From: Parcubacteria group bacterium
GTDB lineage: Bacteria; Patescibacteriota; Patescibacteriia; UBA11705; JABHMO01
NCBI GenBank assembly: GCA_043797615.1
Contig: JAZDPK010000030.1
Coordinates: 9,067-73,066 of the forward strand
Reading direction: 5' to 3'
Length of the DNA stretch: 64,000 bases
In this document: one piece after another, positions 1-64,000 of the stretch
Position numbering within the stretch: position 1 is the stretch's first letter
Layout of the letters: every line of letters begins with the position of its first letter
The notes under the pieces: model-generated
Database searches by the model: none
Told to the model about the DNA's origin: nothing
What the model saw: only the letters and a program-made list of their open reading frames with translations
Made by a program: the position numbers and the translations under genes

Positions 1-410
1 TGTTCAGCCAGCCGGCTGATCTGCTGATTTTTTTCTAATGCATAACTCACAGTCTCGATTTTCTTGTCTTTCAAGGCGGCGCTCTTTTTCGGCTTATCAG
101 GGAGAAGGAGCTTGAGCGCTGAACTCAGCGAGCAATAATAGTAGCGGGAAAACCAATTCAGCAGCTTGATCTGGTATTCCGGCAGGCAGGGCATTGAATC
201 TTCAACTGATAAAACGGATTTTAAATGGGCAAACTCGCTTTTATCGCAAAAGCCGGCGACCAAGCCGAGAAGCTTGCCCGCGCGAAACGGCACGCGAACG
301 AAGCTGCCTGTTTTAACCAGATCCGCCAATTCCGGCGGGATCAAATAGTCTAGATAGTCCATTCCGCGCGGCAGCTTTTTATATGGGATGATTTTCGCGA
401 TTTTCATCAT
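1..410 (-). CDS. priA: Primosomal replication-restart helicase PriA, N-terminal fragment; the gene runs off the left edge
   Basis: My own translation of the minus strand from the ATG at 408-410 is stop-free to position 1: MMKIAKIIPYKKLPRGMDYLDYLIPPELADLVKTGSFVRVPFRAGKLLGLVAGF... This fits the remembered PriA N-terminal pattern (..Y.iP..l..G..V.VPF..r...G.V). It is absent from the ORF track because it is truncated. Confidence 0.5.
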   Translation of the reverse strand, partial: MMKIAKIIPYKKLPRGMDYLDYLIPPELADLVKTGSFVRVPFRAGKLLGLVAGFCDKSEFAHLKSVLSVEDSMPCLPEYQIKLLNWFSRYYYCSLSSALKLLLPDKPKKSAALKDKKIETVSYALEKNQQISRLAE

Positions 411-480
411 AGCTTTACATTAGCATTATATCACAAAAAAATAAAATCCGGCCGATTGAGCCGCCGGATTTGCCGCTTGT

Positions 481-1269
481 TTATAAAATCTTGAATTCGC
501 CGACCAAATATCCCACGCCGAAAGGCCATTCATAGCTTAAAACCTGGAAATCGTAATTCATGTTTCTGATCGCGCCAAGCAAAATCAAGATTGAGCGGAG
601 CCCGCACTCGCCGGCATCCTCGATGAGCGCCGGATCGATGTTCGCAATAGCGTCGACGTTTTTCTTTTTCAGCAGCTGGATCAGCTTTTTGTCGAACTCC
701 CTGGCCCTCGGCGAAAAGCCGGCCGGCGCCCGCAGCGACAGGCGGTGCGACAAATCGCCCGAGGCGATGATCGCGCAGCGCTTGTCCGACGCGAAAACCG
801 CTTCTTTCATGGCCGCGCCGAGCTCGATGTGCTTCGCGTAATTCAAAAAACTGTAATTGATCGGCACGATTTTTCGATTTTTTTCTTTCCGCGTCAGATA
901 GTACAGAGGCACGCTGGCGCCATGATCCAGATTTGGCTGGCTGATGAGCTGGATCGGCAGGCTTACCTCGTTTTTCGCGCGCAATTCGTTGATCAATTGC
1001 AAATCCGCCTTGAATTCGAGCTCGGTGGAAAAATCGCCGAAATCCTGGAAATTCGCCCGGTACTTCTGGTTCGTGTTGATGGTGAAAGTTTCGTAGCTCA
1101 AATCGCCGTGCGGCGTGATGACGATCAGCGTTTCCGGGCGCGCCGCGTTCAAATCCTCCTCGAGAATATCAAAAGCGGCGATTGTTTTTCTTAATTTTTT
1201 CAGATTGTCCTTGCCGATCTGGGGAATTAGAATCGGCGGATGGGGGACGATGGCGGCGAACACGAGCAT
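481..1269 (-). CDS. Class III extradiol dioxygenase subunit-B-like (LigB/Memo superfamily) protein
   Basis: 262 aa. The N-terminus AAIVPHPPILIPQIG and the later ITPHG and SGDLSH motifs are typical of LigB/Memo-fold metal-binding proteins. Confidence 0.6.
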   Translation of the reverse strand: MLVFAAIVPHPPILIPQIGKDNLKKLRKTIAAFDILEEDLNAARPETLIVITPHGDLSYETFTINTNQKYRANFQDFGDFSTELEFKADLQLINELRAKNEVSLPIQLISQPNLDHGASVPLYYLTRKEKNRKIVPINYSFLNYAKHIELGAAMKEAVFASDKRCAIIASGDLSHRLSLRAPAGFSPRAREFDKKLIQLLKKKNVDAIANIDPALIEDAGECGLRSILILLGAIRNMNYDFQVLSYEWPFGVGYLVGEFKIL

Positions 1270-1376
1270 ATGTAGTTCTCAATAAAGATTTAAATTATTT
1301 TGGACAAATCAGTTGTGTGAGATATCCCATCATGTTGTGAATAACTTTCCAAAGGTCAATATAATAACATGATCAA

Positions 1377-1455
1377 CCCTTCGACTCCTCGATACCCTTC
1401 GACTCCTCGACAGGTTCGGAGCTCAGGGGAGACAACTCGGAGTTCAGGGCAGGCG
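1377..1455. repeat. Short tandem direct repeats in an intergenic spacer
   Basis: CCCTTCGACTCCTCGA occurs exactly twice (1377-1392 and 1395-1410). It is followed by TCGGAGCTCAGGGG / TCGGAGTTCAGGGC (1416-1450). Confidence 0.7.
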
Positions 1456-1488
1456 TGATTTGCCACTGATCAACTTGATTAGTCGTGA

Positions 1489-2876
1489 TTATTTTTTAAA
1501 TTCTAATTCAAGATAATTTCCTTGCGGCAGATTGGACAAACTCTTTTCGTCGACCAGGCGGATGTTTTTCGATTTAAATCCCAGCTTCTCGAAAATTTCC
1601 ATTGACGCAATCGGCATCTTTTTGCCATCGGAAATGACGAAAACCGCCGAGTTTTCCCGCGTGCGCACTATCTCGCCGTCGCGGATCCTGACGCTGTCGC
1701 CGTCGGCATATTTGTCCAGCTCATCCCTGGCGACGCGGATGATTTTTTTATGCGGAAAATTGATCAGCATTATATCCTTCGCGATGAGCGGATATTTGAC
1801 GCCGTCCTGGACAAAGAAAACGCCGCCGGTGGCCTTGTCCTGCAAAAGAGCGCCAGTCGGGTATGCGCTGGACAATGTAATCGGCTCGCCGTCCGCAAAC
1901 AAGGCGAAATCTTCCATCGGCGCGGCCACGAATTCCTCCGGATTGAAGCCGAGCGTGCGCCAGACTTTGTCCGATTCGAATTTGCGCAGAGTGTCGCCGA
2001 CCAGGAGATATACGTTGCCGAAAGGCGATTTCAAAATCGAATAATTCGGGTATTTGATGGGTTTGCCGATCTCATATTTCTCAAGCTCGTTTTCGCTGAC
2101 CAAGATAATTTTGTTAATGTCGTAGCGCGACAGCAAGGCGGTCTTGGACGCGAAGAGCCTCCGCCGGCCGTCTAAAATGATCCAAACGGCCTTCCGGTCG
2201 CTGTCCGCCTGCAAAAGCGTGCCGTCCGGATAAGACTGGGTAAACCAGCGATTCCAAATTTTCCAAAAATTGTAATTCCCGGATACGTGCGGCGTATAGT
2301 TGTACAAATTAGCGGTTGCCTGATTTTGCAGGGCGACGCGCTGGCCGTCGATATTGTAAATTTTTCCGATTATTTTCAGCCAGCCGTTGTTCGCGTTGTC
2401 AATGCACCAGCGCTGCCAGCCGGCGGCGTAATCCACTTGGATTCCGAATCCTTTGTATTTTTGCACGGCCAGATCATTCATATTCGAATCGTCGGAAATG
2501 CCGTATCCCATTGCCCAGTCGTATTGTTTCTGAGTCGGGCTGTTGTCTTCTACCAAGCTTTGTTCTTTTGCAGCATGACCAAGAGGAATTGCGGATTGAT
2601 CTTGTATTCCTGGCTGGCGTCGTAGATTATTTCGGCGGCGCTTTTTTGAACACCATTTTTGTTCAAGGTTGAATATTGCGCCAGCGTGCCGGACTTTTTC
2701 ATCAGGAAATCTTGAATATCAGTAAGCGACATGGAATTGTAATTGGTCAAATCCTTGTCAACGATAATGTTGCCATTGTCAAAATCAGAAGCCAAAGCGT
2801 TCAACGGCGCGATTACGAATAAAATCGTAAAAATGGATAAGATGATTTTTAGTTTAGGCATAAGATAATTATACAA
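1489..2876 (-). pseudogene. Secreted protein of unknown function, split into two ORFs (2550..2876 and 1489..2556) by a 1-nt frame break at an A-run
   Basis: The upstream ORF has a signal-peptide-like N-terminus (KLKIILSIFTILFVIAPLNALA) and ends ...LLVMLQKNKAW*. The downstream ORF starts only at a TTG. Shifting by -1 in CAAAAG (about 2564-2569) gives a continuous ...LLVMLQKEQSLVEDNSPTQKQYDWAMGYG..., and LQKEQSL is a motif I remember from cell-wall-associated proteins. Confidence 0.55.
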
Positions 2877-2919
2877 AATAATGGTTAAACATGCAACCTG
2901 CGTTAATCGTCAAACAAAA

Positions 2920-2947
2920 CACTTCCATAGTACATAGTATGGAAGTG
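2920..2947 (-). terminator. Rho-independent terminator downstream of clpB
   Basis: A perfect 10-bp stem, CACTTCCATA/TATGGAAGTG, with an 8-nt loop. On the minus strand it is followed by TTTTGTTTG. Confidence 0.65.
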
Positions 2948-2967
2948 CCTGTTACATTTTATTTCCT

Positions 2968-5592
2968 TTATTTAAACGCCACTTTTCCTCCCTGATAATC
3001 CACTTTGATTTTATTTTTCACCGTTCCTTTGATAATCTGCAGTGCCAGCTGGTCGAGAATTTTATTTTGAATCAAGCGCTTGAGCGGCCGCGCGCCGAAC
3101 GCCGGATCAAATCCTTCGTCCGCCAGCATATTTTTCACCGCGTCCGTGAAGGCGATATCGAGGTCCTTGCCTGCCAATCGCTTGGCCACCTTGGCGAGCT
3201 GGAAGTCGACGATTTGCTTGATGTCCGCTTTGGACAAGGCGTCGAAAATGATGATTTCGTCGATGCGGTTCAGAAATTCCGGCCGAAAATGATCTTTCAG
3301 CATGGACATTATTTTCTTGTCGGTATTTTCCTTTTGCGAAACGCTGTGGCTGCTGAATCCAAGGTCGCTCTTGTTCAGCGATTCCAGGATCATGTCGCTG
3401 CCGATGTTCGAAGTCATTATGATCACCGTGTTTTTAAAGTTAACCGTGCGGCCTTTCGCGTCAGTCAGGCGGCCGTCGTCTAGGAGTTGCAGAAGCATGT
3501 TGAAAACCTCCGGATGCGCTTTTTCGATTTCATCGAACAGCACGACGGAGTAGGGCCGGCGCCTGATCTGCTCGGTCAATTGCCCGCCTTCATCATAACC
3601 AACGTAGCCAGGAGGCGAGCCGATCAATTTCGAGACGGCGTGCTTCTCCATGTATTCGGACATGTCCACGCGAACAACAGCATCCTCGCTGTTGAACATG
3701 AATTCCGCCAGCGCCCGCGCCAATTCGGTCTTGCCCACGCCGGTCGGGCCGAGGAACAAGAATGAACCGATCGGCCGGTTTTCCTCTGAAATTCCGGCTC
3801 TCGATCTGCGCAAAGCGTTCGCCACCGCTTGAATCGCGCGCTCTTGGCCGACAACGCGCTTGGAAAGATCGGTTTCCGCATGCGCCAATTTTTCGATTTC
3901 GCTCTGCAGCATTTTCGACACCGGAATGCCAGTCCACTTTGAAACAACCGCGGCGATGTCTTCGGCCGTAACTTCTTCCTTTAAAATCTTATGGCCGCCC
4001 GGGCCGGCTTGCAATTTGCGCAGCTTCGCCTGCAATGTTTTGATTTTTTTCTCGTTTTCCGGAATCTTGCCGAAACGGATTTCCGCGACTTTGTCGTATT
4101 CCGCTTTTCTTTCCAAAATTTCTGATTCCTGCTTCAATTTGTCGATCTGCTTTTTCGAATCCTGGATTTGCACGATCAATTCCTTTTCCTTGCGCCAATG
4201 CAGTTCAAGCTCATGCTCTTTTTCTTTCAATTCTTCAAGGCGCTTGGTGATGTCGCGCAGTTTATTTTTAACGTCAGCGCTTTTCTCGCGGCTGATCGCT
4301 TGCTTTTCAATTTCCAGTTTTTTTACTTTGCGCTTCAACTGATCAAGCTCGATCGGCATGCTGTCAAGCTCGATGCGGAGCGCGGAAGTGGCTTCGTCGA
4401 TCAGATCGATCGCCTTGTCCGGCAGAAACCGATCGGTGATGTAGCGCTGCGAAAGGCGGGCGGCCTCGATGATCGCGTCGTCCGTGATATGCACGCCGTG
4501 GTGCACTTCGTATTTTTCCTTGATGCCGCGCAAAATCGAAATCGCGTCGTCCAGGCTCGGCTCGGCGACGTAAACCGGCTGAAACCTTCTTTCCAAAGCC
4601 GCGTCTTTTTCAATGTATTTCTGATATTCCTTCAAAGTCGTCGCGCCTACGCAGCGCAATTCGCCGCGCGCCAAAGCCGGCTTCAGCATGTTTGACGCGT
4701 CCAGGCTGCCTTCGATCGCGCCCGCGCCGACGATCGTGTGCAATTCGTCGATAAAAATAATGTATTTGTCCTTATTTTTTCGGATTTCGCTTAAAACGGT
4801 TTTTAAACGTTCCTCGAATTCGCCGCGGAATTTCGATCCGGCGATGAGGCTGCCGATGTCCAAATTCAAAACTTCCTTGTTCTTCAAATTTTCCGGCACG
4901 TCGCAAGAGACAATGCGCTGGGCCAATCCTTCGGCGATCGCGGTCTTGCCCACGCCCGGCTCGCCGATCAGCACCGGATTATTTTTTGTTCGACGTGATA
5001 AAACCTGAAGCACGCGCCGTATTTCCTCGTCGCGTCCGATGATCGGGTCCAGTTTTTCCTCGCGCGCCATCTGCGTCAGATTGATCGTGTATTTTTCCAG
5101 CGCCTGGTATTTGCTTTCCGGCTCGGGCGAATCAACCCGCTGTCCGCCGCGCACTTCGGCCAATATTTTCAGCGCCGCGTTATAATCGATGCCGTAGGAA
5201 ATCAAAATTTCCGCGGCGAGCGAATCGACTTGCAGCAAAGACAGGAAAAGGTGCTCGGTGCTGATGAATTCGTCGCCGAGCTTCTTCGCTTCTTTTTCCG
5301 CGCTCACCATCGCGTAATTCATCTGCGGAGTGATGAAAACCTGGCCGGCCATGGTCGGCTGCTTCATCTGGCTTTTCGGCATGCGCTTCAAATTGGCTTC
5401 GACATCGGCGATCAGCTGCTCGAAAGGCACTTCCATTTTTTTTAACACTGTGAGCACGATGCTTTGATCCTGTTGAAGCAGAGCGTAAAGCAGGTGGATC
5501 GTATCGACCTGGGAATGTTTGTATTCGAACGCCGCGGCCTGCGACGCTTGCATAGCCTGCTGGCTGTTCATGGTGAATTTGTTGATATCCAT
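2968..5592 (-). CDS. clpB: ATP-dependent chaperone/disaggregase ClpB
   Basis: 874 aa with two AAA+ modules ([16 protein letters not shown]), a long coiled-coil middle domain and a Clp N-domain. Confidence 0.97.
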
Positions 5593-5672
5593 ATATTAAA
5601 TCAAGCGCAAAATACAAAGTTCAAAATGCAAAATATGCTTGAAACTTGTATATGCCATTGACGCATAAGTAA

Positions 5673-5699
5673 TTAGCAGTCAACTTAATAGAGTGCCAA
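5673..5699. promoter_or_regulatory. CIRCE-like (HrcA operator) inverted repeat upstream of clpB
   Basis: TTAGCAGTC-N9-GAGTGCCAA versus the remembered consensus TTAGCACTC-N9-GAGTGCTAA, which is 16 of 18 positions. It lies immediately downstream of the -10 of the clpB promoter. Confidence 0.65.
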
Positions 5700-5702
5700 T
5701 TC

Positions 5703-5731
5703 ATTATAGGAAAGCGCTGTTTTTTTGTCAA
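5703..5731 (-). promoter_or_regulatory. Sigma70-type promoter of clpB
   Basis: The minus strand reads TTGACA-17 nt-TATAAT, with both hexamers perfect. Confidence 0.65.
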
Positions 5732-5742
5732 ACGCCTCGCCT

Positions 5743-6747
5743 TTACAGAATAATCGCGATCGCCGCTCCGCATTTCGGGCAAAACGGTTCAGCCAATTTA
5801 TTGGAAATTGCGTAGCCATCGCGTTTGATCAGCAATTCGCCGCAAGCCTGGCAATAGGTGTTTTGTTTGATTGGATCGACGGCATTTCCCGCGTAAACAT
5901 AATGTAGCCCGGCGCTTTTTCCGATCTGACAAGCCAAATCCAGAGATTCGGCCGGCGTGGACGGCAGGGCGCGCAATCTGTAAGCCGGGTGAAACGCGGA
6001 GATATGCCAAGGGATATTCAGATTTAAGCCGGCAATGAATTCAGCGATGCAGCCGAGTTCACGCTCATTGTCGTTTAGGCCGGGGATGACGAGCGTTGTT
6101 ATTTCAACATGAATTTTACTTCGGCAAACCCGCTCGATATTTTCCAGGATCGGTTTCAAACTCGCCCCGCAGACTTTCCGGTAGCATTTATCAGTGAAAA
6201 ATTTCAAATCGATGTTAATCGCGTCAAGATGCGGCAAGATCGCGTTGAAGGTCTCATTGGAAAAATAGCCGTTGGACACCCAGACGTTTTTCAATCCGCG
6301 CTTTCTCGCCAGCTTCATTATTTCCAAAGCGAATTCGACAAATACGGTCGGTTCGGTATATGTATAAGCAATGCTCCGGCAATCGCTATGAAGCGCCGCC
6401 AACGCGACATCGCCGGACCGGGCCAAAACGCCGGGCAGTCGGTCGCCGGCCTTGCCGATTTGCGATATTTCCGAATTTTGGCAATTCAGGCAGTGAAAAT
6501 TGCAGCCAGGGCTGGCGATTGAATAGGCGAAACTGCCCGGAAGAAAATGATAAAGCGGCTTTTTTTCGATCGGATCGATTCGCCGGGCGATCAATTTGCC
6601 GTAGTTCAGGCTGTAGAGCCGGCCGCCTACGTTTTTCTTTGCCTTGCACATGCCGAATTTTTTATCCGCAATAACGCAAAAATGGCAGCATGCCCGGCAT
6701 TGGACAACCTTGTTCGCCGTTCGAGCATAAAATAGCGTCTGTTTCAT
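5743..6747 (-). CDS. Radical SAM enzyme, AmmeMemoRadiSam-system (AmrS)/PflA-like
   Basis: 334 aa with the CNFHCLNCQN (CxxxCxxC) cluster motif and a Cys-rich N-terminus (CRACCHFC). The overall layout matches AmrS-type activases as I remember them. Confidence 0.75.
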   Translation of the reverse strand: MKQTLFYARTANKVVQCRACCHFCVIADKKFGMCKAKKNVGGRLYSLNYGKLIARRIDPIEKKPLYHFLPGSFAYSIASPGCNFHCLNCQNSEISQIGKAGDRLPGVLARSGDVALAALHSDCRSIAYTYTEPTVFVEFALEIMKLARKRGLKNVWVSNGYFSNETFNAILPHLDAINIDLKFFTDKCYRKVCGASLKPILENIERVCRSKIHVEITTLVIPGLNDNERELGCIAEFIAGLNLNIPWHISAFHPAYRLRALPSTPAESLDLACQIGKSAGLHYVYAGNAVDPIKQNTYCQACGELLIKRDGYAISNKLAEPFCPKCGAAIAIIL

Positions 6748-6870
6748 ACTTCCATTTTACCAGATTTCGCGTTATAATTAAAATGGCTGTTTAAACCCAG
6801 GATACGAACATCAATCAATAATTTCTTTCCAACTTCTAATATCCAATATCCAACTTCCATTCTGAAACCT

Positions 6871-8064
6871 ATGGAATTCCAGAACAAAGCGATCATCCTC
6901 GGCGTTAAAATCGACGACTTGCCGATCGATTTGATATTAAAAAACATTGAACAACTTTTGTGTTCGGACAATTCAGACAAGCAATTGAAAATCTTTACGC
7001 CAAACCCGGAAATCTGCCTGAAGGCGTCGAAAGACGAAGAATACCGCAACATTCTCAATTCCGCCGACATCAACATTCCCGACGGCTTCGGTTTGAAATT
7101 CGGGGCGATTATCCTGGGCGAAAAACTGGAAAACAGAATCACCGGCACGGATTTGTCAGCCAAGATGCTCGAGTCATGCGAAAAGAATGGTCACAGCGTT
7201 TATATTCTAAGGCGGGAAGATTCGCTTGCAAAAGTCGAAGACATTAACAAACTGTTCAAAACAAAATATCCGAATGTTAAATTCAAAACAGGGGATTTGA
7301 ACATCAAAAAATTCCTGGATTGCGACGACGTTCTAAACGACATCAACGATTTCAGCCCGAAAGTTTTATTCGTTACGCTGGGCATGCCGGCGCAGGAGAT
7401 TTGGATCAATAAATTCATTAAATTGCTGCCAAGCGTAAAGGTCGCCGTCGGCGTGGGCGGCGCGTTTGACTTTTTCACCGGCAAGAAGAAGCGCGCGCCG
7501 AAAGTGATGCGCGAGATCGGCCTGGAATGGCTTTACCGCTTTTACCTCGAGCCGAAAAGACTGATGCGGATCAAGCACGCGACCGCTGATTTTTTCCTGG
7601 CCTGCCATGCGTGGAAATTCCGGATCATGACGGCCATGCGGCCGAACGTCCTGTGCGTGTTGAGGAATAAGGAAGGCAAATATTTAATCCAAAAAAACGC
7701 GCATTTTGAAAATCACTGGCAATTCACCCAGGGCGGCGTTGACGAACGCGAGAGCCTGGAAAAATCCGCTTTGCGCGAGATGAACGAAGAGCTCGGCATC
7801 GCGCCGAATTTTTTGCGCTTGATAAAAAAAATCCCGGAGAAAAACAGCTATGTCTGGCCGCGCTATGCTCAACTGCTTCGAGGATATAAGGGACAAGAAC
7901 AAACCGCGCTTGTTTTCGACTTCATCGGCGAAGACAAAGACATTCACATCGCAAAAAGCGCGGAGGTGGAAGAGATTAAATGGGTTGACAAGAATGAACT
8001 CATCCAGCTCATCCATCCGCACCGCCGGCCTTTCGCCGCAAAGATTATTAATTATCTTGAATAA
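6871..8064 (+). CDS. Fusion protein: WecB/TagA/CpsF-family glycosyltransferase (N-terminal) plus NUDIX hydrolase (C-terminal)
   Basis: The N-terminal ~255 aa carry PDGFGL..., GMPAQEIW, GVGGAFDFFTGKKKRAPKVMREIGLEWLYRFYLEPKRLMR. The C-terminal part has a Nudix box, GGVDERESLEKSALREMNEELGI. Confidence 0.75.
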   Translation: MEFQNKAIILGVKIDDLPIDLILKNIEQLLCSDNSDKQLKIFTPNPEICLKASKDEEYRNILNSADINIPDGFGLKFGAIILGEKLENRITGTDLSAKMLESCEKNGHSVYILRREDSLAKVEDINKLFKTKYPNVKFKTGDLNIKKFLDCDDVLNDINDFSPKVLFVTLGMPAQEIWINKFIKLLPSVKVAVGVGGAFDFFTGKKKRAPKVMREIGLEWLYRFYLEPKRLMRIKHATADFFLACHAWKFRIMTAMRPNVLCVLRNKEGKYLIQKNAHFENHWQFTQGGVDERESLEKSALREMNEELGIAPNFLRLIKKIPEKNSYVWPRYAQLLRGYKGQEQTALVFDFIGEDKDIHIAKSAEVEEIKWVDKNELIQLIHPHRRPFAAKIINYLE

Positions 8065-8124
8065 CCTGATCAATAACTCCCTGACAACGAGTCAGGGGTA
8101 AAGTAATAATTACCCCGCACTCGA

Positions 8125-8179
8125 CTGCCTGCCAGCCGTGCTCCGCCATAGCGGCTACGCGACGGCGAGCAGGCAGGTT
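8125..8179. repeat. Structured GC-rich REP-like element, copy 1 (copy 2 at 60572-60626)
   Basis: CTGCCTGCCAGCCGTGCTCCGCCATAGCGGCTACGCGACGGCGAGCAGGCAGGTT. It is 55 nt and matches copy 2 at 53 of 55 positions in the same orientation. The stems are nested: CTGCCTG/CAGGCAG, GCCGT/ACGGC and CCGC/GCGG. Confidence 0.8.
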
Positions 8180-8234
8180 GTGCGGGAGAAAAATAAAACG
8201 AATATCCTTATTGAAGAATATTCGTTGTTTTTTT

Positions 8235-8873
8235 TCACTGCAGTATATTGCCGTCCGACTCTCTTGCCCGTTCTGCGTAATGCACGATCAGGTCGCCGGT
8301 TTCATCCGCTTTCGCTTTGATTTGCACGTTCGAATTTAATTCAATTATCTTTCCGATGCGAATCAGCGCGATAATTTTCACCATTCCGTCGATCTTTTTC
8401 TGATGCATGATCACGTGATTATCCGAAGATAAAATTAATTTGCCGCATTCACATGCGGGAAGATCAAAGCCGTAAACCTTGTTGTCGCAAAACCTGGCCT
8501 TTTCAAGATCGTACCAGGCGGCCTGGATCACAATCAAACGCCGGTCCTGAAGTTTGAGATCATCGACATGGACGCCTGTGATTATTCGCAATTCGTTTAT
8601 CGGCACGGACGCGGCGCTTAATATCACGCCGCTTTCTCGCACTGGAAAAGCCGAGGTGATTTCATCCACCTTTGGCAAATCCGAATAATTAAGCTCGGGA
8701 TAGACGAAAACGATCTGCGTCCGCGTGCGTGCGTTCGTCAGGCAATAGCATGTGGTCTGCCCGATGAACTTCTGGGTCAATTTCAGCGAGAAGAAAATCG
8801 GCCAAAACGTATTGCTGATTTCGCATATCGAATCCCCCTGGTCTCCTCCTTTGATTCTGATTCTTCTATCCAT
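8235..8873 (-). CDS. Hypothetical protein (212 aa)
   Basis: A strong SD, AAAGGAGG, lies 8 nt before the ATG. A TTGACA-type promoter sits near 8950-8980. I recognise no motif. Confidence 0.6.
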   Translation of the reverse strand: MDRRIRIKGGDQGDSICEISNTFWPIFFSLKLTQKFIGQTTCYCLTNARTRTQIVFVYPELNYSDLPKVDEITSAFPVRESGVILSAASVPINELRIITGVHVDDLKLQDRRLIVIQAAWYDLEKARFCDNKVYGFDLPACECGKLILSSDNHVIMHQKKIDGMVKIIALIRIGKIIELNSNVQIKAKADETGDLIVHYAERARESDGNILQ

Positions 8874-8991
8874 CTTTCTTGCCTCCTTTGCTGTTAAATG
8901 AGGGAAGGGGAGGGGCGGTGTGAAAAGAACAGGCCTTTACAAATGAATGATATTATATCGGAAAAAAATTGTCAATTTTTTAAAAGGAAAA

Positions 8992-9016
8992 CGCGCAAGG
9001 TTTTGAATCTTGCGCG
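8992..9016 (-). terminator. Terminator downstream of the 9075..10142 gene
   Basis: Stem CGCGCAAG/CTTGCGCG, followed on the minus strand by TTTTCCTTTT. Confidence 0.6.
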
Positions 9017-9074
9017 CAGAATTTTCTGAGATGCTTAAAGAAAAATTGCCGGCGGGAATGAACTAGTTAATGAA

Positions 9075-10142
9075 CTAGTTGTCGTCGTCGCGATCCTCGA
9101 TCTCGAAGCCGCCCTTGCCGCTCCAGCGCTTGCCATTGCGGCCTGTGCGAGGCTGCTTGCGGTCCTCGTGCTTACGCCGACGGTCGCCTTTATCGACGAC
9201 CGGAGCGGCGGCCAGCAGGTCGCCGAAGTTGGTGGCCACGACCTCGTTCTTGCCGAACGACTCGAGCAAAGCGGCTTCTTTCCTGGCCAGGCGGTCCTGA
9301 TACTTGACCCAGAGCCAGAAGCGGTAGCCGTCGTGCCGACCGGCGAGCCGGAAGTTCAGCTCGTTGTGAAGCTGCTCCACCAGCTCGTAGTGCGCGCTGT
9401 GCACGCACATGAACCGGAAGTTGCCGTAGCCGAACTCCCGCGCCACGACGTTCAGCATGGGCAGACGCGGCGCCCACTTCCCGGCCTTCTTCCAGTCATC
9501 GCAGAAGTCTGCGAAACGATCCAGAAACACGCTGAACTTGTCGGTCGGGTTGAGCGCGTCGATGTACTTCTCGAAGGACGGCTCGAACTCCTTACGGTTG
9601 GACTGGAACCTTTCCAGTTCGTCCGAGGGAATCGTGCCGTTGAACGGCAGGATATCCGCGATATCCTTGGCCAGGATATCCTTCTTGCTGGCCCAGGGCT
9701 GGAATGGCCGGCTGTCGTCGTATTTGCCGATCATGGGGGCCAGCACGTCCTTCCATTCCTGGTCCGCGGCGTCTTCCTCTGCCCGCTTCCTCAGCACCTT
9801 GGCCAAGGTCATGGGCACCGGATTCAGAATCCCGAATTTCTTCAGAAGGGTATTGGCACCCTCGTAAGAGAGAAGCAGGGTGGCGCCGCTTGCCGCGTAA
9901 CCGTCCGGAATTTTCACGCAGTAGGTCTCTTCGACCTTCAACGTGACCAGCTCGACGATCTTCGGGTTCTGAATGTCCCGAAGATTCACGAAGCTGGCGT
10001 CCAGGATGGTGCTGCCGTCCATCAGAGGGAGGTTGGTGCCGTTGTTCAACTCGATGAGCTGTTTGACGGTGAAGGCCATGGTGGCACTGTCGAAGACGGT
10101 GGCAGTGGCGATCGAAGTACTGGTTTCGTTTTCGTTCTTCAT
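9075..10142 (-). CDS. Hypothetical protein (355 aa from MKNENETSTS...), strongly GC-rich, with an Arg/Lys/Asp-rich C-terminal tail
   Basis: SD AAAGGAGA lies 6 nt before the ATG at 10142. A perfect promoter is upstream. A hand count of the 60 nt starting at 9080 gives 40 G+C. The antisense frame is open for 336 aa, the usual mirror effect of G/C-ending codons. I recognise no family. Confidence 0.7.
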   Translation of the reverse strand: MKNENETSTSIATATVFDSATMAFTVKQLIELNNGTNLPLMDGSTILDASFVNLRDIQNPKIVELVTLKVEETYCVKIPDGYAASGATLLLSYEGANTLLKKFGILNPVPMTLAKVLRKRAEEDAADQEWKDVLAPMIGKYDDSRPFQPWASKKDILAKDIADILPFNGTIPSDELERFQSNRKEFEPSFEKYIDALNPTDKFSVFLDRFADFCDDWKKAGKWAPRLPMLNVVAREFGYGNFRFMCVHSAHYELVEQLHNELNFRLAGRHDGYRFWLWVKYQDRLARKEAALLESFGKNEVVATNFGDLLAAAPVVDKGDRRRKHEDRKQPRTGRNGKRWSGKGGFEIEDRDDDN

Positions 10143-10208
10143 TTCGTTCTCCTTTTTCAAAAAAAATTGTTTAAATAACATTCTTCGCAACTTGCGAATG
10201 AACTGAAC

Positions 10209-10237
10209 ATTATAGCACACTTTAATAATTTTGTCAA
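10209..10237 (-). promoter_or_regulatory. Consensus sigma70 promoter of the GC-rich gene
   Basis: The minus strand reads TTGACA-17 nt-TATAAT, with TGTGC immediately before the -10. Confidence 0.65.
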
Positions 10238-10377
10238 TAGCCGCTGTCGGTTAAACAAATTAATTACTAAATTTAGAGTGAATTGTGTGTTATAATGTAC
10301 AGGCATTATGCAGAATAAACGAAAAAACGGAAAAACGAATGAACTAACGTAGATATGAGCAAACAAAAAACACAATA

Positions 10378-10491
10378 CTTCACAAAACGACGCGCATTGT
10401 CATTCTGAACTTGCCGCGCCCTGCACTTGCAAACTTGCATAGTGCAAGGGATTCAGAATCCGACAATGCGCGGAGACAATCTTCACAAAAC
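10378..10491. repeat. MITE-like insertion: an 82-nt long-stem inverted repeat flanked by an 11-bp direct repeat
   Basis: CTTCACAAAAC occurs at 10378-10388 and again at 10481-10491. Between them, the arms CGCGCATTGTCATTCTGAA (10391-10409) and TTCAGAATCCGACAATGCGCG (10452-10472) pair with a 2-nt bulge. Confidence 0.5.
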
Positions 10492-10536
10492 AATAATTTT
10501 CATATATAATTGAATTATTCATAATAAAATAGAGAA

Positions 10537-10620
10537 ATGAGATAAATGTGATAAACGAGATAAACGCGATTTACTAGATAGTTGTGTCTGGACAATCTCG
10601 TTTATCCCGTTCATCTCGTT
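10537..10620 (+). promoter_or_regulatory. Iteron-like repeats and a long imperfect hairpin in the gltX 5' leader
   Basis: Three tandem GATAAAYGN units span 10541-10567. The arm 10537-10563 pairs with 10594-10620 over about 27 positions, allowing G-U pairs and 2 mismatches. The hairpin ends 8 nt before the gltX ATG. Confidence 0.45.
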
Positions 10621-10628
10621 AAATAAAT

Positions 10629-12164
10629 ATGGATAATTTAAATCTCTCCAACGTCCGCGTCCGCATCGCCCCCAGCCCGACCGGCTTCGTGCACATGGGC
10701 ACGCTGCGCACTATTTTGTACAATTATCTTTTCGCCAAGCATTACAAAGGCCAATTCATCATCCGGATCGAGGATACGGATCAAACTCGGCTCGTGCCGG
10801 GCGCGGTGGAGGACTTGCTGCGCGTCATGCGCTGGGCCGGCTTTGAAAACGACGAAGGCCCTTGCCTGACCAAGGACGGAAAAATCAAAGAGCGCGGCGA
10901 ATTTGGGCCGTACGCGCAATCGCAGCGGCTGGATATTTACAAAAAACACGCGCAAATTTTATTGGAGAAAAACAAAGCATATCATTGCTTCTGTTCAAAG
11001 GAGCGCTTGGAAAATCTGCGCAACGAGCAAATTAAAAACAAACAGGCGCCGAAATACGACAACTTCTGCCGCAATCTGTCGCCGGACGAAGTGAAATCGA
11101 TGATCAACGGCGGCGCGACTCATGTCGTGCGCTTCAAAATGCCGGAAAATAAAACCGTTTTATTTTCCGATTTGATCCGCGGGGAAATATCGGTAAACTC
11201 AAAAGATCTGGACGATTTCGTTTTGCTGAAAGCCGACGGCTATCCGACTTACAATTTCGCGAACGTGATCGACGATCATCTGATGAAAATTTCGCAGATC
11301 ATGCGCGGCGAAGAATTCATTTCAAGCACGCCGAAATACGCATTGCTGTACGAAGCGTACAACTGGCAGCCGCCGCAATTCGCGCATCTGCCCCAGCTTT
11401 TGAGCAAACAGCGGAAAAAATTGAGCAAGCGCGACGGCGACACCAATGTCCAGGAATTCATCGACAAAGGATACTTGAAAGACGCGATCATCAACTTTAT
11501 CGCTTTGCTCGGCTGGAATTCCGGCACGGAGCAGGAAATCTACACGCTTGAAGAATTGGTAAAGCAATTTTCGCTTGACGGCGTGCATAAATCCGGCGCT
11601 ATTTTCGACATCGACAAGCTGGACTGGATCAACGGCGCGTACATTCGCAAAATGTCTGTTGACGAATTTTACAACGAATGCGCAAAATTTTTATTCGCCG
11701 CGAATTTAATTACAAAAGAAAAAGAAAAAATTCTGATCAACGCGACCAACGAGAAAGTGAAGCCGGCTTACGTTAAAAACATTTTGGCGCTTGAACAATC
11801 GCGCATTAAAAAGCTGTCCGACATTTCAGCGGCGGTTGAATATTTTTTCAAGAAAGATCTGGAATACGACGCCGCAAAATTGGTTTGGAAAAAATCGGAC
11901 AAAGAGAAAACGCTTGCCAACCTGTCCCGGCTGGCGAAATTGCTGAAAAAGACCTTAATCGCCGATTTCACAAAAGAAAGGCTGGAAAAATCGATCAACG
12001 GCTTCATCGCCGCGAACAATATCGGTGCCGGCGACCTGCTCTGGCCCATGCGTTTCGCGTTGTCGGGAAAAGAGCAATCGCCAGGACCGTTTGAGATCGC
12101 CGCGGCCTTGGGCAAAAGCAAAACACTGGAAAGAATCAATGAAGCCATTACAAAATTAATCTAA
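10629..12164 (+). CDS. gltX: Glutamyl-tRNA synthetase
   Basis: 511 aa. Class I signatures are present: PSPTGFVHMG (HIGH-like) and KLSKRD (KMSKS-like). Confidence 0.95.
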   Translation: MDNLNLSNVRVRIAPSPTGFVHMGTLRTILYNYLFAKHYKGQFIIRIEDTDQTRLVPGAVEDLLRVMRWAGFENDEGPCLTKDGKIKERGEFGPYAQSQRLDIYKKHAQILLEKNKAYHCFCSKERLENLRNEQIKNKQAPKYDNFCRNLSPDEVKSMINGGATHVVRFKMPENKTVLFSDLIRGEISVNSKDLDDFVLLKADGYPTYNFANVIDDHLMKISQIMRGEEFISSTPKYALLYEAYNWQPPQFAHLPQLLSKQRKKLSKRDGDTNVQEFIDKGYLKDAIINFIALLGWNSGTEQEIYTLEELVKQFSLDGVHKSGAIFDIDKLDWINGAYIRKMSVDEFYNECAKFLFAANLITKEKEKILINATNEKVKPAYVKNILALEQSRIKKLSDISAAVEYFFKKDLEYDAAKLVWKKSDKEKTLANLSRLAKLLKKTLIADFTKERLEKSINGFIAANNIGAGDLLWPMRFALSGKEQSPGPFEIAAALGKSKTLERINEAITKLI

Positions 12165-12264
12165 TCCGAATCAAAGCCAGAAATCCGAATTCTCCGAATA
12201 AAACCACCACAGTAAAACATCTAATGAATATTCGGAGCATTCGGATTTTTATTATTCGGATTAT
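12161..12264. repeat. TCCGAAT-family palindromic, MITE-like element E1; it also serves as the gltX terminator hairpin
   Basis: Ends are CTAATCCGAAT (12161-12171, overlapping the gltX TAA) and ATTCGGATTAT (12254-12264). The internal 20-bp arms 12181-12200 and 12229-12248 match at 19 of 20 positions and are followed by TTTTTATTATT. Confidence 0.6.
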
Positions 12265-12318
12265 GTTTGCACAGTCTCAAATTTCAAACGTTTGACCTTT
12301 TCTGATATAATAGTATCG

Positions 12319-13530
12319 ATGAACAACCGCTCAATCGCAATCAAATTTAAAGCGATAAAAATGCTTATTGCCGGCGTTTGCGTTTTTATTTTGCCGCTGG
12401 CCGCCGGCGCCGAAACGTCCGCGGAAATCACCGAACTGCTCAACGGCAAGAAACAGGAGATCGAGCAACTGAAAAAGCAAATCGAAGTTTACCAGCAGAA
12501 CATCGACGTGAAGAAAAGGGAAGCGGCCACGCTGAAAAACCAGCTTTCGATATTGCAAAGCCAGATCGCCAAAAGCGAGCTCGACCTGCGGGAAACGGCC
12601 GCGCGGATCGCCGCCGTTCAGCTCGAGATAAAGGACATGCAGATGCAAATCTCGAGCAAGGAAAAGGACATCGGCCAGCGCCAAATCAGCCTGGCCGCGA
12701 CGCTTCAGGACATTTATAAAAACGATCATGACAACAGCCTGAAAATTTTCATTTTAAACAATTCTTTGTCCGATTACTTCAGCCAGCTGGAATATTCGAA
12801 GGAGCTGCAAAACAAGCTGGCGCAATCGCTCGTCGATTTGAAAGGCGAAAAGAAATCATTGCAATCCAAACAGCGCGATCTGGAAATCAAAAACAGCGAA
12901 CTTTTGAGTTTAAAAAACAATCTGACGTTGCAGAAGGAAGAGCTTTCTGGACAAAAAACATACAAGAACAACCTGCTGGCGCAGACGCAGAATTCGGAAA
13001 AAAAATACAGCGCGCTTTATCAGAAAGCGCTGGCCGAACAAAACGCGATCAGCAGTGAAATCGCCAATCTGGAAAAAAAGGCGCGCGCCAGGCTGAGCGA
13101 GAGTCAGCGTCCGGCTCTGCTGGGCGGGCAATTGACCTGGCCGGTGCCGGTCAACGCGATTACGACATATTTCCATGATCCGGAATATCCGTTCCGCTAC
13201 ATTTTCGAGCATCCGGCAATCGACATCCGCGCCAAACAGGGCTCGCCGATCGCCGCGCCACTTGAAGGCTATGTTCTCAATGTGAAAAACGGGGGAATGG
13301 GCTACAGCTACATCGCCATTTTGCACGCGAGCGGGCTGTCAACGGTCTACGGCCACGTGAGCAAAATTTTCGTTCAAACGGACGAATATGTCAGCCGTGG
13401 CGAAATAATCGGCCTGACCGGCGGCATGCCCGGCACGCCGGGCGCCGGACCATTAACCACCGGCCCGCATTTGCATTTCGAAGTGCGCGCGAACGGAATA
13501 CCGGTGAATCCACTGGATTATTTGCCGTAA
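12319..13530 (+). CDS. Coiled-coil M23 peptidase (EnvC-like murein DD-endopeptidase or activator)
   Basis: A signal/TM segment is followed by a long coiled coil. The C-terminal M23 domain shows HPAIDIRA and GPHLHFEVR. I prefer the start at the ATG at 12319. Confidence 0.85.
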   Translation: MNNRSIAIKFKAIKMLIAGVCVFILPLAAGAETSAEITELLNGKKQEIEQLKKQIEVYQQNIDVKKREAATLKNQLSILQSQIAKSELDLRETAARIAAVQLEIKDMQMQISSKEKDIGQRQISLAATLQDIYKNDHDNSLKIFILNNSLSDYFSQLEYSKELQNKLAQSLVDLKGEKKSLQSKQRDLEIKNSELLSLKNNLTLQKEELSGQKTYKNNLLAQTQNSEKKYSALYQKALAEQNAISSEIANLEKKARARLSESQRPALLGGQLTWPVPVNAITTYFHDPEYPFRYIFEHPAIDIRAKQGSPIAAPLEGYVLNVKNGGMGYSYIAILHASGLSTVYGHVSKIFVQTDEYVSRGEIIGLTGGMPGTPGAGPLTTGPHLHFEVRANGIPVNPLDYLP

Positions 13531-13547
13531 GATAATTTAAATTTAAA

Positions 13548-13628
13548 ACTATCCGAATATACTTAAGATTAAATGACATCTGTTGTTTGCATTCAGAGAA
13601 TTCGGATTTCTCTTTTTATTCGGATTAT
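13548..13628. repeat. TCCGAAT-family element E2
   Basis: The left end ACTATCCGAAT (13548-13558) matches the E3 TIR at 9 of 11 positions. The right end is ATTCGGATTAT (13618-13628). The segment 13585-13628 is closely similar to 39340-39379. Confidence 0.5.
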
Positions 13629-13637
13629 ATTATTTTT

Positions 13638-14084
13638 ATGAATTCACATGAACAGCTAGTTCAATTACTGTTCAATAAGGTCTGCGCGATTTTGAAAGCC
13701 GACGGGCTTACGCTAAGAATAATCAAACGCAAAGGCAAAATTACCAAAGGCCGATATTTGAAAGGATATATTAACCTGCGAAAACGAATTATCGGATTGG
13801 ATATTTATACGCCGAAAAAAATGGAGCCGAAAAGCTTCAACGGCTTGATTCGAACGATTTGCCATGAAGTTGCGCATCTGCAAAAACTGCCGTACAAGCA
13901 ATATTACAAGCGGCACTGGATCATTCGCCAGCATTATCCGGCGTTTTACAAGCAAATCGAACGCAACATAAACAAAATAAAAAAAGACGCGACGCTTGGC
14001 GCGCATTTCGAGCAAGACGCGAAAAAACGCCCGCTTCACCAACGCGATAGCCTGCCTCGCGGCAAGGCGGGCGAGGCGAGCTAA
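13638..14084 (+). CDS. Putative HExxH zinc metallopeptidase (SprT/YgjP-like)
   Basis: 148 aa from MNSHEQ. The HEVAH motif is followed by an aromatic/His-rich segment. The family assignment is tentative. Confidence 0.45.
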   Translation: MNSHEQLVQLLFNKVCAILKADGLTLRIIKRKGKITKGRYLKGYINLRKRIIGLDIYTPKKMEPKSFNGLIRTICHEVAHLQKLPYKQYYKRHWIIRQHYPAFYKQIERNINKIKKDATLGAHFEQDAKKRPLHQRDSLPRGKAGEAS

Positions 14085-14131
14085 ACTAAACGCCAATCAA
14101 ACGCAAAACACTTTAGATTTAAAATATAAAA

Positions 14132-14161
14132 GCGGTTTCACGGTATAGTCCGTGAAACCGC
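14132..14161. terminator. Bidirectional terminator hairpin; an identical copy lies at 48118-48147
   Basis: A 12-bp perfect stem, GCGGTTTCACGG/CCGTGAAACCGC, sits between convergent genes. Confidence 0.7.
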
Positions 14162-14171
14162 GTTGTTTAAA

Positions 14172-15140
14172 TTATTTATTTTCCTTCCCGCCACTATGGT
14201 GATATTTCAGATAAACATCGCGAAGCTTCTTATTTGTCACGTGCGTGTAAATCTGCGTTGTGGAAATGTCTTGATGTCCTAAAAATTCCTGAACAAGACG
14301 CAGATCAACGCCGTTCATAAGCAAATCCGTGGCGTAAGAATGACGCAGCGTGTGCGGACTGGTCATGATCGGCAAACCGCAAATCTTAACGTACTTTTTA
14401 ACGATGGTTTCAATCGAACGCGTGGTCAAGCGCCGGCTTTCCGATTTTTTTATTGATGAAAAATTGATGAACAGCGGCTTTTCCAAATCTTTGCGCATAT
14501 CCAGATATTTTTTCAACCAAAGCAGGCAGCGTTCGGAAAAATAAACCGTGCGCACGTGCCGGCCTTTGCCAACGACCGTGATTTCCAACAGCGTTTGATT
14601 TTTATTAATCTTTAACTGATCGGCATCCAAAGCGGCAAGTTCGGCAACGCGCAATCCGGTTGAAAAAAGCGTTTCAAGTATCGCGCGGTCGCGCAGGCCC
14701 ATGATATTTGACGTGTCGGGACTGCTAAGCAAACGCTCAACCTGATCTATCTTGAGAAAATTCACAACGCGGTCGTTCTTCGGCTTTGTGAGTTTAATCT
14801 TTTCCGCCGGCAAAGTGAGTATGTCCTTTTCCGCCAAAAAATTAAGGAAGGCGCGCAACGCGATCAAATAATAGTTCTGCGTTGATTTCTTTAAATTTTC
14901 CTTTGTGTGCTTGGATGTTGTCTTGCGCGAAAGAAATACGCGATATTGCCAAATATGCTCCGCGTTCAATTCATGGGGGAGTAGGCTTTCCATTTTGGCG
15001 TCGTCTTTCAACCAGCTGATGAATCTTTGCAGAAAACGTCCGTAATTTTCCTGCGTCTTGGATGTTAATCCTTTTTCAATATCAAGATAATCAAGAAACG
15101 TTGAAACGTGTTTAACAAGAGGGGTGGTGGATTTATTCAT
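14172..15140 (-). CDS. Tyrosine recombinase, XerC/XerD-like
   Basis: 322 aa. The C-terminal motif is HTLRHSYATDLL...GH.DISTTQIYTHV, with an N-terminal SAM-like core-binding domain. Confidence 0.85.
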   Translation of the reverse strand: MNKSTTPLVKHVSTFLDYLDIEKGLTSKTQENYGRFLQRFISWLKDDAKMESLLPHELNAEHIWQYRVFLSRKTTSKHTKENLKKSTQNYYLIALRAFLNFLAEKDILTLPAEKIKLTKPKNDRVVNFLKIDQVERLLSSPDTSNIMGLRDRAILETLFSTGLRVAELAALDADQLKINKNQTLLEITVVGKGRHVRTVYFSERCLLWLKKYLDMRKDLEKPLFINFSSIKKSESRRLTTRSIETIVKKYVKICGLPIMTSPHTLRHSYATDLLMNGVDLRLVQEFLGHQDISTTQIYTHVTNKKLRDVYLKYHHSGGKENK

Positions 15141-15763
15141 AGTATTTGCATCGTATATTGTTTCGCATAATGCTAATTAAGAGAGACAATATACAATAAA
15201 TATAACATGCGCAAATCAAATTGACGATCAATCCTTGTGGATAATCTTTTATATGCAATCATATTCGTTCAAGAGAATAAACGCTATAATCGCAATATAA
15301 AGCCTCGTTTTTATGCCAAATCGGGATATATATATGTATCAAGGGAATTGAACACCTATACATAGATGACCCTTAAACATGATTTAACATACATATACGT
15401 CATAAATATTGTCTTTAAAACCAATTTAATTTTTTTTAAACTGAAATCAGGATCAATCCGGCCAAGTCGCCTTTATTAGCATTAACAATATTTATTCCAA
15501 ACAATTTTCAATCCGTCTCTACACTCTGTTTCTCGAACCGCTCTGCTTTTATGTGTCGTAAAATAATTAACAAGGGAACGGAAGAATATTATTAAAATTA
15601 TAAAACCGCCATATCATTGATACGACGGTTTGATTTTCAATAATTAAGAACAACCACCGGTCAGATGTCCAGGATCATGGTTGATAAGAGTATTCGTCAT
15701 GCAAAAAACGCGCATACTTTTTTGCAACGCTTTTTTGTTTTCACTTTCACAATCATTATCCTT

Positions 15764-15949
15764 TCACCAGCTCGCGATCGGGCCGCGAACGATTTCATCG
15801 AGCTCCTCGTCGGTCGGTCCGCGCTTGTTCTTTTGACGCGCGACTTCGGCGTTGTGAATATCCAGAACCAAATTCGACACCACTCCCCTCTCATTGCGGC
15901 CGTCCGGACCCACGCCTGCCCATTCGTGCTTTTTCTGTTTTTCAGACAT
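15764..15949 (-). CDS. Small hypothetical protein (61 aa, MSEKQKKHEWAGVGPDGRNERG...)
   Basis: A strong SD, AAGGAGGA, lies 6 nt before the ATG at 15949. The sequence is GC-rich relative to the AT-rich flank. Confidence 0.5.
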   Translation of the reverse strand: MSEKQKKHEWAGVGPDGRNERGVVSNLVLDIHNAEVARQKNKRGPTDEELDEIVRGPIASW

Positions 15950-16049
15950 TTTATCCTCCTTCTCCATCAGATAAGCAACCGTTATAGTTGCGATAATGTT
16001 AATGTTCAGCGAATACGCCGATATTATCACGCAGAAAATATTTTGTCAA

Positions 16050-16874
16050 TCATTTGTAATAAACTTTATCGCCGAAGCGCAGATCGATGTAATTGATTTT
16101 GCCCAGATTGCTTTTGATGTCGCTCTGATTCATGAGCGCGGCAAGCCGGCCGATCTGCTCGGCGGCGGGCAGCGCCGAATTGAAATAAATCGCCGCGCCT
16201 TCCAGCGTCTTCGCCATCAGCGAATTGGCGGTTTTCTCGTAAATCGCGATCGTCCATTTGCCTTTTATCAGCCGGGAAAGCTGTTCGTTGAAAGCAATGA
16301 TCCCGGCTAATTCGCCGGCGTTGATCGCGCGCTGGCCGATCGATAGATCGCTATTTTGCATATTACGTATTTTCAAAAGTCCGCCGCTGTCCTCGCAATA
16401 CTCGATCGCCAGGCCGGACGGATCAAGACGAAAGCACTGGCCTTTTGAAAACCAATTGACCGTTGATTCTTTTTCCTTCAGGCCGATTTCAACGCGGTTC
16501 AACAGTTTCTTTTCGATCTTTAAATCGTCGAAGAAATATTTTTCCGCGATGGCGTTTTTAACGTCGTTGCAATTGAAAATCCAGAAATTGTTGCGCGAAA
16601 ACGCCAGCCACTTCCTTGAAAAGCGATACTGGTCGATGATCTTGTCCAGGCTTTCCCTCTTCACCTTGTTCAAGCCGCTGATTTCTACCTGCTTGATTTG
16701 GAAAACCGGCGAAAGCCAGATCAAATACGCCAGCCCGGCGATGGCTACGAAAACAAACAAGAGCGCAAGCTTTATCCAGCGGCTTTTCGCCTTTGCCTGA
16801 TCGCGGATTATTCTCGGGTTTTTGTAATCCAAATTTTTGAAATCTTTTTGGTATTTGCTGCTGATCTGGGGCAT
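16050..16874 (-). CDS. ftsQ: Cell-division protein FtsQ/DivIB-like
   Basis: 274 aa. A single N-terminal TM is followed by a POTRA-like segment (FQIKQVEISGLNKV). Confidence 0.65.
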   Translation of the reverse strand: MPQISSKYQKDFKNLDYKNPRIIRDQAKAKSRWIKLALLFVFVAIAGLAYLIWLSPVFQIKQVEISGLNKVKRESLDKIIDQYRFSRKWLAFSRNNFWIFNCNDVKNAIAEKYFFDDLKIEKKLLNRVEIGLKEKESTVNWFSKGQCFRLDPSGLAIEYCEDSGGLLKIRNMQNSDLSIGQRAINAGELAGIIAFNEQLSRLIKGKWTIAIYEKTANSLMAKTLEGAAIYFNSALPAAEQIGRLAALMNQSDIKSNLGKINYIDLRFGDKVYYK

Positions 16875-16967
16875 AAGGCAAAGTAAAACGAGTTAAACCT
16901 GCCTACCGGCAGGCAGGCAAGCAAGACGAGCGAGACAAGCCAATTAAGAGATCCGAAGTTGCTTATT

Positions 16968-18272
16968 TCATTTGTCTTGCTGCTTTTCGATCCTGTCCTG
17001 ATGATCCATATACGGCTTCAGCGCTTCCGGGATGTCGATCGAGCCGTCCGCGTTCTGATAATTTTCCAGGATCGGGATCAGGATGCGCGGCGTGGCGACG
17101 ACCGTATTGTTCAGCGTGTGGCAAAAACGGATTTTACCGTCCTTATCTTTATAGCGAATATTCAAGCGTCGCGCTTGAAAATCCAAAAACGCCGAGCAGG
17201 AATGCGTTTCACCGTAGCCAGAGCCTGTGCCGAGCGTAGTCGAGGCACGGCTCGGCATCCAGCATTCGATATCGTTCATGTAATATTTTCCCTTGCCCAT
17301 ATCGCCGGTGCAGACATTCATTATGCGATAAGGAATATTGAGATTTTGCAAAAATTCCTCCGCGTTATTCAGCAATTCGTTGAACATTTTTTTTGTTTGT
17401 TCCACGCCGTTTTCGCAAATAATGAATTGTTCGACCTTGGAAAACTGGTGCACGCGGTACAAGCCGTGCGTGTCTTTGCCGTACGCGCCCGCTTCGCGCC
17501 GGAAACAAACAGAAATGCCGGCATAACGTTTCGGCAAATCAATGTCGCCTAAAACTTCGTTCGAATGGAATCCGCCGATTGCCACTTCCGACGTGCCGGC
17601 CAGATATTTGTCGTCCTTTTTCAAACGATAAATTTCATCTTCCGCTCCCGGCAGATAGCCCGTGCCTGTCAAAGAGGCTTTGTTAACGACAACCGGCACG
17701 GACATGAGCGTATAGCCTTTGCGACAGATAAAATCTACGGCGTATTTCAGAATCGCCGCTTCCAAACGCGCGCCGTCGCCTTTTAAAATATAAGACCGGG
17801 CGCCGCCAACCTTCACTCCCCTTTCAAAATCAATAATATCCAGATCCTTGCCAAGCTGTTCGTGGCTTTTCGGCAAAAAATTGAATTTCCGCACTTCGCC
17901 GACGCGGGAAATTTCCGCGTTTTCCGAATCGTCGTGTCCGATCGGCGTTCTTTCATCAATAATTTGCGGTACTTGAAGCATCATTTCGTTGTACTGTTCA
18001 ACGATCGGCTTTAACTTTTCCTCCAATTCGTTTTGTTCAATGTCAACGTCCTTCATTTGGCGCAAGGCTTCGCTTTTTTCCGCCGGCTTCATGCTTGGAA
18101 TTTTTTTGGAAAACTCGTTTTTTTGCGCGCGAAGTTCGTCGATTTTCTGCATCGCCTTCCGCCGCTGATCATCCAATTTGATCAGCTTGGCCAAATCAAC
18201 GTCGATATTTTTATGGCGGGCGATTTCCTTCAATAAATCAATGTTTTCTCTGATGAATTTTATATCTAACAT
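16968..18272 (-). CDS. serS: Seryl-tRNA synthetase
   Basis: 434 aa. The start MLDIKFIRENID is followed by an N-terminal coiled-coil arm and a class II core. Confidence 0.95.
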   Translation of the reverse strand: MLDIKFIRENIDLLKEIARHKNIDVDLAKLIKLDDQRRKAMQKIDELRAQKNEFSKKIPSMKPAEKSEALRQMKDVDIEQNELEEKLKPIVEQYNEMMLQVPQIIDERTPIGHDDSENAEISRVGEVRKFNFLPKSHEQLGKDLDIIDFERGVKVGGARSYILKGDGARLEAAILKYAVDFICRKGYTLMSVPVVVNKASLTGTGYLPGAEDEIYRLKKDDKYLAGTSEVAIGGFHSNEVLGDIDLPKRYAGISVCFRREAGAYGKDTHGLYRVHQFSKVEQFIICENGVEQTKKMFNELLNNAEEFLQNLNIPYRIMNVCTGDMGKGKYYMNDIECWMPSRASTTLGTGSGYGETHSCSAFLDFQARRLNIRYKDKDGKIRFCHTLNNTVVATPRILIPILENYQNADGSIDIPEALKPYMDHQDRIEKQQDK

Positions 18273-18627
18273 ATTTGATAATTAATAATTATATTTAAAA
18301 TAAAAACATATTTTACTTCCCCGCAGGGACATGATTTTAATTTTTGTCAGATATATTTTCATATTGCATGCTATCATAATAGCGTAAATTCAACCTTTTG
18401 CAAAGCGCGCAATTATTCATATCTGTTTATAAATATCATCCTAACTTTATTCAATTTTACATTAAATTAATCAAAACAGTTGACAACTACGCTGTTCACT
18501 GGTTTTTATGGCCGTTGTGGCTGCCGGTGATCGCGCTGGAAGTGCTCGTGAAATGCGGCGCCGAGCTGCACTACCACTGGCTCTTTCGCCGCCAGCGCTC
18601 CATGACGGCACTCTAACAGCCGCCGTC

Positions 18628-18662
18628 AAAATTCCCGCTTCGGTCTTCCGACGCGGGAATTT
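18628..18662 (+). terminator. Plus-strand terminator closing a GC-rich intergenic island
   Basis: A 10-bp perfect stem, AAATTCCCGC/GCGGGAATTT, is followed by TCATTTTAAAAAAA. Confidence 0.5.
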
Positions 18663-18681
18663 CATTTTAAAAAAATAAAAA

Positions 18682-18708
18682 CCCCGCATCAGCGCGCCGA
18701 TGCGGGGT
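18682..18708. terminator. Bidirectional terminator downstream of 18714..19166
   Basis: Stem CCCCGCATC/GATGCGGGG, with an A-tract before and a T-tract after. Confidence 0.7.
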
Positions 18709-18713
18709 TATTT

Positions 18714-19166
18714 TTATGACCAGGATTGCTTGTTCTCGCGCAAACCAGCGTTAATCATTTTTGCCAGAGCTTGGCCTTCATCATTCTCCGCTTGGCTGAA
18801 ATTGTATCGTTCGAGCGTTTGATACATTATTTCCCGGCCAGGACTGATTGATAATTTGTCCAAATAGGCGTTTACCACCAAGCCGCTGCGGATGCCATGC
18901 TGATTAAGATATGACACGGCGACGCGAACAATGAACTGAACCGCGCTCAAGCCGTTGAATTCATCCGGCAAATTTGAATTGCTAAAAATCAAAATTCTCC
19001 CGCTTGCCCGGTCGTAATAGCCGTTGGCGCCGGCGCAAATCCACTTTTCACCGGCGATTTCAGTATAATGAGCATTGCCGTTCCAAGATTCATTGGCCAA
19101 CAGTTTCCACATTTCCGTTTCCATCTTTTCCAGATTTTCGCCGATCAATCGTTCAGAATTGATCAT
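18714..19166 (-). CDS. Hypothetical protein (150 aa)
   Basis: The SD AGGAGG lies 5 nt before the ATG. It overlaps the lysS TAG stop (TAGGAGG), which suggests translational coupling. Confidence 0.6.
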   Translation of the reverse strand: MINSERLIGENLEKMETEMWKLLANESWNGNAHYTEIAGEKWICAGANGYYDRASGRILIFSNSNLPDEFNGLSAVQFIVRVAVSYLNQHGIRSGLVVNAYLDKLSISPGREIMYQTLERYNFSQAENDEGQALAKMINAGLRENKQSWS

Positions 19167-19175
19167 TATTGCCTC

Positions 19176-20648
19176 CTATTTTTTATCTTTCATCAATGGA
19201 AAAAATACCACATCTCTTAAATTCTCCTGCCCGGTCAAAATCGTGAACAACCGGTCGATGCCCATTCCCCAGCCGGAAATCGGCGGCATGCCGTACTTCA
19301 TCGCATCCACGAATTCATCGTCCACTTCCATCGCTTCCGCGTCGCCGGCGTTTTTAAGTTTTGTTTGTTCCTTAAATCTATTTTCTTGATCGATCGGATC
19401 GACCAACTCGGAATAAGCCTTGACTACTTCCCAGCCGTTGATCACCAGTTGAAATTGCTCGACAACGCGCTGGTCCTTGTCGCTGCGGCGGGCGAGCGGC
19501 TGCAGTTCGACCGGATAATTGTAGAGAAAAACCGGACCGACGATTTTCGGGCGAGAAACTTTTTTATAAAGATTGTCAACCAGCGTTGCCAAGCCCATGT
19601 TTTCCATGCCTTTGATTTGAATTTTATTTTTTTTCAAATCAGCGAGTAATTTTTTCGCGCTGTCATATTTGGAAACGTCAAGACCGCAATCTTTTTTCAA
19701 CAGCGCGATGTAATCGATCCTGTCCCAAGGCGTGGTGAAATCAACCTCCTGGCGCATGCCGTCCTTACCGATCACGCTCACCAGCTTAGGCAATTTTAAA
19801 ACTTTAAAAAGATAATCGAACATTTTTTCCGTGAACGCCATATTGTCCTTGTAATTCCAATAAGCGCAGTAATGCTCCGCGTGCGTGTGCTCGGGCAAAT
19901 GCGACGGATCAATGCCTTCGTTGCGGAACGCCTTGCCGATCTCGAAAATCTTTTCGTATCCGCCGACGATCAGCTCCTTCATCGGCAGTTCGTGTGAAAT
20001 GCGCAGGAAAACGTCCAGGCCCGAAGCGTTGTGGCGCGTCTTGTACGGCTTGGCGTGCGCGCCGGTGGCTTTTTGCAGAAGAATCGGCGTTTCCACTTCC
20101 TGAAATCCTTCGCTCCAATAAAATTCTCTTAAAGTTTTAATCAGATCGCTGCGCAACTGAAATCGCTTCATCGTGTCCGGATTTGAAATCAGATCAAGAT
20201 AGCGCTGGCGATATTTTATTTCAGTGTCTTTGATGCCGTGCCATTTTTCCGGCATCGATTTCAGCGCTTTGCCAAGGAACGTCCACTCTTTGACAAGAAC
20301 GCTCAGTTCGCCCTTGTGCGTGCGGAAAATTTCGCCTTCGACGCCGACAAAATCGCCCAAATCGATTATTTTCAAAAAAATTTTGTAATTGTCTTTGCCG
20401 ATCTTATCCATCTGAAAAACGATCTGCATTTTTCCGGTGCAATCTTGCAGATGGCCGAAGGTCAGCTTGCCCATGTCGCGGAGCATGATCAAACGGCCGG
20501 CGGTTTTCACCGGCGTCCCCTCTTTTGAAGCATAGCATTCGGCCAGGCTCTGCTTTTTATCGAATTTTTCCGGATAAGGATTGATGCCGATTTTTTTTAT
20601 TTTACCAAGTTTTTCCAGCCGCGATTTCTCCTCGTTTTGCTCGCTCAT
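19176..20648 (-). CDS. lysS: Lysyl-tRNA synthetase, class II
   Basis: 490 aa with an OB anticodon-binding domain and class II motifs. Confidence 0.95.
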   Translation of the reverse strand: MSEQNEEKSRLEKLGKIKKIGINPYPEKFDKKQSLAECYASKEGTPVKTAGRLIMLRDMGKLTFGHLQDCTGKMQIVFQMDKIGKDNYKIFLKIIDLGDFVGVEGEIFRTHKGELSVLVKEWTFLGKALKSMPEKWHGIKDTEIKYRQRYLDLISNPDTMKRFQLRSDLIKTLREFYWSEGFQEVETPILLQKATGAHAKPYKTRHNASGLDVFLRISHELPMKELIVGGYEKIFEIGKAFRNEGIDPSHLPEHTHAEHYCAYWNYKDNMAFTEKMFDYLFKVLKLPKLVSVIGKDGMRQEVDFTTPWDRIDYIALLKKDCGLDVSKYDSAKKLLADLKKNKIQIKGMENMGLATLVDNLYKKVSRPKIVGPVFLYNYPVELQPLARRSDKDQRVVEQFQLVINGWEVVKAYSELVDPIDQENRFKEQTKLKNAGDAEAMEVDDEFVDAMKYGMPPISGWGMGIDRLFTILTGQENLRDVVFFPLMKDKK

Positions 20649-20736
20649 ATTTTTTATGAATTAAAAATATTATGCCTGAATTATACACTATTCGCATATA
20701 AAAAGCAAAAGCGGATCGGCTTTGCCAAAATCCGCT

Positions 20737-21138
20737 TTAATGGTTTTCTTGCGCCAGCTGATTTTTTTCAAACTCGGCATACTCGGCCAGCGCCTTGATT
20801 AGCGTTTCATTGCTGGTTTTGAATTCGGCCACGGCAACCGCCATGACGAACAGCTTGGGAAAATACGACCGACCGAGGGCGGTGGCCAGGCTGCATCCTT
20901 CCTTTTGGCGCAACTGGCGCGCCTCCTCGATCATTTCGCAAAACGCCTTGCAAAATCCATTGCTTTTTTCGATTATCATCTTGAGCGACGCGTTGATCGA
21001 GCGGCCGGCCTGCAAATTTTCGCGCAACTGTTCCGCAAATTGAACTATTTCATCTGCACTGATCCGGTGGCGGCTTATCAACTCCGGACTTTGGCCGGCA
21101 GTTTTCACCTGCCTCGGCCTATGCGCCTTATGCTTCAT
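20737..21138 (-). CDS. Small soluble protein with a single GspF/PilC (T2SS-F)-like repeat
   Basis: 133 aa. The segment ...LQAGRSINASLKMI...GCSLATALGRSYFPKLFVMAVAVAEFKTSNETLIKALAEYAEFE follows the remembered T2SSF domain pattern. There is no TM. SD AGGAGA lies 5 nt before the ATG. Confidence 0.45.
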   Translation of the reverse strand: MKHKAHRPRQVKTAGQSPELISRHRISADEIVQFAEQLRENLQAGRSINASLKMIIEKSNGFCKAFCEMIEEARQLRQKEGCSLATALGRSYFPKLFVMAVAVAEFKTSNETLIKALAEYAEFEKNQLAQENH

Positions 21139-21240
21139 GATTTTCTCCTGCTCGCGCTTTTAAAGTTTACAAGAATCGGGAATCGTGATATGCTGGCATT
21201 ATGATTGAAATAAATCAATAAGTCAATCTTGATCGCCAAT

Positions 21241-21810
21241 ATGCTTGAATCGCCAAAGCCCGAAATAAACACGCTTTCGCGCGCGCCGAAGCGCCTGCCG
21301 CACTTTCACGAGCAGGAATCGGAGAGCGAGCAATTTGAAATTTCCCAAAACATCCTTCGATCCATGCTTGAACCCTGGATCAGCACGATTGATCTCCGCC
21401 TCTCTACCGACGACAGTCTGCCGGTCGCCGACCGGATGGAAATCATCAGGGCGCTTCAGCAGAAAATCGACAATACCCTGGCCAGCCGTTCGTTTTACAT
21501 GCATGCGATGGTCAGGCGCCTGCGCGATGGCGGCGCCAGCCTGGAAGCGGTCAAGAAAGAGCTCGACCCAAAAATCATGCAATACATCGTTTTTTTGGAC
21601 GGCGAATTGGAAAAATTGAAAAACCGGTACGCTGCCAATCCGAATCTCGGGCGCAGAAAGCAGCACGTGATTTATCCGAGCGCCGGCGAAGTGCAGACAA
21701 CGCTGCAAAAAAGGCGCGTGCAGGACGCGCCGGAAACGCGGACGCAGGCTAGGCCAGCGTTGACTGCCGGCGTTTTCAACAGATTGAAAAATCTAATAGG
21801 CAAAAATTAA
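21241..21810 (+). CDS. Hypothetical protein (189 aa)
   Basis: The plus-strand frame has protein-like composition. A TTTACA-17-TATGCT promoter lies at about 21167-21195, and a terminator follows. The antisense 161-aa ORF looks like a mirror artefact. Confidence 0.5.
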   Translation: MLESPKPEINTLSRAPKRLPHFHEQESESEQFEISQNILRSMLEPWISTIDLRLSTDDSLPVADRMEIIRALQQKIDNTLASRSFYMHAMVRRLRDGGASLEAVKKELDPKIMQYIVFLDGELEKLKNRYAANPNLGRRKQHVIYPSAGEVQTTLQKRRVQDAPETRTQARPALTAGVFNRLKNLIGKN

Positions 21811-21836
21811 AAAAATGGAACTGTCGATAAATCATA

Positions 21837-21867
21837 AAACCCCAATATTGAAAAATACTGGGGTTTT
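21837..21867. terminator. Bidirectional terminator between 21241..21810 and greA
   Basis: Stem AAAACCCCA/TGGGGTTTT. Confidence 0.6.
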
Positions 21868-21935
21868 GAATTTAAATTAATCGCCGTGTTTCACGCTGCC
21901 CGGGCATTGCGATCAGCCCTGATTTTCAAAACCAA

Positions 21936-22400
21936 TCAATTGATCTTAACGATATTATAGACGATATTCCCCTTCGGCGCTTCCACTTCCACCCGATCGC
22001 CCGGCTTCTTGCCGAGGAACGCCTGTCCCATCGGCGACTCGTTTGAAATCTTGCCGTCCTGCGGATTGGCTTCATTGAATCCCACGAGAGTGTATTCCTT
22101 TTCACTGCCGTCCGGACCGGAAACAACAAAGCGCGTGCCGATATCGATTTTATCGCGCGAAACCGTGGCGCCGGAATTGATTGCTTTTTTCAAAATGTCC
22201 TCGATTTCATATATTCGGGATTCGATTACGCCCTGCTGGTCTTTGGCGTCATGGTATTCGGCGTTTTCCGACAAATCGCCCAGCTCTTTCGCCTGTTCGA
22301 TTTTCTGAATGATGTCAGGCCGCTTTACGCCTTTCAATTCTTGAAGCTCGTTTTCCAATTTTTCCCGGCCTTCGGCTGTCAAAATGATTTGGTTTGGCAT
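21936..22400 (-). CDS. greA: Transcription elongation factor GreA
   Basis: 154 aa. Contains LTAEGREKLENELQELK... and SENAEYHDAKDQQ. Confidence 0.95.
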   Translation of the reverse strand: MPNQIILTAEGREKLENELQELKGVKRPDIIQKIEQAKELGDLSENAEYHDAKDQQGVIESRIYEIEDILKKAINSGATVSRDKIDIGTRFVVSGPDGSEKEYTLVGFNEANPQDGKISNESPMGQAFLGKKPGDRVEVEAPKGNIVYNIVKIN

Positions 22401-22589
22401 AGTAAAATAAATACAGGCCAGTCAGACCTGATCTCGATTCCTGTTAATTATTATAAATTAAGTATAGCGTATTTTAATTTTATTGTAAATGTTATCCACA
22501 GGGGTAAATAAAATTCCACTCGACTTCAATCGGCGATTTCCTTTTCAAAAGTTTTTTTTGACTTAAGTCAAGCGGAATTTTCAATTTCT

Positions 22590-24620
22590 TTATTTTTTAT
22601 ACGTTCGAAAATACCAATTCATAAATTCAAACGCGACTGGCGCGGCGGCCGCCGTGCCTTCGCCGCCCTCCTCGACGAGCACGACAATGGCGATTTGCGG
22701 TTTTTCGTACGGCGCGAACGCGGCAAACCAGGAATGAGCATTCTTGCCTTCCTGCCATTGCGCTGTGCCGGTTTTCGCCGCCGCCGACACGGGCAGAGCG
22801 TTCAATATTTTCGCCGTGCCCTGCGTGACTGCCTGGCGCATTCCCTGCCTGACGACTTCCAGATTCGCCTGCTGAACAAAATTTGTGTTCAAAATCGATG
22901 GCTGCACCTCGATTTCCATATTCTTTTCCTGGCTGAAATATTTCATGACGATCTGCGGCTTGTATAACGTGCCGCGATTCGCGAATACGCACGCGTAATT
23001 AACGACTTGGAGCGGCGTAACGAGCAGATCGCCCTGCCCGATGGCCTCATGATAAGTGTCGCCAATGTACCATTCTTCCTTTTTCGCCGCAATCTTCCAT
23101 TCCGGCGTCGGCAAAAATCCGGCTTTTTCATTCGGCAGTTCGATGCCGGAAATCTTATTCAAACCAAATTTTTCAGCGTATTCCTTTATTTTATACACGC
23201 CAAGGCCTGGGAAATCAAGATAGCCGCCGCCGACAATGTAAAAAAACGTATTGACCGAATCGGCCAGCGCTTTTCGAACGTTTGTCGCCCCGTGGCCGCC
23301 GGCTTTCCAATCCGGGAAAAACCATTGGCCGATGCGAACGCCGCCGACGCTTACAAACGTCGTGTTTTCTTTTATTACTCCTTCTTCCAGCGCGGCCGTG
23401 GCAATTACCGGCTTAATGATCGAGCCTGATGGATATTCGCCGCTCACCGCCCGATTATAAAGCGGCTTGCTGTCGTCGCTCAGCAGACGATCGTATTTTG
23501 CGCGCGAGATGCCTTTGGCGAAATCATTGCTGTCAAAAGAAGGCAGGCTGACCATCGCCAATATCTGCCCGTTGTTCGGATTCTCCACGATTGCCACGCC
23601 TTTGGACTTGCCGATGGTCGCCATTCTGCTCTTCATGACGCCTTCGAGCCTAGCCTGCATCTCGGAATCGATGCTGAGATAAATATTGTCGCCTTTTCGC
23701 AGGTTCTCCTGCGCCAGAATTTTCACTGTTCGGCCGGTAGCGTCGACTTCCACTTCTTCCTTGCCGTACAAGCCGCGCAATTGCGATTCATAGGACGCTT
23801 CAATTCCGGTTTTGCCGATAAAGTCGTTCAGCAAATAGCCACTGGCGCCAAGCTTCTGATATTCATCCTTGCTAATCTTCCCTTCGTAGCCGATAATGTG
23901 GGACAGACTGGAAATAATCCGATTGTCCGCGCTGGCGGCCGGATATTCCCGCTTCGCCGCCATTTCGACCGCCACGCCCGGATATTTGACGCTGTCGATG
24001 CGCATGACAATGGCCTGCGCGTATTCCAAATCGTCCGCCAATAAAACCGGTTCGTAATATTCCTTCTCATACGGGCCGATTGATTTTATCCTTTCCAGGG
24101 AATCCTTTATTTTTTCGTCGCCCAGGTTTTTATTCAGCCAAGCAATCGCGTCGCTCTCTTTTTCAACGCTTGCCATCATGTCGAAAGGCACGATGTAAAC
24201 GGCAAAGCCGGGAATGTTTTTCGAAAGCGCCACGCCACGGGAATCATAGATAATGCCGCGCGGCGCCGGCAAATTTCGCACCCTGATCCGGTTGTTCTCC
24301 GCGACGCCGAGATAATGCTGGCCGAGGAACGCCTGCAGATATACTGCTCGACCGAATAAAACAAGCAGGCCGAGCATGACCAGACAAAGGAAAATCCGCT
24401 GCCGATTCGGCGTCATGCCTAGCCCGAGAAAATTCTTGTTCCGCTTGGCAAGCTCTTCGTCGGAATAATTGATAAAGCTGCCCTCGACCCAGCTTCCTTG
24501 CATCTTGCTTTTCATCTTTCGGTTCGCCGAACTGATGTCCGAACTGGCGAAAATAAAATCATCGCCCTCGATCTTCCGGCGGCTTTTCAGAAATTTTCGT
24601 TTTATGTATGGGAAAAACAT
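22590..24620 (-). CDS. mrdA: Penicillin-binding protein 2 (elongasome transpeptidase)
   Basis: 676 aa with an N-terminal TM, a dimerisation domain and a transpeptidase domain (SGSIIKP, KTGTAQ). It is adjacent to mreBCD. Confidence 0.9.
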   Translation of the reverse strand: MFFPYIKRKFLKSRRKIEGDDFIFASSDISSANRKMKSKMQGSWVEGSFINYSDEELAKRNKNFLGLGMTPNRQRIFLCLVMLGLLVLFGRAVYLQAFLGQHYLGVAENNRIRVRNLPAPRGIIYDSRGVALSKNIPGFAVYIVPFDMMASVEKESDAIAWLNKNLGDEKIKDSLERIKSIGPYEKEYYEPVLLADDLEYAQAIVMRIDSVKYPGVAVEMAAKREYPAASADNRIISSLSHIIGYEGKISKDEYQKLGASGYLLNDFIGKTGIEASYESQLRGLYGKEEVEVDATGRTVKILAQENLRKGDNIYLSIDSEMQARLEGVMKSRMATIGKSKGVAIVENPNNGQILAMVSLPSFDSNDFAKGISRAKYDRLLSDDSKPLYNRAVSGEYPSGSIIKPVIATAALEEGVIKENTTFVSVGGVRIGQWFFPDWKAGGHGATNVRKALADSVNTFFYIVGGGYLDFPGLGVYKIKEYAEKFGLNKISGIELPNEKAGFLPTPEWKIAAKKEEWYIGDTYHEAIGQGDLLVTPLQVVNYACVFANRGTLYKPQIVMKYFSQEKNMEIEVQPSILNTNFVQQANLEVVRQGMRQAVTQGTAKILNALPVSAAAKTGTAQWQEGKNAHSWFAAFAPYEKPQIAIVVLVEEGGEGTAAAAPVAFEFMNWYFRTYKK

Positions 24621-24813
24621 GTTGCTTAAATAAGTTCAAAGCACAAAGCACAAAATCAGTGCAGCGCAGTCGTGCCGACAGGCTGCACTGCGCTGTCAAA
24701 ATAAATTTAAAATTTAAAGCTTAAAATATAACAATAAATCTTCGCTTGACTATTTTAAAAAATCGATATAAAATGCGTTATTGCTCATTAACAAATTAGA
24801 TAAAGGAGAAAGC

Positions 24814-25359
24814 ATGAAAATAAGCAAGGGACAACATCGAATCGTTTTAATTTTTGACCAATTCGTTCTCAAGTTTCCCATATTTTATCCAATAAAAGCG
24901 TTGAAAAACTTCTTGCACTTTTCCAGAATCTCAAGCGTTAAAAAATGCTTAAGCTGGGATTCGAATGTATATTGTTCTCCGAGAAGATTACTGTTTAGAG
25001 TCTTAATCGAAAACTGGTATGAATTCTATTTTTATCAACGAACCCGCCTGCCGATATTGATGCCGACTTATTTTTCATTGTTCGGGTTTGCCAATTTGCA
25101 AAAACGCGGACAACCATTGGTTTTGAAGGAACGCTCGATACTATTCAATCAGCTGTACGATTTCACCAATTCTGAAGTTTTCGTATCGTCTCATACGTTC
25201 GAGAATCCAAAAAATTTCAGTGTCGAAGACGGCAAACTTATGATAATCGATTATGGCGACAAACGAATCCACTGCGTGCTGATAAAATACGGCGATAAAA
25301 TCCACAATGAATTCGATTTAAACTACGTTCGGCTGAAAAAGAACAAGGATCTTCCGTAA
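24814..25359 (+). CDS. Hypothetical protein (181 aa), weakly protein-kinase-like; opposite-strand insert inside the mre-pbp2 cluster
   Basis: SD AAAGGAGA lies 5 nt before the ATG at 24814. The gene is AT-rich. MIIDYGD and HTFENPKNF occupy positions reminiscent of kinase DFG and catalytic loops. This is a low-confidence resemblance. Confidence 0.5.
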   Translation: MKISKGQHRIVLIFDQFVLKFPIFYPIKALKNFLHFSRISSVKKCLSWDSNVYCSPRRLLFRVLIENWYEFYFYQRTRLPILMPTYFSLFGFANLQKRGQPLVLKERSILFNQLYDFTNSEVFVSSHTFENPKNFSVEDGKLMIIDYGDKRIHCVLIKYGDKIHNEFDLNYVRLKKNKDLP

Positions 25360-25458
25360 CACTCGGGACAGCGAAAAATCGTTGTCCCGTTTTATTTTTA
25401 TTTAAATTTTAAGTTTTAAATTTATTTTGAATTTTGAGCTTTGAATTTTGTGCTTCTT

Positions 25459-25998
25459 TTATCTGCTCGTATCAATAAACACTGCCTTGAATCTGCGGCT
25501 CGTCAAATGAAAAACGATGAATATCGCGATCATTAAAATAAGATTGAGCAAAAGCTGCCAGCCGATATTCTGGACAAACGCATTGAGCGCGTTTTTGACC
25601 GAAAGCCAGTCTTTTGTCAGCCAGAAATGCTCCGCCGCCGACCAACTGGCGATGACAACGCCATAAACGACGGTGCCTGCGGCCGTCAATCCGATCAGCG
25701 CGTAAAAGGATTTGTTCGTCAGCAGCTTTTCGGCGATCTCATCCACCAGGCAGAGCACGAACACGAGCGCGAAAAGGATTACGCCGAAATGAAGCGCCGA
25801 ATAAACATCAAGCGTCAGTCCGAGAATAAATCCATAAACCAGGGCCACCCGAAATTTATAGACGACGGCGATGAAAACCAGCGCGACGAGTATCAAATTC
25901 AAGTCGCCGGCAATACCCGTCCTCGGCGAAACAACGGCCAGCTGTCCGGCGAGCAGCGCCAGCATGATCGCCGCGTGCTTAATTATTGATTTCAGCAT
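25459..25998 (-). CDS. mreD: Rod shape-determining protein MreD
   Basis: A polytopic membrane protein immediately downstream of mreC. The start is ambiguous between 25998 and 25965. Confidence 0.7.
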   Translation of the reverse strand: MLKSIIKHAAIMLALLAGQLAVVSPRTGIAGDLNLILVALVFIAVVYKFRVALVYGFILGLTLDVYSALHFGVILFALVFVLCLVDEIAEKLLTNKSFYALIGLTAAGTVVYGVVIASWSAAEHFWLTKDWLSVKNALNAFVQNIGWQLLLNLILMIAIFIVFHLTSRRFKAVFIDTSR

Positions 25999-26806
25999 TT
26001 TTATAGTATTTAATGATGTTAACCAAAAATAATTTCTGCGGATCAAACAGCATTTTTATCGACGCTTCCTGAAACAGCTCTTCGGGCGCGCTCCGCACGC
26101 TTTCAACCTGGCCGATGATGAGATTCGGCGGCACGCTGTTTTCCAGGCCGGAACTGACAATCAGGTCGTTCTCGCTTATCTGCTCGGCGCGCGGTATCAG
26201 CCGCATTTTCAATCCAAGGCCGAATTCGCCTTCGACCACGCCGGATGTTTTCGCCTCATTCTTGATTTTGGCCGCCACTTTGGACGCGTCATCGTTGATA
26301 AGCAGGACGATCGAATAATTTTTTTCGACTTTCAGGATTTTCCCGATCAAGACGCCGCTGTCCGCGAGAACGGCGTATCCCTGGGCCACGCCCCGGCTCC
26401 AACCTTTGTCCAGAATGAGCGCATTCTGCGCCGCGTCCGCACTTTTACCGATCACCCGCGCAATTTCATATTCGTATTTCGCGCTTTCAAGAAAATGCAG
26501 CTGTTGCCGCAGGAAATCGTTTTCCTCTTTTTCCGTCAAGTAGAGATTTTTTTCCTTGAGCAGGGTCATCAGCTGGTCCTTCAAAACTTTGTTTTCCTTG
26601 AGCAATTCACCTCGGCTTTGCAATGCCAGATAATTTTCGCCAATCTTGTTCGACAATCCGTACACCGCGCCGAGCACCGGGCGAGTGACGCAAACAACAA
26701 CGTTTTCAATAACTCCGAGCGCGCCGATATAATGCAAAAAAAACAGCAGGGCGATTATTACGACTGCTATTATGGTTAGCTTGGAAGTGCGATTGAACAG
26801 AATCAT
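25979..26806 (-). CDS. mreC: Rod shape-determining protein MreC
   Basis: 275 aa with a TM, a coiled coil and a beta-barrel region. It sits in the mreB-mreC-mreD order. Confidence 0.85.
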   Translation of the reverse strand: MILFNRTSKLTIIAVVIIALLFFLHYIGALGVIENVVVCVTRPVLGAVYGLSNKIGENYLALQSRGELLKENKVLKDQLMTLLKEKNLYLTEKEENDFLRQQLHFLESAKYEYEIARVIGKSADAAQNALILDKGWSRGVAQGYAVLADSGVLIGKILKVEKNYSIVLLINDDASKVAAKIKNEAKTSGVVEGEFGLGLKMRLIPRAEQISENDLIVSSGLENSVPPNLIIGQVESVRSAPEELFQEASIKMLFDPQKLFLVNIIKYYKNAEINN

Positions 26807-26962
26807 AATGAAATTAACCTAATTATTCTAATTCACCTAATTAACCTAAATCAATCCCAATACTTAATTTCCTAATCATAAATAATTTTGGAAATTTTAT
26901 TTTTGTATTTTTTTCATTATTTAAAATAATTAGAACAATTAGATTAATTAGAATAATTTGTT

Positions 26963-28018
26963 TTATCTCACCATCTTCTCTTCGTTCGCCGACGGCAAGA
27001 GCACGTCGCTCAGCAATTTTTCATCGTCCAATAGCAAATTTATGCCGCGAATGGTGCAGGTGGTCGGATCGTCAGCGATGCGGACCGGAATTTCCGTTTC
27101 CTTTGAAATTATCTTGTCGATGCCGCGGAGCAAGGCGCCCCCGCCGGTCAGGAGTATTCCCCTTTCGTAAATGTCGGCCACGAGTTCAGGCGGCGTCAGC
27201 TCAAGCACGCTTTTTACCGCATCGATGATCGCGCCGATCGAAACGGCGATCGCCTCGCGCACTTGATAGTCGGTGATGATGATTTCGCGGGGAAGGCCGC
27301 TGACCAGGTCTCGGCCGCGCATTTCAACGGACATTGCTTCGGCCAGAGCGAAAGCCGAGCCGATTTTGATTTTTATGCTGTCCGCGATTTTTTCGCCAAT
27401 CATCAAATTGAAATGGTCGCGGGCGTATTGAACGATATTTTTATTCAGCTCGTCGCCGGCCACTTTAAGCGATTTCCAGAGCACGACGCCGTGCAGGGAA
27501 ATAACGGCGATTTCCGTCTTGCCGCCGCCGAGATTAATGATCATACTGCCGGACGCGTCCTGCACCGGCAAACGGCTGCCGATGGCCGAGGCCATGATTT
27601 CTTCAACAAGATAAACGCTGCCCGCGCCAGCGCCGAGCGCCGCGTCTTCCACCGCCTTCCTCTCCACTTCCGTTACGTCGAGCGGAATGCCGATGACCAC
27701 AGCCGGCCGGGCGGTGAAATTGAAATTCTCTTGGAATATTTTGTCGAAAAAATATTTAAGCATCTTTTCCGTCACTTCAAAATCGGAAATCACGCCTTTA
27801 ACCAAAGGATAGGCAATCGTAATGTATTGCGGGTTTTTTCCCACCATTTTCTGCGCGTCCTCGCCCACGGCGATGATCTGATCCAGGCGATTGTTGACCG
27901 CCACGACCGACGGCTCCTGAATCACAATGCCCTTGTCCTGCAGGCAGATGATCGTATGCTTGGTGCCGAGGTCGATGCCGATTTTTTTTGAGAATCTGCT
28001 TAAGAATTTTCTTAGCAT
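26963..28018 (-). CDS. mreB: Rod shape-determining actin homologue MreB
   Basis: 351 aa. Contains IGIDLGTKHT... and an actin-like ATPase fold. Confidence 0.95.
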   Translation of the reverse strand: MLRKFLSRFSKKIGIDLGTKHTIICLQDKGIVIQEPSVVAVNNRLDQIIAVGEDAQKMVGKNPQYITIAYPLVKGVISDFEVTEKMLKYFFDKIFQENFNFTARPAVVIGIPLDVTEVERKAVEDAALGAGAGSVYLVEEIMASAIGSRLPVQDASGSMIINLGGGKTEIAVISLHGVVLWKSLKVAGDELNKNIVQYARDHFNLMIGEKIADSIKIKIGSAFALAEAMSVEMRGRDLVSGLPREIIITDYQVREAIAVSIGAIIDAVKSVLELTPPELVADIYERGILLTGGGALLRGIDKIISKETEIPVRIADDPTTCTIRGINLLLDDEKLLSDVLLPSANEEKMVR

Positions 28019-29259
28019 ACCTTAGGCGGCGCAATGAACTGCGCCGTTAGCTCGTTAGTATCGATCATTATGATTTTATCTTCTGCGCGATATTTTATTT
28101 CCGCCTGATTTTTCGCCAAAGTTTTCTCGCTGACGACGATCCGGACGGGCAGGCCGATCAAATCGGCGTCGTTCAGCTTCACGCCGGCCGACTCTTCCCG
28201 GTCGTCGTATAAAACATCCACCCCGGCCGCAATCAATTCATCATAAATATTTTCCGCTTCTTTTTTCAGCTTAGCGTCTTTGCCGATAAATAGCAAATGA
28301 GCTTTAAACGGCGCGATTTCCGTTGGCCAGACAATGCCTTTGTCGTCATGATGAATCTCCACGACCGCGCCCAGGACGCGGGACGGGCCGATGCCGTAAC
28401 AGCCCATGAGCACCGCTTGTTCCTTGCCGCTTTCGTCGTTGTATTTCAAATCGAACGGCGTGGAATATTTAGCGTTCAATTTGAAAATATTGCCGACTTC
28501 GATCGCTCTATTGATCAAAAGAACGCTGCCGCACTCGCCGCATTTGGCAAAATCATCGAGAATTTCCTTGTTCTTGTGCCAGCCGCATTTGGAGCAGGAA
28601 TAAACTTCGTCCTCGCCGAAATCGGAAAACACCTGGAATTCATGCGAATATTTGGAAAACGTGCCGCCGGACGCTTCTGCCAACTTCGCGTCAAGGCCGC
28701 AACGTTCAAAAATTTTGAAGTAAGCCTGCTTCGCCTGTTCATAATAAGAGTCCAAATCCTTCTCGTCGCGGTGGAAGCTGTACAGATCTTTCATTGAAAA
28801 TTCGCGGCCGCGCAAAAGACCGGACTTCGCTCTCGGCTCGTCGCGGAATTTGTCTTGAATCTGGAAAACGGCGATCGGCAGATCCTTGTACGAACTGATG
28901 AATTTTTTAAGGAGCGGCGTCACCACTTCCTCGTGCGTTGCGCCGAGCCCGTATTCCTTGCCGCTTGAACTTTTCAGTTTGAACAAAACGTCCAATCCGG
29001 TCCACCGTTCGGTCGTTTCCCAATTTTCCTTAGGAACAAGAGCCGGCATGAGGATTTCCTGTCCGCCGATGGCCGTTATCTCTTCGCGGATTATATTTTT
29101 TATTTTATTCAGCACTTTTAAACCGAGCGGAAGATAAGTGTAAACGCCGGACGTCAGCTTGTCGATGAAGCCGGCGCGGCCGAGCAGGCGCGAATTCACG
29201 CTTATTTCGTCTTTTGAAACATTCTTCGAAGTTTTGGCGAACAATTGGGATTGGCGCAT
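28012..29259 (-). CDS. proS: Prolyl-tRNA synthetase (short form)
   Basis: Starts MRQSQLFAKTSK... and has class II motifs and a C-terminal anticodon domain. I chose the start at M17 of the tracked ORF. Confidence 0.9.
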   Translation of the reverse strand: MRQSQLFAKTSKNVSKDEISVNSRLLGRAGFIDKLTSGVYTYLPLGLKVLNKIKNIIREEITAIGGQEILMPALVPKENWETTERWTGLDVLFKLKSSSGKEYGLGATHEEVVTPLLKKFISSYKDLPIAVFQIQDKFRDEPRAKSGLLRGREFSMKDLYSFHRDEKDLDSYYEQAKQAYFKIFERCGLDAKLAEASGGTFSKYSHEFQVFSDFGEDEVYSCSKCGWHKNKEILDDFAKCGECGSVLLINRAIEVGNIFKLNAKYSTPFDLKYNDESGKEQAVLMGCYGIGPSRVLGAVVEIHHDDKGIVWPTEIAPFKAHLLFIGKDAKLKKEAENIYDELIAAGVDVLYDDREESAGVKLNDADLIGLPVRIVVSEKTLAKNQAEIKYRAEDKIIMIDTNELTAQFIAPPKVC

Positions 29260-29263
29260 AATT

Positions 29264-29647
29264 TTATCGGTTAAATTTTTTATATGAAATGAAGAAAAGC
29301 TCGACAAAGCCGGCGGCTAGGACGATAATGATGAAATTCCACCAAGTAAGCGCGCGCATGCTCTGCAGAATGAGCGCGATGATCATGAGGACGCCGAGCA
29401 GAATCCCCTGCCGCGACGCGCTTTGCACGTGCTTTTGCGGCACGTCTTCCGGATAAAGCCGGCAGCGCAGAAGCGAACCAACGATGGAAAATGCGCCGGC
29501 CAAAAACAGGCCGAAGCACAGATAAAAAAGGATTATCGCCAGCCAGCTGCCCGGAGCCGGATTCATTGAAAAAACAACAAACAGCCAGGCGACGAGGCAC
29601 AAGCCGGTGCAAACGCCCAGAATGATTAAATATCTTAATAAAGACAT
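29264..29647 (-). CDS. Hypothetical membrane protein (4 TM)
   Basis: 127 aa with four hydrophobic segments. Confidence 0.6.
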   Translation of the reverse strand: MSLLRYLIILGVCTGLCLVAWLFVVFSMNPAPGSWLAIILFYLCFGLFLAGAFSIVGSLLRCRLYPEDVPQKHVQSASRQGILLGVLMIIALILQSMRALTWWNFIIIVLAAGFVELFFISYKKFNR

Positions 29648-29734
29648 ATTTACTTAGGAATAGTACGGACAGAACACTGTTCTGTCCGCTCATCGGAATG
29701 AAACGATAAACCTGTCCGCTCAATCAATATAATA

Positions 29735-30055
29735 TCATAAATCTTCCTTCAATTCAATTCCTTTTTGCACAATTTTTATCTTCTTCACGGGCTTGGCGCT
29801 GAATTTAGCGTTTATCGCTTGGGTCAGGCGCATTTGCTTGAATTTCAGCTCCTGGGCCATAATCGAATTGGCGCAGCCGAACGTTAAAACGCCGCTTTTC
29901 AAATGCAGGGCTTTGGCCAGCTCTTTGGCCTTGTTTCCCCAGAATTCAACGATCTTTTCGTTGGCAAACTCAACCACCATCGCGGCCTGCACCTGGCGGC
30001 CGAGAACGGATTTTTTTTGAAATGAAGTAGTTATTAAGCTGGAAAGTTTGTCCAT
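29735..30055 (-). CDS. DUF721/DciA-like protein
   Basis: 106 aa. The pattern ...W....A.......L..GVL...C.NS..AQEL.F is as remembered for DUF721. Confidence 0.55.
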   Translation of the reverse strand: MDKLSSLITTSFQKKSVLGRQVQAAMVVEFANEKIVEFWGNKAKELAKALHLKSGVLTFGCANSIMAQELKFKQMRLTQAINAKFSAKPVKKIKIVQKGIELKEDL

Positions 30056-30070
30056 ATTGACTTCATTAGA

Positions 30071-30208
30071 TCTGCGGTTTTTTTATTTGCGAGTCCGTGT
30101 CAAGCAGATTAAATATTTTTCATTAGGACACGAAGCAATCTTGGATGCAATCTTGATAAATATCTAAGAAATTATCCAAGATTGCGTCGCTCCGGAAATC
30201 CTCAGCTC
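30071..30208. repeat. Nested inverted-repeat element (138 bp)
   Basis: The outer 13-bp perfect inverted repeat is TTTTATTTGCGAG (30071-30083) / CTCGCAAATAAAA (30196-30208). The inner arms are CGAAGCAATCTTGGAT (30121-30136) / ATCCAAGATTGCGTCG (30164-30179), matching at 15 of 16 positions. Confidence 0.6.
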
Positions 30209-30290
30209 GCAAATAAAATGATCTTTTTTAGTGAGTGCCTTAATAATCTTCTTTAGCCGTCTTTATCCCCTTTTCTTTTCTTTTCCTTTC

Positions 30291-33200
30291 CTAAATTTTT
30301 TTGTATTCGCAGATATCCTTGTACCCGCAGTACTGGCACACGAACTGGCTCGGGCATGGCGCGAAATTCTGTTTTTTTATTTGTTCGATATTTTCAAGGA
30401 AGCGTTCTTTCAATTTTATCTTGTCGTTTTCCTTCGCGATAAACGGCACGAATTTGTTTTCGTCGAGATAATAATATTTCAAGCTGGCCACCGGCAATTT
30501 CAGAACTTCTTCCGCCGCGATTTGGTAAAAAACCAGCTGGCGCCGATCGTCGGTCGATAATTTTGATTCATCAGGCGCTTTGCCTGTTTTATAATCAATG
30601 ATTTCGACTTTTCCGTTGTCAACGTCGTCGATGCGGTCGATCCGGCCGCTGAAATTGCAATCCCCTATCTTCATGTGAAAAGTCTGTTCTAAAAATTTAA
30701 CCGCCGGCATTGTTTCGCGGAAAGTCTGATGGAAATTTTTCAAATGCTCTTTGCCTTTTTTATAATAATCCTCTTTCTGCGCTTTATTTTCGTACCAATC
30801 GTCGGACCAGCATTCGTCATAAATTTTGTATAAATTTTCAAGCGATAAAATTTCAATGTTCGGTTTTTGTTCTTTGGCGACGAACAAATCCGGCTGGACA
30901 TTGCTCTGGGCGAGCGAACATTGCTCCAAGAATTTTTGCAAAGCGGCGTGAATAACGGATCCGAAGGTTAATTGCGGCCCGCCGAAAGTTTGGATTTTCA
31001 AAATGTTGGCGAACTTGTATTGCAACGGGCAGTTTTCGTACGTCCGCATCTGCGAAAAGCTGAAGCTCTTCGGCAATTCATAGTTGAATTCTTTTTCAAC
31101 GCCTTTTCTTTCCGCGCTCTGCACGCCGTCGAATACGGTCTGATCTTTTTTAACGCACTTTTCATATTCTTCTTTTTTATAACCTAGTTCGGTTAAAAAA
31201 CGCGATAGTTTCTTTTCTCTCGCTCCGCCGTAATTGTCCGCGGATGAGAAATACAATCCGCGCTTCGCCCTTGTCATCGCCACGTAAAAAAGCCGGCGCT
31301 CTTCTTCCAGATGAAAATCTCCTTCCGGAATATTTTCCTTGATCAACGCGTCGGGAATGGAAATCGTTTCCGTCCTTTCATCGGTCGGAAACTTGCGGTC
31401 GACCAGATTCGGAATGAAAACATAAGGATATTCCAGCCCTTTGGCGCTATGGATGGTCATGATTTTTACTGTTTCCGGCCCGGTTTCAAGGTCGAAAATA
31501 AGCCTCCCGCTCTCGCCCGCTTCCTGCTCCAATTTGAACAGCTCCATTAAATCTTTCAGCCGCGGATCGTTCGCATTGGTTTCAAACTGCTGGATCTTTT
31601 TCAAAAACTGATTCAAATAGTCGATTTCCTCGCGCACTTCCCGCTCTTTCTTTTTCTGCACATGCGCCAGATAGCCGGAATTATACATGAAGCTGAGTAA
31701 AATTTCCGACGGCTTTTTCATTTTGGCGATGGCGCTGTCTTTCTCGATTTGAACAATGATTTTGTTCAAAGACGCCAGCGTTTCCGGCGTTATTCCCGGA
31801 ATCGCCGCCGCTTGTTTCACCGCTTCGAACAGCGACATCGTCTTTTCTTTAGCGTAATGCGCCAACTTGGCTGCTTGATCCGGCGCGATATGCAAAAATT
31901 CGAAATTCAAAACGCGGAACACGGCCGAACTCTCGTGATAATTGTCCAGCATTTTAAAGTAATTCAGAATATCCAGGACGATCGGCTTGTTGTAAAGGCC
32001 TTTCATCGCCAGAAATTGATAAGGAATATTCGCTTGCTCGAAAAGATTGATAAAGATGTTGGCGGTGTCGTTCGCGCGCACCAGAATGGCGAAATCGGAC
32101 CAGAGCGCGTTGTTCCGCTTTTGCAATTCAATAATTTTATCAACAACGAATCGGGCTTCGTCCTCGCCGGTCGCTTTGTGAATATGGCTGATGCAGCAAT
32201 TTTCTTTTAAATTTGATTTTAATTTCTTGTCGATGCCGAGCTTCGCTTCTAGGCGGTACGGATTGTTTTGGACGATGAATTTATACGCCAAATCCAGGAT
32301 TTCCTGGCACGAACGGAAATTTTCCGTGAGCACCACTTCTTTCGCTTCGGGAAAATCCTCCTTGAATTGCATGATGTTGCTGATCGACGCGCCGCGGAAT
32401 TTGTAAATGGAATTATGGACCAAAATTCCGTTGGCAACGTAATTGTGAGTGCGGTCGACTTCCAAGTCGTAAACAAAAATAGTTTTCTCTTTTTCTTTTC
32501 TGTCGATAATTTGATCGTAAATTATTCCTTTTTTAGTCACAACGGGCAAAAACATGCCTTTCAACACATTGCTCGTCGGCATCACCAATGCCTTGTTGAC
32601 ATTTGATTTCGCTTTTCCCGCTTTAAGGTAATGTTCAATTATTCCGCCGGTTTCATTTTGAATCTTTTTTGCTATTTTGCCGAGGTATGGAAGGTCAGCG
32701 CTTGCGATGCGTAGCCGCTTGCCGGATTTTTTGGCGTCTTGCATGACAAATCCCATCTTTTTCAATTTATCTATCGTCGGTTTGTGGCTGGTTTCAAGCG
32801 ACAGGCAATGCAAAACCTGCGGCGTTTGCAAAAAAATCCCTTTCGTGTGTTTCGAACGGTAATTGCGCTGGCATAATTCCAGATTAATCTTGATTCTGAC
32901 TTTATCGCCTCGGTTCACGGCGTCAAGACAAAATTGATGCGAATCAAGATCGATGTTAAAATCTTTTGCCAAACGGCGAACGCCTTCTTCAACGTTCAAA
33001 TCCCGATACAGCTTTTCGCTCCATTTTCGTTTGGTCATTATGCCGTCTCTTTCTTGAAAGCAAACGGTCGGAATGCCGTATTTCAGAGACAACAATGTTT
33101 CCATATATCGCGCTTCTTCCTCGTTTTCGCATGATTTTACGGCGACGATTTTATCGGCCGATCTTTCCAGTCTAAGCCGGACAGACAAATCATTGGTAAT

Positions 33201-34403
33201 GCCGAGGCGCCAGCCCAATTCTTGCTTTTGCATCAAGTAAACGTAATAATATTGTTTGTCTTCATGCCCGGAATGAAAATGGTGAAAATATGACACTGGA
33301 TTATAGCAAAACATCTTATGATTGCTTGTCGCCGCAATTTCACGGCCGCTTTTTGTCTTGAATGTGATCAATTTGACCGTTTTTTTATTTTTATTGACGT
33401 GGTTCACTTTGCTGTAGCTCAAATATCCTTTTCCAACTGCGGTGGCGACCTCATTTCCTTTTACTATTTTATCGATTCTGACGTTTCCGTGCTTGGTCAT
33501 AATCAAACTGTCTCCCGGCAAGCATTGGTCGTCGTCCCCGACAACATTGATATTTTTTTTCGGACCGGCCAAAAGTTTGATCAATTCGTATTGCACGAAA
33601 TTCGTGTCCTGAAACTCGTCAACCAAAATATATTTGAACTGCTTGCGGTATTTATTCAGAATAAGCGGCCGCTCTCTCAGCAATTTGACCGCGTACATGA
33701 GCAAATCGCCGAAATCCAGGCTGTCGTTTTCCAACAATATCTGCTGGTAAACATGATAAGCGTTCGCCACTTCGCCAATGCGCATGATTTCCGATTTGAT
33801 CAGCTCTTTCTTTTCCGCTTCGTTAAATTCGCTAAGGTCGAATTGCTTGACAAAGGAAGTCGAATCGGAATTCAATTTTATTTCCTCGGCGTAATCAAGA
33901 TAGCTTTGCGGATAAATCCCCTCGTCTTTGCAGCGGGAAAAATGCTTGAGCAAAGCGTGGATGAATTTCGCCGGATTGCCGATCGGCCGGTAATAATCAA
34001 GATTGAACCGATCCAGATTTTTTCGAACTAAAAGCCAGGCCTCGGTTTCGTCGAGCAGTTTGTAATTGTTCGGCAGGCCGATGTCGATCGCGTGCCTCTT
34101 GATCAATTTGTCGGCAAAGGCGTGGAACGTGGAAACCCACAGATCAACGTAGCCGTAAGGCAGCATAAGATCGATGCGCTCTTCCATTTCCTGCGCCGCC
34201 TTGTCCGTGAACGTCAAAGCCAGCACTTCGTCGACATTCGCATTCTTTTCCGTAATCAGCCAGGCAATGCGCGCCGTAATGACCCGCGTCTTGCCCGTGC
34301 CGGCGCCGGCAACAATAAGCATCGGCCCGTCGCCGTGCATGATGGCGGATTTCTGCTGTTCGTTTGAATCGGAGATAATGCTCATATGAGGATATTTTAG
34401 CAT
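30291..34403 (-). CDS. UvrD/PcrA-family helicase fused to a C-terminal Cas4/AddB-like PD-(D/E)xK Fe-S nuclease; interrupted by an intein
   Basis: Helicase motifs are present: AGAGTGKT, VDEFQDTN and VVGDDDQ|...|SIYKFRGA. The C-terminus has IIDYKTG and four Cys (ENCPLQY ... CPSQFVCQYCGYKDIC). The total is 1370 aa, or 999 aa without the intein. Confidence 0.9.
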   Translation of the reverse strand: MLKYPHMSIISDSNEQQKSAIMHGDGPMLIVAGAGTGKTRVITARIAWLITEKNANVDEVLALTFTDKAAQEMEERIDLMLPYGYVDLWVSTFHAFADKLIKRHAIDIGLPNNYKLLDETEAWLLVRKNLDRFNLDYYRPIGNPAKFIHALLKHFSRCKDEGIYPQSYLDYAEEIKLNSDSTSFVKQFDLSEFNEAEKKELIKSEIMRIGEVANAYHVYQQILLENDSLDFGDLLMYAVKLLRERPLILNKYRKQFKYILVDEFQDTNFVQYELIKLLAGPKKNINVVGDDDQCLPGDSLIMTKHGNVRIDKIVKGNEVATAVGKGYLSYSKVNHVNKNKKTVKLITFKTKSGREIAATSNHKMFCYNPVSYFHHFHSGHEDKQYYYVYLMQKQELGWRLGITNDLSVRLRLERSADKIVAVKSCENEEEARYMETLLSLKYGIPTVCFQERDGIMTKRKWSEKLYRDLNVEEGVRRLAKDFNIDLDSHQFCLDAVNRGDKVRIKINLELCQRNYRSKHTKGIFLQTPQVLHCLSLETSHKPTIDKLKKMGFVMQDAKKSGKRLRIASADLPYLGKIAKKIQNETGGIIEHYLKAGKAKSNVNKALVMPTSNVLKGMFLPVVTKKGIIYDQIIDRKEKEKTIFVYDLEVDRTHNYVANGILVHNSIYKFRGASISNIMQFKEDFPEAKEVVLTENFRSCQEILDLAYKFIVQNNPYRLEAKLGIDKKLKSNLKENCCISHIHKATGEDEARFVVDKIIELQKRNNALWSDFAILVRANDTANIFINLFEQANIPYQFLAMKGLYNKPIVLDILNYFKMLDNYHESSAVFRVLNFEFLHIAPDQAAKLAHYAKEKTMSLFEAVKQAAAIPGITPETLASLNKIIVQIEKDSAIAKMKKPSEILLSFMYNSGYLAHVQKKKEREVREEIDYLNQFLKKIQQFETNANDPRLKDLMELFKLEQEAGESGRLIFDLETGPETVKIMTIHSAKGLEYPYVFIPNLVDRKFPTDERTETISIPDALIKENIPEGDFHLEEERRLFYVAMTRAKRGLYFSSADNYGGAREKKLSRFLTELGYKKEEYEKCVKKDQTVFDGVQSAERKGVEKEFNYELPKSFSFSQMRTYENCPLQYKFANILKIQTFGGPQLTFGSVIHAALQKFLEQCSLAQSNVQPDLFVAKEQKPNIEILSLENLYKIYDECWSDDWYENKAQKEDYYKKGKEHLKNFHQTFRETMPAVKFLEQTFHMKIGDCNFSGRIDRIDDVDNGKVEIIDYKTGKAPDESKLSTDDRRQLVFYQIAAEEVLKLPVASLKYYYLDENKFVPFIAKENDKIKLKERFLENIEQIKKQNFAPCPSQFVCQYCGYKDICEYKKI
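32412..33524 (-). mobile_element. Intein (371 aa) inserted in helicase motif III
   Basis: It begins at Cys294 (CLPGDSLI) and has block B TSNH. It ends VYDLEVDRTHNYVANGILVHN, followed by +1 Ser. The flanking exteins rejoin to VVGDDDQ-SIYKFRGA. Confidence 0.9.
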
Positions 34404-34456
34404 GAACGGACGTTTTTGCGCAATGCGCTGTTTTATTTTATAACTTTTTAAAAATT

Positions 34457-34488
34457 AAACTCACAGTCCGGTGTTGAACTGTGAGTTT
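34457..34488 (-). terminator. Terminator downstream of the sigma-r4 gene
   Basis: An 11-bp stem, AAACTCACAGT/ACTGTGAGTTT, is followed on the minus strand by a T-rich run. Confidence 0.6.
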
Positions 34489-34496
34489 GGCCTGGA

Positions 34497-34805
34497 TCAA
34501 ACCACGGCTTGGCGCAATTGGTGAATCGCCCTATCGATGATGAGCGGGATCACCTTCTCCTTGTATCCGGTAGCTTCGGCGATCTCGGCATAGTCATGGT
34601 ACTGACCATCTTCGAGGCCGAAATTCATGACCAGTACTTGCCGGACGCTGGGACACATCATTTGAAGCTGCGCTTTGACCGCTTCCAACGCATTTTCCCT
34701 GTCCTCCCGCTTGGCCAGGGCTATCAGGGTTTCTTCCGGAGAATCATCGGTCGCCGGATTGAAAACCGCCATTCTCTTTCTTTCGATCAAATTTTTTCCC
34801 ACCAT
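34497..34805 (-). CDS. Stand-alone sigma-70 region-4 (HTH) domain protein, 102 aa
   Basis: VRQVLVMNFGLEDGQYHDYAEIAEATGYKEKVIPLIIDRAIHQLRQ follows the remembered sigma70_r4 pattern. No region 2 or 3 is present. SD AGGAGG lies 5 nt before the ATG. Confidence 0.6.
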   Translation of the reverse strand: MVGKNLIERKRMAVFNPATDDSPEETLIALAKREDRENALEAVKAQLQMMCPSVRQVLVMNFGLEDGQYHDYAEIAEATGYKEKVIPLIIDRAIHQLRQAVV

Positions 34806-34864
34806 TTTTTCCTCCTGTTAAATTTTGTTTTTATGCAATAAACATAATGCGCGACGAACTATAC

Positions 34865-34893
34865 AGCATACACCATTTTTAGTAATTTGTCAA
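34865..34893 (-). promoter_or_regulatory. Promoter of the sigma-r4 gene
   Basis: The minus strand reads TTGACA-17 nt-TATGCT. Confidence 0.55.
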
Positions 34894-34979
34894 TAGAAAC
34901 GTTTATTTAACTATGGTTCTATAATAATTTTAGACAAAAAAATAAAGCGCTGGTATTAGCCAATGTCTTATTTTGTATT

Positions 34980-36140
34980 TTAAATTGACTCAATCCCCCA
35001 AATTTTACCGCGTCCGGAATTGCCTCTATCATCCACATTGTTTTTCAGCCGCTCGCCGATCATGTCCGCGATCTGCCGCATTTTGCCGGCGTTCAATTTG
35101 CCGTTTTCAAGCAGATAATCTTTTGATTCTTTCAGCGATATTACGCCGGCGGTCGCCGAGCCGAACTTTTCGATTTCATCGGCGCTCCGTTTCACGCTCT
35201 TGCCGTTTGCCGTTTGAAAATCCAAATTGCCGATATAATTTTTTATCTTCTTTTCATATCCTCCCTTTCGGCAAATGTTTTTTATCGCAGTTTGCATTTT
35301 TCCGTTTATAATATCAAACACTTCTCTCGCCTCCTCGCTGTTCAATCCGGGCAAAGTTAAAATGAACTCTTCGCCGCCGGTGGCGCGGATCACCGACGAC
35401 TCAATGCCTGTTTGTTTAATTTTATTTTTTAAATTTTCTGGAATGGAATTTAATTCCTCCTGCATAATGCGGCTCGCGGTCATCAGACTGATATCGCCGA
35501 GCTTATGCCCGCCGGTTTCGTTTATCGCTTTTAAATTATCAAAATCCAACGAAATCATGGCGTAGTCAAAACCTTTCTTGTCGGCCTTGCGCAATTCAGA
35601 CGGAATTATTCCGGACAGATATTCATAATTTTTCGTCAATGTCAGGTTGTCGTAATAGCGGTCGGATTGAAGGCTTCGCATTGTTTTCATTATTTCCTCA
35701 AAACGCTTTTTTTTTGTCGAAACAATCCTCTCTTCCATTTTTTTAAAACTCTTGGCCAATTTGTCGGCAACCAGCGATTCGCCGTTTTGTTCAGCAAAAC
35801 GCATGCGTTCTTGCAATATTTTTTCCAACGCCATTTGCGCCGCATTGCACTCATTCAAGACAAATTCGGTAACTTTTCCATTGTCGCTCGCGTCCATATT
35901 TGCCATTGTGTTTTCGGAAATAACGAATGAATTTCTGGATTTTTTCTTTTGTTTTTCAGTAATAATGTTCGCGGCATCGACGATCCTTCCAAAACGTTTT
36001 TTTTGGTTTTTTAAGATCAAATTACGCCAAAATTCGTTTTTATCCATGTCCGATTTATTTGCAAAATCGTTGATGCTTTTGTAAACCTCTTTGTATGTTT
36101 TTCCTTTCGCATTTTCTTTGAACTTTTGGGCGACCTCCAC
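34980..36140 (-). CDS. GGDEF-domain protein (putative diguanylate cyclase, GGEEF)
   Basis: Contains LDFDNLKAINETGGHKLGD ... RATGGEEFILTL. The N-terminal region is helical and of unknown function. The only canonical start is a GTG. Confidence 0.75.
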   Translation of the reverse strand: MEVAQKFKENAKGKTYKEVYKSINDFANKSDMDKNEFWRNLILKNQKKRFGRIVDAANIITEKQKKKSRNSFVISENTMANMDASDNGKVTEFVLNECNAAQMALEKILQERMRFAEQNGESLVADKLAKSFKKMEERIVSTKKKRFEEIMKTMRSLQSDRYYDNLTLTKNYEYLSGIIPSELRKADKKGFDYAMISLDFDNLKAINETGGHKLGDISLMTASRIMQEELNSIPENLKNKIKQTGIESSVIRATGGEEFILTLPGLNSEEAREVFDIINGKMQTAIKNICRKGGYEKKIKNYIGNLDFQTANGKSVKRSADEIEKFGSATAGVISLKESKDYLLENGKLNAGKMRQIADMIGERLKNNVDDRGNSGRGKIWGIESI

Positions 36141-36283
36141 ATTTTCGCCAAATTCGATTTCAACCGTATTGATAATTTCCGCCAGATCAGAATCGGTTAT
36201 TTCCGAATCTTCGTTGAAATCAACGTGTACGGCGGCGACGGTGACCGTACCGATTTCAAATCCAAAATCATTTTTGATTTGCG

Positions 36284-37144
36284 TTAAGGATTTTTTTTCT
36301 TCACCCTCCGCCGTTTGATCGCTTTTTTCAATTCAAGGACAAAATCCGCCGGTTCGATTTCATTGGTAAATTCAAACGCTTTGATTTTCTTCGCTTGCGC
36401 TTTGGCTGATTTGAACTCCGGCTTTTTAATCATTTCCGAATTGAATTCTGACCGATTGCGGCTTTCCGTTAAAATCGCGTTTTCCAGAAAATCAATCGTT
36501 GCGTTCGGTTTGTTCATTTGCGCGTCAAGATCTTTGAAAATTTCGTTCAACGCCTGGTTTATTTTATTTTTTATTTCCAGCGCTTTATCGATAATTTGCT
36601 GCTTGGAAAGCTGCTTTTCAACGAGAATAAAAATTTCTTCGCCGCCGAGGCGCGCGGAAAAGCCGCTATCCTTGGTGCATTCGAGCAAAACCTGCCCGAC
36701 TTTTTGCAAAGCAATATCGCCGAACGTATGGGAAAACTCATTGTAAGCCTTGAAAAAATCAATGTCCATACTGACGACGGAAATTGTTCTTATCTTATCC
36801 GAAGAATTTTCAACGGCTTTGAAATATTCGATTCCTTTTTTAAACAATCCTCTCCGGTTTTCCAAATGCGTCAATCCATCCATGTCCACCGATTCTTCGA
36901 ACCGTTCCAGTAATCCGGCGGCCGCAGTCAATTCATCTTCCGCAAATTCGCCTTTCAAATCGGTTTTCAAAATCTCGGGCAATCGCACTTGCTTAGAAAT
37001 ATCCTGCAATTCATTTTCAATTTTCTTCTTTTTCGCGACAAGCCAGGCGTTTTCCTTGGCCGATAAAAAATCATTCGACCGTTTTCCCTGTTCGCCTGCC
37101 AGAGTTGCCAGCGCCAATATGTTGTTCGCTTCGTTTTTATGCAT
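36284..37144 (-). CDS. GGDEF-domain protein (GGEEIF variant)
   Basis: Contains MDIDFFKAYNEFSHTFGD ... ARLGGEEIFILV. The gene ends in the A8 run ...KKKNP*. Confidence 0.7.
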   Translation of the reverse strand: MHKNEANNILALATLAGEQGKRSNDFLSAKENAWLVAKKKKIENELQDISKQVRLPEILKTDLKGEFAEDELTAAAGLLERFEESVDMDGLTHLENRRGLFKKGIEYFKAVENSSDKIRTISVVSMDIDFFKAYNEFSHTFGDIALQKVGQVLLECTKDSGFSARLGGEEIFILVEKQLSKQQIIDKALEIKNKINQALNEIFKDLDAQMNKPNATIDFLENAILTESRNRSEFNSEMIKKPEFKSAKAQAKKIKAFEFTNEIEPADFVLELKKAIKRRRVKKKNP

Positions 37145-37228
37145 AAATTTGATATTTAATTATACAGGCATTATACAACAGCTTTATCGTTAAAAAAAGA
37201 AAAGCCTTGTTCGATTGCGAACCAGGCT

Positions 37229-37366
37229 TTAGTTGATTTTCACCCCGCGCTTTTCAGCGATTTGCCGGAGTTTCAATTCAACCAAGTCCAGCATTTTTTC
37301 GCTTACTTTTTCGCTAAACTTCGGCTTTTTTAATCCACGCTTGCGCTTTCCTTTCTTAACGTTCAT
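37229..37366 (-). CDS. Small basic protein (45 aa, MNVKKGKRKRGLKKPKF...)
   Basis: SD GGAGGTG lies 5 nt before the ATG. The promoter is TTGACA-17-TAAATT, and a terminator hairpin lies at about 37203-37228. Confidence 0.5.
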   Translation of the reverse strand: MNVKKGKRKRGLKKPKFSEKVSEKMLDLVELKLRQIAEKRGVKIN

Positions 37367-37505
37367 TTTTGCACCTCCGAAATTTTTACTTGTGTTGTAT
37401 GAATTTAGCATAATTAAAAAGCATTGTCAAATCCATGCTATTGCCATTTATTACAATAATAATATAATAAACTGGCTTCAACCATTTATAAACCGGAGGT
37501 AAAAC

Positions 37506-37706
37506 ATGGAATTCTGTCCAAGATGCGCGAACATTCTGATTGAAAAAGAGACTCATCTTGCTTGCAGCAGCAAAGGATGTTCATACGCTATTCGAAAAAA
37601 AACGATTGAATCCGATCCAAGAAGAAAAACTGTCAATCGCATCAACGAGCGCGCCGGACTGCAGGGACTGACCAGAGACGGCCGGTCGGTGCTCGGAAAC
37701 AGATAA
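37506..37706 (+). CDS. Small zinc-ribbon protein (66 aa, MEFCPRCANIL...)
   Basis: CPRC...C..KGC forms a zinc-ribbon pattern. SD GGAGGT lies 5 nt before the ATG. The promoter is TTGCCA-16-TATAAT. Confidence 0.55.
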   Translation: MEFCPRCANILIEKETHLACSSKGCSYAIRKKTIESDPRRKTVNRINERAGLQGLTRDGRSVLGNR

Positions 37707-37747
37707 CGCTCGCAAAAGAGCGAACCTAAAAGGATCGCTCTTTAAAT

Positions 37748-38254
37748 TTACATGAATGATTTGATGCTTTTCAGGGCTTGCGGAAAAAGAGGGATGAACA
37801 TCAAGGCGATTTTCAACAACGTTTTGGCGACAACGGACGCGGCCATCTGGTCCATGACCCAGTCGCTTAGCGGATATTTCAGCATGAAGAACAGAACGAT
37901 CGACAGAATGAAAATCCCCTCGGCGAATCCAAGGATCAGACCGAGCAAACGGTCAAAACTGGCGATGAAAGGAAGCACCGTGATTATCTGGAAAATCTTG
38001 CCGAATGCCCAGAACAGCAGGCTGATGATTTTGATGGAAACGCCGAAAATCAAAATGAACGCGATGATGTGCGCCAAATTCGATCCGCCGAACCAGGCGC
38101 CGACCAGGAGGTAATACCGGCTGGCGACGACCGCCGCGAGAATAAGTCCGATGATCGAGCCGAGCGATTCCAGAAAGCCTTTTTTAAATCCGAGCAGCGC
38201 GATGATTAAAATTATTCCGAGCAAAATGTAATCAAGCGTGACCATATATTTCAT
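37748..38254 (-). CDS. cvpA: CvpA-family membrane protein
   Basis: 168 aa and 4 TM. The N-terminus LDYILLGIILIIALLGFKKGF is typical of CvpA. Confidence 0.75.
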   Translation of the reverse strand: MKYMVTLDYILLGIILIIALLGFKKGFLESLGSIIGLILAAVVASRYYLLVGAWFGGSNLAHIIAFILIFGVSIKIISLLFWAFGKIFQIITVLPFIASFDRLLGLILGFAEGIFILSIVLFFMLKYPLSDWVMDQMAASVVAKTLLKIALMFIPLFPQALKSIKSFM

Positions 38255-38386
38255 TGATCATTTATGTTTGAATTATAGCATATTCAATTGTTTGGTGGAA
38301 TATGTCCGCCGGTTTCATATTATAGCCTATGAAGCCGCAATCTTTTGAAATTTGTAATTATTTGTAAATTTGTATATTTGTAGAGA

Positions 38387-39253
38387 TTAGTAATTCGTAA
38401 CGAACAGATTTCTCGCGTTTTCATCTGTTATCTTTTCCGCTTTTTCAACTGTCCATCCTTTGATCTCCGCAATTTTTTTTACGACAAACTCGACGTACTT
38501 CGGTTCGTTGCGCTTGCCGCGATAAGGAACCGGCGCAAGATACGGGCAATCGGTTTCCGCCAGGATGCGGTTTTCCGGAATTTCTTTCAATATTTTTTCC
38601 AGCTTTCCGGTTTTATCGAAAGTGATGATGCCGTTGAAGCCGAAATAAAATCCCAGGTCCAGAAAAGTTTTCACCGTTTCCATTGGACCGACGTAGCAAT
38701 GCAGTACGCCGCCCTTGTCTGGCATGTTTTCTTTCAAAATCTCCAGCATATCGGCGTACGCTTCTTCAATATTTTCCTTCGTGCCGCGGCAATGCAGGAT
38801 CATCGGCAATTTCAATTCATCCGCCAATTTTATATGTTCGATAAAAACTTTTTTTTGCTTTTCTTTTTTTTCCGCGATTGCAGTGTTTTCTTGATTTTTT
38901 GATTTATTGATTTCTTGATTCAAGTGGAAATAATCCAAACCGGTCTCTCCGATGGCAACGACTTTTTTATTGTCCGCCATCTTTTTATAATCTTCAGAAT
39001 CAAAATCTTCTCTTTTCGATTTGAACATCGCGCCATCTTCTTTCACTTCCATTTCTTCCAAATGAATCGGATGCAAACCGATCGCCGCGTAAACGTTTTT
39101 AAATCGTTCCGCCATTTCCTTCGCCCGCTCGCTGGTTGAAAATTGAGAGCCGACCAAAATCAAGCCGAGATTGTTTTTCTCGGCTTCCTGCAGGATTTCT
39201 TCCGAATCGTTTTTAAACGCGTTGAAATTCACGTGCGCGTGGGTATCGAACAT
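38387..39253 (-). CDS. tatD: TatD-family metal-dependent hydrolase/DNase
   Basis: Starts MFDTHAHVNF.. and shows conserved His/Glu/Asp positions (HCR, ETDCPY). Confidence 0.9.
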   Translation of the reverse strand: MFDTHAHVNFNAFKNDSEEILQEAEKNNLGLILVGSQFSTSERAKEMAERFKNVYAAIGLHPIHLEEMEVKEDGAMFKSKREDFDSEDYKKMADNKKVVAIGETGLDYFHLNQEINKSKNQENTAIAEKKEKQKKVFIEHIKLADELKLPMILHCRGTKENIEEAYADMLEILKENMPDKGGVLHCYVGPMETVKTFLDLGFYFGFNGIITFDKTGKLEKILKEIPENRILAETDCPYLAPVPYRGKRNEPKYVEFVVKKIAEIKGWTVEKAEKITDENARNLFVTNY

Positions 39254-39261
39254 ATTTTACA

Positions 39262-39379
39262 ATAATCCGAATTAACACAATCAAAAAAAATTAAACATCC
39301 GAATGCTCCGAATATTCTTAGGACTAAATAACATTAGTAGTTTGCATTCGAAGAATTCGGATATATTTATTCGGATTAT
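39262..39379. repeat. TCCGAAT-family MITE-like element E3, with an adjacent partial copy at 39383-39419
   Basis: Perfect 11-bp terminal inverted repeats ATAATCCGAAT (39262-39272) / ATTCGGATTAT (39369-39379). ACA flanks both sides (39259-39261 and 39380-39382). The internal TCCGAATGCTCCGAATA matches, as its reverse complement, the right arm of E1. Confidence 0.6.
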
Positions 39380-39423
39380 ACATTGAGAGAATTCGGACTT
39401 TCCTCTTCATTCGGATTATGCAT

Positions 39424-40941
39424 TTATTTTCTAACGAACAGCGGTTCTACTTTCCCGATCTTCGTCCCTGCTTTTAATCCGTTGATTTTTTGCGCTTTTT
39501 CGAATTTAACGTCTTTTTCGCCGATGACATCGCGAATATTTTTCGCCGCCGCCGGAAGAATCGGATCAATCAACCAAGATAAATGGCGGATTATTTCCAA
39601 GAGATTGTAGATGATCTGATCGATTTCATCTTGCTTGCTTGCTTTCGCCAAATGCCACGGTTTTTTTTCATCGATGTAACCGTCGCACCACTGTATCAAT
39701 TTCCAAATTTCTTTTATATTTTCGAATATTTTGCAATCTTCGTAATTCGCATCGATCGTTTGCCATAACCTTGATAAATCAAAATTAGCCGTAAATTTCG
39801 CTTTTGGAACTTTGGAACCGCAATATTTTTCATCCATGCTGACGACGCGGCTGACCAGATTGCCTAGTCCGTTCGCCAGATCAGAATTATATTTCACTGT
39901 AAAATCGTCGGCTTTCACATCGCCGTCCGTTTCCGCCGGAAACTGCGAGAGAATCAAATATCGCGCCGCGTCTTGGCCGAATTCCGCGACCAAATTATTC
40001 GGATCAATCACGTTGCCCACGGTCTTGCTCATTTTCTGGCCGTTGATTGTCATGTAGCCGTGGATGAAAATCGCTTTCGGCAATTCCGCGCCAAGGCTGA
40101 TCAGCATCGCCGGCCAGATCAAGGTGTGGAATTTCAAAATGTCTTTTCCGATGACATGCAGATCCGCCGGCCAAAAATTTTTGAATAATTTCCCTTTCGG
40201 GTATCCAAGGCCGGAAATGTAATTGATGAGCGCGTCAACCCAGACGTAAACGGTTTGCTTTTTGTCCCACGGAATCGGGATTCCCCACTTCACGTTTTCG
40301 CGGCTGATCGCCACGTCTTCCAGCCCGCCTTCGATAAAACCGAGCACTTCCTTTTTCCGCGTTTCCGGCAGAATTTTTAATTCATTGTCGCTGATTTTCT
40401 GCTTTAAAATTACAGCATAGTCGGATAATTTCAAATACCAGTTTTCCTCATTCAACAATTGCGGAGCAATGTCATGGTCAGGACATTTTCCATTGACTAA
40501 ATCGCTTTCCTTTTTGTACGATTCGCAGCCCACGCAATACAAGCCTTCGTAATTTCCTTTGTAAATAAAATGATTGGCAAGCGGCGTTTGTGCTTCTTTC
40601 AGTTTCAATAAAACTTGCTCAACGATTTCCATATGCCGCGGTTCTGTCGTGCGGATGAAATCGTTGTTTGAAATGTTCAAATTTTTCCAAGCTTTTTTGT
40701 AAAGCTCAGAAATTTTATCGGTGAATTCTTGCGGCGTTTTACCGGTTTTTTCCGCCGCTTGCGCCACTTTCGCGCCATGCTCGTCCGTGCCGGCCAGAAA
40801 CCAAACGTTTTTTTCGCCGGATTTAAAGCGATTGTATCGAGATAAAACATCTGCGATCAGTGTGGTGTACGCGTGGCCGATGTGCGGCGCGTTGTTCAAG
40901 TAATAAATCGGAGTGGTAACGTAGAATTTATTTTTTGCCAT
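39424..40941 (-). CDS. metG: Methionyl-tRNA synthetase
   Basis: 505 aa. Contains PIYYLNNAPHIGHAYT (HIGH) and KMSKTVGN (KMSKS). Confidence 0.95.
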   Translation of the reverse strand: MAKNKFYVTTPIYYLNNAPHIGHAYTTLIADVLSRYNRFKSGEKNVWFLAGTDEHGAKVAQAAEKTGKTPQEFTDKISELYKKAWKNLNISNNDFIRTTEPRHMEIVEQVLLKLKEAQTPLANHFIYKGNYEGLYCVGCESYKKESDLVNGKCPDHDIAPQLLNEENWYLKLSDYAVILKQKISDNELKILPETRKKEVLGFIEGGLEDVAISRENVKWGIPIPWDKKQTVYVWVDALINYISGLGYPKGKLFKNFWPADLHVIGKDILKFHTLIWPAMLISLGAELPKAIFIHGYMTINGQKMSKTVGNVIDPNNLVAEFGQDAARYLILSQFPAETDGDVKADDFTVKYNSDLANGLGNLVSRVVSMDEKYCGSKVPKAKFTANFDLSRLWQTIDANYEDCKIFENIKEIWKLIQWCDGYIDEKKPWHLAKASKQDEIDQIIYNLLEIIRHLSWLIDPILPAAAKNIRDVIGEKDVKFEKAQKINGLKAGTKIGKVEPLFVRK

Positions 40942-41001
40942 ATGTATTGGTTAACTAGTTAACTGGTTTACTGGCTTGCCATGAACCGAGCTTATTCTGG
41001 T

Positions 41002-41688
41002 TCATGGTTGTCCTGTTTTTTTAGATTGCTTTATCGAACTGATCACTATAACAAATTCGCCTTTTTGTTTATCCTTAACTTGCTCAATCACTTCATCGAT
41101 ATTTCCGCGGTAAATCGACTCGAACACCTTCGTCATTTCGCGGCAAACCACGATTTTGCGGTTTGAACCGATGTGATTTTTCAATTCAGTCAGATTTTTC
41201 AGAACGCGGTGCGGCGAATCGTAATAGCATACTGTCATGTCTGCATTTTCTATCGTTTCATAAAATTTCGTTTTGCCTTTGTGCGGAATAAAACCGAGGA
41301 ATAAAAATTTATCCGTGGGCAAACCGGAAACCGATAAGGCGGAAATCGCCGCGCACGGACCCGGAATCGGAATAATGTTAGCGCCGGATTGAAGCGCAAT
41401 TTCCACGATTTTATTTCCCGGATCGGAAATGCCCGGCGTGCCCGCGTCCGTCGCGTAAGCGATTTGATTGAATTGATTTATTGATTTTTTGATTTCTTCT
41501 TCTCTTGAATGCTGGTGGAAACTGATCATCCTTTTGTTGACTTCATAATGCTTGAGTAATTTTCCCGTCTGCCGCGTGTCTTCGCAGAAAATAACGTCAA
41601 CGCTTTTTAAAATTTCAATCGCTCTCAAAGTCATGTCCTTGAGATTTCCGATCGGCGTCGCGACAATGTACAGATTTTTGTTTTCCAT
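41002..41688 (-). CDS. rsmI: 16S rRNA (cytidine1402-2'-O)-methyltransferase RsmI
   Basis: 228 aa. Contains LYIVATPIGNLKDMTLRA...IFCEDTR. Confidence 0.9.
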   Translation of the reverse strand: MENKNLYIVATPIGNLKDMTLRAIEILKSVDVIFCEDTRQTGKLLKHYEVNKRMISFHQHSREEEIKKSINQFNQIAYATDAGTPGISDPGNKIVEIALQSGANIIPIPGPCAAISALSVSGLPTDKFLFLGFIPHKGKTKFYETIENADMTVCYYDSPHRVLKNLTELKNHIGSNRKIVVCREMTKVFESIYRGNIDEVIEQVKDKQKGEFVIVISSIKQSKKTGQP

Positions 41689-41791
41689 AAAACAATATTA
41701 TTGTAACGGAAAATTGCGAATTTGTCCATTTACCGACTAATGGATTGAAGTGAAATTTGCGCTTTATTGATAATCGCGATATAATGTTTTT

Positions 41792-41876
41792 GCCTTTGAA
41801 TTTCTTGCGGGATCAAGGTTCAGGGGCGTTCCCCACATGCCCCGTTGGTAATTTCGCCGACGGGGCTCTTTTTTTA
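41792..41876 (+). ncRNA. Candidate small RNA (about 85 nt)
   Basis: A TTGCGC-17-TATAAT promoter (41757-41785) is followed by a terminator GCCCCGT/ACGGGGC (41839-41866) plus TCTTTTTTT. There is no ORF. Confidence 0.3.
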
Positions 41877-42052
41877 ATAAAAAATACTATCCACAAATGC
41901 CTTGCATATTATTTTTGCATAGCTGTCTTATAATGATTTCGCTCACATAAACATGCGAAAACGCATTCGAAGCGCCTCGCTTTTGCGATGGAATGAGGCG
42001 CTTATTTTTTATTAATTTTAGATAAAAAATGTATATTTAATAATCAACGCTG

Positions 42053-42081
42053 TTGACAATATTTTAATTTTATGCTATACT
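42053..42081 (+). promoter_or_regulatory. Consensus sigma70 promoter of the orphan structured transcript
   Basis: TTGACA (42053-42058), a 17-nt spacer, then TATACT (42076-42081). Confidence 0.65.
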
Positions 42082-42336
42082 ATCCACATGTTCCTTAAAA
42101 ATGGTCGGGTCGTTTATCCCGGCCGGGAAAACTGGGGCTGAAAAAGCGCCCCCAAAAAAACGGGGTCTGACCAGGCCCCACCTGCGAAGCGCCGCTTCGC
42201 TCGAGCTAATGGACTCCCGTTGTCAAAGGGAGAGGTCTCGAGCGCATGCGCCGCAAAAATCCTTAAACCGTCGGCCGATTCATTCGCATATTGCGATGAA
42301 TCCAAGCCCCTACTAGTTAGAAAGGAGGAACAGGGA

Positions 42337-42369
42337 ATGAGTACGCTATATCCGTGTCCGTTTCTGTAG
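42337..42369 (+). CDS. Micro-ORF 1: MSTLYPCPFL*
   Basis: AGAAAGGAGGAAC lies 8 nt before the ATG. It is a paralog of micro-ORF 2. Confidence 0.4.
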   Translation: MSTLYPCPFL

Positions 42370-42493
42370 TGACGATTTGTGTCGCGGCATGTTCAACCCG
42401 CCGAGCCAAATAAATCCGGGCGCATAATCCTACGCCAGCGCCCAACGCCTAAAACGGATTTCGGCCGGCACGACCTTAAGAAAGGAGGAACGG

Positions 42494-42526
42494 GTGGCAT
42501 ATCTTTATCCAGTTCCGTTCTACTAG
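42494..42526 (+). CDS. Micro-ORF 2: (GTG)MAYLYPVPFY*
   Basis: An identical AGAAAGGAGGAAC lies 5 nt before the GTG. The shared L-Y-P-x-P-F is encoded with synonymous differences. Confidence 0.4.
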   Translation: MAYLYPVPFY

Positions 42527-42748
42527 CGTAGTGGTCGTGGGTGCGGCTGACAACCTGTAAAAGTTAGGCCGCGTTTATCAACCTCCTCAACAACGGGCGC
42601 AGGAGTTATTACTATGACGATGTAGTTACGAGGGCACCCGAATACAAGGAAAGACGCCGGGCAAAGGTGAAGTTCAGATCACCTTAATAACTGAACGGGC
42701 GCGAGACTTCGCGTCTGGCCATACTGGATAAGGCTTGAATCCAGCTCG

Positions 42749-42784
42749 ATCAGGAAGCGACACAGCTTGCCTGATTTCTTTTTT
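42749..42784 (+). terminator. Terminator 1 of the orphan transcript
   Basis: ATCAGGAAGC...GCTTGCCTGAT stem with one bulge, followed by TTCTTTTTT. Confidence 0.6.
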
Positions 42785-42794
42785 AAAAAAATCC

Positions 42795-42828
42795 CACTAT
42801 CATGCTCTATAGCATGATAGTGTTTTTT
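42795..42828. terminator. Terminator 2 (bidirectional)
   Basis: A 12-bp perfect stem, CACTATCATGCT/AGCATGATAGTG, with a 4-nt loop, then TTTTTT. An A-tract lies upstream. A related hairpin lies at about 51494-51520. Confidence 0.65.
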
Positions 42829-42865
42829 ACTTTTAAGATTTCTGTTTTTATGCTACATTAAAAAC

Positions 42866-43744
42866 ATGAAATCCAAACGGAACAAAACCATTTTCGTTGT
42901 CTTGGAAGATTACAAGCGCTTCCCTATCTTAAAATTAAACTCTAAATTCCAGGCTCTAAATTCTAAACAAATTAAAAATTCAAAATCTAAAATACAAAAT
43001 CAAATCTTTTTCGGCGATTCATTGAGAGAAATGAAAAAATTGCCGAAAGGGAGCATTGATTTAACCGTAACCGATCCGCCGTACACGATTAAACGCGATT
43101 TCGGCAAAGGCACAATCAATACCGATTTAAACAATTTCACTGCCTGGTGCGAACGATGGATTGCGGAATGCGCCAGATTATTAAAGAAGAGCGGCTCGAT
43201 TTACATTTGCATAAACTGGGAAGCGTCGTCGATTGTTGAGGAAATATTGAAAAAATATTTTATTATTCAAAACCGGATAACCTGGAAGCGCGACAAAGGC
43301 CGCGGCGCCAAGCGAAATTGGAAAAACAACCTGGAAGACATCTGGTTCGCCACGAAATCGAACGATTACACTTTCAATTTAAGCGACGTTAAAATAGAAA
43401 AACCGGTCATCGCGCCGTATGTCGACGAGCGCGGCAATCCGAAGGACTGGAAAATCGTTGACGGCAAAAAAATCCGCCTCACCCATCCGTCGAACATCTG
43501 GACCGACCTGGTCGTGCCTTTCTGGTCCATGCCGGAAAACACCGAGCATCCCACGCAAAAGCCGGAAAAATTAATCGAAAGAATAATCCTCGCAAGTTCG
43601 AACAAAGGCGACTTAGTATTCGACCCGTTCATTGGCTCGGGCACCACCGCGGTCGTCGCGAAAAAACTGGGCCGGAATTATCTGGGGTTTGAAATTGAAA
43701 AAAAATTTTATATTTTAACGCAGAAACGGTTGGCTTCGATTTAA
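42866..43744 (+). CDS. Beta-class DNA methyltransferase (N6-A or N4-C), with no nuclease partner in sight
   Basis: DLTVTDPPY (motif IV) precedes DPFIGSGTT (motif I). Codons ~24-45 are made of the CTAAATTCTAAA repeat sequence. Confidence 0.85.
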   Translation: MKSKRNKTIFVVLEDYKRFPILKLNSKFQALNSKQIKNSKSKIQNQIFFGDSLREMKKLPKGSIDLTVTDPPYTIKRDFGKGTINTDLNNFTAWCERWIAECARLLKKSGSIYICINWEASSIVEEILKKYFIIQNRITWKRDKGRGAKRNWKNNLEDIWFATKSNDYTFNLSDVKIEKPVIAPYVDERGNPKDWKIVDGKKIRLTHPSNIWTDLVVPFWSMPENTEHPTQKPEKLIERIILASSNKGDLVFDPFIGSGTTAVVAKKLGRNYLGFEIEKKFYILTQKRLASI

Positions 43745-43807
43745 TATTGACAATTAACTTTAAAAAGTTTAACATAATTCCATTGTTCATTAACGCGGAG
43801 GAATAAT

Positions 43808-44398
43808 ATGAAACTTTTAATCGCCACGTACAATCAAGGAAAGTTAAAAGATTACAAAAATCTTCTCAAAGATTATCCGCTGGAAATCGTCTCGCTTGAT
43901 GACGAGAAAATTACCGACGACATCGAGGAAAACGGCCAGACATTCGAGGAAAACTCCCTATTGAAAGCCAGATTTTTCTGCAAGCTGGCAAATATGCCGA
44001 CTTTAGCCGACGATGGCGGGCTGGTAATTGACGTTCTTAACGGCGAACCGGGCGTGCACAGCCGGCGCTGGAAAGGATATCGCATGACCGACCAGGAAAT
44101 GGTCGATTATGCTCTTGAGCGCATGCAAGGCATCCAGCGAGAACAACGAACAGCACGCATGGTGGCGGTTTTATCTCTTGTTTTCCCGGATGGACGCGAA
44201 TTTCAAAGCAAAGCGGCAATCGAGGGAATAATTTCCGAAAAGCAGGAAACGGCGATCATGCAGGGGTACCCGTTTCGGTCGATCTTTTTCGTCAAGGAAC
44301 TGGGAAAAATTTTCACGGATTTGACAGAAGAGGAACACGACCGAATCAACCACCGGATTCCGGCGATCAAAGAGCTTTCGAAGCATTTCATGGAATGA
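43808..44398 (+). CDS. rdgB: Non-canonical purine NTP pyrophosphatase (RdgB/HAM1)
   Basis: 196 aa. Starts MKLLIATYNQGKL and shows a Ham1 pattern. Confidence 0.85.
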   Translation: MKLLIATYNQGKLKDYKNLLKDYPLEIVSLDDEKITDDIEENGQTFEENSLLKARFFCKLANMPTLADDGGLVIDVLNGEPGVHSRRWKGYRMTDQEMVDYALERMQGIQREQRTARMVAVLSLVFPDGREFQSKAAIEGIISEKQETAIMQGYPFRSIFFVKELGKIFTDLTEEEHDRINHRIPAIKELSKHFME

Positions 44399-44425
44399 AA
44401 ACAATAAGCGTTCGCAAACGGACGC

Positions 44426-44773
44426 TTATTTTAATTTAGAATTTTTATTTTTTTTAACGCTTATCGCCAACTTATAACCGTTTCGCCCGAAGTTTACCCA
44501 GCGTTCAATCCGCGATATTGTCGATTTTCCGCATCGCATAAGCGCTTTGATGTCATCATATGTCATCCCGTCAATCAACTTTTCCGCGATAAGCAAGCGT
44601 CGAACAAGCATCGTCCTTTCATTACGATTTAATAAATCTTTCAAAAAGTTTTTCATTTCCTGCTTAGACTTTAATCGAAACAGAATGTCGCATAAAATAT
44701 CGAGAAGATCTTCTTGCGTTTTATACGGCAAACGCTTTTCATTATACTTTGACATAATTTTATTTAGTCCCAT
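44426..44773 (-). CDS. TrpR-related YerC/YecD-family DNA-binding protein
   Basis: Contains LLDLLNRNERTMLVRRLLIAEKLIDGMTYDDI...GKSTISRIERW. Confidence 0.75.
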   Translation of the reverse strand: MGLNKIMSKYNEKRLPYKTQEDLLDILCDILFRLKSKQEMKNFLKDLLNRNERTMLVRRLLIAEKLIDGMTYDDIKALMRCGKSTISRIERWVNFGRNGYKLAISVKKNKNSKLK

Positions 44774-44803
44774 AGTCTGGACTATGGGACTATGCGTTAA
44801 TTA

Positions 44804-45244
44804 TTATCTCATGAAATTTTTCACCTTGTCATACCACCCACTCACCGTTTCAAACATGGTTTTCGCCTTGTTGTATTGCTCCTGGATATTTTTCACGTTC
44901 GCCGCGGTTTCATTGTACAAATTCGTTCCTTGATCAATGCTGGTGTTCAACTCACGTGTTACTTGCGGCAATGTCGCGTTCATCTGCGCTTTTTTGTCGT
45001 AATAATCATTGACAACATCGCTTTTGATGCTGGAGACGAAAAAATAAATAATGTAGCCGCAAATGCCGATTACCAAGACCAAAGCGACGCAGCAATAAAT
45101 CCGCGCCCGCTTTTTCGGGCGATGCTCAAACAGCTCGCCTTGAGGTCTTAAGACTTTTAATTCGGCGCGCTTCGCTTCGACATATTCCTTGTTCAATCTG
45201 GCCAATTCCAAATCTTCCTCGATTTTGCGGTTTGAATGCTCCAT
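44804..45244 (-). CDS. Hypothetical single-pass membrane protein
   Basis: 146 aa with a central TM (IYCCVALVLVIGICGYIIYFFV). Confidence 0.5.
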   Translation of the reverse strand: MEHSNRKIEEDLELARLNKEYVEAKRAELKVLRPQGELFEHRPKKRARIYCCVALVLVIGICGYIIYFFVSSIKSDVVNDYYDKKAQMNATLPQVTRELNTSIDQGTNLYNETAANVKNIQEQYNKAKTMFETVSGWYDKVKNFMR

Positions 45245-45341
45245 ATTTTAAAATTCTAATATCTAAACTCTAAATTCTAAATAAGCATAAAATCTAAAAT
45301 TAAAAACTTAAAATTATTTTGGATTTTAAAATTTGAATTTC

Positions 45342-45380
45342 GAATTTATTTAGAATTTAGTATTTAGAACTTAGAGTTTA
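45342..45380. repeat. AT-rich TTTAGA/TCTAAA hairpin-repeat family, copy 1
   Basis: GAATTTATTTAGAATTTAGTATTTAGAACTTAGA (34 nt) is identical at 49856-49889. It forms the right arm of a 22-bp-arm hairpin (45262-45283 / 45361-45382, 21 of 22 positions). It ends at the stop codon of the translin-like gene. Confidence 0.8.
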
Positions 45381-45956
45381 GATTTTTTCTCTAATGCTAA
45401 TGTCGTAAATGATCGATTCGGCTTTTTGCAGATGCTTTTTCGCTTGATCGAATTTCGTGCGCAGATATCCGACAAAATTGATTTGCATTAATTCATGAAT
45501 AATATCGTTGATCGCCTCGTTCGCCAGCCGCACTTCTTTGACTTTATTTTTCGTTGTCAAAGAAATCATTTTGCGCACGATTTCGCCGCAAACGTCGGAC
45601 AAACCGCCGATGTATTCGTCGAATTCGATTCTAAAATCCTTGATTTCAGAGAGTTCCTTGTTTTCGCAAAAATCCAGGAACAACTTCGCCTCCGTGAATT
45701 CCTCGATGCTCGCTTTCCACGATCCTTCGCCGCGCAAACGGGCTTCCTTGCCGAATTTCTTGTCGAGTTCGATCAAAATCGCTTTCGCGCCTGCCAATTT
45801 TTCGTTCGCTTCCTTCAAATCGTCGCGCTGCAAAGCGAAAATCGCCTGTTTCGAAAGATGCTGCGCTTTGGCGCTTTCCGCGATAATCACCCATCGGCTC
45901 TTGTCCAATTCGGTCTGCTGCAAAAACACGTTTTGCCAGAATTTTTTGTCGATCAT
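45378..45956 (-). CDS. Translin-family protein
   Basis: Contains ...EYIGGLSDVCGEIVRK... and ...LRTKFDQAKKHLQKAESIIYDISIR, which match the remembered translin C-terminal pattern (LR.K.D.lk..l.K.E...YD). The start is taken at MIDKKF. Confidence 0.55.
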   Translation of the reverse strand: MIDKKFWQNVFLQQTELDKSRWVIIAESAKAQHLSKQAIFALQRDDLKEANEKLAGAKAILIELDKKFGKEARLRGEGSWKASIEEFTEAKLFLDFCENKELSEIKDFRIEFDEYIGGLSDVCGEIVRKMISLTTKNKVKEVRLANEAINDIIHELMQINFVGYLRTKFDQAKKHLQKAESIIYDISIREKI

Positions 45957-46069
45957 ATGATAATAATGGTTAAAAAGGCGATATAAGGCAATAAAGGGCA
46001 AATAAGGCATACACGAAAAATTTCGTTTCGCCATATTCTGCCTTTTTTCGCCCTGTCATCCCCCTTCTT

Positions 46070-47074
46070 TTATAAATATTTATACTTGTTTTTCAAATGC
46101 TCGTCGTATGTCGCGCCGAAATACGCTTTTCCGTCAGGCGTGGTTAAAAAATACCAATAAGTCGTCAGCCCAGGATAAATCACCGCCTTGATCGCCTCAA
46201 TGCTCGGATTGCAGATCGGACCAGGCGGCAAACCTTTGTATTTATACGTATTATACAAACTGTCGACTTTCGTGTCGTCCAAACTTGGCGAAGCCAGTCC
46301 TTTTTTTGTAATGTAATTGACTGTGGCGTCGGACTGCAAAGCCATGCCGATTTTCAATCTTTTTTGAAATATTCCCGCGACAATCTGCCGGTTTTCATAT
46401 CCGGAAATTTCTTTTTCAACGATGCTCGCCAATATTACAACTTCAAAAATCGATTTTTTCTGCCGCTTGATCTCCTGCCGCAGTTCCGGCGTCAGCTTGT
46501 CGCTGAAATTATCCAGCATTTTTTTGGCGATCGCTTCGGCGTCGGCTTGGCGGTAAACGCGGTAGGTGTCCGGATAAAAATAACCTTGCAAACTCGCGCC
46601 GCTCGCCCGATCGAGAACAAGCGGATAATCAAAGCTGTTATAATCATTTGAATATTCGACGAAATCGTTTTTTTGAATCAGTCCTTGCTTGGCCAAATAA
46701 GCGTCGATATCCTGGTCAGTCCAACCTTCCAATATTTTAATCTCCGCTTCCCTGTTCAAATCGCGCTGTCCGATTAAAGCGTCTACCAACTGTTTAACGC
46801 TCATGTCCGTGCGCAAATCGTAAACCCCGTCGAAAAATTTGGCGCGGTAGCCATTCAGCCAAACATATATTTTGAACAAATTCGGTTTTTTCAAAAAGCC
46901 TTGGCACTGGAGATTTTTCGCGATGTCGCCGACGCCCTGGCCTTTTTCAATGCTAAAATCCTTGGCGCCGAGCGGATTGTCGTTCGCTTCCCTTGTTTCA
47001 ATTTGGATGGCTGCATAGATTATGGCGAACAAAATCATTAATAAAACGAATGCCTTAATCAGCGTTTTTTTCAT
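46070..47074 (-). CDS. mltG: Endolytic murein transglycosylase MltG (YceG-like)
   Basis: 334 aa with an N-terminal TM and the motif NTYKYKGLPPGPICNP. Confidence 0.9.
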   Translation of the reverse strand: MKKTLIKAFVLLMILFAIIYAAIQIETREANDNPLGAKDFSIEKGQGVGDIAKNLQCQGFLKKPNLFKIYVWLNGYRAKFFDGVYDLRTDMSVKQLVDALIGQRDLNREAEIKILEGWTDQDIDAYLAKQGLIQKNDFVEYSNDYNSFDYPLVLDRASGASLQGYFYPDTYRVYRQADAEAIAKKMLDNFSDKLTPELRQEIKRQKKSIFEVVILASIVEKEISGYENRQIVAGIFQKRLKIGMALQSDATVNYITKKGLASPSLDDTKVDSLYNTYKYKGLPPGPICNPSIEAIKAVIYPGLTTYWYFLTTPDGKAYFGATYDEHLKNKYKYL

Positions 47075-47217
47075 AAAATTCAGTTTTGATTCGACTTGTT
47101 AATCTTTCGATAATTATGAAGAATGGCGCGCTTGACAAATCTATTTATATCAAATAAGATGTGTTTATACAAATTGTTCATTAACACCAGTTGTCATACT
47201 GGAAAAGGAGGAAAACC

Positions 47218-47574
47218 ATGCGCGCGTTTTTTCAGGAAAAGGAAATCGGAACATTCAAAATACCGAACAATAGGAAATTGATTTACATTCCAGATCTGAA
47301 TATTTCCATCGACTATACTGATGACGACATTACGGTGTCAAAAGAAATCGGTGTTTTCGTAATGGCTCCCCTCTTTCATAACTTTCCCGATGAAATAATC
47401 CGGAAAGCGCAAACTATTCTCCGCTACAATGAAGAAATGGAAATTTTCTACACTCCCGCATTGGCGACCGAACGCCACGAAGCGCGCGAAACGCTGAAAA
47501 CCATGCTTCTTCACTTTCTCGCGAACGAAATGATTGAATCCTTGAAGGAAAAAGAACGGCTGAAAAAGCAATAA
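47218..47574 (+). CDS. Hypothetical protein (118 aa)
   Basis: A self-contained unit: TTGACA-17-TAAGAT promoter, SD AAAGGAGG and its own terminator. Confidence 0.55.
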   Translation: MRAFFQEKEIGTFKIPNNRKLIYIPDLNISIDYTDDDITVSKEIGVFVMAPLFHNFPDEIIRKAQTILRYNEEMEIFYTPALATERHEARETLKTMLLHFLANEMIESLKEKERLKKQ

Positions 47575-47580
47575 CCATCC

Positions 47581-47617
47581 AAACTCCCATCGCCCAACGT
47601 AGCCGGTGGGAGTTTTT
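47581..47617 (+). terminator. Terminator of 47218..47574
   Basis: Stem AAACTCCCA/TGGGAGTTT followed by a T-run. Confidence 0.65.
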
Positions 47618-47670
47618 GATTTAAATGACATTATAGGATACAATATGCTTATAAATTAACCTCCAAAATT

Positions 47671-48099
47671 ATGAATTACCAAGTCATCATTATCCCGATT
47701 GTCGCCGCCGTTCTTGCGCAAATCGCCAAGCTGATCATCAGCGCCGTCAAACATCAATTTTCATGGAAGGAACTTTTCAGCTACGGCGGCATGCCATCGT
47801 CGCACGCGGCGCTCGTGTTTTCGCTGGCGCTCATGGCCGGTTTGGCCGACGGCTGGGATTCTACCATTTTCGCGATCGCCGTGGTATTCGGAATAATAAT
47901 CATCAGAGACGCGGCCGGTCTGCGGCGCGTTGTCGGAAAGCAATCGCACGCGATCAACGAGCTTGTCCACAAATTGCCGGCAGTTTCGTCGGACGAATTC
48001 AATTATTTGAACGAACGGATCGGGCATACGCCGCTGGAACTTTTTTACGGATGTTTGATCGGATTGGGCATTGTGCTGGCGCATGTTATTATATTTTGA
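47671..48099 (+). CDS. Divergent PAP2 (DUF212) membrane protein
   Basis: Contains GGMPSSHAALVFSLA ... IIRDAAGLRR. Confidence 0.75.
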   Translation: MNYQVIIIPIVAAVLAQIAKLIISAVKHQFSWKELFSYGGMPSSHAALVFSLALMAGLADGWDSTIFAIAVVFGIIIIRDAAGLRRVVGKQSHAINELVHKLPAVSSDEFNYLNERIGHTPLELFYGCLIGLGIVLAHVIIF

Positions 48100-48117
48100 C
48101 AAACAATAAATATTTTC

Positions 48118-48147
48118 AGCGGTTTCACGGTATAGTCCGTGAAACCG
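48118..48147 (+). terminator. Terminator hairpin, a 30-nt identical copy of 14131-14160
   Basis: AGCGGTTTCACGGTATAGTCCGTGAAACCG is followed by TTAGTTTTTAT. Confidence 0.7.
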
Positions 48148-48229
48148 TTAGTTTTTATAATTTCAGCGGTCGTATGGTAAACCATTCGTTGTTCTCAGGT
48201 TCAGGGCAGGCAGGGCGTGGGACCGCTTT

Positions 48230-48871
48230 TCAATCGATTCCGGCAATCTCGCTGTCCAGCTTTTCAAAAAATTCTTTCATGTAATTGTGCCGGTTCTCGG
48301 CGACGCGTCTGCCTTCATTCGTCAGCATTTTATTCTTTAATTTGCAGAGTTTGACGGTATATTCGCGATAAGCGGTGTCCTCCTTGGAATACGAATCGGT
48401 TTTTTCAACGTTCAAATCGCTGTTATGCAATCGCGCGCCGATGGCGCCGGCGAATAAAAACGCGCGGCCGATGCCGATCGCTCCGATTGAATCAAGTTTA
48501 TCGGAATCGAATAAAATTTTCGCCTCCAGCGATTCCGGCGCGATGTTGTTTCGAAAACGATGCGCGGCGATGCAATGCACTATTGAATTGATTTTAGTTT
48601 GCTCAACTCCCAGGTCTTTCAAAATTTGTTCCGCCATTTCCGCGCCAATTGCGGCGTGATCCGATTCCCCCTTGCTTTCAAACTCTTTCTCCCGCGCTAT
48701 ATCATGCAAAAACGCGGCCATTTTCAAAATTTCCAGATCGGCGTTTTCCTGGCGTCCGATTTTTTCGCATAACGAACATACGCGCAACGTATGATCCCAA
48801 TCATGATGCCCGCCGCCGCTGTTATCAAAAAAAATTTTCGCTTTTTCTTTCACTTGTTCAATTATATTCAT
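48230..48871 (-). CDS. HD-domain phosphohydrolase
   Basis: Contains HDWDHTLRV ... FLHDIAR. Confidence 0.8.
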   Translation of the reverse strand: MNIIEQVKEKAKIFFDNSGGGHHDWDHTLRVCSLCEKIGRQENADLEILKMAAFLHDIAREKEFESKGESDHAAIGAEMAEQILKDLGVEQTKINSIVHCIAAHRFRNNIAPESLEAKILFDSDKLDSIGAIGIGRAFLFAGAIGARLHNSDLNVEKTDSYSKEDTAYREYTVKLCKLKNKMLTNEGRRVAENRHNYMKEFFEKLDSEIAGID

Positions 48872-48924
48872 AAATTGATTTTATTCGTTATTCGTAGCAT
48901 TCGGATTTAAGAATATTCGTATTA

Positions 48925-49791
48925 TTATTTTTGGCAATTAGGACAATAGCTCGTTCCCCTGCCGCCGATCTTAACTTTTGCAATAATCCCTTTTTTGCAG
49001 CGTAAACATTTTTCATGTACGCGATGATAAACTTTCAGGAATTTGCGGAACTGGCCGACCGCTCCTTTCGAATTGACATACGTGTTGACCGACGTGCCTT
49101 CGAACTTGATCGCTTTTTCCAGCACTTTTTTTATTTCAGCGAATAAATCCTTGCGCTCTTTCAAGCTTAACGACTTGACAATCCGCATCGGCTTGATTTT
49201 CGCGGCAAAACACGACTCGTCGGCATAGATATTGCCTATTCCGGCGATTAAACTCTGATCCGTCAGAACGATCTTAATCTTCTGATTAGTCTTCTTTTTT
49301 AAAATATTGTTAAAATATTCAAACGTGAATTTCGGGTCAAACGGCTCGATGCCGTATTTGTCGGTTTCTTTGTTTAACTTTTCTTTGTCAACGATTTTGA
49401 AATAGCCGAACTTGCGCAAATCATTAAAATACAATTTCGCGCCGTCCGAAAAGTTGAATTTCACGCGATTAAAGCGATTATTCCGGCCAGCGGCGTTTTC
49501 GTCCGGAACACTGGCAACGGTTTGTCCGCTTTTCGCCAAGTAAACCAGCTGCCCAGTCATTTTTAGATGGCAAAGCATGAACAAGCCGTCTTTTACTTTG
49601 AAAATTAGCAGTTTTCCTCTTCTTTCAACCGATTTAAACGCATTGCCTTTTAAAAATTGAAGAAACTTCGCCGGAGGCGGCGAAATTTTCTTGCGAAAGC
49701 TCGGCTCAATCCAGATATCGACGATTTTTTTATTTACAACTTTGCGCGACAGGCCGCGCTTGATTGTCTCGACTTCGGGAAGTTCAGGCAT
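48925..49791 (-). CDS. mutM: Formamidopyrimidine-DNA glycosylase (Fpg/MutM)
   Basis: Starts MPELPEVE and has a C-terminal zinc finger, CLRC...CPNC. Confidence 0.9.
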   Translation of the reverse strand: MPELPEVETIKRGLSRKVVNKKIVDIWIEPSFRKKISPPPAKFLQFLKGNAFKSVERRGKLLIFKVKDGLFMLCHLKMTGQLVYLAKSGQTVASVPDENAAGRNNRFNRVKFNFSDGAKLYFNDLRKFGYFKIVDKEKLNKETDKYGIEPFDPKFTFEYFNNILKKKTNQKIKIVLTDQSLIAGIGNIYADESCFAAKIKPMRIVKSLSLKERKDLFAEIKKVLEKAIKFEGTSVNTYVNSKGAVGQFRKFLKVYHRVHEKCLRCKKGIIAKVKIGGRGTSYCPNCQK

Positions 49792-49855
49792 ATGATCAGA
49801 ATAAACTCTAAACCCTAAATTCTAAACACTAAACGAATTTAGAATTTTGTATTTT

Positions 49856-49894
49856 GAATTTATTTAGAATTTAGTATTTAGAACTTAGAATTTA
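49856..49894. repeat. AT-rich TTTAGA/TCTAAA hairpin-repeat family, copy 2
   Basis: This is the second copy of the 34-nt identical stretch (49856-49889). The repeat ends at the gpmI stop codon (49892-49894). Confidence 0.8.
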
Positions 49895-51475
49895 TATTAA
49901 CGCTTTCCCCGTCATCTCCTCCGGCGCGTCTATTTTCATCATTTTCAGGATCGACGGCGCGATGTCGGACAATAGGCCGACCGGCTGGACCATGCTGAGA
50001 TCGTTTCCCACCATCTGCACGTCTTCCGCGGTCTTGCCTTCGAACTCGCGGCCGATGAAAACGCACGGCACCGGGTAAGTGCTGTGTTCCTTGTCGATCT
50101 CGCCGGTCTGCAGATTGATCAGCTCTTCCGCGTTGCCGTGATCCGCGACGATAATCGCATCGCCGCCTTTTGAAAGGATGACGCCGACCGCTTCGCCCAA
50201 GCATTTATCAACATACTCGATCGCGTCGACCGTGGCTTTAATGTCGCCGGTATGCCCGACCATGTCCGGATTGGCGAAATTGACGACGATAAAATCGTGT
50301 TTTTCCTTTAAAATTTCGCCGATCAATTCTTCCGTGACTTTTTTCGCGGACATTTCCGGCTTTTCGGCGTAGGACGCGACTTTCGGCGAAGGAATGACGA
50401 TGCGCTCCTCGCCTTCGTACGGCTCTTCCACGCCGCCGCCGAAAAAGAAAGTGACGTGCGCGTACTTTTCCGTTTCCGCGATATGCAGCTGGCGCAGGCC
50501 TTTTTCGCTCAGGATTTTCGGCAGAGTCGTTTTGATCTCCTCTTTTTCAAATGCCACGCGAACCGGCAGCCCCTTCTCGTACTCGGTCATTGTGGCGAAA
50601 TGCAGATTGCTTATCTTCGGTCCGCGGTCGAACTTATCGAATTGGTCGAGAACGAACGCCTGCGTCAATTGCCTGGCGCGGTCGGCGCGGTAGTTGAAGA
50701 AAATAACGGCGTCGTTGTCGGAAACAACGGCGGTCGGGGAATTGTCCCTGCCGATGACGATCGGGACGAATTCCTCGTCGAAAACTTTCCTGCCGTAGGA
50801 ATGTTCGATCGCTTTTCGCGGCTCCTTGAAAAATTCTTCGCTTTTTCCTTGGGCAACGGCTTGATAAGATTTAACGACCCTCTCCCAGCGGTTGTCGCGG
50901 TCCATGGCATACATGCGGCCATGGATCGTGGCGATTTCACCGACGCCGATTTTATCAATGTTCTTTTCCAAATCCTCGATAAATCCTTTGCCGCTGTTGA
51001 AAGTGGAATCGCGTCCGTCCAAAAAAGCGTGGATAAAAACGTCTTTGACTTTGTGCTTCTTCGCCATTTCAAGCAAAGCGTAGCAGTGCGAATTCATTCC
51101 GTGAACCTTGCCTTCGCTCATGATTCCCATCAAATGCAGTTTTGATTTGTGCTTTTTAACGTGTTCGATCGCGTCCAATAACGATTTATTTTCAAAAAAT
51201 GATCCGTTTTCGATCGCGCGGTCGATGCGCGGCAGATTCTGATAAAAAATTCTGCCCGCGCCGAGGTTCAAATGTCCGACTTCGGAATTGCCCACTTCGC
51301 CCCACGACAAGCCCACCGCTTCGCCTGACGCGAGCAGGGTAATCGCCGGATATCCGGCAACATATTTAATGAAATTCGGCGTCTTCGCAAGCGTTACGCC
51401 ATTGCCTTCGGAAGGCGGCGCCACGCCCCAGCCGTCGAGAATGATTAAAACGATGGGTTTTGGAATATTCTGCAT
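49892..51475 (-). CDS. gpmI: 2,3-bisphosphoglycerate-independent phosphoglycerate mutase (copy A)
   Basis: 527 aa. Contains ILDGWG, GNSEVGHLNLGAGR and ADHGNAE. Confidence 0.92.
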   Translation of the reverse strand: MQNIPKPIVLIILDGWGVAPPSEGNGVTLAKTPNFIKYVAGYPAITLLASGEAVGLSWGEVGNSEVGHLNLGAGRIFYQNLPRIDRAIENGSFFENKSLLDAIEHVKKHKSKLHLMGIMSEGKVHGMNSHCYALLEMAKKHKVKDVFIHAFLDGRDSTFNSGKGFIEDLEKNIDKIGVGEIATIHGRMYAMDRDNRWERVVKSYQAVAQGKSEEFFKEPRKAIEHSYGRKVFDEEFVPIVIGRDNSPTAVVSDNDAVIFFNYRADRARQLTQAFVLDQFDKFDRGPKISNLHFATMTEYEKGLPVRVAFEKEEIKTTLPKILSEKGLRQLHIAETEKYAHVTFFFGGGVEEPYEGEERIVIPSPKVASYAEKPEMSAKKVTEELIGEILKEKHDFIVVNFANPDMVGHTGDIKATVDAIEYVDKCLGEAVGVILSKGGDAIIVADHGNAEELINLQTGEIDKEHSTYPVPCVFIGREFEGKTAEDVQMVGNDLSMVQPVGLLSDIAPSILKMMKIDAPEEMTGKALI

Positions 51476-51629
51476 ATGAAATATTTAACGAACGCTACCA
51501 TGCTCTAGCGTATGATAGTGAAAATTAAAAAATTTATTTTTAAATAAATAGTCTGAGCTATTTGTTCCAATTCCGCTCGAAATTACCTTTTCGCGGACTG
51601 CCGCAGATGCTGAGTATTTTCATATTCAA

Positions 51630-53174
51630 TTATATAATCAATGATTCATCGATCACTTTCGGCAATTTCTTTTCGCCGAATATTTCATAAATCGTAGGCG
51701 CGATGTTTCCCAATTTGCCTTTTCGCAATTTTGCGCCTTTCATCGCGTCGCTGACAAGCATAAAAGGCACCGGATTGGTCGTGTGCTCGGTCCATATTTC
51801 ATTCGTAGTCAAATCCAGCATTTTTTCCGCATTGCCGTGGTCGGCAGTGACTATTATATCACCCTTCTTCCTTAAAATTAAATTTACCAAACGGCCCAGG
51901 CAGACGTCAACATGCTCGATCGCTTTGATCACCGCCTTGATGTCGCCGGTGTGCCCCACCATGTCCGGATTGGCGAAATTCGCGACGTAAAAATCATATC
52001 CGTCTTTTTTAATGAATTTCCCCAACGCGCCGGTGATTTCGTAAACGCTCATTTCCGGCTTCATCGCGTAGCTTTTCACTTTAAGAGAAGGGATGCGCAA
52101 CCGATCTTCCCCGTTCACCGGATCGGCGAATCCGCCGTTCATGAAATACGTGACGTGCGCGTATTTTTCCGTTTCCGCGACGTAAAGCTGTTTTTTTTCC
52201 TTCAACAAAATCGGCAGAGTGTGTTTAACGTCCGAACTGGGAAAAGCGGTGGCGATGTCGTCCAGATCAGGGCCGAAATCGGTGAATGCGCAAAAAAACA
52301 AATTTTTCGCCACCTTGATCCGTTTAAACGCGCCCGGATTCAGCTTGTTGAATTCGTCTTGGACAAAACATTTAGTCAGCTGGCGGGCGCGGTCGGAACG
52401 CAGATTGAAAAAAATGATCGCGTCATCGTCCTTCACCCTGCTATCCTTGACCTGCTTTTTATCTTTGCAAACAATGGACGGCTCGATGTATTCGTCCGTA
52501 ATTTTTTGATTGTAAGCGTGCAAAATGGCGTCGCGGTAGTCGGGATAAACCAAGCCGCCTTCAATCGTCAGGCAATCATACGCTTTTTTCGCGCGATCCC
52601 AATTCTTGCCGCGGTCCATGGCGAAAAAGCGCCCGAGAATGCTGGCGATCGTCGCCTTGCCGTATATTTTTTTCAAAACGCAATCGATGATTTTCAGGGC
52701 GGAGAACTGCGGCGCATCGCGGCCGTCGGTGATCAAATGCAGATAGATTTTCGTCAATCCGGCGCCGTACGCCAAATCGACCAGCGCGTACAAATGGTCG
52801 AGCGACGAGTGCGGGCTTTCGCCGTCCGAAACCAAGCCGAGCAGATGCAAAGCGGAATTGTTTTTTTTCACATGATCGATCGCTTGCTTGAACGCGAGAT
52901 TTTTCTGAAAACGTCCGTCGGCGATTGCTTCGGAAATCAAAACCGCGTCCTGCTTTATCTCCCGGCCGGCGCCGATATTCATGTGGCCGGCTTCGGAATT
53001 GCCCACTTGATCTTTAGGTAAGCCGACGAACTGGCCGTGGGCGTGCAACAAAGTATGCGGGTATTTTTCCCATAGCCTGTCGAAATTCGGTTTTTTAGCG
53101 AGTTTAATCGCATTGCCCAAAGAGGCGGGAGCGATTCCCCAGCCGTCCAAAATCAATAATAATAAAGGTTTCAT
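51630..53174 (-). CDS. gpmI: 2,3-bisphosphoglycerate-independent phosphoglycerate mutase (divergent tandem paralog, copy B)
   Basis: Contains ILDGWG, GNSEAGHMNIGAGR and ADHGNAE. The start is taken at MKPLLLLILDGWG. Confidence 0.88.
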   Translation of the reverse strand: MKPLLLLILDGWGIAPASLGNAIKLAKKPNFDRLWEKYPHTLLHAHGQFVGLPKDQVGNSEAGHMNIGAGREIKQDAVLISEAIADGRFQKNLAFKQAIDHVKKNNSALHLLGLVSDGESPHSSLDHLYALVDLAYGAGLTKIYLHLITDGRDAPQFSALKIIDCVLKKIYGKATIASILGRFFAMDRGKNWDRAKKAYDCLTIEGGLVYPDYRDAILHAYNQKITDEYIEPSIVCKDKKQVKDSRVKDDDAIIFFNLRSDRARQLTKCFVQDEFNKLNPGAFKRIKVAKNLFFCAFTDFGPDLDDIATAFPSSDVKHTLPILLKEKKQLYVAETEKYAHVTYFMNGGFADPVNGEDRLRIPSLKVKSYAMKPEMSVYEITGALGKFIKKDGYDFYVANFANPDMVGHTGDIKAVIKAIEHVDVCLGRLVNLILRKKGDIIVTADHGNAEKMLDLTTNEIWTEHTTNPVPFMLVSDAMKGAKLRKGKLGNIAPTIYEIFGEKKLPKVIDESLII

Positions 53175-53192
53175 ATGAATATCATTTCTTTT

Positions 53193-53234
53193 CCCGTATG
53201 TACGGAGCAATAATTATTGTTCCGTACATACGGG
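53193..53234. promoter_or_regulatory. 42-bp near-perfect palindrome between eno and gpmI copy B
   Basis: CCCGTATGTACGGAGCAATAA|TTATTGTTCCGTACATACGGG. The arms match at 20 of 21 positions with no loop. Confidence 0.5.
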
Positions 53235-53246
53235 GCAATGAAGCGA

Positions 53247-54503
53247 TTATCCGCAAATCTCGTCTTCAATTTCCATTAGGCGATTATACTTCTCAACGCG
53301 TTCACCTCTTGAAATTCCGACTTTCACGAATTCCGAATTGGTCGCGGCCGCGAGATCGATCATGAAGGCGTCGTTCGTTTCTCCGCCGCCGCGGTGCGAA
53401 ACGATCGTCCAGAATCCGGCTTTGTGCGCCATTTCAATCGTTTTAACCGTTTCCGTCAGCGTGCCGATCTGATTCAATTTGATCAGAATGGCGTTGATCG
53501 CTTTCAGTTTGATCGCCATTTTCAGACGTTCCGGATTGGTCACGGTCAAATCGTCGCCGATTATCCGGACTTTGTCGCCAAGCTCTTTCATTAAAACCGG
53601 CCACCATTCCCAATCATCCTCGGCCAGCGGATCTTCGAGCGACAGCAACGGATATTTCCGCACCCACTTTTTGTAAAAATCGATCATTTCACGCGAAGTC
53701 AAAATCGTGCCGTTTTTCGGCAAATGATAACTTCCGCCTTTGAACAATTCGGAAGCGGCCGGATCAACGGCCAGCATGACATCTTTGCCAACGACATATC
53801 CGGCTTTCTTGATCGCGCGCAGAATCAATTTCCACGGCTCTTCGTTATTTTTCATTCCGGCCGGAGCGAACGCGCCTTCATTGCCCACGTTCGAACTGAT
53901 TTTTTCTTCCTGCAAAATTCTTTTCAAGGCGAGATAAACTTCCGCCCCGCAGCGCACGCATTCTTTAACATTCTTTCCGCTTACGGGCGCGATCAGATAT
54001 TCCTGCAAATCAGTCGAATCGAACGCGTGCTTGCCGCCTTCCACGCACACCATCATCGGCCGCGGCAGATTGAATTTTTTATATGGTAAGCGGTAAACTT
54101 TTCGAATGTACTCGTAAAGCGGTATTTTCTTCGCATTGGCCGAGGCGCGGGCGATGGCCAGCGAAACGCCAAGAATGGCGTTGCCGCCGAGCTTGCCCTT
54201 ATTTGAAGTGCCGTCGAGCTTAATCATTAGCGCGTCGATATTCTTCTGTCCGTATGGATTTTTGTTAATCAGAAGCGGCGCGATTTTTTTATTGACGTTG
54301 GCAACGGCTTTCAGCATGCCCAGGCCTTCAAAGCGCTTCTTGTCATTGTCAAAAATAACCCTGGCTTCATGGATGCCGGAAGACGCGCCGAACGGCACCG
54401 ACGCGACGCCGACCGTCCGGTTGCTTAAAACGACTTTAACTTCGATGGACGGCGTGGCGCCGGACGACAAAATTTCGCGGGCTTTAATCGATTTAATTTT
54501 CAT
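53247..54503 (-). CDS. eno: Enolase
   Basis: Starts MKIKSIKAREIL... and contains SHRGGGETND. It is of typical length. Confidence 0.92.
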   Translation of the reverse strand: MKIKSIKAREILSSGATPSIEVKVVLSNRTVGVASVPFGASSGIHEARVIFDNDKKRFEGLGMLKAVANVNKKIAPLLINKNPYGQKNIDALMIKLDGTSNKGKLGGNAILGVSLAIARASANAKKIPLYEYIRKVYRLPYKKFNLPRPMMVCVEGGKHAFDSTDLQEYLIAPVSGKNVKECVRCGAEVYLALKRILQEEKISSNVGNEGAFAPAGMKNNEEPWKLILRAIKKAGYVVGKDVMLAVDPAASELFKGGSYHLPKNGTILTSREMIDFYKKWVRKYPLLSLEDPLAEDDWEWWPVLMKELGDKVRIIGDDLTVTNPERLKMAIKLKAINAILIKLNQIGTLTETVKTIEMAHKAGFWTIVSHRGGGETNDAFMIDLAAATNSEFVKVGISRGERVEKYNRLMEIEDEICG

Positions 54504-54585
54504 AAGCAATAATCATGAATAAAATAATTTAATATTTCTTTATCATCTTGCCCTTTTCCGCCTTGTTTTGCCCTGTTTAACTTTT

Positions 54586-55425
54586 CTATAAAATTTCGTA
54601 AGTGATCGTCACATTCGCTTTGATTTCGTTTTCGCCGGATTGAATGCTCGGCGCCGGCGCGGATTCGCCACCTCCGCCCATGCCAAAATCGGCGGCGTAT
54701 GCGCTTTTATACATTACCGGCTGATAATTTGATTCAGAGAAAGAGACAATTTTGCTGAATTTCACACCGAGCTGCTTGGCCAAGGCCTGCGCTTTCGTTT
54801 TCGCGTCGTCAATCGCCTTTTGGCGCGCTTCCGCTTGCAACGCGACTTTGTCGTCGATTTCAAAATTCAAGCTGCCGATCTGATTCGCGCCCTTTTCTCC
54901 GGCTATTTTCAAAATGTCGCTGATTTTTTTCGTATCCCTGATTTTTACGTCGACCGATTGGCTGACCGTGTATCCAGTCAGGATATTTTTATTGTTCAAC
55001 CATTCGTATTTCGGATAAATGTTGTAATTGCTCGTTTTTATATCCTTTTCTTCGACGCCAAGCGTTTTGATGCTGGCGATAATATCGTTCATCTTGGTCG
55101 TATTTTCTTTCTGCGCTTCGGCCACGGTCGCTTTGTCGTTGCTGAATCCGACCGCCACGGTCGCGATGTTCGGCGCCGCGGTCACTTTGCCTTCGCCGCT
55201 GATCGAAATCGTATACGGAATCGACGACGCTTTGCCCACGTAATTGTATTCCTTCAGTGCGGTTCTGGTTTCCGCCGCCAAAAAAACGGACAAACACACT
55301 ACGACAATCGCGATAAAAACCGTGAAAACCACTGTATGCGGCATTGCGCAATGCGGATGCGGTTTCTTTTCAACGCGCTCGGGCATTACCGGATTCGGCG
55401 TTTGGATAAAATTTTGATTTTCCAT
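54586..55425 (-). CDS. SIMPL-domain (DUF541) protein with an N-terminal TM
   Basis: 279 aa. Contains ISISGEGKVTAAPNIATV... and a C-terminal ...NEIKANVTITYEI. Confidence 0.75.
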   Translation of the reverse strand: MENQNFIQTPNPVMPERVEKKPHPHCAMPHTVVFTVFIAIVVVCLSVFLAAETRTALKEYNYVGKASSIPYTISISGEGKVTAAPNIATVAVGFSNDKATVAEAQKENTTKMNDIIASIKTLGVEEKDIKTSNYNIYPKYEWLNNKNILTGYTVSQSVDVKIRDTKKISDILKIAGEKGANQIGSLNFEIDDKVALQAEARQKAIDDAKTKAQALAKQLGVKFSKIVSFSESNYQPVMYKSAYAADFGMGGGGESAPAPSIQSGENEIKANVTITYEIL

Positions 55426-55487
55426 AAATTTGATTCAATCATTAATTATTATATTAAAGTAAAATTATTTTCCAATGAACAATCCGG

Positions 55488-56672
55488 CTATTGCTTAATC
55501 GCCTGCAACCCGGGCAATTCCTTCCCTTCCAGAAATTCCAGCATCGCGCCGCCGCCGGTCGAGACGAAATCAAAATATTTTTCCGCCTTCGCCATATGAA
55601 TCGCATACAAAGTCTCTCCTCCGCCGGCAATGCCAAGCGCGCGACCCGACGCGACGGCGCCGATCGCTTTGGCGACGACGATGCTGCCGTGTCTGAACCT
55701 CTTGTCTTCGAGAAGCCCCATCGGCCCGCCCCAGATGATCGTTTTCGCCTGCCTGATCATATTTGAATATAGTTTCATCGTTGCCGGCCCGATATCGAAA
55801 ATCATTTCGCTCCTAACGCACAGCTTCTTGTTTTTTCCGACTTCAACGACTCGCGGCTTCCGGCGCATGTTCTTGTCGCAAACGACCAAATCGATCGGCA
55901 GGATTATTTTTTTTGATTTCAAAAGCGGCTTTATTTTTTCCGCTTCTTTTTCTTTCACCAGTGAGCCGCCGACTCCAAATCCTTTGGCAAAAAGAATCGT
56001 ATTGGCGCAGCCGCCGCCGAACAGCACTTGGTCGTAAATTTTCAGGAAGCGATCCACGACTTTCATTTTCGTTTTGATTTTCGCGCCGCCGATAATCGCG
56101 ATGGACGGCGATTTCGGCGCCAGAACTTTTGAAAGGTATTCGACTTCGGCGGACACGTTCAATCCGGCAAAGCACGGGATAAACCGGCTGATCGCCACCA
56201 TCGACGCGCAGGCGCGGTGGCTGACGGCAAACGCTTCATTCACGTAAACGCGGGCCAACTTGGCAAGAATAGCGGCAAACACCGGGCTATTTTTTCCTTC
56301 GCGCTTGTCAAAGCGGATGTTTTCCAGAAATACAATATCATCATTCGTAAAATCCTGTCTGACTTTCGCCACCAGCTTAACATTTATTTTATCTTTTATA
56401 AAACGGATGCTCGCGCCCGGCAAATGCCGGCGCAGTTCGGCGCAAACCGGGGCAAGCGACAGCGCGCTGACCGTTTTGCCGCCCGGACGACCCAGATGCG
56501 AAACTAAAATTATCTGGCATCTGTTTTTCAGCAGATATTTTATCGTTGGTAGCGTCCGGATTATCTTGTAATCGTCGGCGACCTTTCCGCTTTTGATCGG
56601 AACGTTGAAATCAACGCGCAAAAGCACGCGCTTGTACTCCAATACGACGTCTTCGATGGATTTAAATTTCAT
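55488..56672 (-). CDS. pgk: Phosphoglycerate kinase
   Basis: 394 aa. Contains RVDFNVP, SHLGRPGG and STGGGA. Confidence 0.93.
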   Translation of the reverse strand: MKFKSIEDVVLEYKRVLLRVDFNVPIKSGKVADDYKIIRTLPTIKYLLKNRCQIILVSHLGRPGGKTVSALSLAPVCAELRRHLPGASIRFIKDKINVKLVAKVRQDFTNDDIVFLENIRFDKREGKNSPVFAAILAKLARVYVNEAFAVSHRACASMVAISRFIPCFAGLNVSAEVEYLSKVLAPKSPSIAIIGGAKIKTKMKVVDRFLKIYDQVLFGGGCANTILFAKGFGVGGSLVKEKEAEKIKPLLKSKKIILPIDLVVCDKNMRRKPRVVEVGKNKKLCVRSEMIFDIGPATMKLYSNMIRQAKTIIWGGPMGLLEDKRFRHGSIVVAKAIGAVASGRALGIAGGGETLYAIHMAKAEKYFDFVSTGGGAMLEFLEGKELPGLQAIKQ

Positions 56673-56778
56673 ATTGTTTTAGAGCCTGTCTGTAAAATTC
56701 GTATTTGGCTAAAAATTTTATAATTTTTGCTGCAAATTATAAATTTTATAGCTCAAAAGAAACTTTTCAGACAGCCTC

Positions 56779-57033
56779 TTATTCACCGGAAATTGAAATC
56801 AACTTCCAAGCATTCCCTTTTATTTTGTTAATTTTCAATTCAGCGTTTTCCGCCAACGTTCCTTTTAGCAATAAATTCAAATTGAATTCCAAATTTTCTT
56901 TCGTGATATCCGAACCATGCTCGCTAATCACCCCCAACTCAATAATCGCGCGTTTAACCAAACGCAATTTGTTTTTTTGCGCTTCCTCTATAATTAATTT
57001 TTGGATTTTGTTGGCTAAGTGCAAATCGTGCAT
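56779..57033 (-). CDS. hypA: HypA-like hydrogenase nickel-insertion protein lacking the zinc-ribbon insert
   Basis: 84 aa. The N-terminus starts MHD (MHE-like) and the sequence contains ...GTLAENAELKI..., following the HypA layout. No CxxC...CxxC is present. Confidence 0.5.
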   Translation of the reverse strand: MHDLHLANKIQKLIIEEAQKNKLRLVKRAIIELGVISEHGSDITKENLEFNLNLLLKGTLAENAELKINKIKGNAWKLISISGE

Positions 57034-57042
57034 ATGATTGTT

Positions 57043-57489
57043 TTATAATTTCGCCATTCTTTCAATTCCGATTGATTTTAAATATAAAATCGTCGAATCG
57101 GACAAATACGGCAAACGTTTAACCGCTTCGATTTCCAGAAATTCCTGTTTGCGGTGCTTTTGCGGCTCGTTGTTTTTCAATCCGCCGGAATATTTTTTTA
57201 TCAGGAATAAATGCAGCAAAACATTAACCATTTTCCCGTCGCGCTCGTAAACGCGGTCGTCATGAGCGATTTCTTCGCAATCTTCGACAACGATATTGCA
57301 TTCTTCATTGACTTCTTGCTTTAAACCATCTTCAACCGATTGTCCTTGTTTGACTTTACCCACAGGGATCGTCCAAAATCCATATTTCACGTGCTTCTGC
57401 ATCAAAATTTCGCCTTGATCGTTTTTAATAACGGCGGCAATGGCATCGTGATCAATTAAATCATTAGTAGTGTATTTGATAGTATTCAT
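57043..57489 (-). CDS. NUDIX hydrolase
   Basis: Nudix box GKVKQGQSVEDGLKQEVNEECNI. Confidence 0.8.
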   Translation of the reverse strand: MNTIKYTTNDLIDHDAIAAVIKNDQGEILMQKHVKYGFWTIPVGKVKQGQSVEDGLKQEVNEECNIVVEDCEEIAHDDRVYERDGKMVNVLLHLFLIKKYSGGLKNNEPQKHRKQEFLEIEAVKRLPYLSDSTILYLKSIGIERMAKL

Positions 57490-57492
57490 AAA

Positions 57493-58770
57493 TTAATGCG
57501 TGGCACAGCTGATACACGGGTCATATGCCCTAATTAGTGTTTTAATCAACAGATCGCGTTTTTTATCAGTCGTGTTTTTTTCTTTCAACAGCAACGCCTG
57601 CAAATCTTTTTCCAAATTCGCCAGAAACATCGCCGTCGGCGTAATGATATTGCAATGTAAAATATTTCCTTCGCGGTCAAGCTCGTATTCGTGGTATAAA
57701 ATGCCCCGCGGCGCTTCCATCACGGCGAAGCCGCGACCCGGATTCGGCTTGTACGAAACTTTAAGCTTTTTGCGGAAATCTTTTTTCTTTCTTAAGTTTT
57801 CATATTTCGCAAAAAGCTTATTGATTTCCTCAATGCTGTGGATTATTTCAACCGCTTGGGCGAAAATATTATAGAAAGAATTATAACAAGGCAAATTGAC
57901 TTTCAGCTTTTTCCAGGAAGCCTGCGCCCGCTGATTCAATTTGTCAAAATTATTGTTCACGCGCGCCAAAGCGCCGACCAGGAACGCCCGTTCCAAATGC
58001 GAAACGCGCTTCACTTTTTCGTAAGGCAGGATTATTTCTTCCACGTCGTACAAGAATTTTTCCGGCGAAACGATCTGGCCGCCGTCGGAAAAATAAATTT
58101 TGCCGTCGTAAATCGCATATTCGCTTTTGCCGTTCAATGTGACGTAATTCGTCGGCCGCTCTAACTTCGGCAATTTTTGTTTGATGATGAAATTGAACAT
58201 TTTCTCCGCTTTGGACAAAACTTCTCCGCTTGCGGAAATTAATTTATTCAATTCGTCGAAATCCGGCTCAATATTGAAGCCGCCAATTACGCTATTAATC
58301 GGATGAATCGTTCGTCCGCCGATGACTTTTGCCAAGCGCACGCCGTAATCGCGCACGTCCAGCGCCAATTTCGATTCGTTCGGATATTTCGCGACCAAAT
58401 CAAAATCATTGCTGATGCCGATTAAATCCGGAAAAGACAAAAAGAAAGCGTGCAAGGCGTGGCTGTGAATCCATTGCGCGTTTATCAAAATTTTTCGCAG
58501 CGTTAAAATTTCCTGCGTTACTTCAATATTCAGCGCCTGCTCCAGCGCTTTGATCGCCGTTAAATTATGGACGATCGGACACACGCCGCAAATGCGCGCC
58601 GTTATTATCGGCGCCTCGTAATATTTACGATTCAAAAGAATGCCTTCAATCAGGCGGCTGCCTTCCTCCGTTTCAATCCTGGCTTCGGCGAAATCGCCGT
58701 TCACCAGCGCGCCGGCAAAGCTCATGTGGCCTTCGGTTTTGCCTATATGGTCTATTTTTATTGTTTTCAT
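57493..58770 (-). CDS. [NiFe] hydrogenase large (alpha) subunit, group-3b-like
   Basis: The N-terminal motif is RICGVCPIVH. The protein ends exactly at DPCISCATH. Confidence 0.88.
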   Translation of the reverse strand: MKTIKIDHIGKTEGHMSFAGALVNGDFAEARIETEEGSRLIEGILLNRKYYEAPIITARICGVCPIVHNLTAIKALEQALNIEVTQEILTLRKILINAQWIHSHALHAFFLSFPDLIGISNDFDLVAKYPNESKLALDVRDYGVRLAKVIGGRTIHPINSVIGGFNIEPDFDELNKLISASGEVLSKAEKMFNFIIKQKLPKLERPTNYVTLNGKSEYAIYDGKIYFSDGGQIVSPEKFLYDVEEIILPYEKVKRVSHLERAFLVGALARVNNNFDKLNQRAQASWKKLKVNLPCYNSFYNIFAQAVEIIHSIEEINKLFAKYENLRKKKDFRKKLKVSYKPNPGRGFAVMEAPRGILYHEYELDREGNILHCNIITPTAMFLANLEKDLQALLLKEKNTTDKKRDLLIKTLIRAYDPCISCATH

Positions 58771-58804
58771 AATACAAGAAGGGAAAGAGGGCTAAAGAAG
58801 ATAA

Positions 58805-59194
58805 TTAAGATTGTTTTCTCATGATACTGTTCTCCAGACCTTGTCGCGTTCTATCGATTAAATACATTGTTTTCAAAATTCGATCTTCGAATAAGTTATA
58901 GATATTTTCACCAATGTATTTCATTTGACGAACCCTTTTTATTCTTTCGTAAAGTTCAGCTCCCGACCGCCTGCTATAAGTTAAAAATCGTAAATATTCG
59001 TTAATGTAACCTGAATAATAACCTTCAACAAAATTTGACGCGATTGAATCATTGGCGTTGATAATCTGGCTGCGCATTTTATATTCTGTTTTTGGGATAC
59101 ACATCAAAATATCTTGAACAATTTTACTTAATTCACAAATGCTTTGGTAAACAATCATTTTTTCATGTTCGCCTTTGTGTTTTATATCAATCAT
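58805..59194 (-). CDS. Four-helix-bundle protein (23S rRNA intervening-sequence / Avd-like family)
   Basis: 129 aa. The segment ...INANDSIASNFVEGY...EYLRFLTYSRRSGAEL... matches the remembered TIGR02436-type pattern. Confidence 0.65.
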   Translation of the reverse strand: MIDIKHKGEHEKMIVYQSICELSKIVQDILMCIPKTEYKMRSQIINANDSIASNFVEGYYSGYINEYLRFLTYSRRSGAELYERIKRVRQMKYIGENIYNLFEDRILKTMYLIDRTRQGLENSIMRKQS

Positions 59195-59242
59195 AATATT
59201 AATTAAACTTGCATATCTTCTTTAGCCTTCTTGGCCTTCTAT

Positions 59243-59989
59243 TTATTCAAGCAGTTCTTTTACCCCGAATACCTCAAACACTTTTATAATTTCCTTGTCC
59301 GAATATTTTTCTCGAAGTTTTTTAATCAAATTACTGACTTCCGCGTCTTCAACCAGTCCCCGGCATCCCCAGCATCCCTGCTTTGATTGCAGGCAAACCG
59401 CCTTGCATCCGCCTTGCGTAATCGGGCCGAGGCAAATTTCATTCTTTTGCAGCAAACATTCGTTCTTGGCAATCTGGCATTCGTCGCAAACCGGATTTTG
59501 CGCGATAGTCGGATTTTTGCCGATGATAATTTGATAAAAAAAATGCAAAAATTCTTTGGCCGTGATCGGGCAGCCGGGCAGATAAAAATCAACGGAAACG
59601 ATTTTATTTATCGGTAGAACATTGAAATTTTCAATTCCTTTTTCCTCGCGGTAAATCTGATTGAATATTTTTTCCTTGTCTTGATAGTTTTTCATGTGGT
59701 AAACGCCGCCCAGGCACGCGCAGCTGCCCAGGGCAATCAGCACTTTCGAATTCTTGCGGATTAATTTTAAATTTTTAATGTTTTGATTGGTCAGTGGACT
59801 GCCTTCGACCAGCGCGATGTCGTATCCTTCCGCCAAATCGTGCGTGCCGTCTTCGAAAAGGCGGAACGCGGCGATTTCGATCTTATCGCTCAATTCCAAA
59901 AATTTTTCGCGCAAATCCAAAATCGCGAAGCAGCATCCTTCGCAGCTGGTCAGTGAAAAAATTCCGATTTTCAGTTTTTCTTCTTTCAT
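59243..59989 (-). CDS. [NiFe] hydrogenase small (delta) subunit
   Basis: Contains IGIFSLTSCEGC..., GSCACLGG and distal Cys clusters. Confidence 0.85.
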   Translation of the reverse strand: MKEEKLKIGIFSLTSCEGCCFAILDLREKFLELSDKIEIAAFRLFEDGTHDLAEGYDIALVEGSPLTNQNIKNLKLIRKNSKVLIALGSCACLGGVYHMKNYQDKEKIFNQIYREEKGIENFNVLPINKIVSVDFYLPGCPITAKEFLHFFYQIIIGKNPTIAQNPVCDECQIAKNECLLQKNEICLGPITQGGCKAVCLQSKQGCWGCRGLVEDAEVSNLIKKLREKYSDKEIIKVFEVFGVKELLE

Positions 59990-60050
59990 ATTCTAAATCG
60001 CTAATCGCACGAATTAAAACGAATTGCACTAATTTTTCCAGACAAAATAT

Positions 60051-60548
60051 CTAAATTGATTCGTGTCTTATTCGCGCCAATTCGCTTTTATTCGTGATTA
60101 TATTTTTCAATTCTTCCGGCTTGGCCGTGGAAATGAAATACGAACGCGGATCATTTTTGAATTTTATTTTCAATCCGCTTCCGGCGCGCGGCACGTAGCC
60201 CACGGCGCCGTCCGATCCCATTCTGATGCCATAACCCCAGTAATTTCCGAATTTGTATTTTCCGATTTCAACGCTTTGAACATTGACAAGATAGAAGCTC
60301 TTTTTGAATTTTCCGAATCCGAAATTGATTTTTTCTTCGGTAACGGTTATTTCCAATTTATTGAACGAAAATAGCGCGATCGCGTTCATGATCAGCAAAA
60401 TCCAAAGCGCGATTTCCGCGACATGATTCAGATGAACCGGCTTGGCAGTGAATCGCGACCCGGCGATCAAAATGAAAATTATCAGCGACGCGCCGAGGAA
60501 AATTTTTAGAAATAAATAAGTATGGATCTTTTCTTGATAAATAATCAT
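60051..60548 (-). CDS. Hypothetical 2-TM membrane protein inside the hydrogenase operon
   Basis: 165 aa with two TM segments followed by a beta-rich soluble domain. Confidence 0.55.
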   Translation of the reverse strand: MIIYQEKIHTYLFLKIFLGASLIIFILIAGSRFTAKPVHLNHVAEIALWILLIMNAIALFSFNKLEITVTEEKINFGFGKFKKSFYLVNVQSVEIGKYKFGNYWGYGIRMGSDGAVGYVPRAGSGLKIKFKNDPRSYFISTAKPEELKNIITNKSELARIRHESI

Positions 60549-60571
60549 AATGGTTCCGCATTATTTGGCGC

Positions 60572-60626
60572 CTGCCTGCCGGCCGTGCTCCGCCATAGCG
60601 GCTACGCGACGGCGAGTAGGCAGGTT
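60572..60626. repeat. Structured GC-rich REP-like element, copy 2
   Basis: Identical to 8125-8179 at 53 of 55 positions. It starts at the stop codon of the gamma-subunit gene. Confidence 0.8.
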
Positions 60627-61413
60627 AGGTTTCGCATAGTTTCGCGTAGTTAAACACAGGACCGTCTTTGCAAACATATTTCGTTTTACACGCGCAATGC
60701 TGGCACACGCCCACGCCGCAATGCATCCGATTTTCCAACGAAACGTAAATATCTTCGGGCTTAACGCCTTTGGCGATCAGTTCTTTAACGACGTTTTTAT
60801 ACATCGCTTCCGGTCCGCACATGAAAATTTTGGCATCAGGCAATAATTTTTTATTTTTAATCAGATTCGTCACGAAGCCGGTTTGATCCGAATAACCCGG
60901 CAATTTATCTTTTTCCAATATGACGTTAAAGTCGCAATTTTCACAAATAGAATCGAATTCATCGTGAAAAACGATTTGGCTCGCGTCGCGGCAGCCGTGG
61001 AAAATCTGGATTTTCACGTTTTTTTTGTTTTTATTTTCCAAATAAACGGAACGGAGCGGCGCCAATCCGCACCCGCCGCTGATCAAAACCAGATTGCCCG
61101 TAACTTCCGGAAATCCGTTGCCGAAAGGTCCGCGGACAAACGTCGTATCCCCTCTTTGCAATTTATTCAATCGGCGCGTCAGATCACCGGCGCCGCGAAT
61201 GGTCAAGGAAAAATGTCTTCCAGCGTCTTTCGGATTTGAAGAAATGCTGATCGGGCATTCGCCGAAGCCGGGTAAGCTGATCTGCATGAATTGGCCGGCG
61301 AGAAATCCAAAGTTTTTCTGATTTTCCATTTTAAAAAATAAAGTAACGGCGGTCGGGCTTTCCTTTATCGCCTTGATCACTTTTGCCGGTTCAAGCAAAT
61401 ATGAATTTTTCAT
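60625..61413 (-). CDS. Hydrogenase gamma subunit (FAD/NAD(P)-binding, 2Fe-2S)
   Basis: 262 aa with an FNR-like fold and a C-terminal CGVGVCQHCAC. Confidence 0.85.
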   Translation of the reverse strand: MKNSYLLEPAKVIKAIKESPTAVTLFFKMENQKNFGFLAGQFMQISLPGFGECPISISSNPKDAGRHFSLTIRGAGDLTRRLNKLQRGDTTFVRGPFGNGFPEVTGNLVLISGGCGLAPLRSVYLENKNKKNVKIQIFHGCRDASQIVFHDEFDSICENCDFNVILEKDKLPGYSDQTGFVTNLIKNKKLLPDAKIFMCGPEAMYKNVVKELIAKGVKPEDIYVSLENRMHCGVGVCQHCACKTKYVCKDGPVFNYAKLCET

Positions 61414-61489
61414 GATATAACTTTACTTAATAAAATTTTCAGGATAATAAATTTCCCTCTACCCGGCTTTAGCCGGGGAACATAAAGCT

Positions 61490-62464
61490 TTAGCTTTTAC
61501 TTAATGTCTTTAAATTTCTAAAGATATCTATCCCCACCGGACACGCTTTCACGCACCTACCGCATCCGACGCAGCCGTAGTATGAAAATTCTTCCGGAAT
61601 CCGAACAAACTTATGGAAATACCAGAAATACAATCGCTTGGCCACCGTGTCCAATTTTTTGAAGCCGCCGGCGATTTTGGAAAATTCCGGATAAAAACAG
61701 TTCGCCCAATGCCGTTCTTTTCTAACGCCGTTCAATTGCGGCTCGTCGACTTGATTGAAGCAAAAGCACGTCGGACAAACGATCGAGCATTTGCCGCATG
61801 CCAGGCAAATTTCCGATAATTCATTCCAGAGCTGATGCTTTTCATTGTTTTCAACGGCTTGGCGTCCGGCAATAATCCGCGGATTAACGCCTTGCTCCGG
61901 AACCAATCCGGCGAATTCGATATTTTCGTAATCTTTAACGTTATTTTTTTCCAAAAACTTCTGGCCTTTTTGCGTGCCGGAAAACAAAAGCAGATTCCCG
62001 TCCTTCTGTCTCTCGATAAAAACGTCAAACAGCAAATGCTCCAAAACGTTTTCCTCGTATTCCGGCTGAAAAACTTTATATTTGCGCAAATCGTTTTCAA
62101 TGCCGTTCGCGTAACCGACGATGATCATGTTTTGCCTTCTTTTTTGAAAATAAATATCCTTGGCGAAAACATGCTCGAACAAAGTGAACGCCCGCAGATC
62201 GAGAATGTTGATTCCCCAAACAACGGCTTTTTCTTTTTCAAATTTTTCCTTGAATATTCCGTCTTTAATGTGGAACATTGTTTCTCGCGGCGGCAGGAAA
62301 ATCGATTTGAACGGATAAGCCGGGATATCGCTTGACCAATCTATTTCCGAACCGTTTTTTATTTTTTCAACGAAAATTTGGCCGTCAGTTTTCACCGGCG
62401 CGTATACGATAAAATCATCGCGCAAAGTATTTGCGATCAATCTCTTGATTTCCGCTAATTTCAT
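61490..62464 (-). CDS. Hydrogenase beta subunit (4Fe-4S dicluster, AsrA-like)
   Basis: Contains CLACGKCSIVCPTCFC ... CVGCGRCVKACP. Confidence 0.85.
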   Translation of the reverse strand: MKLAEIKRLIANTLRDDFIVYAPVKTDGQIFVEKIKNGSEIDWSSDIPAYPFKSIFLPPRETMFHIKDGIFKEKFEKEKAVVWGINILDLRAFTLFEHVFAKDIYFQKRRQNMIIVGYANGIENDLRKYKVFQPEYEENVLEHLLFDVFIERQKDGNLLLFSGTQKGQKFLEKNNVKDYENIEFAGLVPEQGVNPRIIAGRQAVENNEKHQLWNELSEICLACGKCSIVCPTCFCFNQVDEPQLNGVRKERHWANCFYPEFSKIAGGFKKLDTVAKRLYFWYFHKFVRIPEEFSYYGCVGCGRCVKACPVGIDIFRNLKTLSKS

Positions 62465-62607
62465 ATGTGAAAATTATACCATGTTTTCATTGCAAAAAAA
62501 AGAAGCCCAGTGAATAACTGAGCCCGTCTAAACCACTATTTTACGTATAACTGACTTTAGCTATTTCTTAAAAAACTTAATCCTAAAATATTATGCGCGA
62601 AATAAAA

Positions 62608-63555
62608 TTATAATAACTTTTTGTTCATTTGAGCTTCTTTTAAGCGCCGCTGGGCAATTTCCGTGTATTCTTTACTAGTGTCGATGCCGATATAATTCAG
62701 CCCTAAATTTTGCGCCGCCACTGCTGTCGTTCCGCTTCCAACAAAAGGATCTAATACCAGGGCATGTTTGTAATAAGCGCATAACTTCAATATATGTTCG
62801 CATAAAGCGATAGGCTTCACGGTTTTATGATTATTATATTCGCCTTTTTCTTTTTTAGAAGGTTTGGCGATTAAAAAATATTTATCAATCATTCCATTCA
62901 TATCTCCTAAAGACAAAATATTTGCAGGAAACATATTAGCGCCAACTCTTACCTGAGTGTTCAATAAGCCGATTTTATACTTCAACATATTTGATAAAAA
63001 AGTTCCGTCCGTCGCCTTTTGCGCCATTATTATCGGTTCGTAGCAAGATTTTATTTGCGGCGTTTTCCATCCATTAAAATCATGTTTTATATTCTCTTTT
63101 TGTTGTTCATCCATATCTAATTTATCAATAAAATGATTTAGACTCATCGCTTTGGCTTGATTTTGAGTATATATCCATAGAAAACAGTCTCTAATCAAAA
63201 ATCCCGCATCATCAACTGCGCAAGCCATGCGATGATACAACCGCGGACTGGAAAAAGAAAAAAAATAGCCGCCTGGTTTCAAAACTCTTAACAGTTCCTT
63301 TGAAATCTGGTAATACCAATTATAAAAATTTTCGCCTTGTTTCCTGTCGAATTTCATTCCCGAGGGCAACGACTTGACCAATTGTTGATTTTTCTCGTTA
63401 TTCACCTTGTCATATTCCCAATTATTATCCAACTTATCTAAAAAATATGGCGGATCAGTTAAAACAACGTCAACGGAATTGCCAGGGAAACCCTTCATCA
63501 CATTCAAGGCGTCTCCCAGTATAATTTGATTGCGCTGATAATTATTTTTTTTCAT
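62608..63555 (-). CDS. Beta-class DNA methyltransferase (R-M system M subunit)
   Basis: VVLTDPPYF precedes DPFVGSGTT. It overlaps the upstream nuclease gene by 14 nt. Confidence 0.85.
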   Translation of the reverse strand: MKKNNYQRNQIILGDALNVMKGFPGNSVDVVLTDPPYFLDKLDNNWEYDKVNNEKNQQLVKSLPSGMKFDRKQGENFYNWYYQISKELLRVLKPGGYFFSFSSPRLYHRMACAVDDAGFLIRDCFLWIYTQNQAKAMSLNHFIDKLDMDEQQKENIKHDFNGWKTPQIKSCYEPIIMAQKATDGTFLSNMLKYKIGLLNTQVRVGANMFPANILSLGDMNGMIDKYFLIAKPSKKEKGEYNNHKTVKPIALCEHILKLCAYYKHALVLDPFVGSGTTAVAAQNLGLNYIGIDTSKEYTEIAQRRLKEAQMNKKLL

Positions 63556-63988
63556 AGGGATTTTTGCCTCTAAATTCCCGATGCAATAAACGATACACTT
63601 TCCATCTCACTTCTCGATCTGAATTTTTTATAAACGACGGTTTTGCTAACTTGATCACCCGCCCTCTTTCATCATAAACCCACCGATTCCGATCCGCGCG
63701 ATTGCACTTCTGGCATTGAGGAATAATATTGCCATAAATTAATGGCTTGTTTGGATCCATGTGCGACTTTTGCAGTTTCGTTTTTGTCTCCGGCCAATGG
63801 AAATTTGGTTGACCTTCTTTGGATCCGCATGTTACGCACCGATGGCCGTATTGCTGCTTAATATCGCCCCAATCACCAGTATCAGTAATGCGGTGACCAT
63901 GAAAAGCGGGGTAAGACCGCTCAAGTGTATAAAGTCGATATGCGCCTCTCGGCACTTCCAAGACGATATTATCTCTGCCACCAGCCAC
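63542..63988 (-). CDS. HNH/zinc-ribbon nuclease, a likely restriction endonuclease; the start is uncertain
   Basis: Contains CVTCGS...H...N...CQKCNRADRN. The frame stays open from the GTG at 63988 to the window edge at 64000, so the real start may lie outside the window. Confidence 0.6.
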   Translation of the reverse strand: MAGGRDNIVLEVPRGAYRLYTLERSYPAFHGHRITDTGDWGDIKQQYGHRCVTCGSKEGQPNFHWPETKTKLQKSHMDPNKPLIYGNIIPQCQKCNRADRNRWVYDERGRVIKLAKPSFIKNSDREVRWKVYRLLHREFRGKNPYEKK

Positions 63989-64000
63989 AATCCACCAACC

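Follow-up and report, generated by a model that had tools for sequence, protein, structure and literature searches.

A class 1 intein at helicase motif III of a Parcubacteria bacterium with a nested domain that is most likely a divergent GIY-YIG module

Introduction

A helicase gene in the stretch of Parcubacteria DNA analysed here (the window, 64,000 nucleotides of contig JAZDPK010000030.1) is interrupted by an intein. Inteins normally hold a homing nuclease of the LAGLIDADG or HNH class; the domain nested in this one is conserved yet uncatalogued. An earlier note, made from the letters of the window, had likened it to GIY-YIG nucleases. According to the parts of the intein literature drawn on here (PMC2677866), a GIY-YIG nuclease nested in an intein is an unknown pairing. 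What is the nested domain, and could it drive the movement of the intein?

Results

Host gene and intein

The interrupted gene encodes a DNA-repair helicase, and the bacterium that bears it is of the small-genome, CPR type. The gene product is a UvrD/PcrA-like SF1 helicase with a C-terminal PD-(D/E)XK nuclease (Cas4-like, 4-Cys), with Pfam matches to UvrD-helicase (3.5e-69), UvrD_C (7e-51), PDDEXK_1 (5.6e-38) and Cas_Cas4. The UvrD-helicase match stops at residue 294 and the PcrA/UvrD NCBIfam matches restart at residue 664; excision of the intein in silico gives a 1000-aa mature protein. The parts of the locus are as follows.

30291..34403, minus strand: host gene, 1370-aa precursor, open reading frame without internal stop
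33525..34403, minus strand: N-extein, residues 1-293, ending ...NINVVGDDDQ, the first half of motif III
32412..33524, minus strand: class 1 intein, 371 aa, residues 294-664 of the precursor (open reading frame and splicing profiles)
33300..33524, minus strand: Hint splicing domain, N-terminal half, spanning intein residues 1-75 (TIGR01445; alignment with Npu DnaB and Pho CDC21)
32412..32564, minus strand: Hint splicing domain, C-terminal half with blocks F and G, spanning intein residues 321-371 (TIGR01443; alignments with PDB mini-inteins)
30291..32411, minus strand: C-extein, beginning SIYKFRGA, the second half of motif III, which holds domains 2A and 2B of the helicase as well as the PD-(D/E)XK nuclease

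The earlier note had placed a class 1 intein at exactly these coordinates, splitting VVGDDDQ/SIYKFRGA (the slash marks the junction) at helicase motif III, and the splicing profiles and junctions bear this out. The intein reads CLPGDSLI...ATSNH...NGILVHN, and all the splicing features named in the note are present: Cys1, block B (T66-S-N-H69) and the C-terminal NGILVHN (block G, ILVH370-N371) followed by Ser at +1. Block F is VYDLEVDRTHNYVANG. The Pfam model Intein_splicing (PF14890) matched with an E value of 3e-17 and 63.2 bits (cut-off 35.8). The N-terminal splicing region (TIGR01445, intein residues 1-72) scored 46.9 bits against a cut-off of 24.5, and the C-terminal splicing region (TIGR01443, residues 350-371) 37.2 bits against 15.6. 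Three mini-inteins of known structure (Pho CDC21, Npu DnaB, Spl DnaX) align with the splicing halves, and the assignment as an intein is far above chance.

A junction search extracted 105 homologous inteins of 357-374 aa, all of which have Cys1, a C-terminal HN and Ser or Cys at +1. In block B the NHK stretch is at least 95% conserved among homologues, and the Thr position is D in the consensus. Since the splicing residues are intact and conserved, and since 41 of 41 relatives have the host gene as a conserved orthologue in single copy, the precursor presumably undergoes protein splicing. The Hint domain would splice itself out after translation by an N-S acyl shift at Cys1, transfer to Ser+1 and cyclisation of Asn371, which would restore the 1000-aa helicase-nuclease and free the 371-aa intein.

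Nested region

The nested region of about 230 aa consists of an N-terminal module, modelled with the order beta-beta-alpha-beta-alpha, and a very basic C-terminal alpha/beta module, with a helical segment joining the two.

33075..33260, minus strand: GIY-YIG-like core, intein residues 89-150, beta-beta-alpha-beta-alpha order (hhalign, AF2 models, Foldseek, conservation)
32937..33074, minus strand: conserved loop YGIPTVCF and two-helix segment, intein residues 151-196 (AF2 model helices 78-88 and 90-100, A2 numbering)
32565..32936, minus strand: C-terminal alpha/beta module, basic, spanning intein residues 197-320 (AF2 model, charge)

The string on which the GIY-YIG proposal had been based, YYYVYLMQKQELGWRLGITNDLSVRLRLE...EEEARYMETLLSLKYGIP, is found at intein residues 92-152. 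As the note had said, the insert has no recognisable LAGLIDADG or HNH motif: it matched no Pfam or PHROG family, these two included, even at E≤10, and no NCBIfam model. The two-helix segment, by which the nuclease-like core and the C-terminal module are connected, gave sub-threshold E3_binding-like Pfam matches in 11 of 62 family members. The C-terminal module has a pI of 10.06 and a net charge of +15, and its basic residues R134, R139, K141 and R149 (A1 numbering) are invariant or nearly so (at least 90%). It had no significant structural or sequence match; weak Foldseek matches were to the MotA DNA-binding domain, eIF1, the LAGLIDADG saddle and BMC shell proteins. This module is probably a DNA-recognition or DNA-binding domain.

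Comparison with GIY-YIG proteins

When the nested core (A2) was aligned by hhalign with 20 PF01541-verified GIY-YIG proteins of the YhbQ/Slx1 type, the probability was 94.0% (E 1.4e-7), in the register GIY ... YIG ... R ... E proposed in the earlier note. The reversed control gave 1.1% and 60 column-shuffled controls gave at most 1.5%. The broad 267-sequence family reached 94.8%, the distant members alone 92.9% and a merged GIY-YIG reference 95.4%; the 93-95% support comes from three overlapping sub-samples of the family and one independent one, the distant members. The UvrC N-terminal GIY-YIG profile did not match the nested family (0.7-2.7%); the likeness first drawn to GIY-YIG nucleases was seen in profiles of the YhbQ/Slx1 type and not in that of the UvrC branch. 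Two true GIY-YIG branches aligned with each other as a positive control reached only 61%, and the approach is therefore of limited power. At the profile level, these alignments show the nested core to be homologous to GIY-YIG proteins.

The AF2 models (pLDDT 81 and 86) have the element order beta-beta-alpha-beta-alpha. In the AlphaFold and Foldseek comparison that had been suggested, GIY-YIG structures led the sub-domain matches in the PDB (ranks 1, 2, 4 and 6; 1zg2, Slx1 structures 7cq4, 4xm5 and 6sei with TMq 0.40-0.44, and 1ywl), but none was significant (TM 0.33-0.45, E 0.07-3, none at E≤0.001). Most of the named structural matches in BFVD were GIY-YIG proteins, with many GIY-YIG and intron endonucleases, and an HMM search of PDB sequences gave a weak match to 1zg2 over the GIY..YIG..R stretch (E 0.88). 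PF01541 appeared below threshold in 7 of 62 family members (best E 0.039) and T5orf172 in one of 62. None of the 62 reached the PF01541 gathering threshold, the window protein had no match to it at E≤10, and a six-frame genome scan with the Pfam GIY-YIG model did not match the intein locus. On profiles and models together, the N-terminal part is most likely best explained as a divergent GIY-YIG module.

Putative active site

Across 267 homologous sequences the putative active-site residues Y96, R106 (preceded by W105), G108, R116, E120, D124 and E142 are 89-100% conserved, and the Y, R, G, R, E, E set 99-100%. The GIY Tyr is kept as Y96 (VYL) in strand 1; all 267 have it, and the Tyr with which it aligns is invariant in the reference set. 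In strand 2, Arg106 (99% Arg) stands in place of the YIG Tyr, with Trp or Tyr one residue earlier, and the YIG Gly is kept as Gly108 (100%). The helix 1 Arg (R116, 99%) and the helix 2 metal Glu (E142, 99%) align with the invariant Arg and Glu, the positions of R27 and E75 in I-TevI. Four residues past the helix 1 Arg, Glu120 (99% Glu) falls where every reference protein has His, the position of I-TevI H31; the canonical GIY-YIG residue there is His, Tyr or Lys. An equivalent of I-TevI Asn90 was not found in the nested core. The proposed GIY-YIG-like layout is altered at the YIG Tyr and His positions, and the putative catalytic set is Y/R/R/E/E(+D) as against the canonical Y/Y/R/H/E/N. With Arg for the YIG Tyr, Glu for His or Tyr, and no Asn90 equivalent, the chemistry could therefore differ or be absent. 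In one sequence pair, comparison with the nearest gene gave a dN/dS of 0.09 for the nested region and of 0.05-0.08 for the exteins, which shows the nested region to be under purifying selection.

Distribution and family

The nested domain was present in 3 of 101 relatives. In 39 of 41 relatives, among them all 15 genomes of the same family, nothing interrupts the host orthologue at the junction, and the empty site TVVGDDDQ/SIYKFRGASI is conserved. Sporadic distribution together with intein-free alleles that keep the target site is the distribution expected of a homing endonuclease, and the element has the look of a mobile one in this lineage. Its identity to the nearest inteins is 60-68%. For the exteins of these the value is 48-49% overall and 56-60% over the junction segment of 340 aa, where family relatives that are free of the intein show 57-73%. 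The intein was more alike than the extein in 250 pairs, and the reverse was seen in 2. Intein and extein identity were correlated (r 0.76); much of the spread may have been vertical or between close relatives.

The family of the nested domain comprises 562 representative clusters. All members inspected sit in inteins at motif III of an SF1 helicase, and relatives occur in viral helicases (BFVD) and in gp34.33 of phage SPO1. The view that GIY-YIG modules in inteins are at best rare agrees with the literature (PMC2677866), but not with this number of clusters. P0158, a distant family member, has a separate LAGLIDADG intein that Pfam readily recognises. Genuine LAGLIDADG motifs are also seen in the NrdD inteins of the same genome.

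Discussion

The UvrD-type helicase intein of SPO1 gp34.33 (NC_011421.1, 'apparent intein, 275 aa from aa 292') lies at the same motif III point (LVGDDDQ/C...THN/SMYSFRGA); phage CampHawk has the same intein (PMC3868849). The SPO1 intein shares the class 1 junction residues, and the N-terminal sub-domain nested in it belongs to this family (52 bits with the broad-family HMM, E 3e-18). It differs in being about 100 aa shorter, with most of the basic C-terminal module missing, in an apparent change at the Glu120-equivalent position, in an annotation that says 'intein' and gives no nuclease type, and in having a phage host rather than a CPR bacterial chromosome.

[quoted passage not shown] Those nucleases stand alone or are joined to partners of other kinds, are not known to lie within a Hint domain, and have the YIG Tyr and the His four residues after the Arg, where the intein family has Arg and Glu, with a conserved Asp in addition, and falls below the Pfam threshold. 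Among GIY-YIG homing endonucleases, those from group I introns and from free-standing phage genes (I-TevI, I-BmoI, T4 Seg proteins) resemble the intein domain in the role proposed for it, that of a site-specific nuclease driving homing, and in the order of catalytic domain, linker and C-terminal DNA-binding domain. However, each is encoded by an ORF of its own, within an intron or between genes, and they use NUMOD, zinc-finger or HTH DNA-binding modules, whereas here the nuclease-like domain is in frame within the intein and the putative DNA-binding module is an unrelated basic alpha/beta one. Canonical bifunctional inteins such as PI-SceI, PI-PfuI and Mtu RecA, with nested LAGLIDADG or HNH, share with this intein a Hint domain into which a further module, in their case an endonuclease, is inserted behind block B. 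They too sit in a nucleotide-binding motif that is conserved in a protein of DNA metabolism and are sporadically distributed, but their nuclease is of another class. In the loci of Dassa et al. 2009 (PMC2677866), a free-standing GIY-YIG or Vsr-like gene lies between the halves of a split intein, as a separate ORF and not as an in-frame domain.

The nested domain could instead be a homing nuclease of a new family, without common descent with GIY-YIG. The non-significance of every Foldseek match to GIY-YIG structures, the lack of above-threshold matches in Pfam, NCBIfam and PHROG, the dissimilar UvrC N-terminal profile and the unlike catalytic set all fit such an origin. It is nevertheless unlikely, given a profile-profile probability of 93-95% in the correct motif register with shuffled controls at or below 1.5%, named structural neighbours that are overwhelmingly GIY-YIG proteins, and GIY-YIG as the second most recurrent weak Pfam match, behind E3_binding. 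Far more improbable still is a degenerate LAGLIDADG or other classical homing endonuclease that has drifted past motif recognition. Whole-domain Foldseek gave weak matches to I-OnuI, I-CvuI, I-SmaMI and I-LtrI (probability up to 0.75 over 77-91 columns), but these have TM of about 0.2 and E≥0.1 and cover the C-terminal beta-sheet module only. That module has no conserved acidic pair, its invariant residues being basic; no LAGLIDADG or HNH Pfam model matched at E≤10. By comparison, true LAGLIDADG motifs are plain in the NrdD inteins of this genome, and the separate intein of P0158 is easily picked up by Pfam.

A GIY-YIG-derived domain could also have lost its nuclease function and have been kept, in an intein that is immobile or domesticated, for DNA binding, folding or regulation, for instance to condition how the helicase is spliced. 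The two substituted canonical catalytic positions, the correlated divergence of intein and extein (r 0.76) and the SPO1 copy shortened to 275 aa are in keeping with this, and purifying selection is also compatible with it. We consider it unlikely, since the substituted Arg and Glu are themselves 99% invariant alongside the kept Tyr, Arg and Glu, the pattern expected of an active site and not of a relic. The element is missing from 98 of 101 relatives and the gene uninterrupted in 39 of 41, and it therefore has no conserved function for the host in this lineage; the 250 pairs against 2 in which inteins are closer than exteins also speak against such a module.

The reading that we prefer, with a probability of about 70%, is a mobile class 1 intein dedicated to motif III of SF1 UvrD-like helicases (GDDDQ/SIYxFRG) with a nested, two-part, GIY-YIG-derived homing endonuclease. 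Within the GIY-YIG superfamily, its catalytic module would come from the YhbQ/Slx1-like branch and have an altered active site of Tyr96, Arg106 for the YIG Tyr, Arg116, Glu120 for His, and Glu142 as metal ligand. A short helical segment would tether it to the highly basic C-terminal DNA-recognition module. We infer for this intein a nuclease activity, a target site, a cleavage geometry and homing: cleavage of alleles that lack the intein, around the conserved sequence encoding motif III, would be followed by recombinational repair from an intein-bearing copy, which would spread the element.

We lean towards the wider view that these are an undescribed, large class of contiguous inteins, with an active in-frame GIY-YIG-derived endonuclease, a catalytic centre re-wired to Tyr, Arg-x-Gly, Arg-x3-Glu and Glu, and a DNA-recognition module with a fold that is new; they would sit at motif III of SF1 helicases and move among CPR bacteria, other phyla and phages. 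If this is true, they would add a third class of in-frame nuclease to inteins, after LAGLIDADG and HNH.

The intein and its host helicase

A single open frame of 1370 codons occupies window 30291-34403 on the minus strand. Its residues 294-664 form a 371-amino-acid insert (window 32412-33524) that starts with CLPGDSLI, ends with NGILVHN and lies between NINVVGDDDQ and SIYKFRGA, so that helicase motif III is split. The insert scored 63 bits with Pfam Intein_splicing (35.8 needed; E 3e-17), 46.9 bits with TIGR01445 for the N-terminal splicing region (24.5 needed) and 37.2 bits with TIGR01443 for the C-terminal one (15.6 needed). Both splicing halves, at residues 1-75 and about 321-371, could be aligned to solved mini-inteins using phmmer against PDB sequences, and the splicing residues are all in place: Cys1, block B T66-S-N-H69, H370-N371 and Ser+1. 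The insert is a class-1 intein, as the earlier note had proposed; the coordinates proved exact, and three curated intein models scored above cut-off. The intein as such belongs to a familiar type, and others have already been annotated at the same site.

Removal of the insert leaves, as the host, a 1000-aa UvrD/PcrA-like SF1 helicase (Pfam UvrD-helicase 3.5e-69, UvrD_C 7e-51) with a C-terminal PD-(D/E)XK, Cas4-like nuclease (Pfam 5.6e-38) and a terminal 4-Cys cluster, CPSQFVCQYCGYKDIC. The gene neighbourhood is ordinary chromosome, with DciA, class II aminoacyl-tRNA synthetase, MreB and PBP2 genes downstream of the helicase.

Window 30291-32411, minus strand: C-extein part of the host protein, helicase plus Cas4-like nuclease
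Window 34980-36140 and 36284-37144, minus strand: a neighbouring pair of genes with GGDEF (diguanylate cyclase) domains, a short way upstream of the helicase
Window 29735-30055, minus strand: DciA gene, directly after the helicase

The sister contig L033 shares the helicase-DciA order and likewise has a GGDEF gene ahead of the helicase.

Conservation of the nested region

Intein endonucleases are usually described as LAGLIDADG or, rarely, HNH enzymes. Intein residues from about 76 to 330 gave no Pfam or PHROG match even at E<=10, in agreement with the earlier note, which had seen neither LAGLIDADG nor HNH there. NCBIfam models matched the splicing ends only, and phmmer of the intein against PDB sequences recovered the Hint halves and nothing for the nested region. 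A nested-domain profile searched against PDB sequences reached a best E of about 0.9, with the GIY-YIG protein 1zg2 among these matches.

Searching with the nested region alone retrieved 183 proteins; among the matches listed, all had UvrD-helicase domains and nearly all Intein_splicing. We extracted 105 homologous inteins of 357-374 aa with the common junction DDDQ^C...HN^S/C (^ marks the splice site). Their nested regions share the blocks YVYLM, GWRxGxT, RLxLERSAD, ExEARxxE and SLKYGIPTxCF and a basic NRGxKxRIKI stretch. Named homologues came from Patescibacteria, Omnitrophota and Margulisiibacteriota, which marks the host as a bacterium of CPR type. Judged by these alignments, the nested region is strongly conserved despite its absence from domain catalogues. 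Compared with the nearest gene, P0013 on contig L033, its dN/dS was 0.09 (63 synonymous and 31 non-synonymous differences; one pair), and the same single pair gave 0.11 for the whole intein and 0.05-0.08 for the exteins. The estimated ratio indicates that the nested region is under purifying selection.

Probable relationship to GIY-YIG nucleases

The AlphaFold2 model of the nested region, built from a 29-sequence alignment (mean pLDDT 81, pTM 0.76), has two modules: one beta-beta-alpha-beta-alpha unit followed by two helices, and one beta-rich alpha/beta unit. The GIY-YIG core has the same order of elements as the modelled N-terminal module (topology from PMC3384342). Foldseek of the whole region against PDB gave zero matches at E<=0.001. 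The weak neighbours included LAGLIDADG enzymes (TM about 0.2), the MotA DNA-binding domain, eIF1, BMC shell proteins, 1zg2 and the UvrC GIY-YIG domain 1yd5/1ycz (TMt 0.45, 73 columns, 23% identity). A degenerate LAGLIDADG enzyme was considered as an identity for the nested region and rejected: the LAGLIDADG neighbours were that weak and involved just the C-terminal module, which lacks a conserved acidic pair, and Pfam gave neither a LAGLIDADG nor an HNH match at E<=10.

Because these folds were mixed and non-significant, the N-terminal module was modelled again alone (62 sequences, pLDDT 86). GIY-YIG structures then headed the PDB list at ranks 1, 2, 4 and 6, namely 1zg2 (E 0.07), Slx1 (7cq4/4xm5/6sei, TMq 0.40-0.44) and 1ywl, but none was significant; the structural comparison advised in the earlier note thus favoured GIY-YIG in ranking and not in significance. 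In BFVD, the nested region was matched over its full length by a 924-aa viral protein (TMq 0.63, E 7e-10) and by a Siphoviridae '3'-5' DNA helicase'. The next matches (E 0.009-0.2) were a long run named GIY-YIG, 'G-I-Y Y-I-G endonuclease', 'intron associated endonuclease' and Mug113. The PDB and BFVD neighbours of the models point consistently, though weakly, to GIY-YIG.

Part of the nested module also matched BFVD A0A8S5TZY8 (124 columns, rmsd 2.8, 21% identity, E 6e-6), which comes from a Myoviridae metagenome phage, has 782 aa and is named 'adenine specific DNA methyltransferase'. Given this match between models, the module or its C-terminal part may occur outside helicases.

For profile-profile comparison, the 62-sequence alignment of the N-terminal module was aligned by hhalign with a reference of 20 proteins from the source genome and its relatives, all above the PF01541 threshold at 54-71 bits. 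The probability was 94.0% (E 1.4e-7, 52 columns), compared with 1.1% for the reversed reference and <=1.5% for 60 column-shuffled references. The broad family (267 sequences) scored 94.8% against this reference and 95.4% against a merged GIY-YIG reference, and 128 distant members alone, with the window's clade excluded, scored 92.9%. With the N-terminal GIY-YIG domains of UvrC proteins in 16 relatives, either alignment reached only 0.7-2.7%, the register nonetheless remaining unchanged. As a positive control, the YhbQ-like reference itself scored 61% against UvrC-N, which shows that hhalign has little power across branches of the GIY-YIG superfamily. Individual Pfam scans of the 62 members found sub-threshold PF01541 in seven (best E 0.039) and T5orf172 in one. 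The earlier note's GIY-YIG-like assignment was therefore borne out by hhalign (92.9-95.4% vs <=1.5% in controls) for the YhbQ-like branch, but PF01541 stayed sub-threshold and UvrC-N was unmatched. In our judgement the nested core most probably (about 80-85%) belongs to the GIY-YIG superfamily, as a diverged member of its YhbQ/Slx1-like branch.

Putative active site and C-terminal module

In the hhalign register (intein numbering), Tyr96 corresponds to the 'GIY' Tyr, Gly108 to the 'YIG' Gly, Arg116 to the conserved Arg and Glu142 to the metal-binding Glu. Arg106 takes the 'YIG' Tyr position, with Trp or Tyr one residue earlier; Glu120 takes that of the His four residues past the Arg, and a conserved Asp124 lies further on. 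Across 267 sequences, conservation was 100% for Y96 and G108, 99% for R106, R116, E120 and E142, and 89% for D124. This is the pattern of a maintained, altered putative active site, not of a decaying one.

For the C-terminal module, the pI is 10.06 and the net charge +15, and several basic residues are among its invariant or near-invariant positions; its composition fits a role in DNA recognition. Its fold had no significant structural match in Foldseek of the whole nested region against PDB.

The two-helix segment after the core (window 32937-33074, intein residues 151-196) gave sub-threshold matches to Pfam E3_binding, the peripheral subunit-binding domain, in 11 of 62 members (best E 0.0018). 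The segment may be a small helical element that contacts DNA or protein, or the match may be noise.

Family extent and known members

Searched with the family profile, 1.84 billion representatives yielded 562 proteins at E<=0.001, 196 of them at E<=1e-10. All nine diverse members scanned were UvrD-type helicases or fragments with an Intein_splicing match around the domain, and none of the nine had a nuclease Pfam match on it. Among the matches listed, at least one motif III junction (GDxxQ^C...HN^S/C-I/M-Y/F) was recognisable in 125 of 144 members; the exceptions inspected among the other 19 were fragments or had variant motif III sequences. A word-based profile search for free-standing small homologues, limited to 59-189 aa, gave just helicase-intein fragments.

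Several inteins per helicase occur in some members. P0256 (1210 aa) apparently has two copies of this intein type at two different sites, P0196 (2433 aa) has three stretches matched by the family profile, P0158 (1341 aa) has the motif III intein and a separate LAGLIDADG intein near its N-terminus, and P0212 (1872 aa) is also listed with several.

For the helicase gp34.33 of Bacillus phage SPO1, the annotation mentions 'an apparent intein ... 275 aa ... starting with aa 292'. The junction in gp34.33 is the same as that of the window intein, and so is the nested core (broad HMM, 52 bits). The same intein as in SPO1 has been reported in phage CampHawk (PMC3868849). By tblastn, none of 50,697 phage records matched the nested domain of the window intein, and a phage-like family member had one weak match, in an unannotated record.

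UvrD inteins were counted in one survey (PMC4760082), and our literature search found no paper assigning them a nuclease type. According to Dassa et al. 2009, GIY-YIG enzymes were not known inside inteins (PMC2677866), and literature searches found no later reports of them there. A 2025 survey (bioRxiv 10.1101/2025.01.02.630785) still treats non-LAGLIDADG nucleases in inteins as a rarity; a 2025 preprint names GIY-YIG among intein-associated nucleases in passing only, and its references lead to a split-intein, free-standing case.

Distribution and probable transfer

Among 101 related genomes, only 3 have the nested domain, and all 15 from the same family lack it. The helicase orthologue was found in 41 of 41 relatives and was uninterrupted over the junction in 39 (48-73% identity). 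In these, the empty site is TVVGDDDQ^SIYKFRGASI, and its codons are conserved at the first and second positions. An intein-free allele of the source gene would read GACGACCAA^TCCATTTAC, joined across 32412-33524.

Apart from that of the sister strain, the closest inteins are 60-68% identical to this one. The exteins of their hosts are 48-49% identical overall and 56-60% over a 340-aa junction segment, where intein-free family relatives reach 57-73% (13 of 15 at >=66%). By this segment, the hosts of the closest inteins are more distant than most intein-free family relatives. Over all pairs, intein identity exceeded extein identity by >15 points in 250 and the reverse held in 2; the two identities were correlated (r 0.76). 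Distribution and identities together bear the signature of a homing element, with probable horizontal transfer on top of vertical descent.

Other inteins and GIY-YIG genes of the source genome

The source genome comprises 1.11 Mb in 73 contigs. An NrdD-like anaerobic ribonucleotide reductase (L050:1-3114; source genome C41:26500-29613, outside the window), with the hallmarks RLRLDNRELRRRGGSLFG and a C-terminal CPxC...CPTC, contains two further inteins. These have clear LAGLIDADG-type motifs (LACWIIAEGT/LETYLKADGT and LGYFVGAYAGDGS/LAGHYATDGG) and the ends ...ITGN^C and ...LTHN^C. Counted with the helicase intein, they give this 1.1-Mb genome at least three predicted inteins of two nuclease types, that of the motif III intein being putative.

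PF01541 had nine matches in the source genome, eight above the Pfam cut-off, and 1-11 in each relative. Most in the source genome are small free-standing YhbQ-like GIY-YIG ORFs of 84-168 aa; contig C8 has three inside a 20-kb stretch (33578-33778, 37053-37277 and 52301-52510), and others lie on, e.g., C17, C22, C28 and C73. Such ORFs are a possible source pool for the intein nuclease module.

Implications

The nested module is uncatalogued and widespread; it is a predicted endonuclease, probably derived from GIY-YIG enzymes, whose catalytic set is non-canonical and whose basic partner domain is novel. We only infer the nuclease activity, target and cleavage geometry of the intein (cuts by GIY-YIG enzymes typically have 2-nt 3' overhangs); if the nuclease were inactive, the finding would be an annotation improvement only. 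If the reading is correct, inteins would have captured the GIY-YIG nuclease class too (562 representative clusters), which would back the model of 'splicing domain first, free-standing nuclease invades later' and account for UvrD inteins annotated as mere 'intein'. The protein would be a nuclease that is compact, monomeric and naturally self-excising, its active site unusual in having Arg for Tyr and Glu for His; work on GIY-YIG mechanism and on nuclease engineering could draw on it. The intein would also serve as a marker where CPR bacteria and their phages exchange genes.

What the first reader, a model, noticed from the sequence alone, without database searches (positions are those of the whole stretch)
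42053..42828. Orphan, hairpin-dense ~0.7 kb transcription unit with a perfect promoter and tandem terminators in a 1.1 kb gene desert
Between rsmI (ends 41688) and the methyltransferase (starts 42866) nothing has coding character, yet the region carries strong expression signals.
- Promoter: TTGACA-17-TATACT at 42053-42081.
- Body: about 700 nt, visibly more GC-rich than its AT-rich flanks.
- End: a hairpin plus U-tract (42749-42784), then a second perfect 12-bp hairpin plus T6 (42795-42828).
- Perfect local stems I could pair by eye:
  - GCGAAGC/GCTTCGC, 42184-42200
  - CTCCC/GGGAG, 42214-42232
  - TTCATTCGCA/TGCGATGAA, 42279-42300
  - AAATCCG/CGGATTT, 42412-42461, enclosing GGCGC/GCGCC
  - GCGGC/GCCGC, 42543-42572
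  - GGTGA/TCACC, 42666-42683
  - CTGGAT/ATCCAG, 42724-42744
I could not find the signature motifs of RNase P RNA (GAGGAAAGUCCGGGC), tmRNA (tRNA-like ends, ANDENYALAA-type tag) or SRP RNA. In a streamlined genome a unit this large and well signalled is unlikely to be junk. It is a candidate for an undescribed large ncRNA or a dual-function RNA.
Basis: partly seen in the sequence, partly recalled or inferred. Interest (0 to 1): 0.85.

Follow-up and report, generated by a model that had tools for sequence, protein, structure and literature searches.

The report
Mini-gene RNA with pseudoknotted tail
The "orphan non-coding RNA" is a real, strongly signalled transcript found only in one group of Parcubacteria, but it carries two conserved ten-codon genes and ends in a conserved folded RNA tail, so it is not a large structured RNA.

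Summary
The promoter (TTGACA-17-TATACT with an extended -10), both terminators, the GC-rich body and every listed stem are at the stated coordinates, and no Rfam family matches.

The unit contains two 10-codon ORFs with identical strong ribosome-binding sites:
- ORF1, 42337-42369: MSTLYPCPFL
- ORF2, 42494-42526: MAYLYPVPFY

In the nearest relative (RsmI 88% identical) they read MAMLYPTPFG and MAYLYPAPFY. For ORF2, 8 of 10 nucleotide differences are at third codon positions, and the start (GTG/ATG) and stop (TAG/TAA) are swapped but kept. None of 200,000 random-substitution trials reproduced this.

Most of the body between the ORFs is not conserved, and 128 nt are largely missing (101 gapped) in that relative. 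Conserved RNA structure is confined to about 90 nt at the 3' end (42660-42745): three hairpins and a loop-to-downstream pseudoknot that covaries in four lineages.

Related loci between the same DNA methyltransferase and rsmI carry other mini-ORFs ([YF]TSGF, MHWP). Three relatives that have the methyltransferase lack the island.

Best reading: a new dual-function transcript, combining a mini-gene mRNA with a structured 3' RNA module. What the peptides do is unknown.

The parts
42053..42081 (+). Sigma-70-type promoter TTGACA-17-TATACT with a TG extension. The inferred transcription start is about 42088.
   Evidence: 11/12 matches. 92% identical in L001. 90% identical over 31 nt to the fourth promoter of L039, spacer included. 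The transcription start is inferred, not mapped.
42088..42318 (+). 5' hairpin-rich region.
   Evidence: 75% identity to L001 over 42088-42200 and 47% over 42201-42318. The first hairpin, GGTCGGG/CCCGGCC, reads GGACGG/CCGTCC in L001. It cannot be aligned beyond L001.
42320..42331 (+). Ribosome-binding site 1 (GAAAGGAGGAAC)
   Evidence: this exact 12-mer occurs only twice in the 64 kb window, both times in this unit. It is as good as the best gene RBSs in the window.
42337..42369 (+). Mini-ORF 1, ATG...TAG, 10 codons: MSTLYPCPFL
   Evidence: The L001 ortholog is MAMLYPTPFG: the L-Y-P-x-P-F core is kept with synonymous changes (CTA/CTG, TTT/TTC) while codon 7 changes at all three bases. In the random-substitution test 565 of 200,000 trials did as well.
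42370..42478 (+). Inter-ORF spacer with a nested hairpin (AAATCCG/CGGATTT around GGCGC/GCGCC). Its sequence is not conserved.
   Evidence: 29% identity to L001, 30 gaps.
42480..42491 (+). Ribosome-binding site 2 (GAAAGGAGGAAC)
42494..42526 (+). Mini-ORF 2, GTG...TAG, 10 codons: MAYLYPVPFY
   Evidence: The L001 ortholog is MAYLYPAPFY: 10 nucleotide differences, 8 at third codon positions, start GTG/ATG and stop TAG/TAA both kept, one amino-acid change. None of 200,000 random-substitution trials did as well. Related 10-codon ORFs: MCSRYPVGVY in L019 and MRFAPCYNFY in L039.
42527..42654 (+). Variable linker. It holds the GCGGC/GCCGC hairpin, a CCTCCT anti-SD-like motif at 42583-42588 and a CAACAACGG motif. 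It is largely absent from L001.
   Evidence: 101 of 128 positions gapped in L001. AACAAC-type motifs recur in L001, L003, L040 and L041 (read).
42660..42745 (+). Conserved 3' RNA domain.
- P1: 42664-42670 with 42679-42685
- Pseudoknot: loop GTTCAG 42672-42677 with CTGAAC 42691-42696
- P2: 42698-42704 with 42709-42715
- Invariant GCCA: 42718-42721
- P3: 42724-42729 with 42739-42744, loop AAGGCTTGA
   Evidence: Hand alignment A5 of five loci. 99.1% of cells are paired and 19 of 27 pairs change on both sides; with partners slid by 1-3 columns only 30-41% are paired. Pseudoknot variants: GTTCAG/CTGAAC, CTACAG/CTGTAG, GTCGG/CCGAC, TCGG/CCGA. Shuffle test per lineage: 0.003, 0.005, 0.011 and 0.086. 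86% identical to L001. MFE z = -3.65. Model R1 scores all five loci at E 2e-7 to 2e-4, as expected by construction.
42749..42784 (+). Intrinsic terminator 1 (ATCAGGAAGC...GCTTGCCTGAT plus UUUCUUUUUU)
   Evidence: In L001 only the loop differs.
42795..42828 (.). Terminator 2: a perfect 12-bp palindrome flanked by an A-run and a T-run, so it can act in both directions.
   Evidence: called on both strands. In L001 the stem reads ACTCCCATG/CATGGGAGT, with compensatory changes.
42851..42868 (+). The methyltransferase gene's own extended -10 (TGcTACATT), followed 6 nt later by its ATG. The mRNA looks leaderless. This marks the downstream boundary of the unit.
   Evidence: The same TGnTATAAT-6 nt-ATG arrangement is seen in L019 and L021. 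Inferred, not mapped.

Best explanation
Positions 42088-42784 (or to 42828) form an independently transcribed RNA of about 0.7 kb that is restricted to one clade and does two things.

(1) It is a bicistronic mini-gene mRNA. A near-consensus promoter and two identical, optimal ribosome-binding sites drive translation of two paralogous 10-residue peptides, MSTLYPCPFL and MAYLYPVPFY. Selection acts on the peptide sequence, with core L-Y-P-x-P-F, one more residue, then stop.

(2) Its last ~90 nt before the terminators fold into a conserved module of three hairpins plus an H-type pseudoknot.

Shown by sequence and comparison: the signals, the ORFs, purifying selection on the peptides, covariation in the 3' domain, the conserved position between the DNA methyltransferase and rsmI, and the patchy presence of the island.

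Inferred: the peptides themselves are the main product. I think they are short aromatic- and proline-rich effector or signal peptides, made in bulk and diversifying between lineages. I also infer that the 3' pseudoknot domain with its tandem terminators protects the short mRNA, or persists as a separate small RNA. The rest of the hairpin-rich body is fast-evolving spacer.
For: Signals:
- Promoter and terminators.
- The RBS 12-mer occurs only at the two ORFs in 64 kb. Real genes in the window use the same AGGAGG-type RBS.

Peptide-level selection:
- ORF2 against its L001 ortholog: 8 of 10 differences at third positions, start and stop swapped but kept, 0 of 200,000 random trials as good. ORF1: 565 of 200,000.
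- Other lineages in the same syntenic gap carry other mini-ORF families, also conserved at the amino-acid level. MRYTSGFP and MYTSGFD (L005) match MRFTSGFA and MKFTSGFL (L021), with serine encoded by TCC in one and AGC in the other. MHWP is GTG-CAC-TGG-CCG-TAG in L005 and ATG-CAC-TGG-CCC-TAA in L040.
- A scan for the core motif in RBS-preceded mini-ORFs, over all loci and the window, hit the gaps plus two stray matches elsewhere (L011, L020) that I took to be chance.

RNA level:
- Nucleotide conservation against L001 is concentrated in the promoter (92%), the 3' domain (86%) and the ORFs, while the spacers are 11-47% identical.
- 3' domain covariation. Fold z = -3.65.

Context:
- Synteny of methyltransferase, gap, rsmI and metG in L001, L003, L005/6, L039 and L040, and of methyltransferase, gap and rsmI in L021 and L041.
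- No Rfam, tRNA/tmRNA, phage or plasmid match.

Precedents for genes this short: mccA, 7 codons, whose short transcript ends at a ribosome-controlled terminator (PMC4231749), and the 5-codon biarylitide genes (PMC12002111, PMC13417212). For dual-function RNAs see PMC12612679 and PMC12310071.
Against: - There are no expression data of any kind. Translation is inferred from comparison alone.
- The strongest selection test rests on a single ortholog pair (window and L001).
- The conserved neighbourhood contains no modifying enzyme, exporter or receptor gene. It holds YceG, Translin, a TrpR-like protein, Ham1, the methyltransferase, RsmI, MetRS, TatD and CvpA.
- Unmodified peptides of 4-10 residues are normally degraded quickly.
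- The peptide families differ greatly between lineages.
- The 3' domain was not detected in the [YF]TSGF units of L005 and L021. The two modules are therefore separable, and any functional link between them is conjecture.
- The 3' domain alignment was fitted by hand to the structure, so its pair counts lean towards that structure.
- Predicted RBS accessibility is inconsistent between loci.
Confidence: 0.55

Rival explanations
1. Translation-sensing regulatory RNA. The mini-ORFs encode cis-acting nascent peptides that pause ribosomes (P-x-P and aromatic cores one codon before the stop). Ribosome occupancy would then control the folding, stability or processing of the transcript and its 3' pseudoknot domain, which would be the real effector. 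The released peptide would have no function of its own.
For: - The core always sits one codon before the stop: LYPxPF-x-stop and [YF]TSGF-x-stop.
- Some mini-ORFs end in Pro-stop (MHWP, MRYTSGFP).
- TAG stops are enriched, 9 of 16 mini-ORFs against 7 of 61 long ORFs in the window. This comparison mixes genomes and the cases are not independent.
- The 3' domain is the part shared by lineages that carry unrelated peptides (window, L003, L040, L041).
- Amino-acid-level conservation is also what one expects of arrest peptides.
Against: - No cistron follows the ORFs in the transcript.
- ORF2 ends about 135 nt before the domain, and that linker is largely deleted in L001.
- Peptide sequences differ radically between lineages even though the ribosome tunnel is conserved.
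- The L005 and L021 units have mini-ORFs but no detectable 3' domain.
- No conserved alternative pairing involving the RBS or the terminator was found.
Confidence: 0.2
2. A purely non-coding, large structured RNA. The GGAGG motifs and the short frames would be RNA-level features or coincidence.
For: - The MFE is lower than for shuffled sequence (z = -3.0).
- There are many perfect local stems.
- There is a conserved structured 3' domain.
- No ORF longer than 71 aa.
Against: - The third-position substitution pattern, with start and stop swapped but kept, is not expected of RNA-level constraint (0 of 200,000 trials).
- Serine is encoded by TCC in one lineage and AGC in another within the same peptide family.
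- Most of the body is not conserved or is deleted in the nearest relative.
- The minus strand folds equally well, so hairpin density alone proves little.
Confidence: 0.1
3. A cis-regulatory leader or attenuator (leader peptide or riboswitch) controlling the downstream DNA methyltransferase gene.
For: - It lies directly upstream of the methyltransferase and in the same orientation.
- The island was found only next to this methyltransferase orthogroup: it is present in nine lineages that have the methyltransferase and absent from both RsmI relatives that lack it (L004, L007).
- The order leader ORFs, structured domain, terminator resembles an attenuator.
Against: - Two strong terminators in tandem, one of them bidirectional, precede the methyltransferase, which has its own extended -10 promoter and a leaderless-looking start.
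- In L040 the unit with the pseudoknot domain is separated from the methyltransferase by two further promoter-terminator units.
- L038, L042 and L043 keep the methyltransferase without the island.
- No antiterminator pairing was evident.
- The co-occurrence can be explained by shared ancestry.
Confidence: 0.07
4. Fast-evolving intergenic DNA in which promoter-like, RBS-like and terminator-like sequences arise and decay without function.
For: The island is dispensable. Its content turns over rapidly, and beyond L001 only the promoters give blastn matches.
Against: - Peptide-level purifying selection.
- Covariation in the 3' domain across four lineages.
- Perfect promoters recur in every island.
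Confidence: 0.05

Closest known systems
Bacterial dual-function RNAs, i.e. sRNAs that also encode a small protein: RNAIII/delta-hemolysin, SgrS/SgrT, SR1/SR1P, Spot 42/SpfP, VcdRP (reviews PMC12612679, PMC12310071)
   Same: A stand-alone promoter-to-terminator transcript of a few hundred nucleotides. It combines a translated short ORF with a conserved structured RNA segment that is not part of the ORF.
   Different: The ORFs here are far shorter (10 codons; 4-8 in related loci) than the small proteins of these RNAs, which the reviews describe as usually under 50 aa. They also occur in tandem paralogous copies. No base-pairing target or regulatory activity is known for the RNA part. There is no sequence or structure homology to any of these RNAs (Rfam negative).
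mccA, the 7-codon microcin C precursor gene, and its short terminator-bounded transcript (PMC4231749, PMC4010828)
   Same: A gene of about 10 codons or fewer with a strong RBS, made from an abundant short transcript that ends at an intrinsic terminator. The peptide is the selected product.
   Different: MccA-type peptides end in Asn and are encoded next to mccB (a ThiF-like adenylyltransferase) and export or immunity genes. Here the peptides end in L, Y or G, and the Pfam listings for neighbouring genes show no MccB-like gene. The first terminator lies more than 200 nt after the last ORF rather than directly after it.
Biarylitide precursor genes (bytA, 5 codons, MxYxH) (PMC12002111, PMC13417212)
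   Same: Extremely short ORFs rich in aromatic residues that gene callers miss. The peptides need no leader sequence.
   Different: Biarylitide genes sit directly upstream of a cytochrome P450 in Actinobacteria and Myxobacteria. No P450 or other tailoring enzyme is adjacent here, and the motifs differ.
Leader-peptide attenuators and arrest peptides (Erm, Cat and MsrD leaders, TnaC); named from my own knowledge
   Same: Short RBS-preceded ORFs whose amino-acid sequence is conserved, placed upstream of RNA structure and terminators.
   Different: Those always control a downstream cistron in the same transcript. Here nothing follows before two terminators, and the next gene has its own promoter.
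Toxic minigenes such as the lambda bar minigenes, which cause peptidyl-tRNA drop-off (PMC2490762, PMC10192219)
   Same: Strong-RBS ORFs of a few codons (MHWP, MTWT and MICG in related loci).
   Different: Minigene effects depend on codon and tRNA identity. Here synonymous codons read by different tRNAs are interchanged (CTT/CTG, TCC/AGC) while the amino acid is kept.

Membership tests
Any Rfam 15 family (RNase P RNA, tmRNA, SRP RNA, 6S, OLE, GOLLD, ROOL, raiA, riboswitches and others) | Covariance-model score at or above the family's gathering threshold | tested here: not met
   0 hits at gathering threshold in the window and in 7 related loci. In E-value mode the only matches are far below threshold; the best inside the unit is STnc370, 21.5 bits against a threshold of 54.
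tmRNA | tRNA-like acceptor and T-arm ends, and a tag reading frame with no RBS or start codon | tested here: not met
   ARAGORN finds none in the window. The ORFs here have canonical RBSs and start codons.
Dual-function RNA (a functional class, not a homology family) | Stand-alone transcript with its own promoter and terminator | tested here: met
   Met at the sequence level only: promoter 42053-42081 and terminators 42749-42784 and 42795-42828. No transcript data.
Dual-function RNA (a functional class, not a homology family) | Contains a translated small ORF | tested here: inconclusive
   The comparative evidence is strong: optimal RBS and a synonymous substitution pattern (0 of 200,000 trials). 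Translation itself cannot be observed with these tools.
Dual-function RNA (a functional class, not a homology family) | An RNA-level (riboregulatory) activity separate from coding | not testable with these tools
   A conserved, covarying 3' domain exists. No target or activity is known.
Microcin C-like (mccA) precursor | Peptide of about 7 residues ending in Asn, encoded next to an MccB (ThiF/E1-like) adenylyltransferase | tested here: not met
   The peptides are MSTLYPCPFL and MAYLYPVPFY. Neighbouring genes carry the Pfam families YceG, Translin, Trp_repressor, Ham1p_like, N6_N4_Mtase, TP_methylase, tRNA-synt_1, TatD and Colicin_V, with no ThiF.
Biarylitide (bytA) precursor | 5-codon MxYxH-type ORF directly upstream of a cytochrome P450 | tested here: not met
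   The motif is absent and no P450 is present in the conserved neighbourhood.
Leader-peptide transcription attenuator | Leader ORF, alternative terminator and antiterminator, and the regulated cistron all in one transcript | tested here: not met
   Two terminators are followed by a separate promoter for the next gene. In L040 the unit is two transcription units away from the methyltransferase. No conserved alternative pairing was found.
Riboswitch | Conserved aptamer in the 5' UTR of the regulated gene, with an expression platform | tested here: not met
   The conserved domain lies at the 3' end of its own transcript, downstream of the ORFs. No riboswitch model matches.

The most novel reading that the evidence does not exclude
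The gap between the methyltransferase and rsmI in this Parcubacteria clade would be a rapidly diversifying mini-gene island. Several consensus-promoter units would each mass-produce peptides of 4-10 residues without leader sequences (LYPxPF, [YF]TSGF, MHWP and others), placing them among the shortest known protein-coding genes. These ultra-small, probably host-dependent bacteria would use the peptides as signals, antagonists or enzyme and ribosome effectors. A previously undescribed pseudoknotted RNA module would serve as a dedicated stabiliser or co-regulator.
Probability: 0.3. Interest if true: 0.8.

Novelty: new variant of a known kind. Interest (0 to 1): 0.6.

Why it matters
Genes of ten codons or fewer are invisible to annotation, and only a handful are understood (microcin C and biarylitide precursors, leader peptides). 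This locus offers tandem 10-codon genes with clear comparative evidence of selection on the peptide, in Candidate Phyla Radiation (CPR) bacteria, where almost nothing is known about small RNAs or small peptides. It also defines a new structured RNA module of about 90 nt, with a covarying pseudoknot, that is absent from Rfam. If the peptides prove to be active molecules, they would add a new source of minimal ribosomal peptides and could bear on how these reduced-genome bacteria interact with hosts. For genome scanning, the case shows that a "hairpin-dense orphan RNA" can hide mini-genes.

Tried and rejected
- **Exact-protein look-ups.** Look-ups of the window's RsmI and methyltransferase found nothing.
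- **Genome-collection scan.** The scan with RsmI returned only one close relative, and it lacks the island.
- **Metagenome scan.** The scan with the methyltransferase alignment gave 19 loci. Only L019 and L021 were informative. Homologs at 59% identity or below show no island.
- **Viral contigs.** A scan for the LYPxPF mini-ORF pattern gave 0 hits.
- **Covariance model R1.** It found the 3' domain only in the loci it was built from, and nothing in L005, L021 or L039.
- **blastn among the gaps.** Beyond window and L001, only promoter segments match.
- **RBS accessibility.** Partition-function folds gave no consistent picture.
- **Hairpins after stop codons.** No consistent hairpin follows the stop codons.
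- **Phage and plasmid collections.** No match.
- **Literature.** Searches on CPR small ORFs and ncRNAs found nothing relevant.
- **Leaderless 17-codon ORF at 42088.** I considered and rejected it (MFLKNGR...). The frame is kept in L001, but the C-terminal half changes freely, and the differences fit a conserved hairpin rather than coding.
- **5S rRNA-like and 16S 3'-end-like resemblances.** GUCU-GCCAUAC and GAUCACCUU resemble rRNA only as I recall those sequences, and no Rfam rRNA model matches.
- **Motif-mimic ideas.** I also considered that the peptides mimic the SSB tail, HbYX or clamp-binding motifs. I rejected this because the termini do not fit.
Full report

Yes. The region between an rsmI-like ORF (minus strand, 41002-41688) and an N6/N4 DNA methyltransferase ORF (plus strand, 42866-43744) is 1177 nt long. 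It is the largest non-coding gap in the window.

- The promoter TTGACA-17-TATACT with a TG extension lies at 42053-42081 (11 of 12 matches).
- The 12-bp palindromic terminator at 42795-42822 with a T6 run was called on both strands.
- The first terminator, 42749-42776 plus a U-tract, has a bulge. The scan missed it, but it appears in the MFE fold.
- The body has GC 0.49-0.575, against 0.31-0.41 in the flanks.
- The 703-nt RNA folds better than shuffled sequence (z = -3.0). So does its reverse complement (z = -3.7), which means hairpin density alone does not show function or strand.
- Rfam at gathering threshold gives no hit anywhere in the window, and E-value mode gives only noise. ARAGORN finds no tRNA or tmRNA.

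**2.

The 12-mer GAAAGGAGGAAC occurs exactly twice in the 64 kb window, 160 nt apart, both times inside this unit. Each copy is followed at optimal spacing by a 10-codon ORF:

| ORF | Coordinates | Start...stop | Peptide |
|---|---|---|---|
| ORF1 | 42337-42369 | ATG...TAG | MSTLYPCPFL |
| ORF2 | 42494-42526 | GTG...TAG | MAYLYPVPFY |

Real genes in the window use the same AGGAGG-type ribosome-binding sites (for example at 47206, 34816, 19177 and 15960). These are therefore functional-looking sites of the best class.

**3. Relatives**

The window's RsmI is 100% identical to a protein from an NCBI 'Parcubacteria group bacterium' MAG. Its nearest named relatives are Falkowbacteria and Kuenenbacteria. 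I fetched contigs through RsmI and methyltransferase homologs.

The arrangement methyltransferase, gap of about 0.6-1.3 kb, rsmI (followed by metG where the contig extends that far) recurs in these loci:

| Locus | Similarity to the window |
|---|---|
| L001/L002 | RsmI 88% |
| L003 | RsmI 69%, methyltransferase 75% |
| L005/L006 | RsmI 63% |
| L021 | methyltransferase 62% |
| L039 | methyltransferase 74% |
| L040 | methyltransferase 71% |
| L041 | methyltransferase 76% |
| L019 | methyltransferase 70%; only the last 146 nt of the gap are on the contig |

The island is missing in several relatives:
- Three relatives that keep the methyltransferase lack it. L038 has a 172-nt gap to rsmI, L042 has 61 nt, and L043 has a different upstream gene.
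- Two RsmI relatives without the methyltransferase lack it (L004, L007).
- Methyltransferase homologs at 59% identity or below lack it.

The island is therefore clade-restricted and dispensable.

**4. Evidence that the mini-ORFs are coding**

In L001 the orthologous ORFs read MAMLYPTPFG and MAYLYPAPFY.

- **ORF2.** The two sequences differ at 10 of 33 nucleotides, 8 of them at third codon positions. The start changes GTG/ATG, the stop TAG/TAA, and only one amino acid changes. In 200,000 trials that placed the same number of random substitutions, none kept start, stop, open frame and at most one amino-acid change.
- **ORF1.** The L-Y-P-x-P-F core is kept, with CTA/CTG and TTT/TTC synonymous changes, while codon 7 changes at all three bases. 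565 of 200,000 trials did as well.
- **Surrounding RNA.** It is far less conserved. The inter-ORF spacer is 29% identical, and in 42527-42654 101 of 128 positions are gapped in L001.

Other lineages carry different mini-ORFs with equally strong RBSs in the same gap, and these too are conserved at the amino-acid level:
- MRYTSGFP and MYTSGFD in L005 match MRFTSGFA and MKFTSGFL in L021, with serine encoded by TCC in one genome and AGC in the other.
- MHWP is encoded GTG-CAC-TGG-CCG-TAG in L005 and ATG-CAC-TGG-CCC-TAA in L040.
- Further examples are MCSRYPVGVY (L019), MRFAPCYNFY (L039), MLVLYD (L003), MTWT (L040), and MTAKSWS and MTPSR (L041).

Two families share a core of the form aromatic-[P/T]-x-[P/G]-F followed by one residue and the stop. 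A scan for that core in RBS-preceded mini-ORFs, across about 325 kb of loci plus the window, hit the gaps plus two stray matches elsewhere (L011, L020) that I took to be chance. Synonymous switches between codons read by different tRNAs argue that the amino-acid sequence matters, not codon or tRNA identity.

**5. Where conserved RNA structure actually lies**

Nucleotide identity to L001 is highest in the promoter (92%), the 3' domain at 42655-42747 (86%) and terminator 1 (84%).

The 3' domain has the same architecture in four independent lineages (window/L001, L003, L040 unit 1, L041):
- hairpin P1, whose loop pairs with a segment 5-9 nt downstream to form an H-type pseudoknot;
- hairpin P2;
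- an invariant GCCA;
- hairpin P3, with an A(A/U)AGG-containing loop;
- then the terminator.

The pseudoknot strands covary: GUUCAG/CUGAAC (window), CUACAG/CUGUAG (L040), GUCGG/CCGAC (L041) and UCGG/CCGA (L003).

On a hand-made structural alignment (A5), 99.1% of cells are paired and 19 of 27 pairs change on both sides. When partners are slid by 1-3 columns, only 30-41% are paired. That alignment was fitted to the structure, so I also ran an independent test. I shuffled each P1 loop and its downstream segment and asked how often complementarity as long as the observed run appeared. The frequencies were 0.003, 0.086, 0.005 and 0.011 for the four lineages.

The isolated domain folds with z = -3.65. 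A covariance model built from A5 found no further copies in the loci held here, including L005, L021 and L039. The domain and the mini-ORFs are therefore separable modules. No Rfam family matches any of these loci.

**6. Interpretation**

The unit is best described as a dual-function transcript: a bicistronic mini-gene mRNA joined to a conserved pseudoknotted 3' RNA module and tandem terminators.

What the evidence shows:
- the signals and the ORFs;
- selection on the peptide sequences;
- covariation in the 3' domain;
- conserved synteny and patchy presence.

What I infer:
- The peptides are the main product. The reasons are the optimal promoter and RBSs, duplication within one transcript, diversification between lineages and an accessory distribution. 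This pattern is more typical of effector or signal peptides than of housekeeping regulators.
- The 3' module stabilises the short mRNA or persists as an sRNA.

I could not identify a partner enzyme, exporter or receptor. The conserved neighbours are YceG, Translin, a TrpR-like protein, Ham1, the methyltransferase, RsmI, MetRS, TatD and CvpA.

The main rival is a translation-sensing RNA in which the nascent peptides act in cis. In its favour:
- the core lies one codon before the stop;
- some mini-ORFs end in Pro-stop;
- TAG stops are enriched, 9 of 16 against 7 of 61 (a weak, non-independent comparison).

A role as leader of the methyltransferase gene is unlikely for three reasons. Two terminators are followed by that gene's own extended -10 promoter and a leaderless-looking start. 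In L040 the unit is two transcription units away from the methyltransferase. The methyltransferase persists without the island in three relatives.

**7. Comparison with known systems**

The unit works like a dual-function sRNA (PMC12612679, PMC12310071). In gene size it resembles mccA (PMC4231749) and the biarylitide precursors (PMC12002111, PMC13417212). It fails the defining features of both families:
- there is no C-terminal Asn and no MccB;
- there is no MxYxH motif and no P450.

It has no sequence or structural homolog in Rfam, and no match in the phage or plasmid collections.

**8. Verdict**

I rate it as a new variant of a known kind, with interest 0.6.

The main limitations are:
- there are no expression data;
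- the strongest selection test rests on one ortholog pair;
- the structural alignment was made by hand;
- the function of the peptides is unknown.

Noticed in passing
window 41771-41880: There is a separate small unit upstream. It has a TATAAT-type -10 near 41780 and a strong terminator (11-bp stem at 41839-41866 followed by a T7 run). It is 90% identical in L001, which is more conserved than most of the main RNA. Its only Rfam match is sub-threshold (mmgR/suhB, 22 bits against a threshold of 41, E = 0.07), which I take to be noise. No RBS or mini-ORF was seen in it.
   Followed up: partly
window 41900-42012: There is a second small unit. It has TATAAT at about 41929 and a hairpin AAGCGCCTC/GAGGCGCTT (41970-42003) followed by a T-run. 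It is 68% identical in L001.
   Followed up: no
window 42846-42868; L019 120-141; L021 2985-3003: The methyltransferase gene appears to be leaderless: an extended -10 (TGnTATAAT or TACATT) is followed 6 nt later by the ATG in several lineages. The NCBI protein for this gene (P0122, 237 aa) starts about 55 codons downstream of the ATG at 42866. The longer N-terminus (MKSxRNKTI...RFPILKL) is conserved in the orthologs (alignment A2).
   Followed up: partly
mini-ORFs in window, L001, L003, L005, L019, L021, L039, L040, L041: TAG is the stop codon of 9 of 16 mini-ORFs, against 7 of 61 long ORFs in the window (Fisher p = 4e-4). The comparison mixes genomes and includes orthologs, so it is only suggestive.
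   Followed up: partly
L005 about 4190-3905 (minus strand) and L040 about 3175-3470: A second RNA type shares the island. These two units share CCCGTCGCGCAGCA and an AGCCGGTGC terminator with a T-run, but their mini-ORFs are unrelated (MEKFG, MPRVTDN). As I recall the sequence, CCCGUC resembles the 16S h44 strand that contains C1402, the target of RsmI. I did not test this.
   Followed up: no
L040 2494-2535 and 2946-2987: An element of about 42 nt (TTGAC(A/C)CTTCGACTCCTGCTAGTCGCTCAGGGTCTTGACAA), with an internal inverted repeat, occurs directly upstream of two different promoters in the island. It may be an operator.
   Followed up: no
window 42053-42083 vs L039 2803-2833: The promoter is 90% identical over 31 nt between lineages whose transcripts otherwise cannot be aligned, and the match includes the 17-nt spacer. 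This suggests a constraint beyond the two hexamers.
   Followed up: no
window 37145-37747, 15141-15664, 18273-18713, 10221-10628: These are other non-coding gaps of 400-600 nt. The first contains RBS-preceded ORFs of 66 aa (plus strand, RBS at 37495) and 45 aa (minus strand, RBS at 37378).
   Followed up: no
window, whole 64 kb: There are no tRNA genes and no Rfam gathering-threshold hits of any kind in the 64 kb.
   Followed up: no
L001 1948-3332, L003 98-1606 and equivalents (about 44.4-46 kb in the window): The conserved neighbourhood includes a bacterial Translin-family protein and a TrpR/YerC-like protein next to the Ham1 and methyltransferase genes. Translin is unusual in bacteria.
   Followed up: no

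Follow-up and report, generated by a model that had tools for sequence, protein, structure and literature searches.

The window analysed here, the whole stretch of 64 kb, contains a stand-alone RNA of about 700 nt which carries two micro-ORFs of 10 codons, each behind a strong Shine-Dalgarno (SD) box, and a pseudoknotted 3' domain. The micro-ORFs are conserved at the amino-acid level, and we infer from their sequences that they are translated. The best reading of them, which is held tentatively, is that they are cis-acting termination-arrest micro-ORFs parking ribosomes on this RNA. Ribosome holding is their most likely action, and its combination with conserved micro-ORFs on a structured RNA is not known to have been described before; no description of the ~700-nt RNA or of the YPxxF peptide family was found in the literature. 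A preliminary description of this DNA covered the two micro-ORFs and their SD boxes; it had recognised neither the promoter-to-terminator RNA of ~700 nt nor its conserved pseudoknotted 3' domain, and had not seen the relatives that possess the RNA and strong SDs without the YPxxF peptide.

Transcription unit

The ~700-nt RNA has rsmI on one side and the gene of a DNA methyltransferase on the other. Homologous loci (L013 and the other L numbers below) were fetched via the neighbouring proteins RsmI and the methyltransferase and not via the peptides; because these proteins served as bait, the retrieval was blind to the micro-ORFs. The relatives are contained in the Logan runs SRR22387928 to SRR22388352. 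The RNA locus is syntenic in L013, L015, L016, L022 and L030. In the window the following elements are identified:

42053..42081, + strand: promoter of the RNA, TTGACA, 17-nt spacer and TATACT, with TG ahead of the -10 box
42088..42790, + strand: stand-alone RNA of about 700 nt, GC-rich, without long ORF
42088..42200, + strand: 5' domain with a compensated hairpin and almost the same sequence in L013
42748..42785, + strand: first intrinsic terminator, with stem GATCAGG...CCTGATT and a T-run behind it, read from sequence
42795..42830, + strand: second terminator hairpin and T-run, with a 12-pair stem that could act in both directions
42866..43744, + strand: methyltransferase gene of N6/N4 type, of which the ATG at 42866 looks leaderless

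The promoter agrees with the consensus at 11 of 12 positions, and the arrangement TTGACA-N17-TGnTAnnnT also precedes the homologous RNAs of L013, L015, L022, L030, L020b and L029. The RNA island has a GC content of 0.51-0.575 against 0.31-0.40 in its flanks, and the minimum free energy (MFE) of the 42088-42790 RNA is -253 kcal/mol (z = -3.0). The hairpin of the 5' domain pairs GGTCGGG with CCCGGCC in the window, and GGACGG with CCGTCC in L013. The first terminator has compensating changes in L013 and its equivalents end the RNA in L015, L022 and L030, while the CATG...CATG hairpin of the second terminator is kept in L013 and L015. Behind the second terminator lies an extended -10 promoter, TGCTACATT, which belongs to the methyltransferase gene itself and stops 6 nt ahead of the ATG at 42866.

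No Rfam family, tRNA or tmRNA was found in the window and related loci by Rfam (at gathering score and with E up to 10) and ARAGORN. The Rfam 15 comparison took in the covariance models of OLE, GOLLD, ROOL, HEARO, raiA, RNase P, 6S, SRP and others, none of which reached its gathering score in the window or nine related loci, with chance-level matches only up to E 10. RNase P, SRP and 6S RNA identities were thus rejected, as they have no model match, and a tmRNA or two-piece tmRNA was rejected as the tRNA-like domain is absent (ARAGORN, Rfam). The RNA resembles tmRNA in being structured and in combining an ORF of ~10 codons with downstream pseudoknots; unlike tmRNA, it has no tRNA-like domain or ...LAA degradation tag, and bears several ORFs with SD and ATG or GTG, whereas the tag ORF of tmRNA has neither SD nor start codon.

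Pseudoknotted 3' domain

Downstream of the micro-ORFs, a conserved domain of four helices was defined by hand-curated comparison:

42666..42744, + strand: conserved 3' domain with four helices
42666-42670 with 42679-42683, + strand: helix P1
42672-42677 with 42691-42696, + strand: helix P2 (pseudoknot)
42697-42701 with 42712-42716, + strand: helix P3
42724-42729 with 42739-42744, + strand: helix P4

P1 to P4 all pair in the window, L013, L015, L022 and L030 in this hand-curated comparison, while in L016 P1, P2 and P4 pair and no P3 is definable. The helix sequences vary among lineages, the order of the P1/P2 pseudoknot is constant, and conservation extends to the GCCA linker and the AAGGC loop. 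Covariance model R1 recovers 42672-42744 together with the four relatives used to build it (E = 1e-11 to 3e-17). In an automated pair count, 72.6% of cells are paired and the covariation score of the real alignment is equalled or exceeded in 16 of 500 shuffles, which is modest support. Two scans of metagenome contigs with 3'-domain motifs gave 0 matches and 6 chance matches in coding DNA, respectively, and a scan of viral contigs with the 3'-domain motif gave 0 matches.

Micro-ORFs and Shine-Dalgarno boxes of the window

Two modules, each consisting of an SD box and a micro-ORF, are located between the 5' and 3' domains:

42319..42331, + strand: SD box 1, AGAAAGGAGGAAC, the first exact copy of the 13-mer (64 kb contain two)
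42337..42369, + strand: micro-ORF 1, MSTLYPCPFL, ATG...TAG, 10 codons
42479..42491, + strand: SD box 2, AGAAAGGAGGAAC, the second exact copy in 64 kb
42494..42526, + strand: micro-ORF 2, MAYLYPVPFY, GTG...TAG, 10 codons

The starts, stops and peptides of both ORFs are exactly as first reported, and so are the synonymous differences between them (Leu CTA/CTT, Pro CCG/CCA and Phe TTT/TTC). The repeated 13-mer likewise has exactly two copies in 64 kb, though each lies one base to the left of its original placement. Shuffled sequences give 0.08 matches to the 13-mer with up to one mismatch, and 0 of 100 shuffles reached 2. Within it, AGAAAGGAGG is predicted to form a 10-nt duplex with the canonical 3' tail of 16S rRNA, the host's own 16S gene lying outside the window. 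SDs of at least 5 nt are found at 11 at most of the 56 long ORFs of the window. The host genome seldom uses SD sites, and the host, an SD-poor Parcubacteria (CPR) bacterium, probably relies largely on leaderless initiation.

The ORF1 orthologue in L013 is MAMLYPTPFG, where L-Y-P-x-P-F is retained with CTA changed to CTG and TTT to TTC, and the remaining positions are free. The ORF2 orthologue in L013 is MAYLYPAPFY (ATG GCG TAC CTG TAT CCG GCG CCT TTT TAC TAA).

The YPxxF family in related loci

The homologous RNAs of the relatives encode 1-4 YPxxF-type ORFs each:

L013: MAMLYPTPFG, MAYLYPAPFY
L022: MRPYPSWFP, MYPSGFT, MRQRYPSGFQ, MRRRYPSGEL
L020/L029: MTRYPTGFL, MSRRYPSGFT, MRRCSSGFL

The family set numbers 11 ORFs, of which nine are exact YPxxF-x-stop and two are variants; all have an SD and a start codon in frame. 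It is a small set, and some of its ORFs are related by descent, as orthologue or paralogue pairs. Its motif is Tyr-Pro-(small residue)-(Gly/Pro/Trp)-Phe-x-stop. When 344 kb were scanned in six frames for YP..F.*, 12 matches were located in homologous RNA loci, all with in-frame start and SD, and 2 elsewhere, both without start codon or SD. As judged from these sequences, the family is present in at least five lineages at 1-4 copies per RNA. Blastn and covariance model R1 show no homology between the window-type RNA scaffold and that of L020/L029, and the YPxxF ORFs are thus found on two RNA scaffolds without detectable mutual homology.

Not every relative possesses the peptide. In L015 and L030 the RNA scaffold and strong SDs persist with different tiny ORFs (MRLRTFPQP, MLVLYD, MTAKSWS, MTPSR), the L016 RNA has no tiny ORF, and in L015, L030 and L035 strong SDs near the RNA 5' ends are followed by unrelated tiny ORFs or none. 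L031 has the same gene pair with a gap of just 172 nt and no RNA. Among 12 loci found by scanning genome contigs with RsmI, none gave an nhmmer match to the window RNA. Two SD plus micro-ORF patterns applied to viral contigs gave matches in coding regions or out of frame, with the exception of the intergenic L040; a search for relatives of the L040 phage found none.

The RNAs of L020b and L029 carry a companion ORF, M-P-R-A-P-P, which holds the RAPP arrest core. The two MPRAPP sequences (n=2) differ by synonymous changes only and the sequence behind is not conserved, while R[AG]PP is frequent by chance in non-coding frames. The micro-ORFs of the window contain no R-A/G-P-P core, RAPP being confined to the companion ORF of L020b and L029.

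Selection on the peptide and signs of termination

The proposal that selection acts on the peptide and not on the RNA alone, made from the two window copies, is borne out by the relatives, as at least four further lineages retain Y-P-x-x-F-x-stop. In the homologues, starts and stops stay in frame, and the codon changes at Tyr, Pro and Phe are synonymous. In the nine exact-motif ORFs these three codons vary at position 3 only, always synonymously; over the whole set, their positions 1 and 2 are near invariant (10 of 11 ORFs, the exceptions being the two variant ORFs), and one Ser codon changes codon family from AGY to TCT. ORF2 and its L013 orthologue show 7 synonymous differences per 6.5 sites and 1 non-synonymous difference per 20.5 sites, while the three orthologue pairs pooled give pS 0.78 vs pN 0.22 (Fisher p = 6e-4). 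These comparisons show purifying selection for the peptide motif.

In each of the 11 ORFs, Phe and the stop are separated by exactly one codon; Tyr may be at any of codons 2 to 5. The stops are UAG in 8, UAA in 3 and UGA in 0 of the 11 ORFs, while UAG ends 10 of 97 long ORFs; the binomial P of this bias is about 1.6e-6 when the 11 ORFs are treated as independent, although orthologue and paralogue pairs are included. UAG is read by RF1 only. Termination appears to be the step involved because of the fixed Phe-x-stop spacing and the UAG preference.

Among the roles suggested in the preliminary description, stalling or leader peptides would best fit the fixed distance between motif and stop, the UAG bias and the RAPP companion ORF of the relatives. 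Proline richness falls away as a conserved trait, since the second Pro is replaced by Gly or Trp in other lineages, and a RiPP core or secreted peptide draws no support from any adjacent modifying or export gene.

Proposed mechanism

In the mechanism favoured here, the structured ~700-nt RNA would be strongly expressed, and its micro-ORFs would be translated from SD boxes of maximal strength. [quoted passage not shown] If the nascent chain blocks release at the stop, one ribosome would therefore be held on the RNA per module. Most speculatively, the parked ribosomes and the very long SD/anti-SD duplexes might serve as roadblocks stabilising the RNA. Alternatively, and also speculatively, the parked ribosomes might sense translation or termination status and control the RNA, in which case the target would be the pseudoknotted 3' domain and not a downstream protein gene.

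Whether all this amounts to a new riboregulator is more doubtful: a structured RNA with an arrest micro-ORF array (YPxxF-x-UAG, and RAPP in some lineages) would capture ribosomes without controlling a protein gene. Such an RNA may sense RF1 or termination capacity, or may be a ribosome-parking device that stabilises itself for the sake of its 3' domain.

Several observations stand against arrest. The same transcript carries no gene to regulate, in view of the two terminators, the separate methyltransferase promoter and the convergent gene of L020; YPxxF is like no known arrest peptide; L015 and L030 have other tiny ORFs on the retained scaffold and SDs, and L016 has none; and the occurrence of YPxxF on two unrelated scaffolds is what a free peptide product would predict. 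Moreover, chance R[AG]PP is common, the conservation of MPRAPP comes from two sequences, and the family holds only 11 ORFs.

If the proposal is true, the family would be the first of conserved 7-10-codon ORFs described in CPR/Patescibacteria, and its members the first arrest-type micro-ORFs arrayed on an independent structured RNA and not in the leader of a regulated gene. Y-P-small-G/P/W-F-x-UAG would then be a short testable motif for nascent-chain interference with RF1-dependent termination, and the RNA a handle on post-transcriptional control in unculturable organisms with very few classical regulators. Whichever reading holds, GC-rich 'non-coding' islands of reduced genomes can conceal genes invisible to gene callers.

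Comparison with known systems

Stalling at termination by peptides of 6-14 codons behind strong RBSs is known from MsrDL (PMC10314930) and PepNL (PMC11890864). MsrDL (MYLIFM, from the mefA/msrD operon) shares with the micro-ORFs its tiny size, its stringent RBS, the importance of amino acids and not codons, and a conserved stop codon whose identity matters (PMC10314930). It differs in requiring a macrolide inducer, in preferring UAA where UAG is preferred here, in lacking sequence similarity to YPxxF, and in being a single copy just before the terminator that gates a gene, whereas 1-4 ORFs per RNA are found here with no gene to regulate. TnaC and PepNL (PMC8429421, PMC11890864) likewise prevent release-factor action through C-terminal residues whose distance to the stop is fixed, but they are 14-24 residues long, show an RF2/UGA bias, control downstream genes and have no homology to the present peptides, for which stalling is predicted.

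RAPP/RxPP has been established as a core of arrest (PMC10951233, PMC12992588). The MPRAPP companion ORF of L020b and L029 shares this core with ApdA, ApdP and SecM-like peptides (PMC10951233, PMC12992588, PMC10987492); those are longer proteins, secretory or membrane-bound, whose genes precede Sec/YidC or other genes, whereas the RAPP companion ORF has 7-10 codons on a non-coding-like RNA and the window itself has none.

Ribosomes bound at strong SDs block RNase J1 (PMC5737220). The STAB-SD or roadblock of hbs (PMC5737220), of a kind that stabilises Gram-positive RNAs, has an SD of GAAAGGAGG type with extended 16S complementarity, which the present boxes would share, and its bound ribosome shields downstream RNA from a 5' exonuclease; unlike them, it lies near the mRNA 5' end and requires no specific peptide, while box 1 is ~230 nt from the 5' end and its peptide is selected. 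No known arrest peptide matches the YPxxF motif.

Alternative explanations

The strongest alternative, itself rather unlikely, is that the peptides are the product. The RNA would then be a polycistronic mRNA, stable and highly expressed, that encodes peptides of 7-10 residues; these might act as signals or inhibitors, bind in the ribosome tunnel or be minimal RiPP cores, with the 5' and 3' structure just stabilising the message. Selection at the peptide level, up to four copies per RNA, the near-consensus promoter with maximal SDs and the use of one motif on two unrelated RNA scaffolds would all fit. Directly translated tiny precursors exist as well (the microcin C heptapeptide and the biarylitide pentapeptide), of which mccA (7 codons) and bytA (5 codons) are minimal RiPP precursors and resemble the present ORFs in having at most 10 codons, a strong RBS and a conserved peptide. 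However, mccA and bytA adjoin genes of modifying enzymes (MccB and a P450, respectively), while no tailoring gene is present at the loci here: around six loci, the called genes and Pfam reveal housekeeping functions only (rsmI, metG, tatD, the methyltransferase gene and ham1 flank the loci), with no modifying enzyme, exporter or receptor gene adjacent. A free peptide would also leave the UAG bias unexplained, and it is at odds with a free N-terminal length and last residue next to a fixed stop distance and with the loss of the peptide from the retained RNAs of L015, L016 and L030. Should the peptides be the product all the same, they would rank with the smallest bioactive peptides that are known to be encoded directly.

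It is less probable again that the SD boxes themselves are functional, as 30S-binding stabilisers of STAB-SD type (known also from cryIIIA) or as a ribosome sponge, and that the ORFs are incidental run-off. The boxes would be complementary to the canonical 16S 3' tail over 8-10 nt, SDs are rare in the host genome, L015, L030 and L035 combine strong SDs with unrelated tiny ORFs or none, and a ribosome roadblock against RNase J1 has precedent (PMC5737220). Given the selection on the peptide, the SD would nevertheless not be the whole story, and codon-periodic conservation, synonymous substitutions and the Phe-x-stop spacing and UAG bias of the YPxxF ORFs would stay unexplained.

An improbable third alternative regards the RNA as a long leader of the N6/N4 methyltransferase gene with erm- or msrD-like attenuation, where stalling gates read-through of the terminator. 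In the window, L013, L015, L016, L022 and L030 the RNA does adjoin this gene and point the same way, and a jumbo-phage contig has an SD and MEYPSGFG*, a terminator-like hairpin and then a gene. Against this stand two terminators in series followed by the methyltransferase's own extended -10 promoter and apparently leaderless ATG, a distance of more than 220 nt from the last ORF to the terminator, the convergent gene next to the RNA in L020, the lack of a same-orientation downstream gene in both L020 and L029, and the gene pair of L031, where the 172-nt gap has no RNA. No coupling of the ORFs to the downstream gene through a terminator or an SD-sequestering structure was found.

Conservation of the RNA only, with pyrimidine-rich Pro, Phe and Ser codons as anti-SD-like strands and accidental frames, is very improbable and on sequence grounds already disfavoured: although the MFE fold of the window pairs box 1 with ORF2 codons 42504-42524 and box 2 with ORF1 codons 42346-42359, SD1 of L013 pairs with its own ORF, and CCUUCU of L022 ORF3 pairs with AGAAGG (read from sequence), such pairing is missing for most ORFs of L022, L020b and L029, the motif survives with AGY Ser and GGN Gly codons that are not anti-SD-like, variation is confined to third codon positions, and starts, stops and SD spacing are always retained. 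SD/ORF cross-pairing as a conserved structure was rejected in its own right, as it occurs in the window and L013 only and not in L022, L020b and L029.

Minor features of the RNA

Each micro-ORF of the window is followed by a GC hairpin:

42384-42387 with 42398-42401: hairpin behind ORF1, GCGG with CCGC
42543-42547 with 42568-42572: hairpin behind ORF2, GCGGC with GCCGC

Both hairpins are present as first noted, but their position is not conserved, L013 lacking ~120 nt after ORF2. A third, degenerate copy of the micro-ORF had also been suspected. The frame in question, ATG AAT CCA AGC CCC TAC TAG (MNPSPY*), does occur at 42296-42316; a third copy finds no support, as no SD precedes this frame, its ATG forms part of a hairpin's 3' arm, and L013 has no ORF there. 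This hairpin is conserved:

about 42277..42303, + strand: hairpin holding the MNPSPY ATG, paired in the MFE fold; the L013 hairpin has another sequence

The 5' domain of the RNA opens with AUG, and the 17-codon frame behind it is not kept as a peptide. A leaderless 17-codon ORF at the RNA 5' end was rejected, as the window and L013 show many non-synonymous differences and the region is the compensated hairpin. The 5' GUUCCUU of the RNA would be complementary to the GAGGAAC of the SD boxes.

A structured RNA between rsmI and a DNA-methyltransferase gene

An intergenic gap of 1.17 kb separates rsmI from an N6/N4 DNA-methyltransferase gene and harbours the two 10-codon micro-ORFs (ORF1 and ORF2). 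It contains a structured RNA running from promoter to terminator (42088-42790; the large RNA), whose length of ~700 nt follows from the promoter and the two consecutive terminators that bound it.

Features of the gap and its flanking genes
41002-41688, minus strand, rsmI
42053-42081, plus strand, large-RNA promoter TTGACA-17-TGnTATACT, near-consensus (11/12 positions)
42319-42331, plus strand, Shine-Dalgarno (SD) box 1, AGAAAGGAGGAAC
42337-42369, plus strand, ORF1 (ATG to TAG), MSTLYPCPFL
42479-42491, plus strand, SD box 2, AGAAAGGAGGAAC
42494-42526, plus strand, ORF2 (GTG to TAG), MAYLYPVPFY
about 42748-42785, plus strand, intrinsic terminator 1
42795-42822 plus T-run, plus strand, intrinsic terminator 2, directly after terminator 1
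42866-43744, plus strand, N6/N4 DNA-methyltransferase gene

The large RNA has a GC content of 0.51-0.58, against 0.31-0.40 in the flanks, contains no long ORF, tRNA or tmRNA, and has no Rfam match, even with the E-value cut-off relaxed to 10. Both of its strands fold more stably than shuffles do (z = -3.0 and -3.7), so that folding energy cannot separate them, and the strand of the RNA is set by the promoter, the terminators and the orientation of the SD boxes and ORFs. A separate extended -10 box serves the methyltransferase gene and ends 6 nt ahead of its ATG.

Related loci (L numbers) were gathered through homologues of RsmI and the methyltransferase, whose contigs were then fetched, a retrieval blind to micro-ORFs. 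The ~1-kb gap is also present in L013/L014 (RsmI 88% identical), L015 (69%), L016 (65%), L022 (64%) and L030 (methyltransferase 76% identical), and is absent from L031 (172 nt only), L017, L019 and L001. L020/L021 and L029 form a separate clade, where micro-ORF RNAs lie about 1.5 kb from rsmI.

The most conserved part of the large RNA is its 3' domain (42666-42744), which comprises an H-type pseudoknot (P1, P2) with an A-rich linker, the hairpins P3 and P4, and conserved GCCA and AAGGC elements. In a hand-curated comparison, P1-P4 all pair in the window, L013, L015, L022 and L030, and P1, P2 and P4 pair in L016, where P3 is not definable; the helix sequences differ, P2 being GTTCAG/CTGAAC, GTCCGG/CCGGAC, GTCGG/CCGAC or TCGG/CCGA. 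An automated count, limited by alignment register shifts and few sequences, finds 72.6% of cells paired and a covariation score reached by 16 of 500 shuffles, which by itself gives modest support; support for the structure is mixed overall. R1, a covariance model of this domain, matches its five clear source members and nothing else among the sequences examined. The conserved core of the L020/L029 RNAs is a different one and gives no R1 match, so the peptide module is carried by two scaffolds. L015 and L030 keep the window-type scaffold and strong SDs and lack the YPxxF peptide (Tyr-Pro-x-x-Phe-x-stop), having the tiny ORFs MRLRTFPQP, MLVLYD, MTAKSWS and MTPSR instead, and the window-type RNA of L016 has no SD.

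Micro-ORFs and SD boxes of the window

Both micro-ORFs lie where the preliminary description placed them. The 13-mer AGAAAGGAGGAAC is indeed present in exactly two copies (shuffle expectation 0.08, even with one mismatch allowed), each one base to the left of the position first reported. Its length is unusual for an SD, as AGAAAGGAGG would form a 10-nt duplex with the 16S tail, taken here as the canonical one since the 16S gene is outside the window. The genome makes little use of SDs: among 56 long ORFs in the window, no more than 11 are preceded by one of at least 5 nt, even with alternative starts allowed. The GC hairpins proposed downstream are present 14-16 nt past each stop, and their position is not conserved, ~120 nt after ORF2 being missing from L013. 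A degenerate third copy (MNPSPY-stop, 42296-42316) had also been suggested; it is rejected, as it has no SD, its ATG lies in the 3' arm of a hairpin retained in L013 despite sequence changes, and L013 has no ORF at the equivalent place.

Many start codons in the window (e.g. 42866, plus strand; 61490-62464, 36284-37144 and 5743-6747, minus strand) follow a -10-like box at 5-8 nt, a pattern that points to common use of leaderless initiation. Clear SD-led genes are few and include 8235-8873 and 18714-19166 (minus strand) and 43808-44398 (plus strand).

The micro-ORF family and selection on the peptide

Micro-ORFs of the family, each 3-8 nt downstream of an SD and ending at a stop codon
Window: MSTLYPCPFL, MAYLYPVPFY
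L013: MAMLYPTPFG, MAYLYPAPFY
L022: MRPYPSWFP, MYPSGFT, MRQRYPSGFQ, MRRRYPSGEL
L020b (an L020-clade RNA): MTRYPTGFL
L029: MSRRYPSGFT, MRRCSSGFL

Purifying selection maintains Y-P-small-G/P/W-F-x-stop in the SD-led micro-ORFs, whose stops are biased to UAG; the sample is small, with 11 ORFs in five species-level lineages, mostly from one sequencing project. A six-frame scan of 344 kb for YP..F.stop gives 12 matches in the RNA loci, each with an SD and an in-frame start, and just two elsewhere, which have neither. When codons are compared from the stop codon, positions 1 and 2 of Tyr, Pro and Phe are near-invariant (10/11 ORFs; two variant ORFs depart), and the nine exact-motif ORFs differ in these codons at position 3 alone, always synonymously (TAT/TAC, all four CCN, TTT/TTC). 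The residue after Pro is always small (S, T, A, C or V), the Ser codons of L022 being AGC, AGT, TCT and AGT, and the next is G, P or W. ORF2 and its L013 orthologue show seven synonymous differences over 6.5 sites and one non-synonymous over 20.5 sites; pooling three orthologue pairs gives pS 0.78 and pN 0.22 (Fisher p = 6e-4). Since the window and L013 can scarcely be aligned in the RNA that separates the ORFs, the codon pattern and substitution counts support selection on the peptide, as first proposed from the window copies.

Metagenome and genome pattern scans gave no further family members. An intergenic region of a 206-kb phage contig (L040, IMGVR_UViG_3300028883_000032, 658-694) contains AGGAGG followed by an ORF for MEYPSGFG (ATG GAA TAC CCA TCA GGT TTT GGT TAG), then a terminator-like hairpin (about 765-815) and a CCA-adding-enzyme gene (866-2527). 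The match may be due to chance, or the ORF could be a genuine leader peptide with the motif; no relatives of the phage were found for a conservation comparison.

Possible action at termination

Exactly one variable codon separates Phe from the stop in 11/11 ORFs, and one to four residues precede Tyr. The stops are TAG in eight, TAA in three and TGA in none; TAG ends 10/97 long ORFs of the same genomes (P about 1.6e-6, the micro-ORFs being not fully independent). RF1 is the sole reader of UAG. The best reading, offered tentatively from sequence, is that the motif is a cis-acting nascent chain slowing RF1-dependent release, so that each module would park one ribosome. Parked ribosomes and long SD duplexes may then stabilise the RNA, for which ribosome roadblocks against RNase J1 are a precedent (PMC5737220), or the 3' domain may be coupled to the translation or termination status of the cell.

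The L020b and L029 RNAs contain an extra SD-led micro-ORF, M-P-R-A-P-P followed by Y-stop or LIEL-stop (L020, about 2090-2113, minus strand; L029, about 1343-1375, minus strand). Within MPRAPP the two copies differ only synonymously (CCG/CCA, CCC/CCG, CCG/CCT), a conservation seen in two sequences only, with R[AG]PP common by chance in non-coding frames. Past MPRAPP the sequences are unrelated, as expected if ribosomes stop at RAPP. RAPP/RxPP is an established arrest core, EF-P-refractory and avoided in proteomes (PMC10951233, PMC12992588).

Neither the large RNA nor the YPxxF peptide family was found described in the literature, in agreement with the preliminary description. Among known systems, short leader peptides that cause termination arrest come closest, such as MsrDL (MYLIFM), which has a stringent RBS, stalls at its UAA stop and for which stop-codon identity matters (PMC10314930), and PepNL, where RF2 is blocked at UGA (PMC11890864). 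Unlike these, the window-family ORFs are arrayed, sit on a stand-alone RNA, are tied to UAG and occur in a CPR bacterium. Macrolide-dependent stalling at short MRLR peptides (PMC8298421) may offer a lead, prompted by MRLRTFPQP in L015 and the MRQR/MRRR starts in L022.

Alternatively, the product could be free bioactive peptides, which is doubtful: no tailoring or export gene near the loci supports a RiPP or pheromone role. That the SD boxes act alone as 30S-binding elements seems rather unlikely. That the RNA attenuates the methyltransferase gene as its leader is more plainly unlikely, as the large RNA is closed by two terminators, the gene owns its promoter, L020 and L029 have no same-orientation downstream gene, and L031 has the same gene pair and no RNA. 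Conservation of RNA alone is hardly credible: the window MFE fold pairs each SD box with codons of the other ORF (box 1 with ORF2, box 2 with ORF1), which suggests mutual sequestration in the model, but this pairing is not conserved beyond L013 among the related RNA folds compared and cannot account for the peptide motif in ORFs with AGY/GGN codons.

Neighbouring small RNAs, promoters and genes

Two small units upstream of the large RNA (41745-41875 and about 41900-42010), each with its own promoter and terminator, are conserved in L013 and are candidate sRNAs; they match no Rfam family (best suhB/mmgR at E = 0.066, chance level). Small RNA units, one to three per locus, are also present at this place in L015, L016, L022, L030 and L035, so that the gap acts as an sRNA island. 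The upstream unit of L022 (reverse-complemented gap 243-265) contains a strong SD, GAGGAGG, followed by an ATG TGA start-stop ORF. In its equivalent gap, L016 has a 175-nt tRNA-like element (2879-3053, minus strand) with a 7-bp acceptor stem CAGGTGG/CCACCTG, a T-arm GTAGG-TTCAATT-CCTAC and an ACCA end, which is not recognised by ARAGORN or Rfam.

Several sRNA and gene promoters have the DnaA-box consensus sequence, (T)TATCCACA, at 6-10 nt before their -35 box; it may be a promoter-proximal regulatory site. The four window copies of TATCCACA (41887-41895, 42080-42088, 22493-22500, and 15236-15243 on the minus strand) are all intergenic, with 0.7 expected; those at 41887 and 42080 read CTATCCACA. 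It is also present in L015, L030, L035, L020 and L029.

The methyltransferase gene (42866-43744) is a 292-aa ORF fully covered by homologues of 279-297 aa, and the public record of the MAG gives a 237-aa product, whose start was apparently called too far downstream. Across many Patescibacteria the protein shows 67-88% identity, which for an orphan DNA methyltransferase is unusually high. An SD-led 62-codon ORF at 15760-15948 (minus strand; GAGAAGGAGGATAAA ATG, MSEKQKKHEWAGVGPDG...) with its own consensus promoter is probably a real small-protein gene, and the 143-aa plus-strand frame opposite it is probably spurious.
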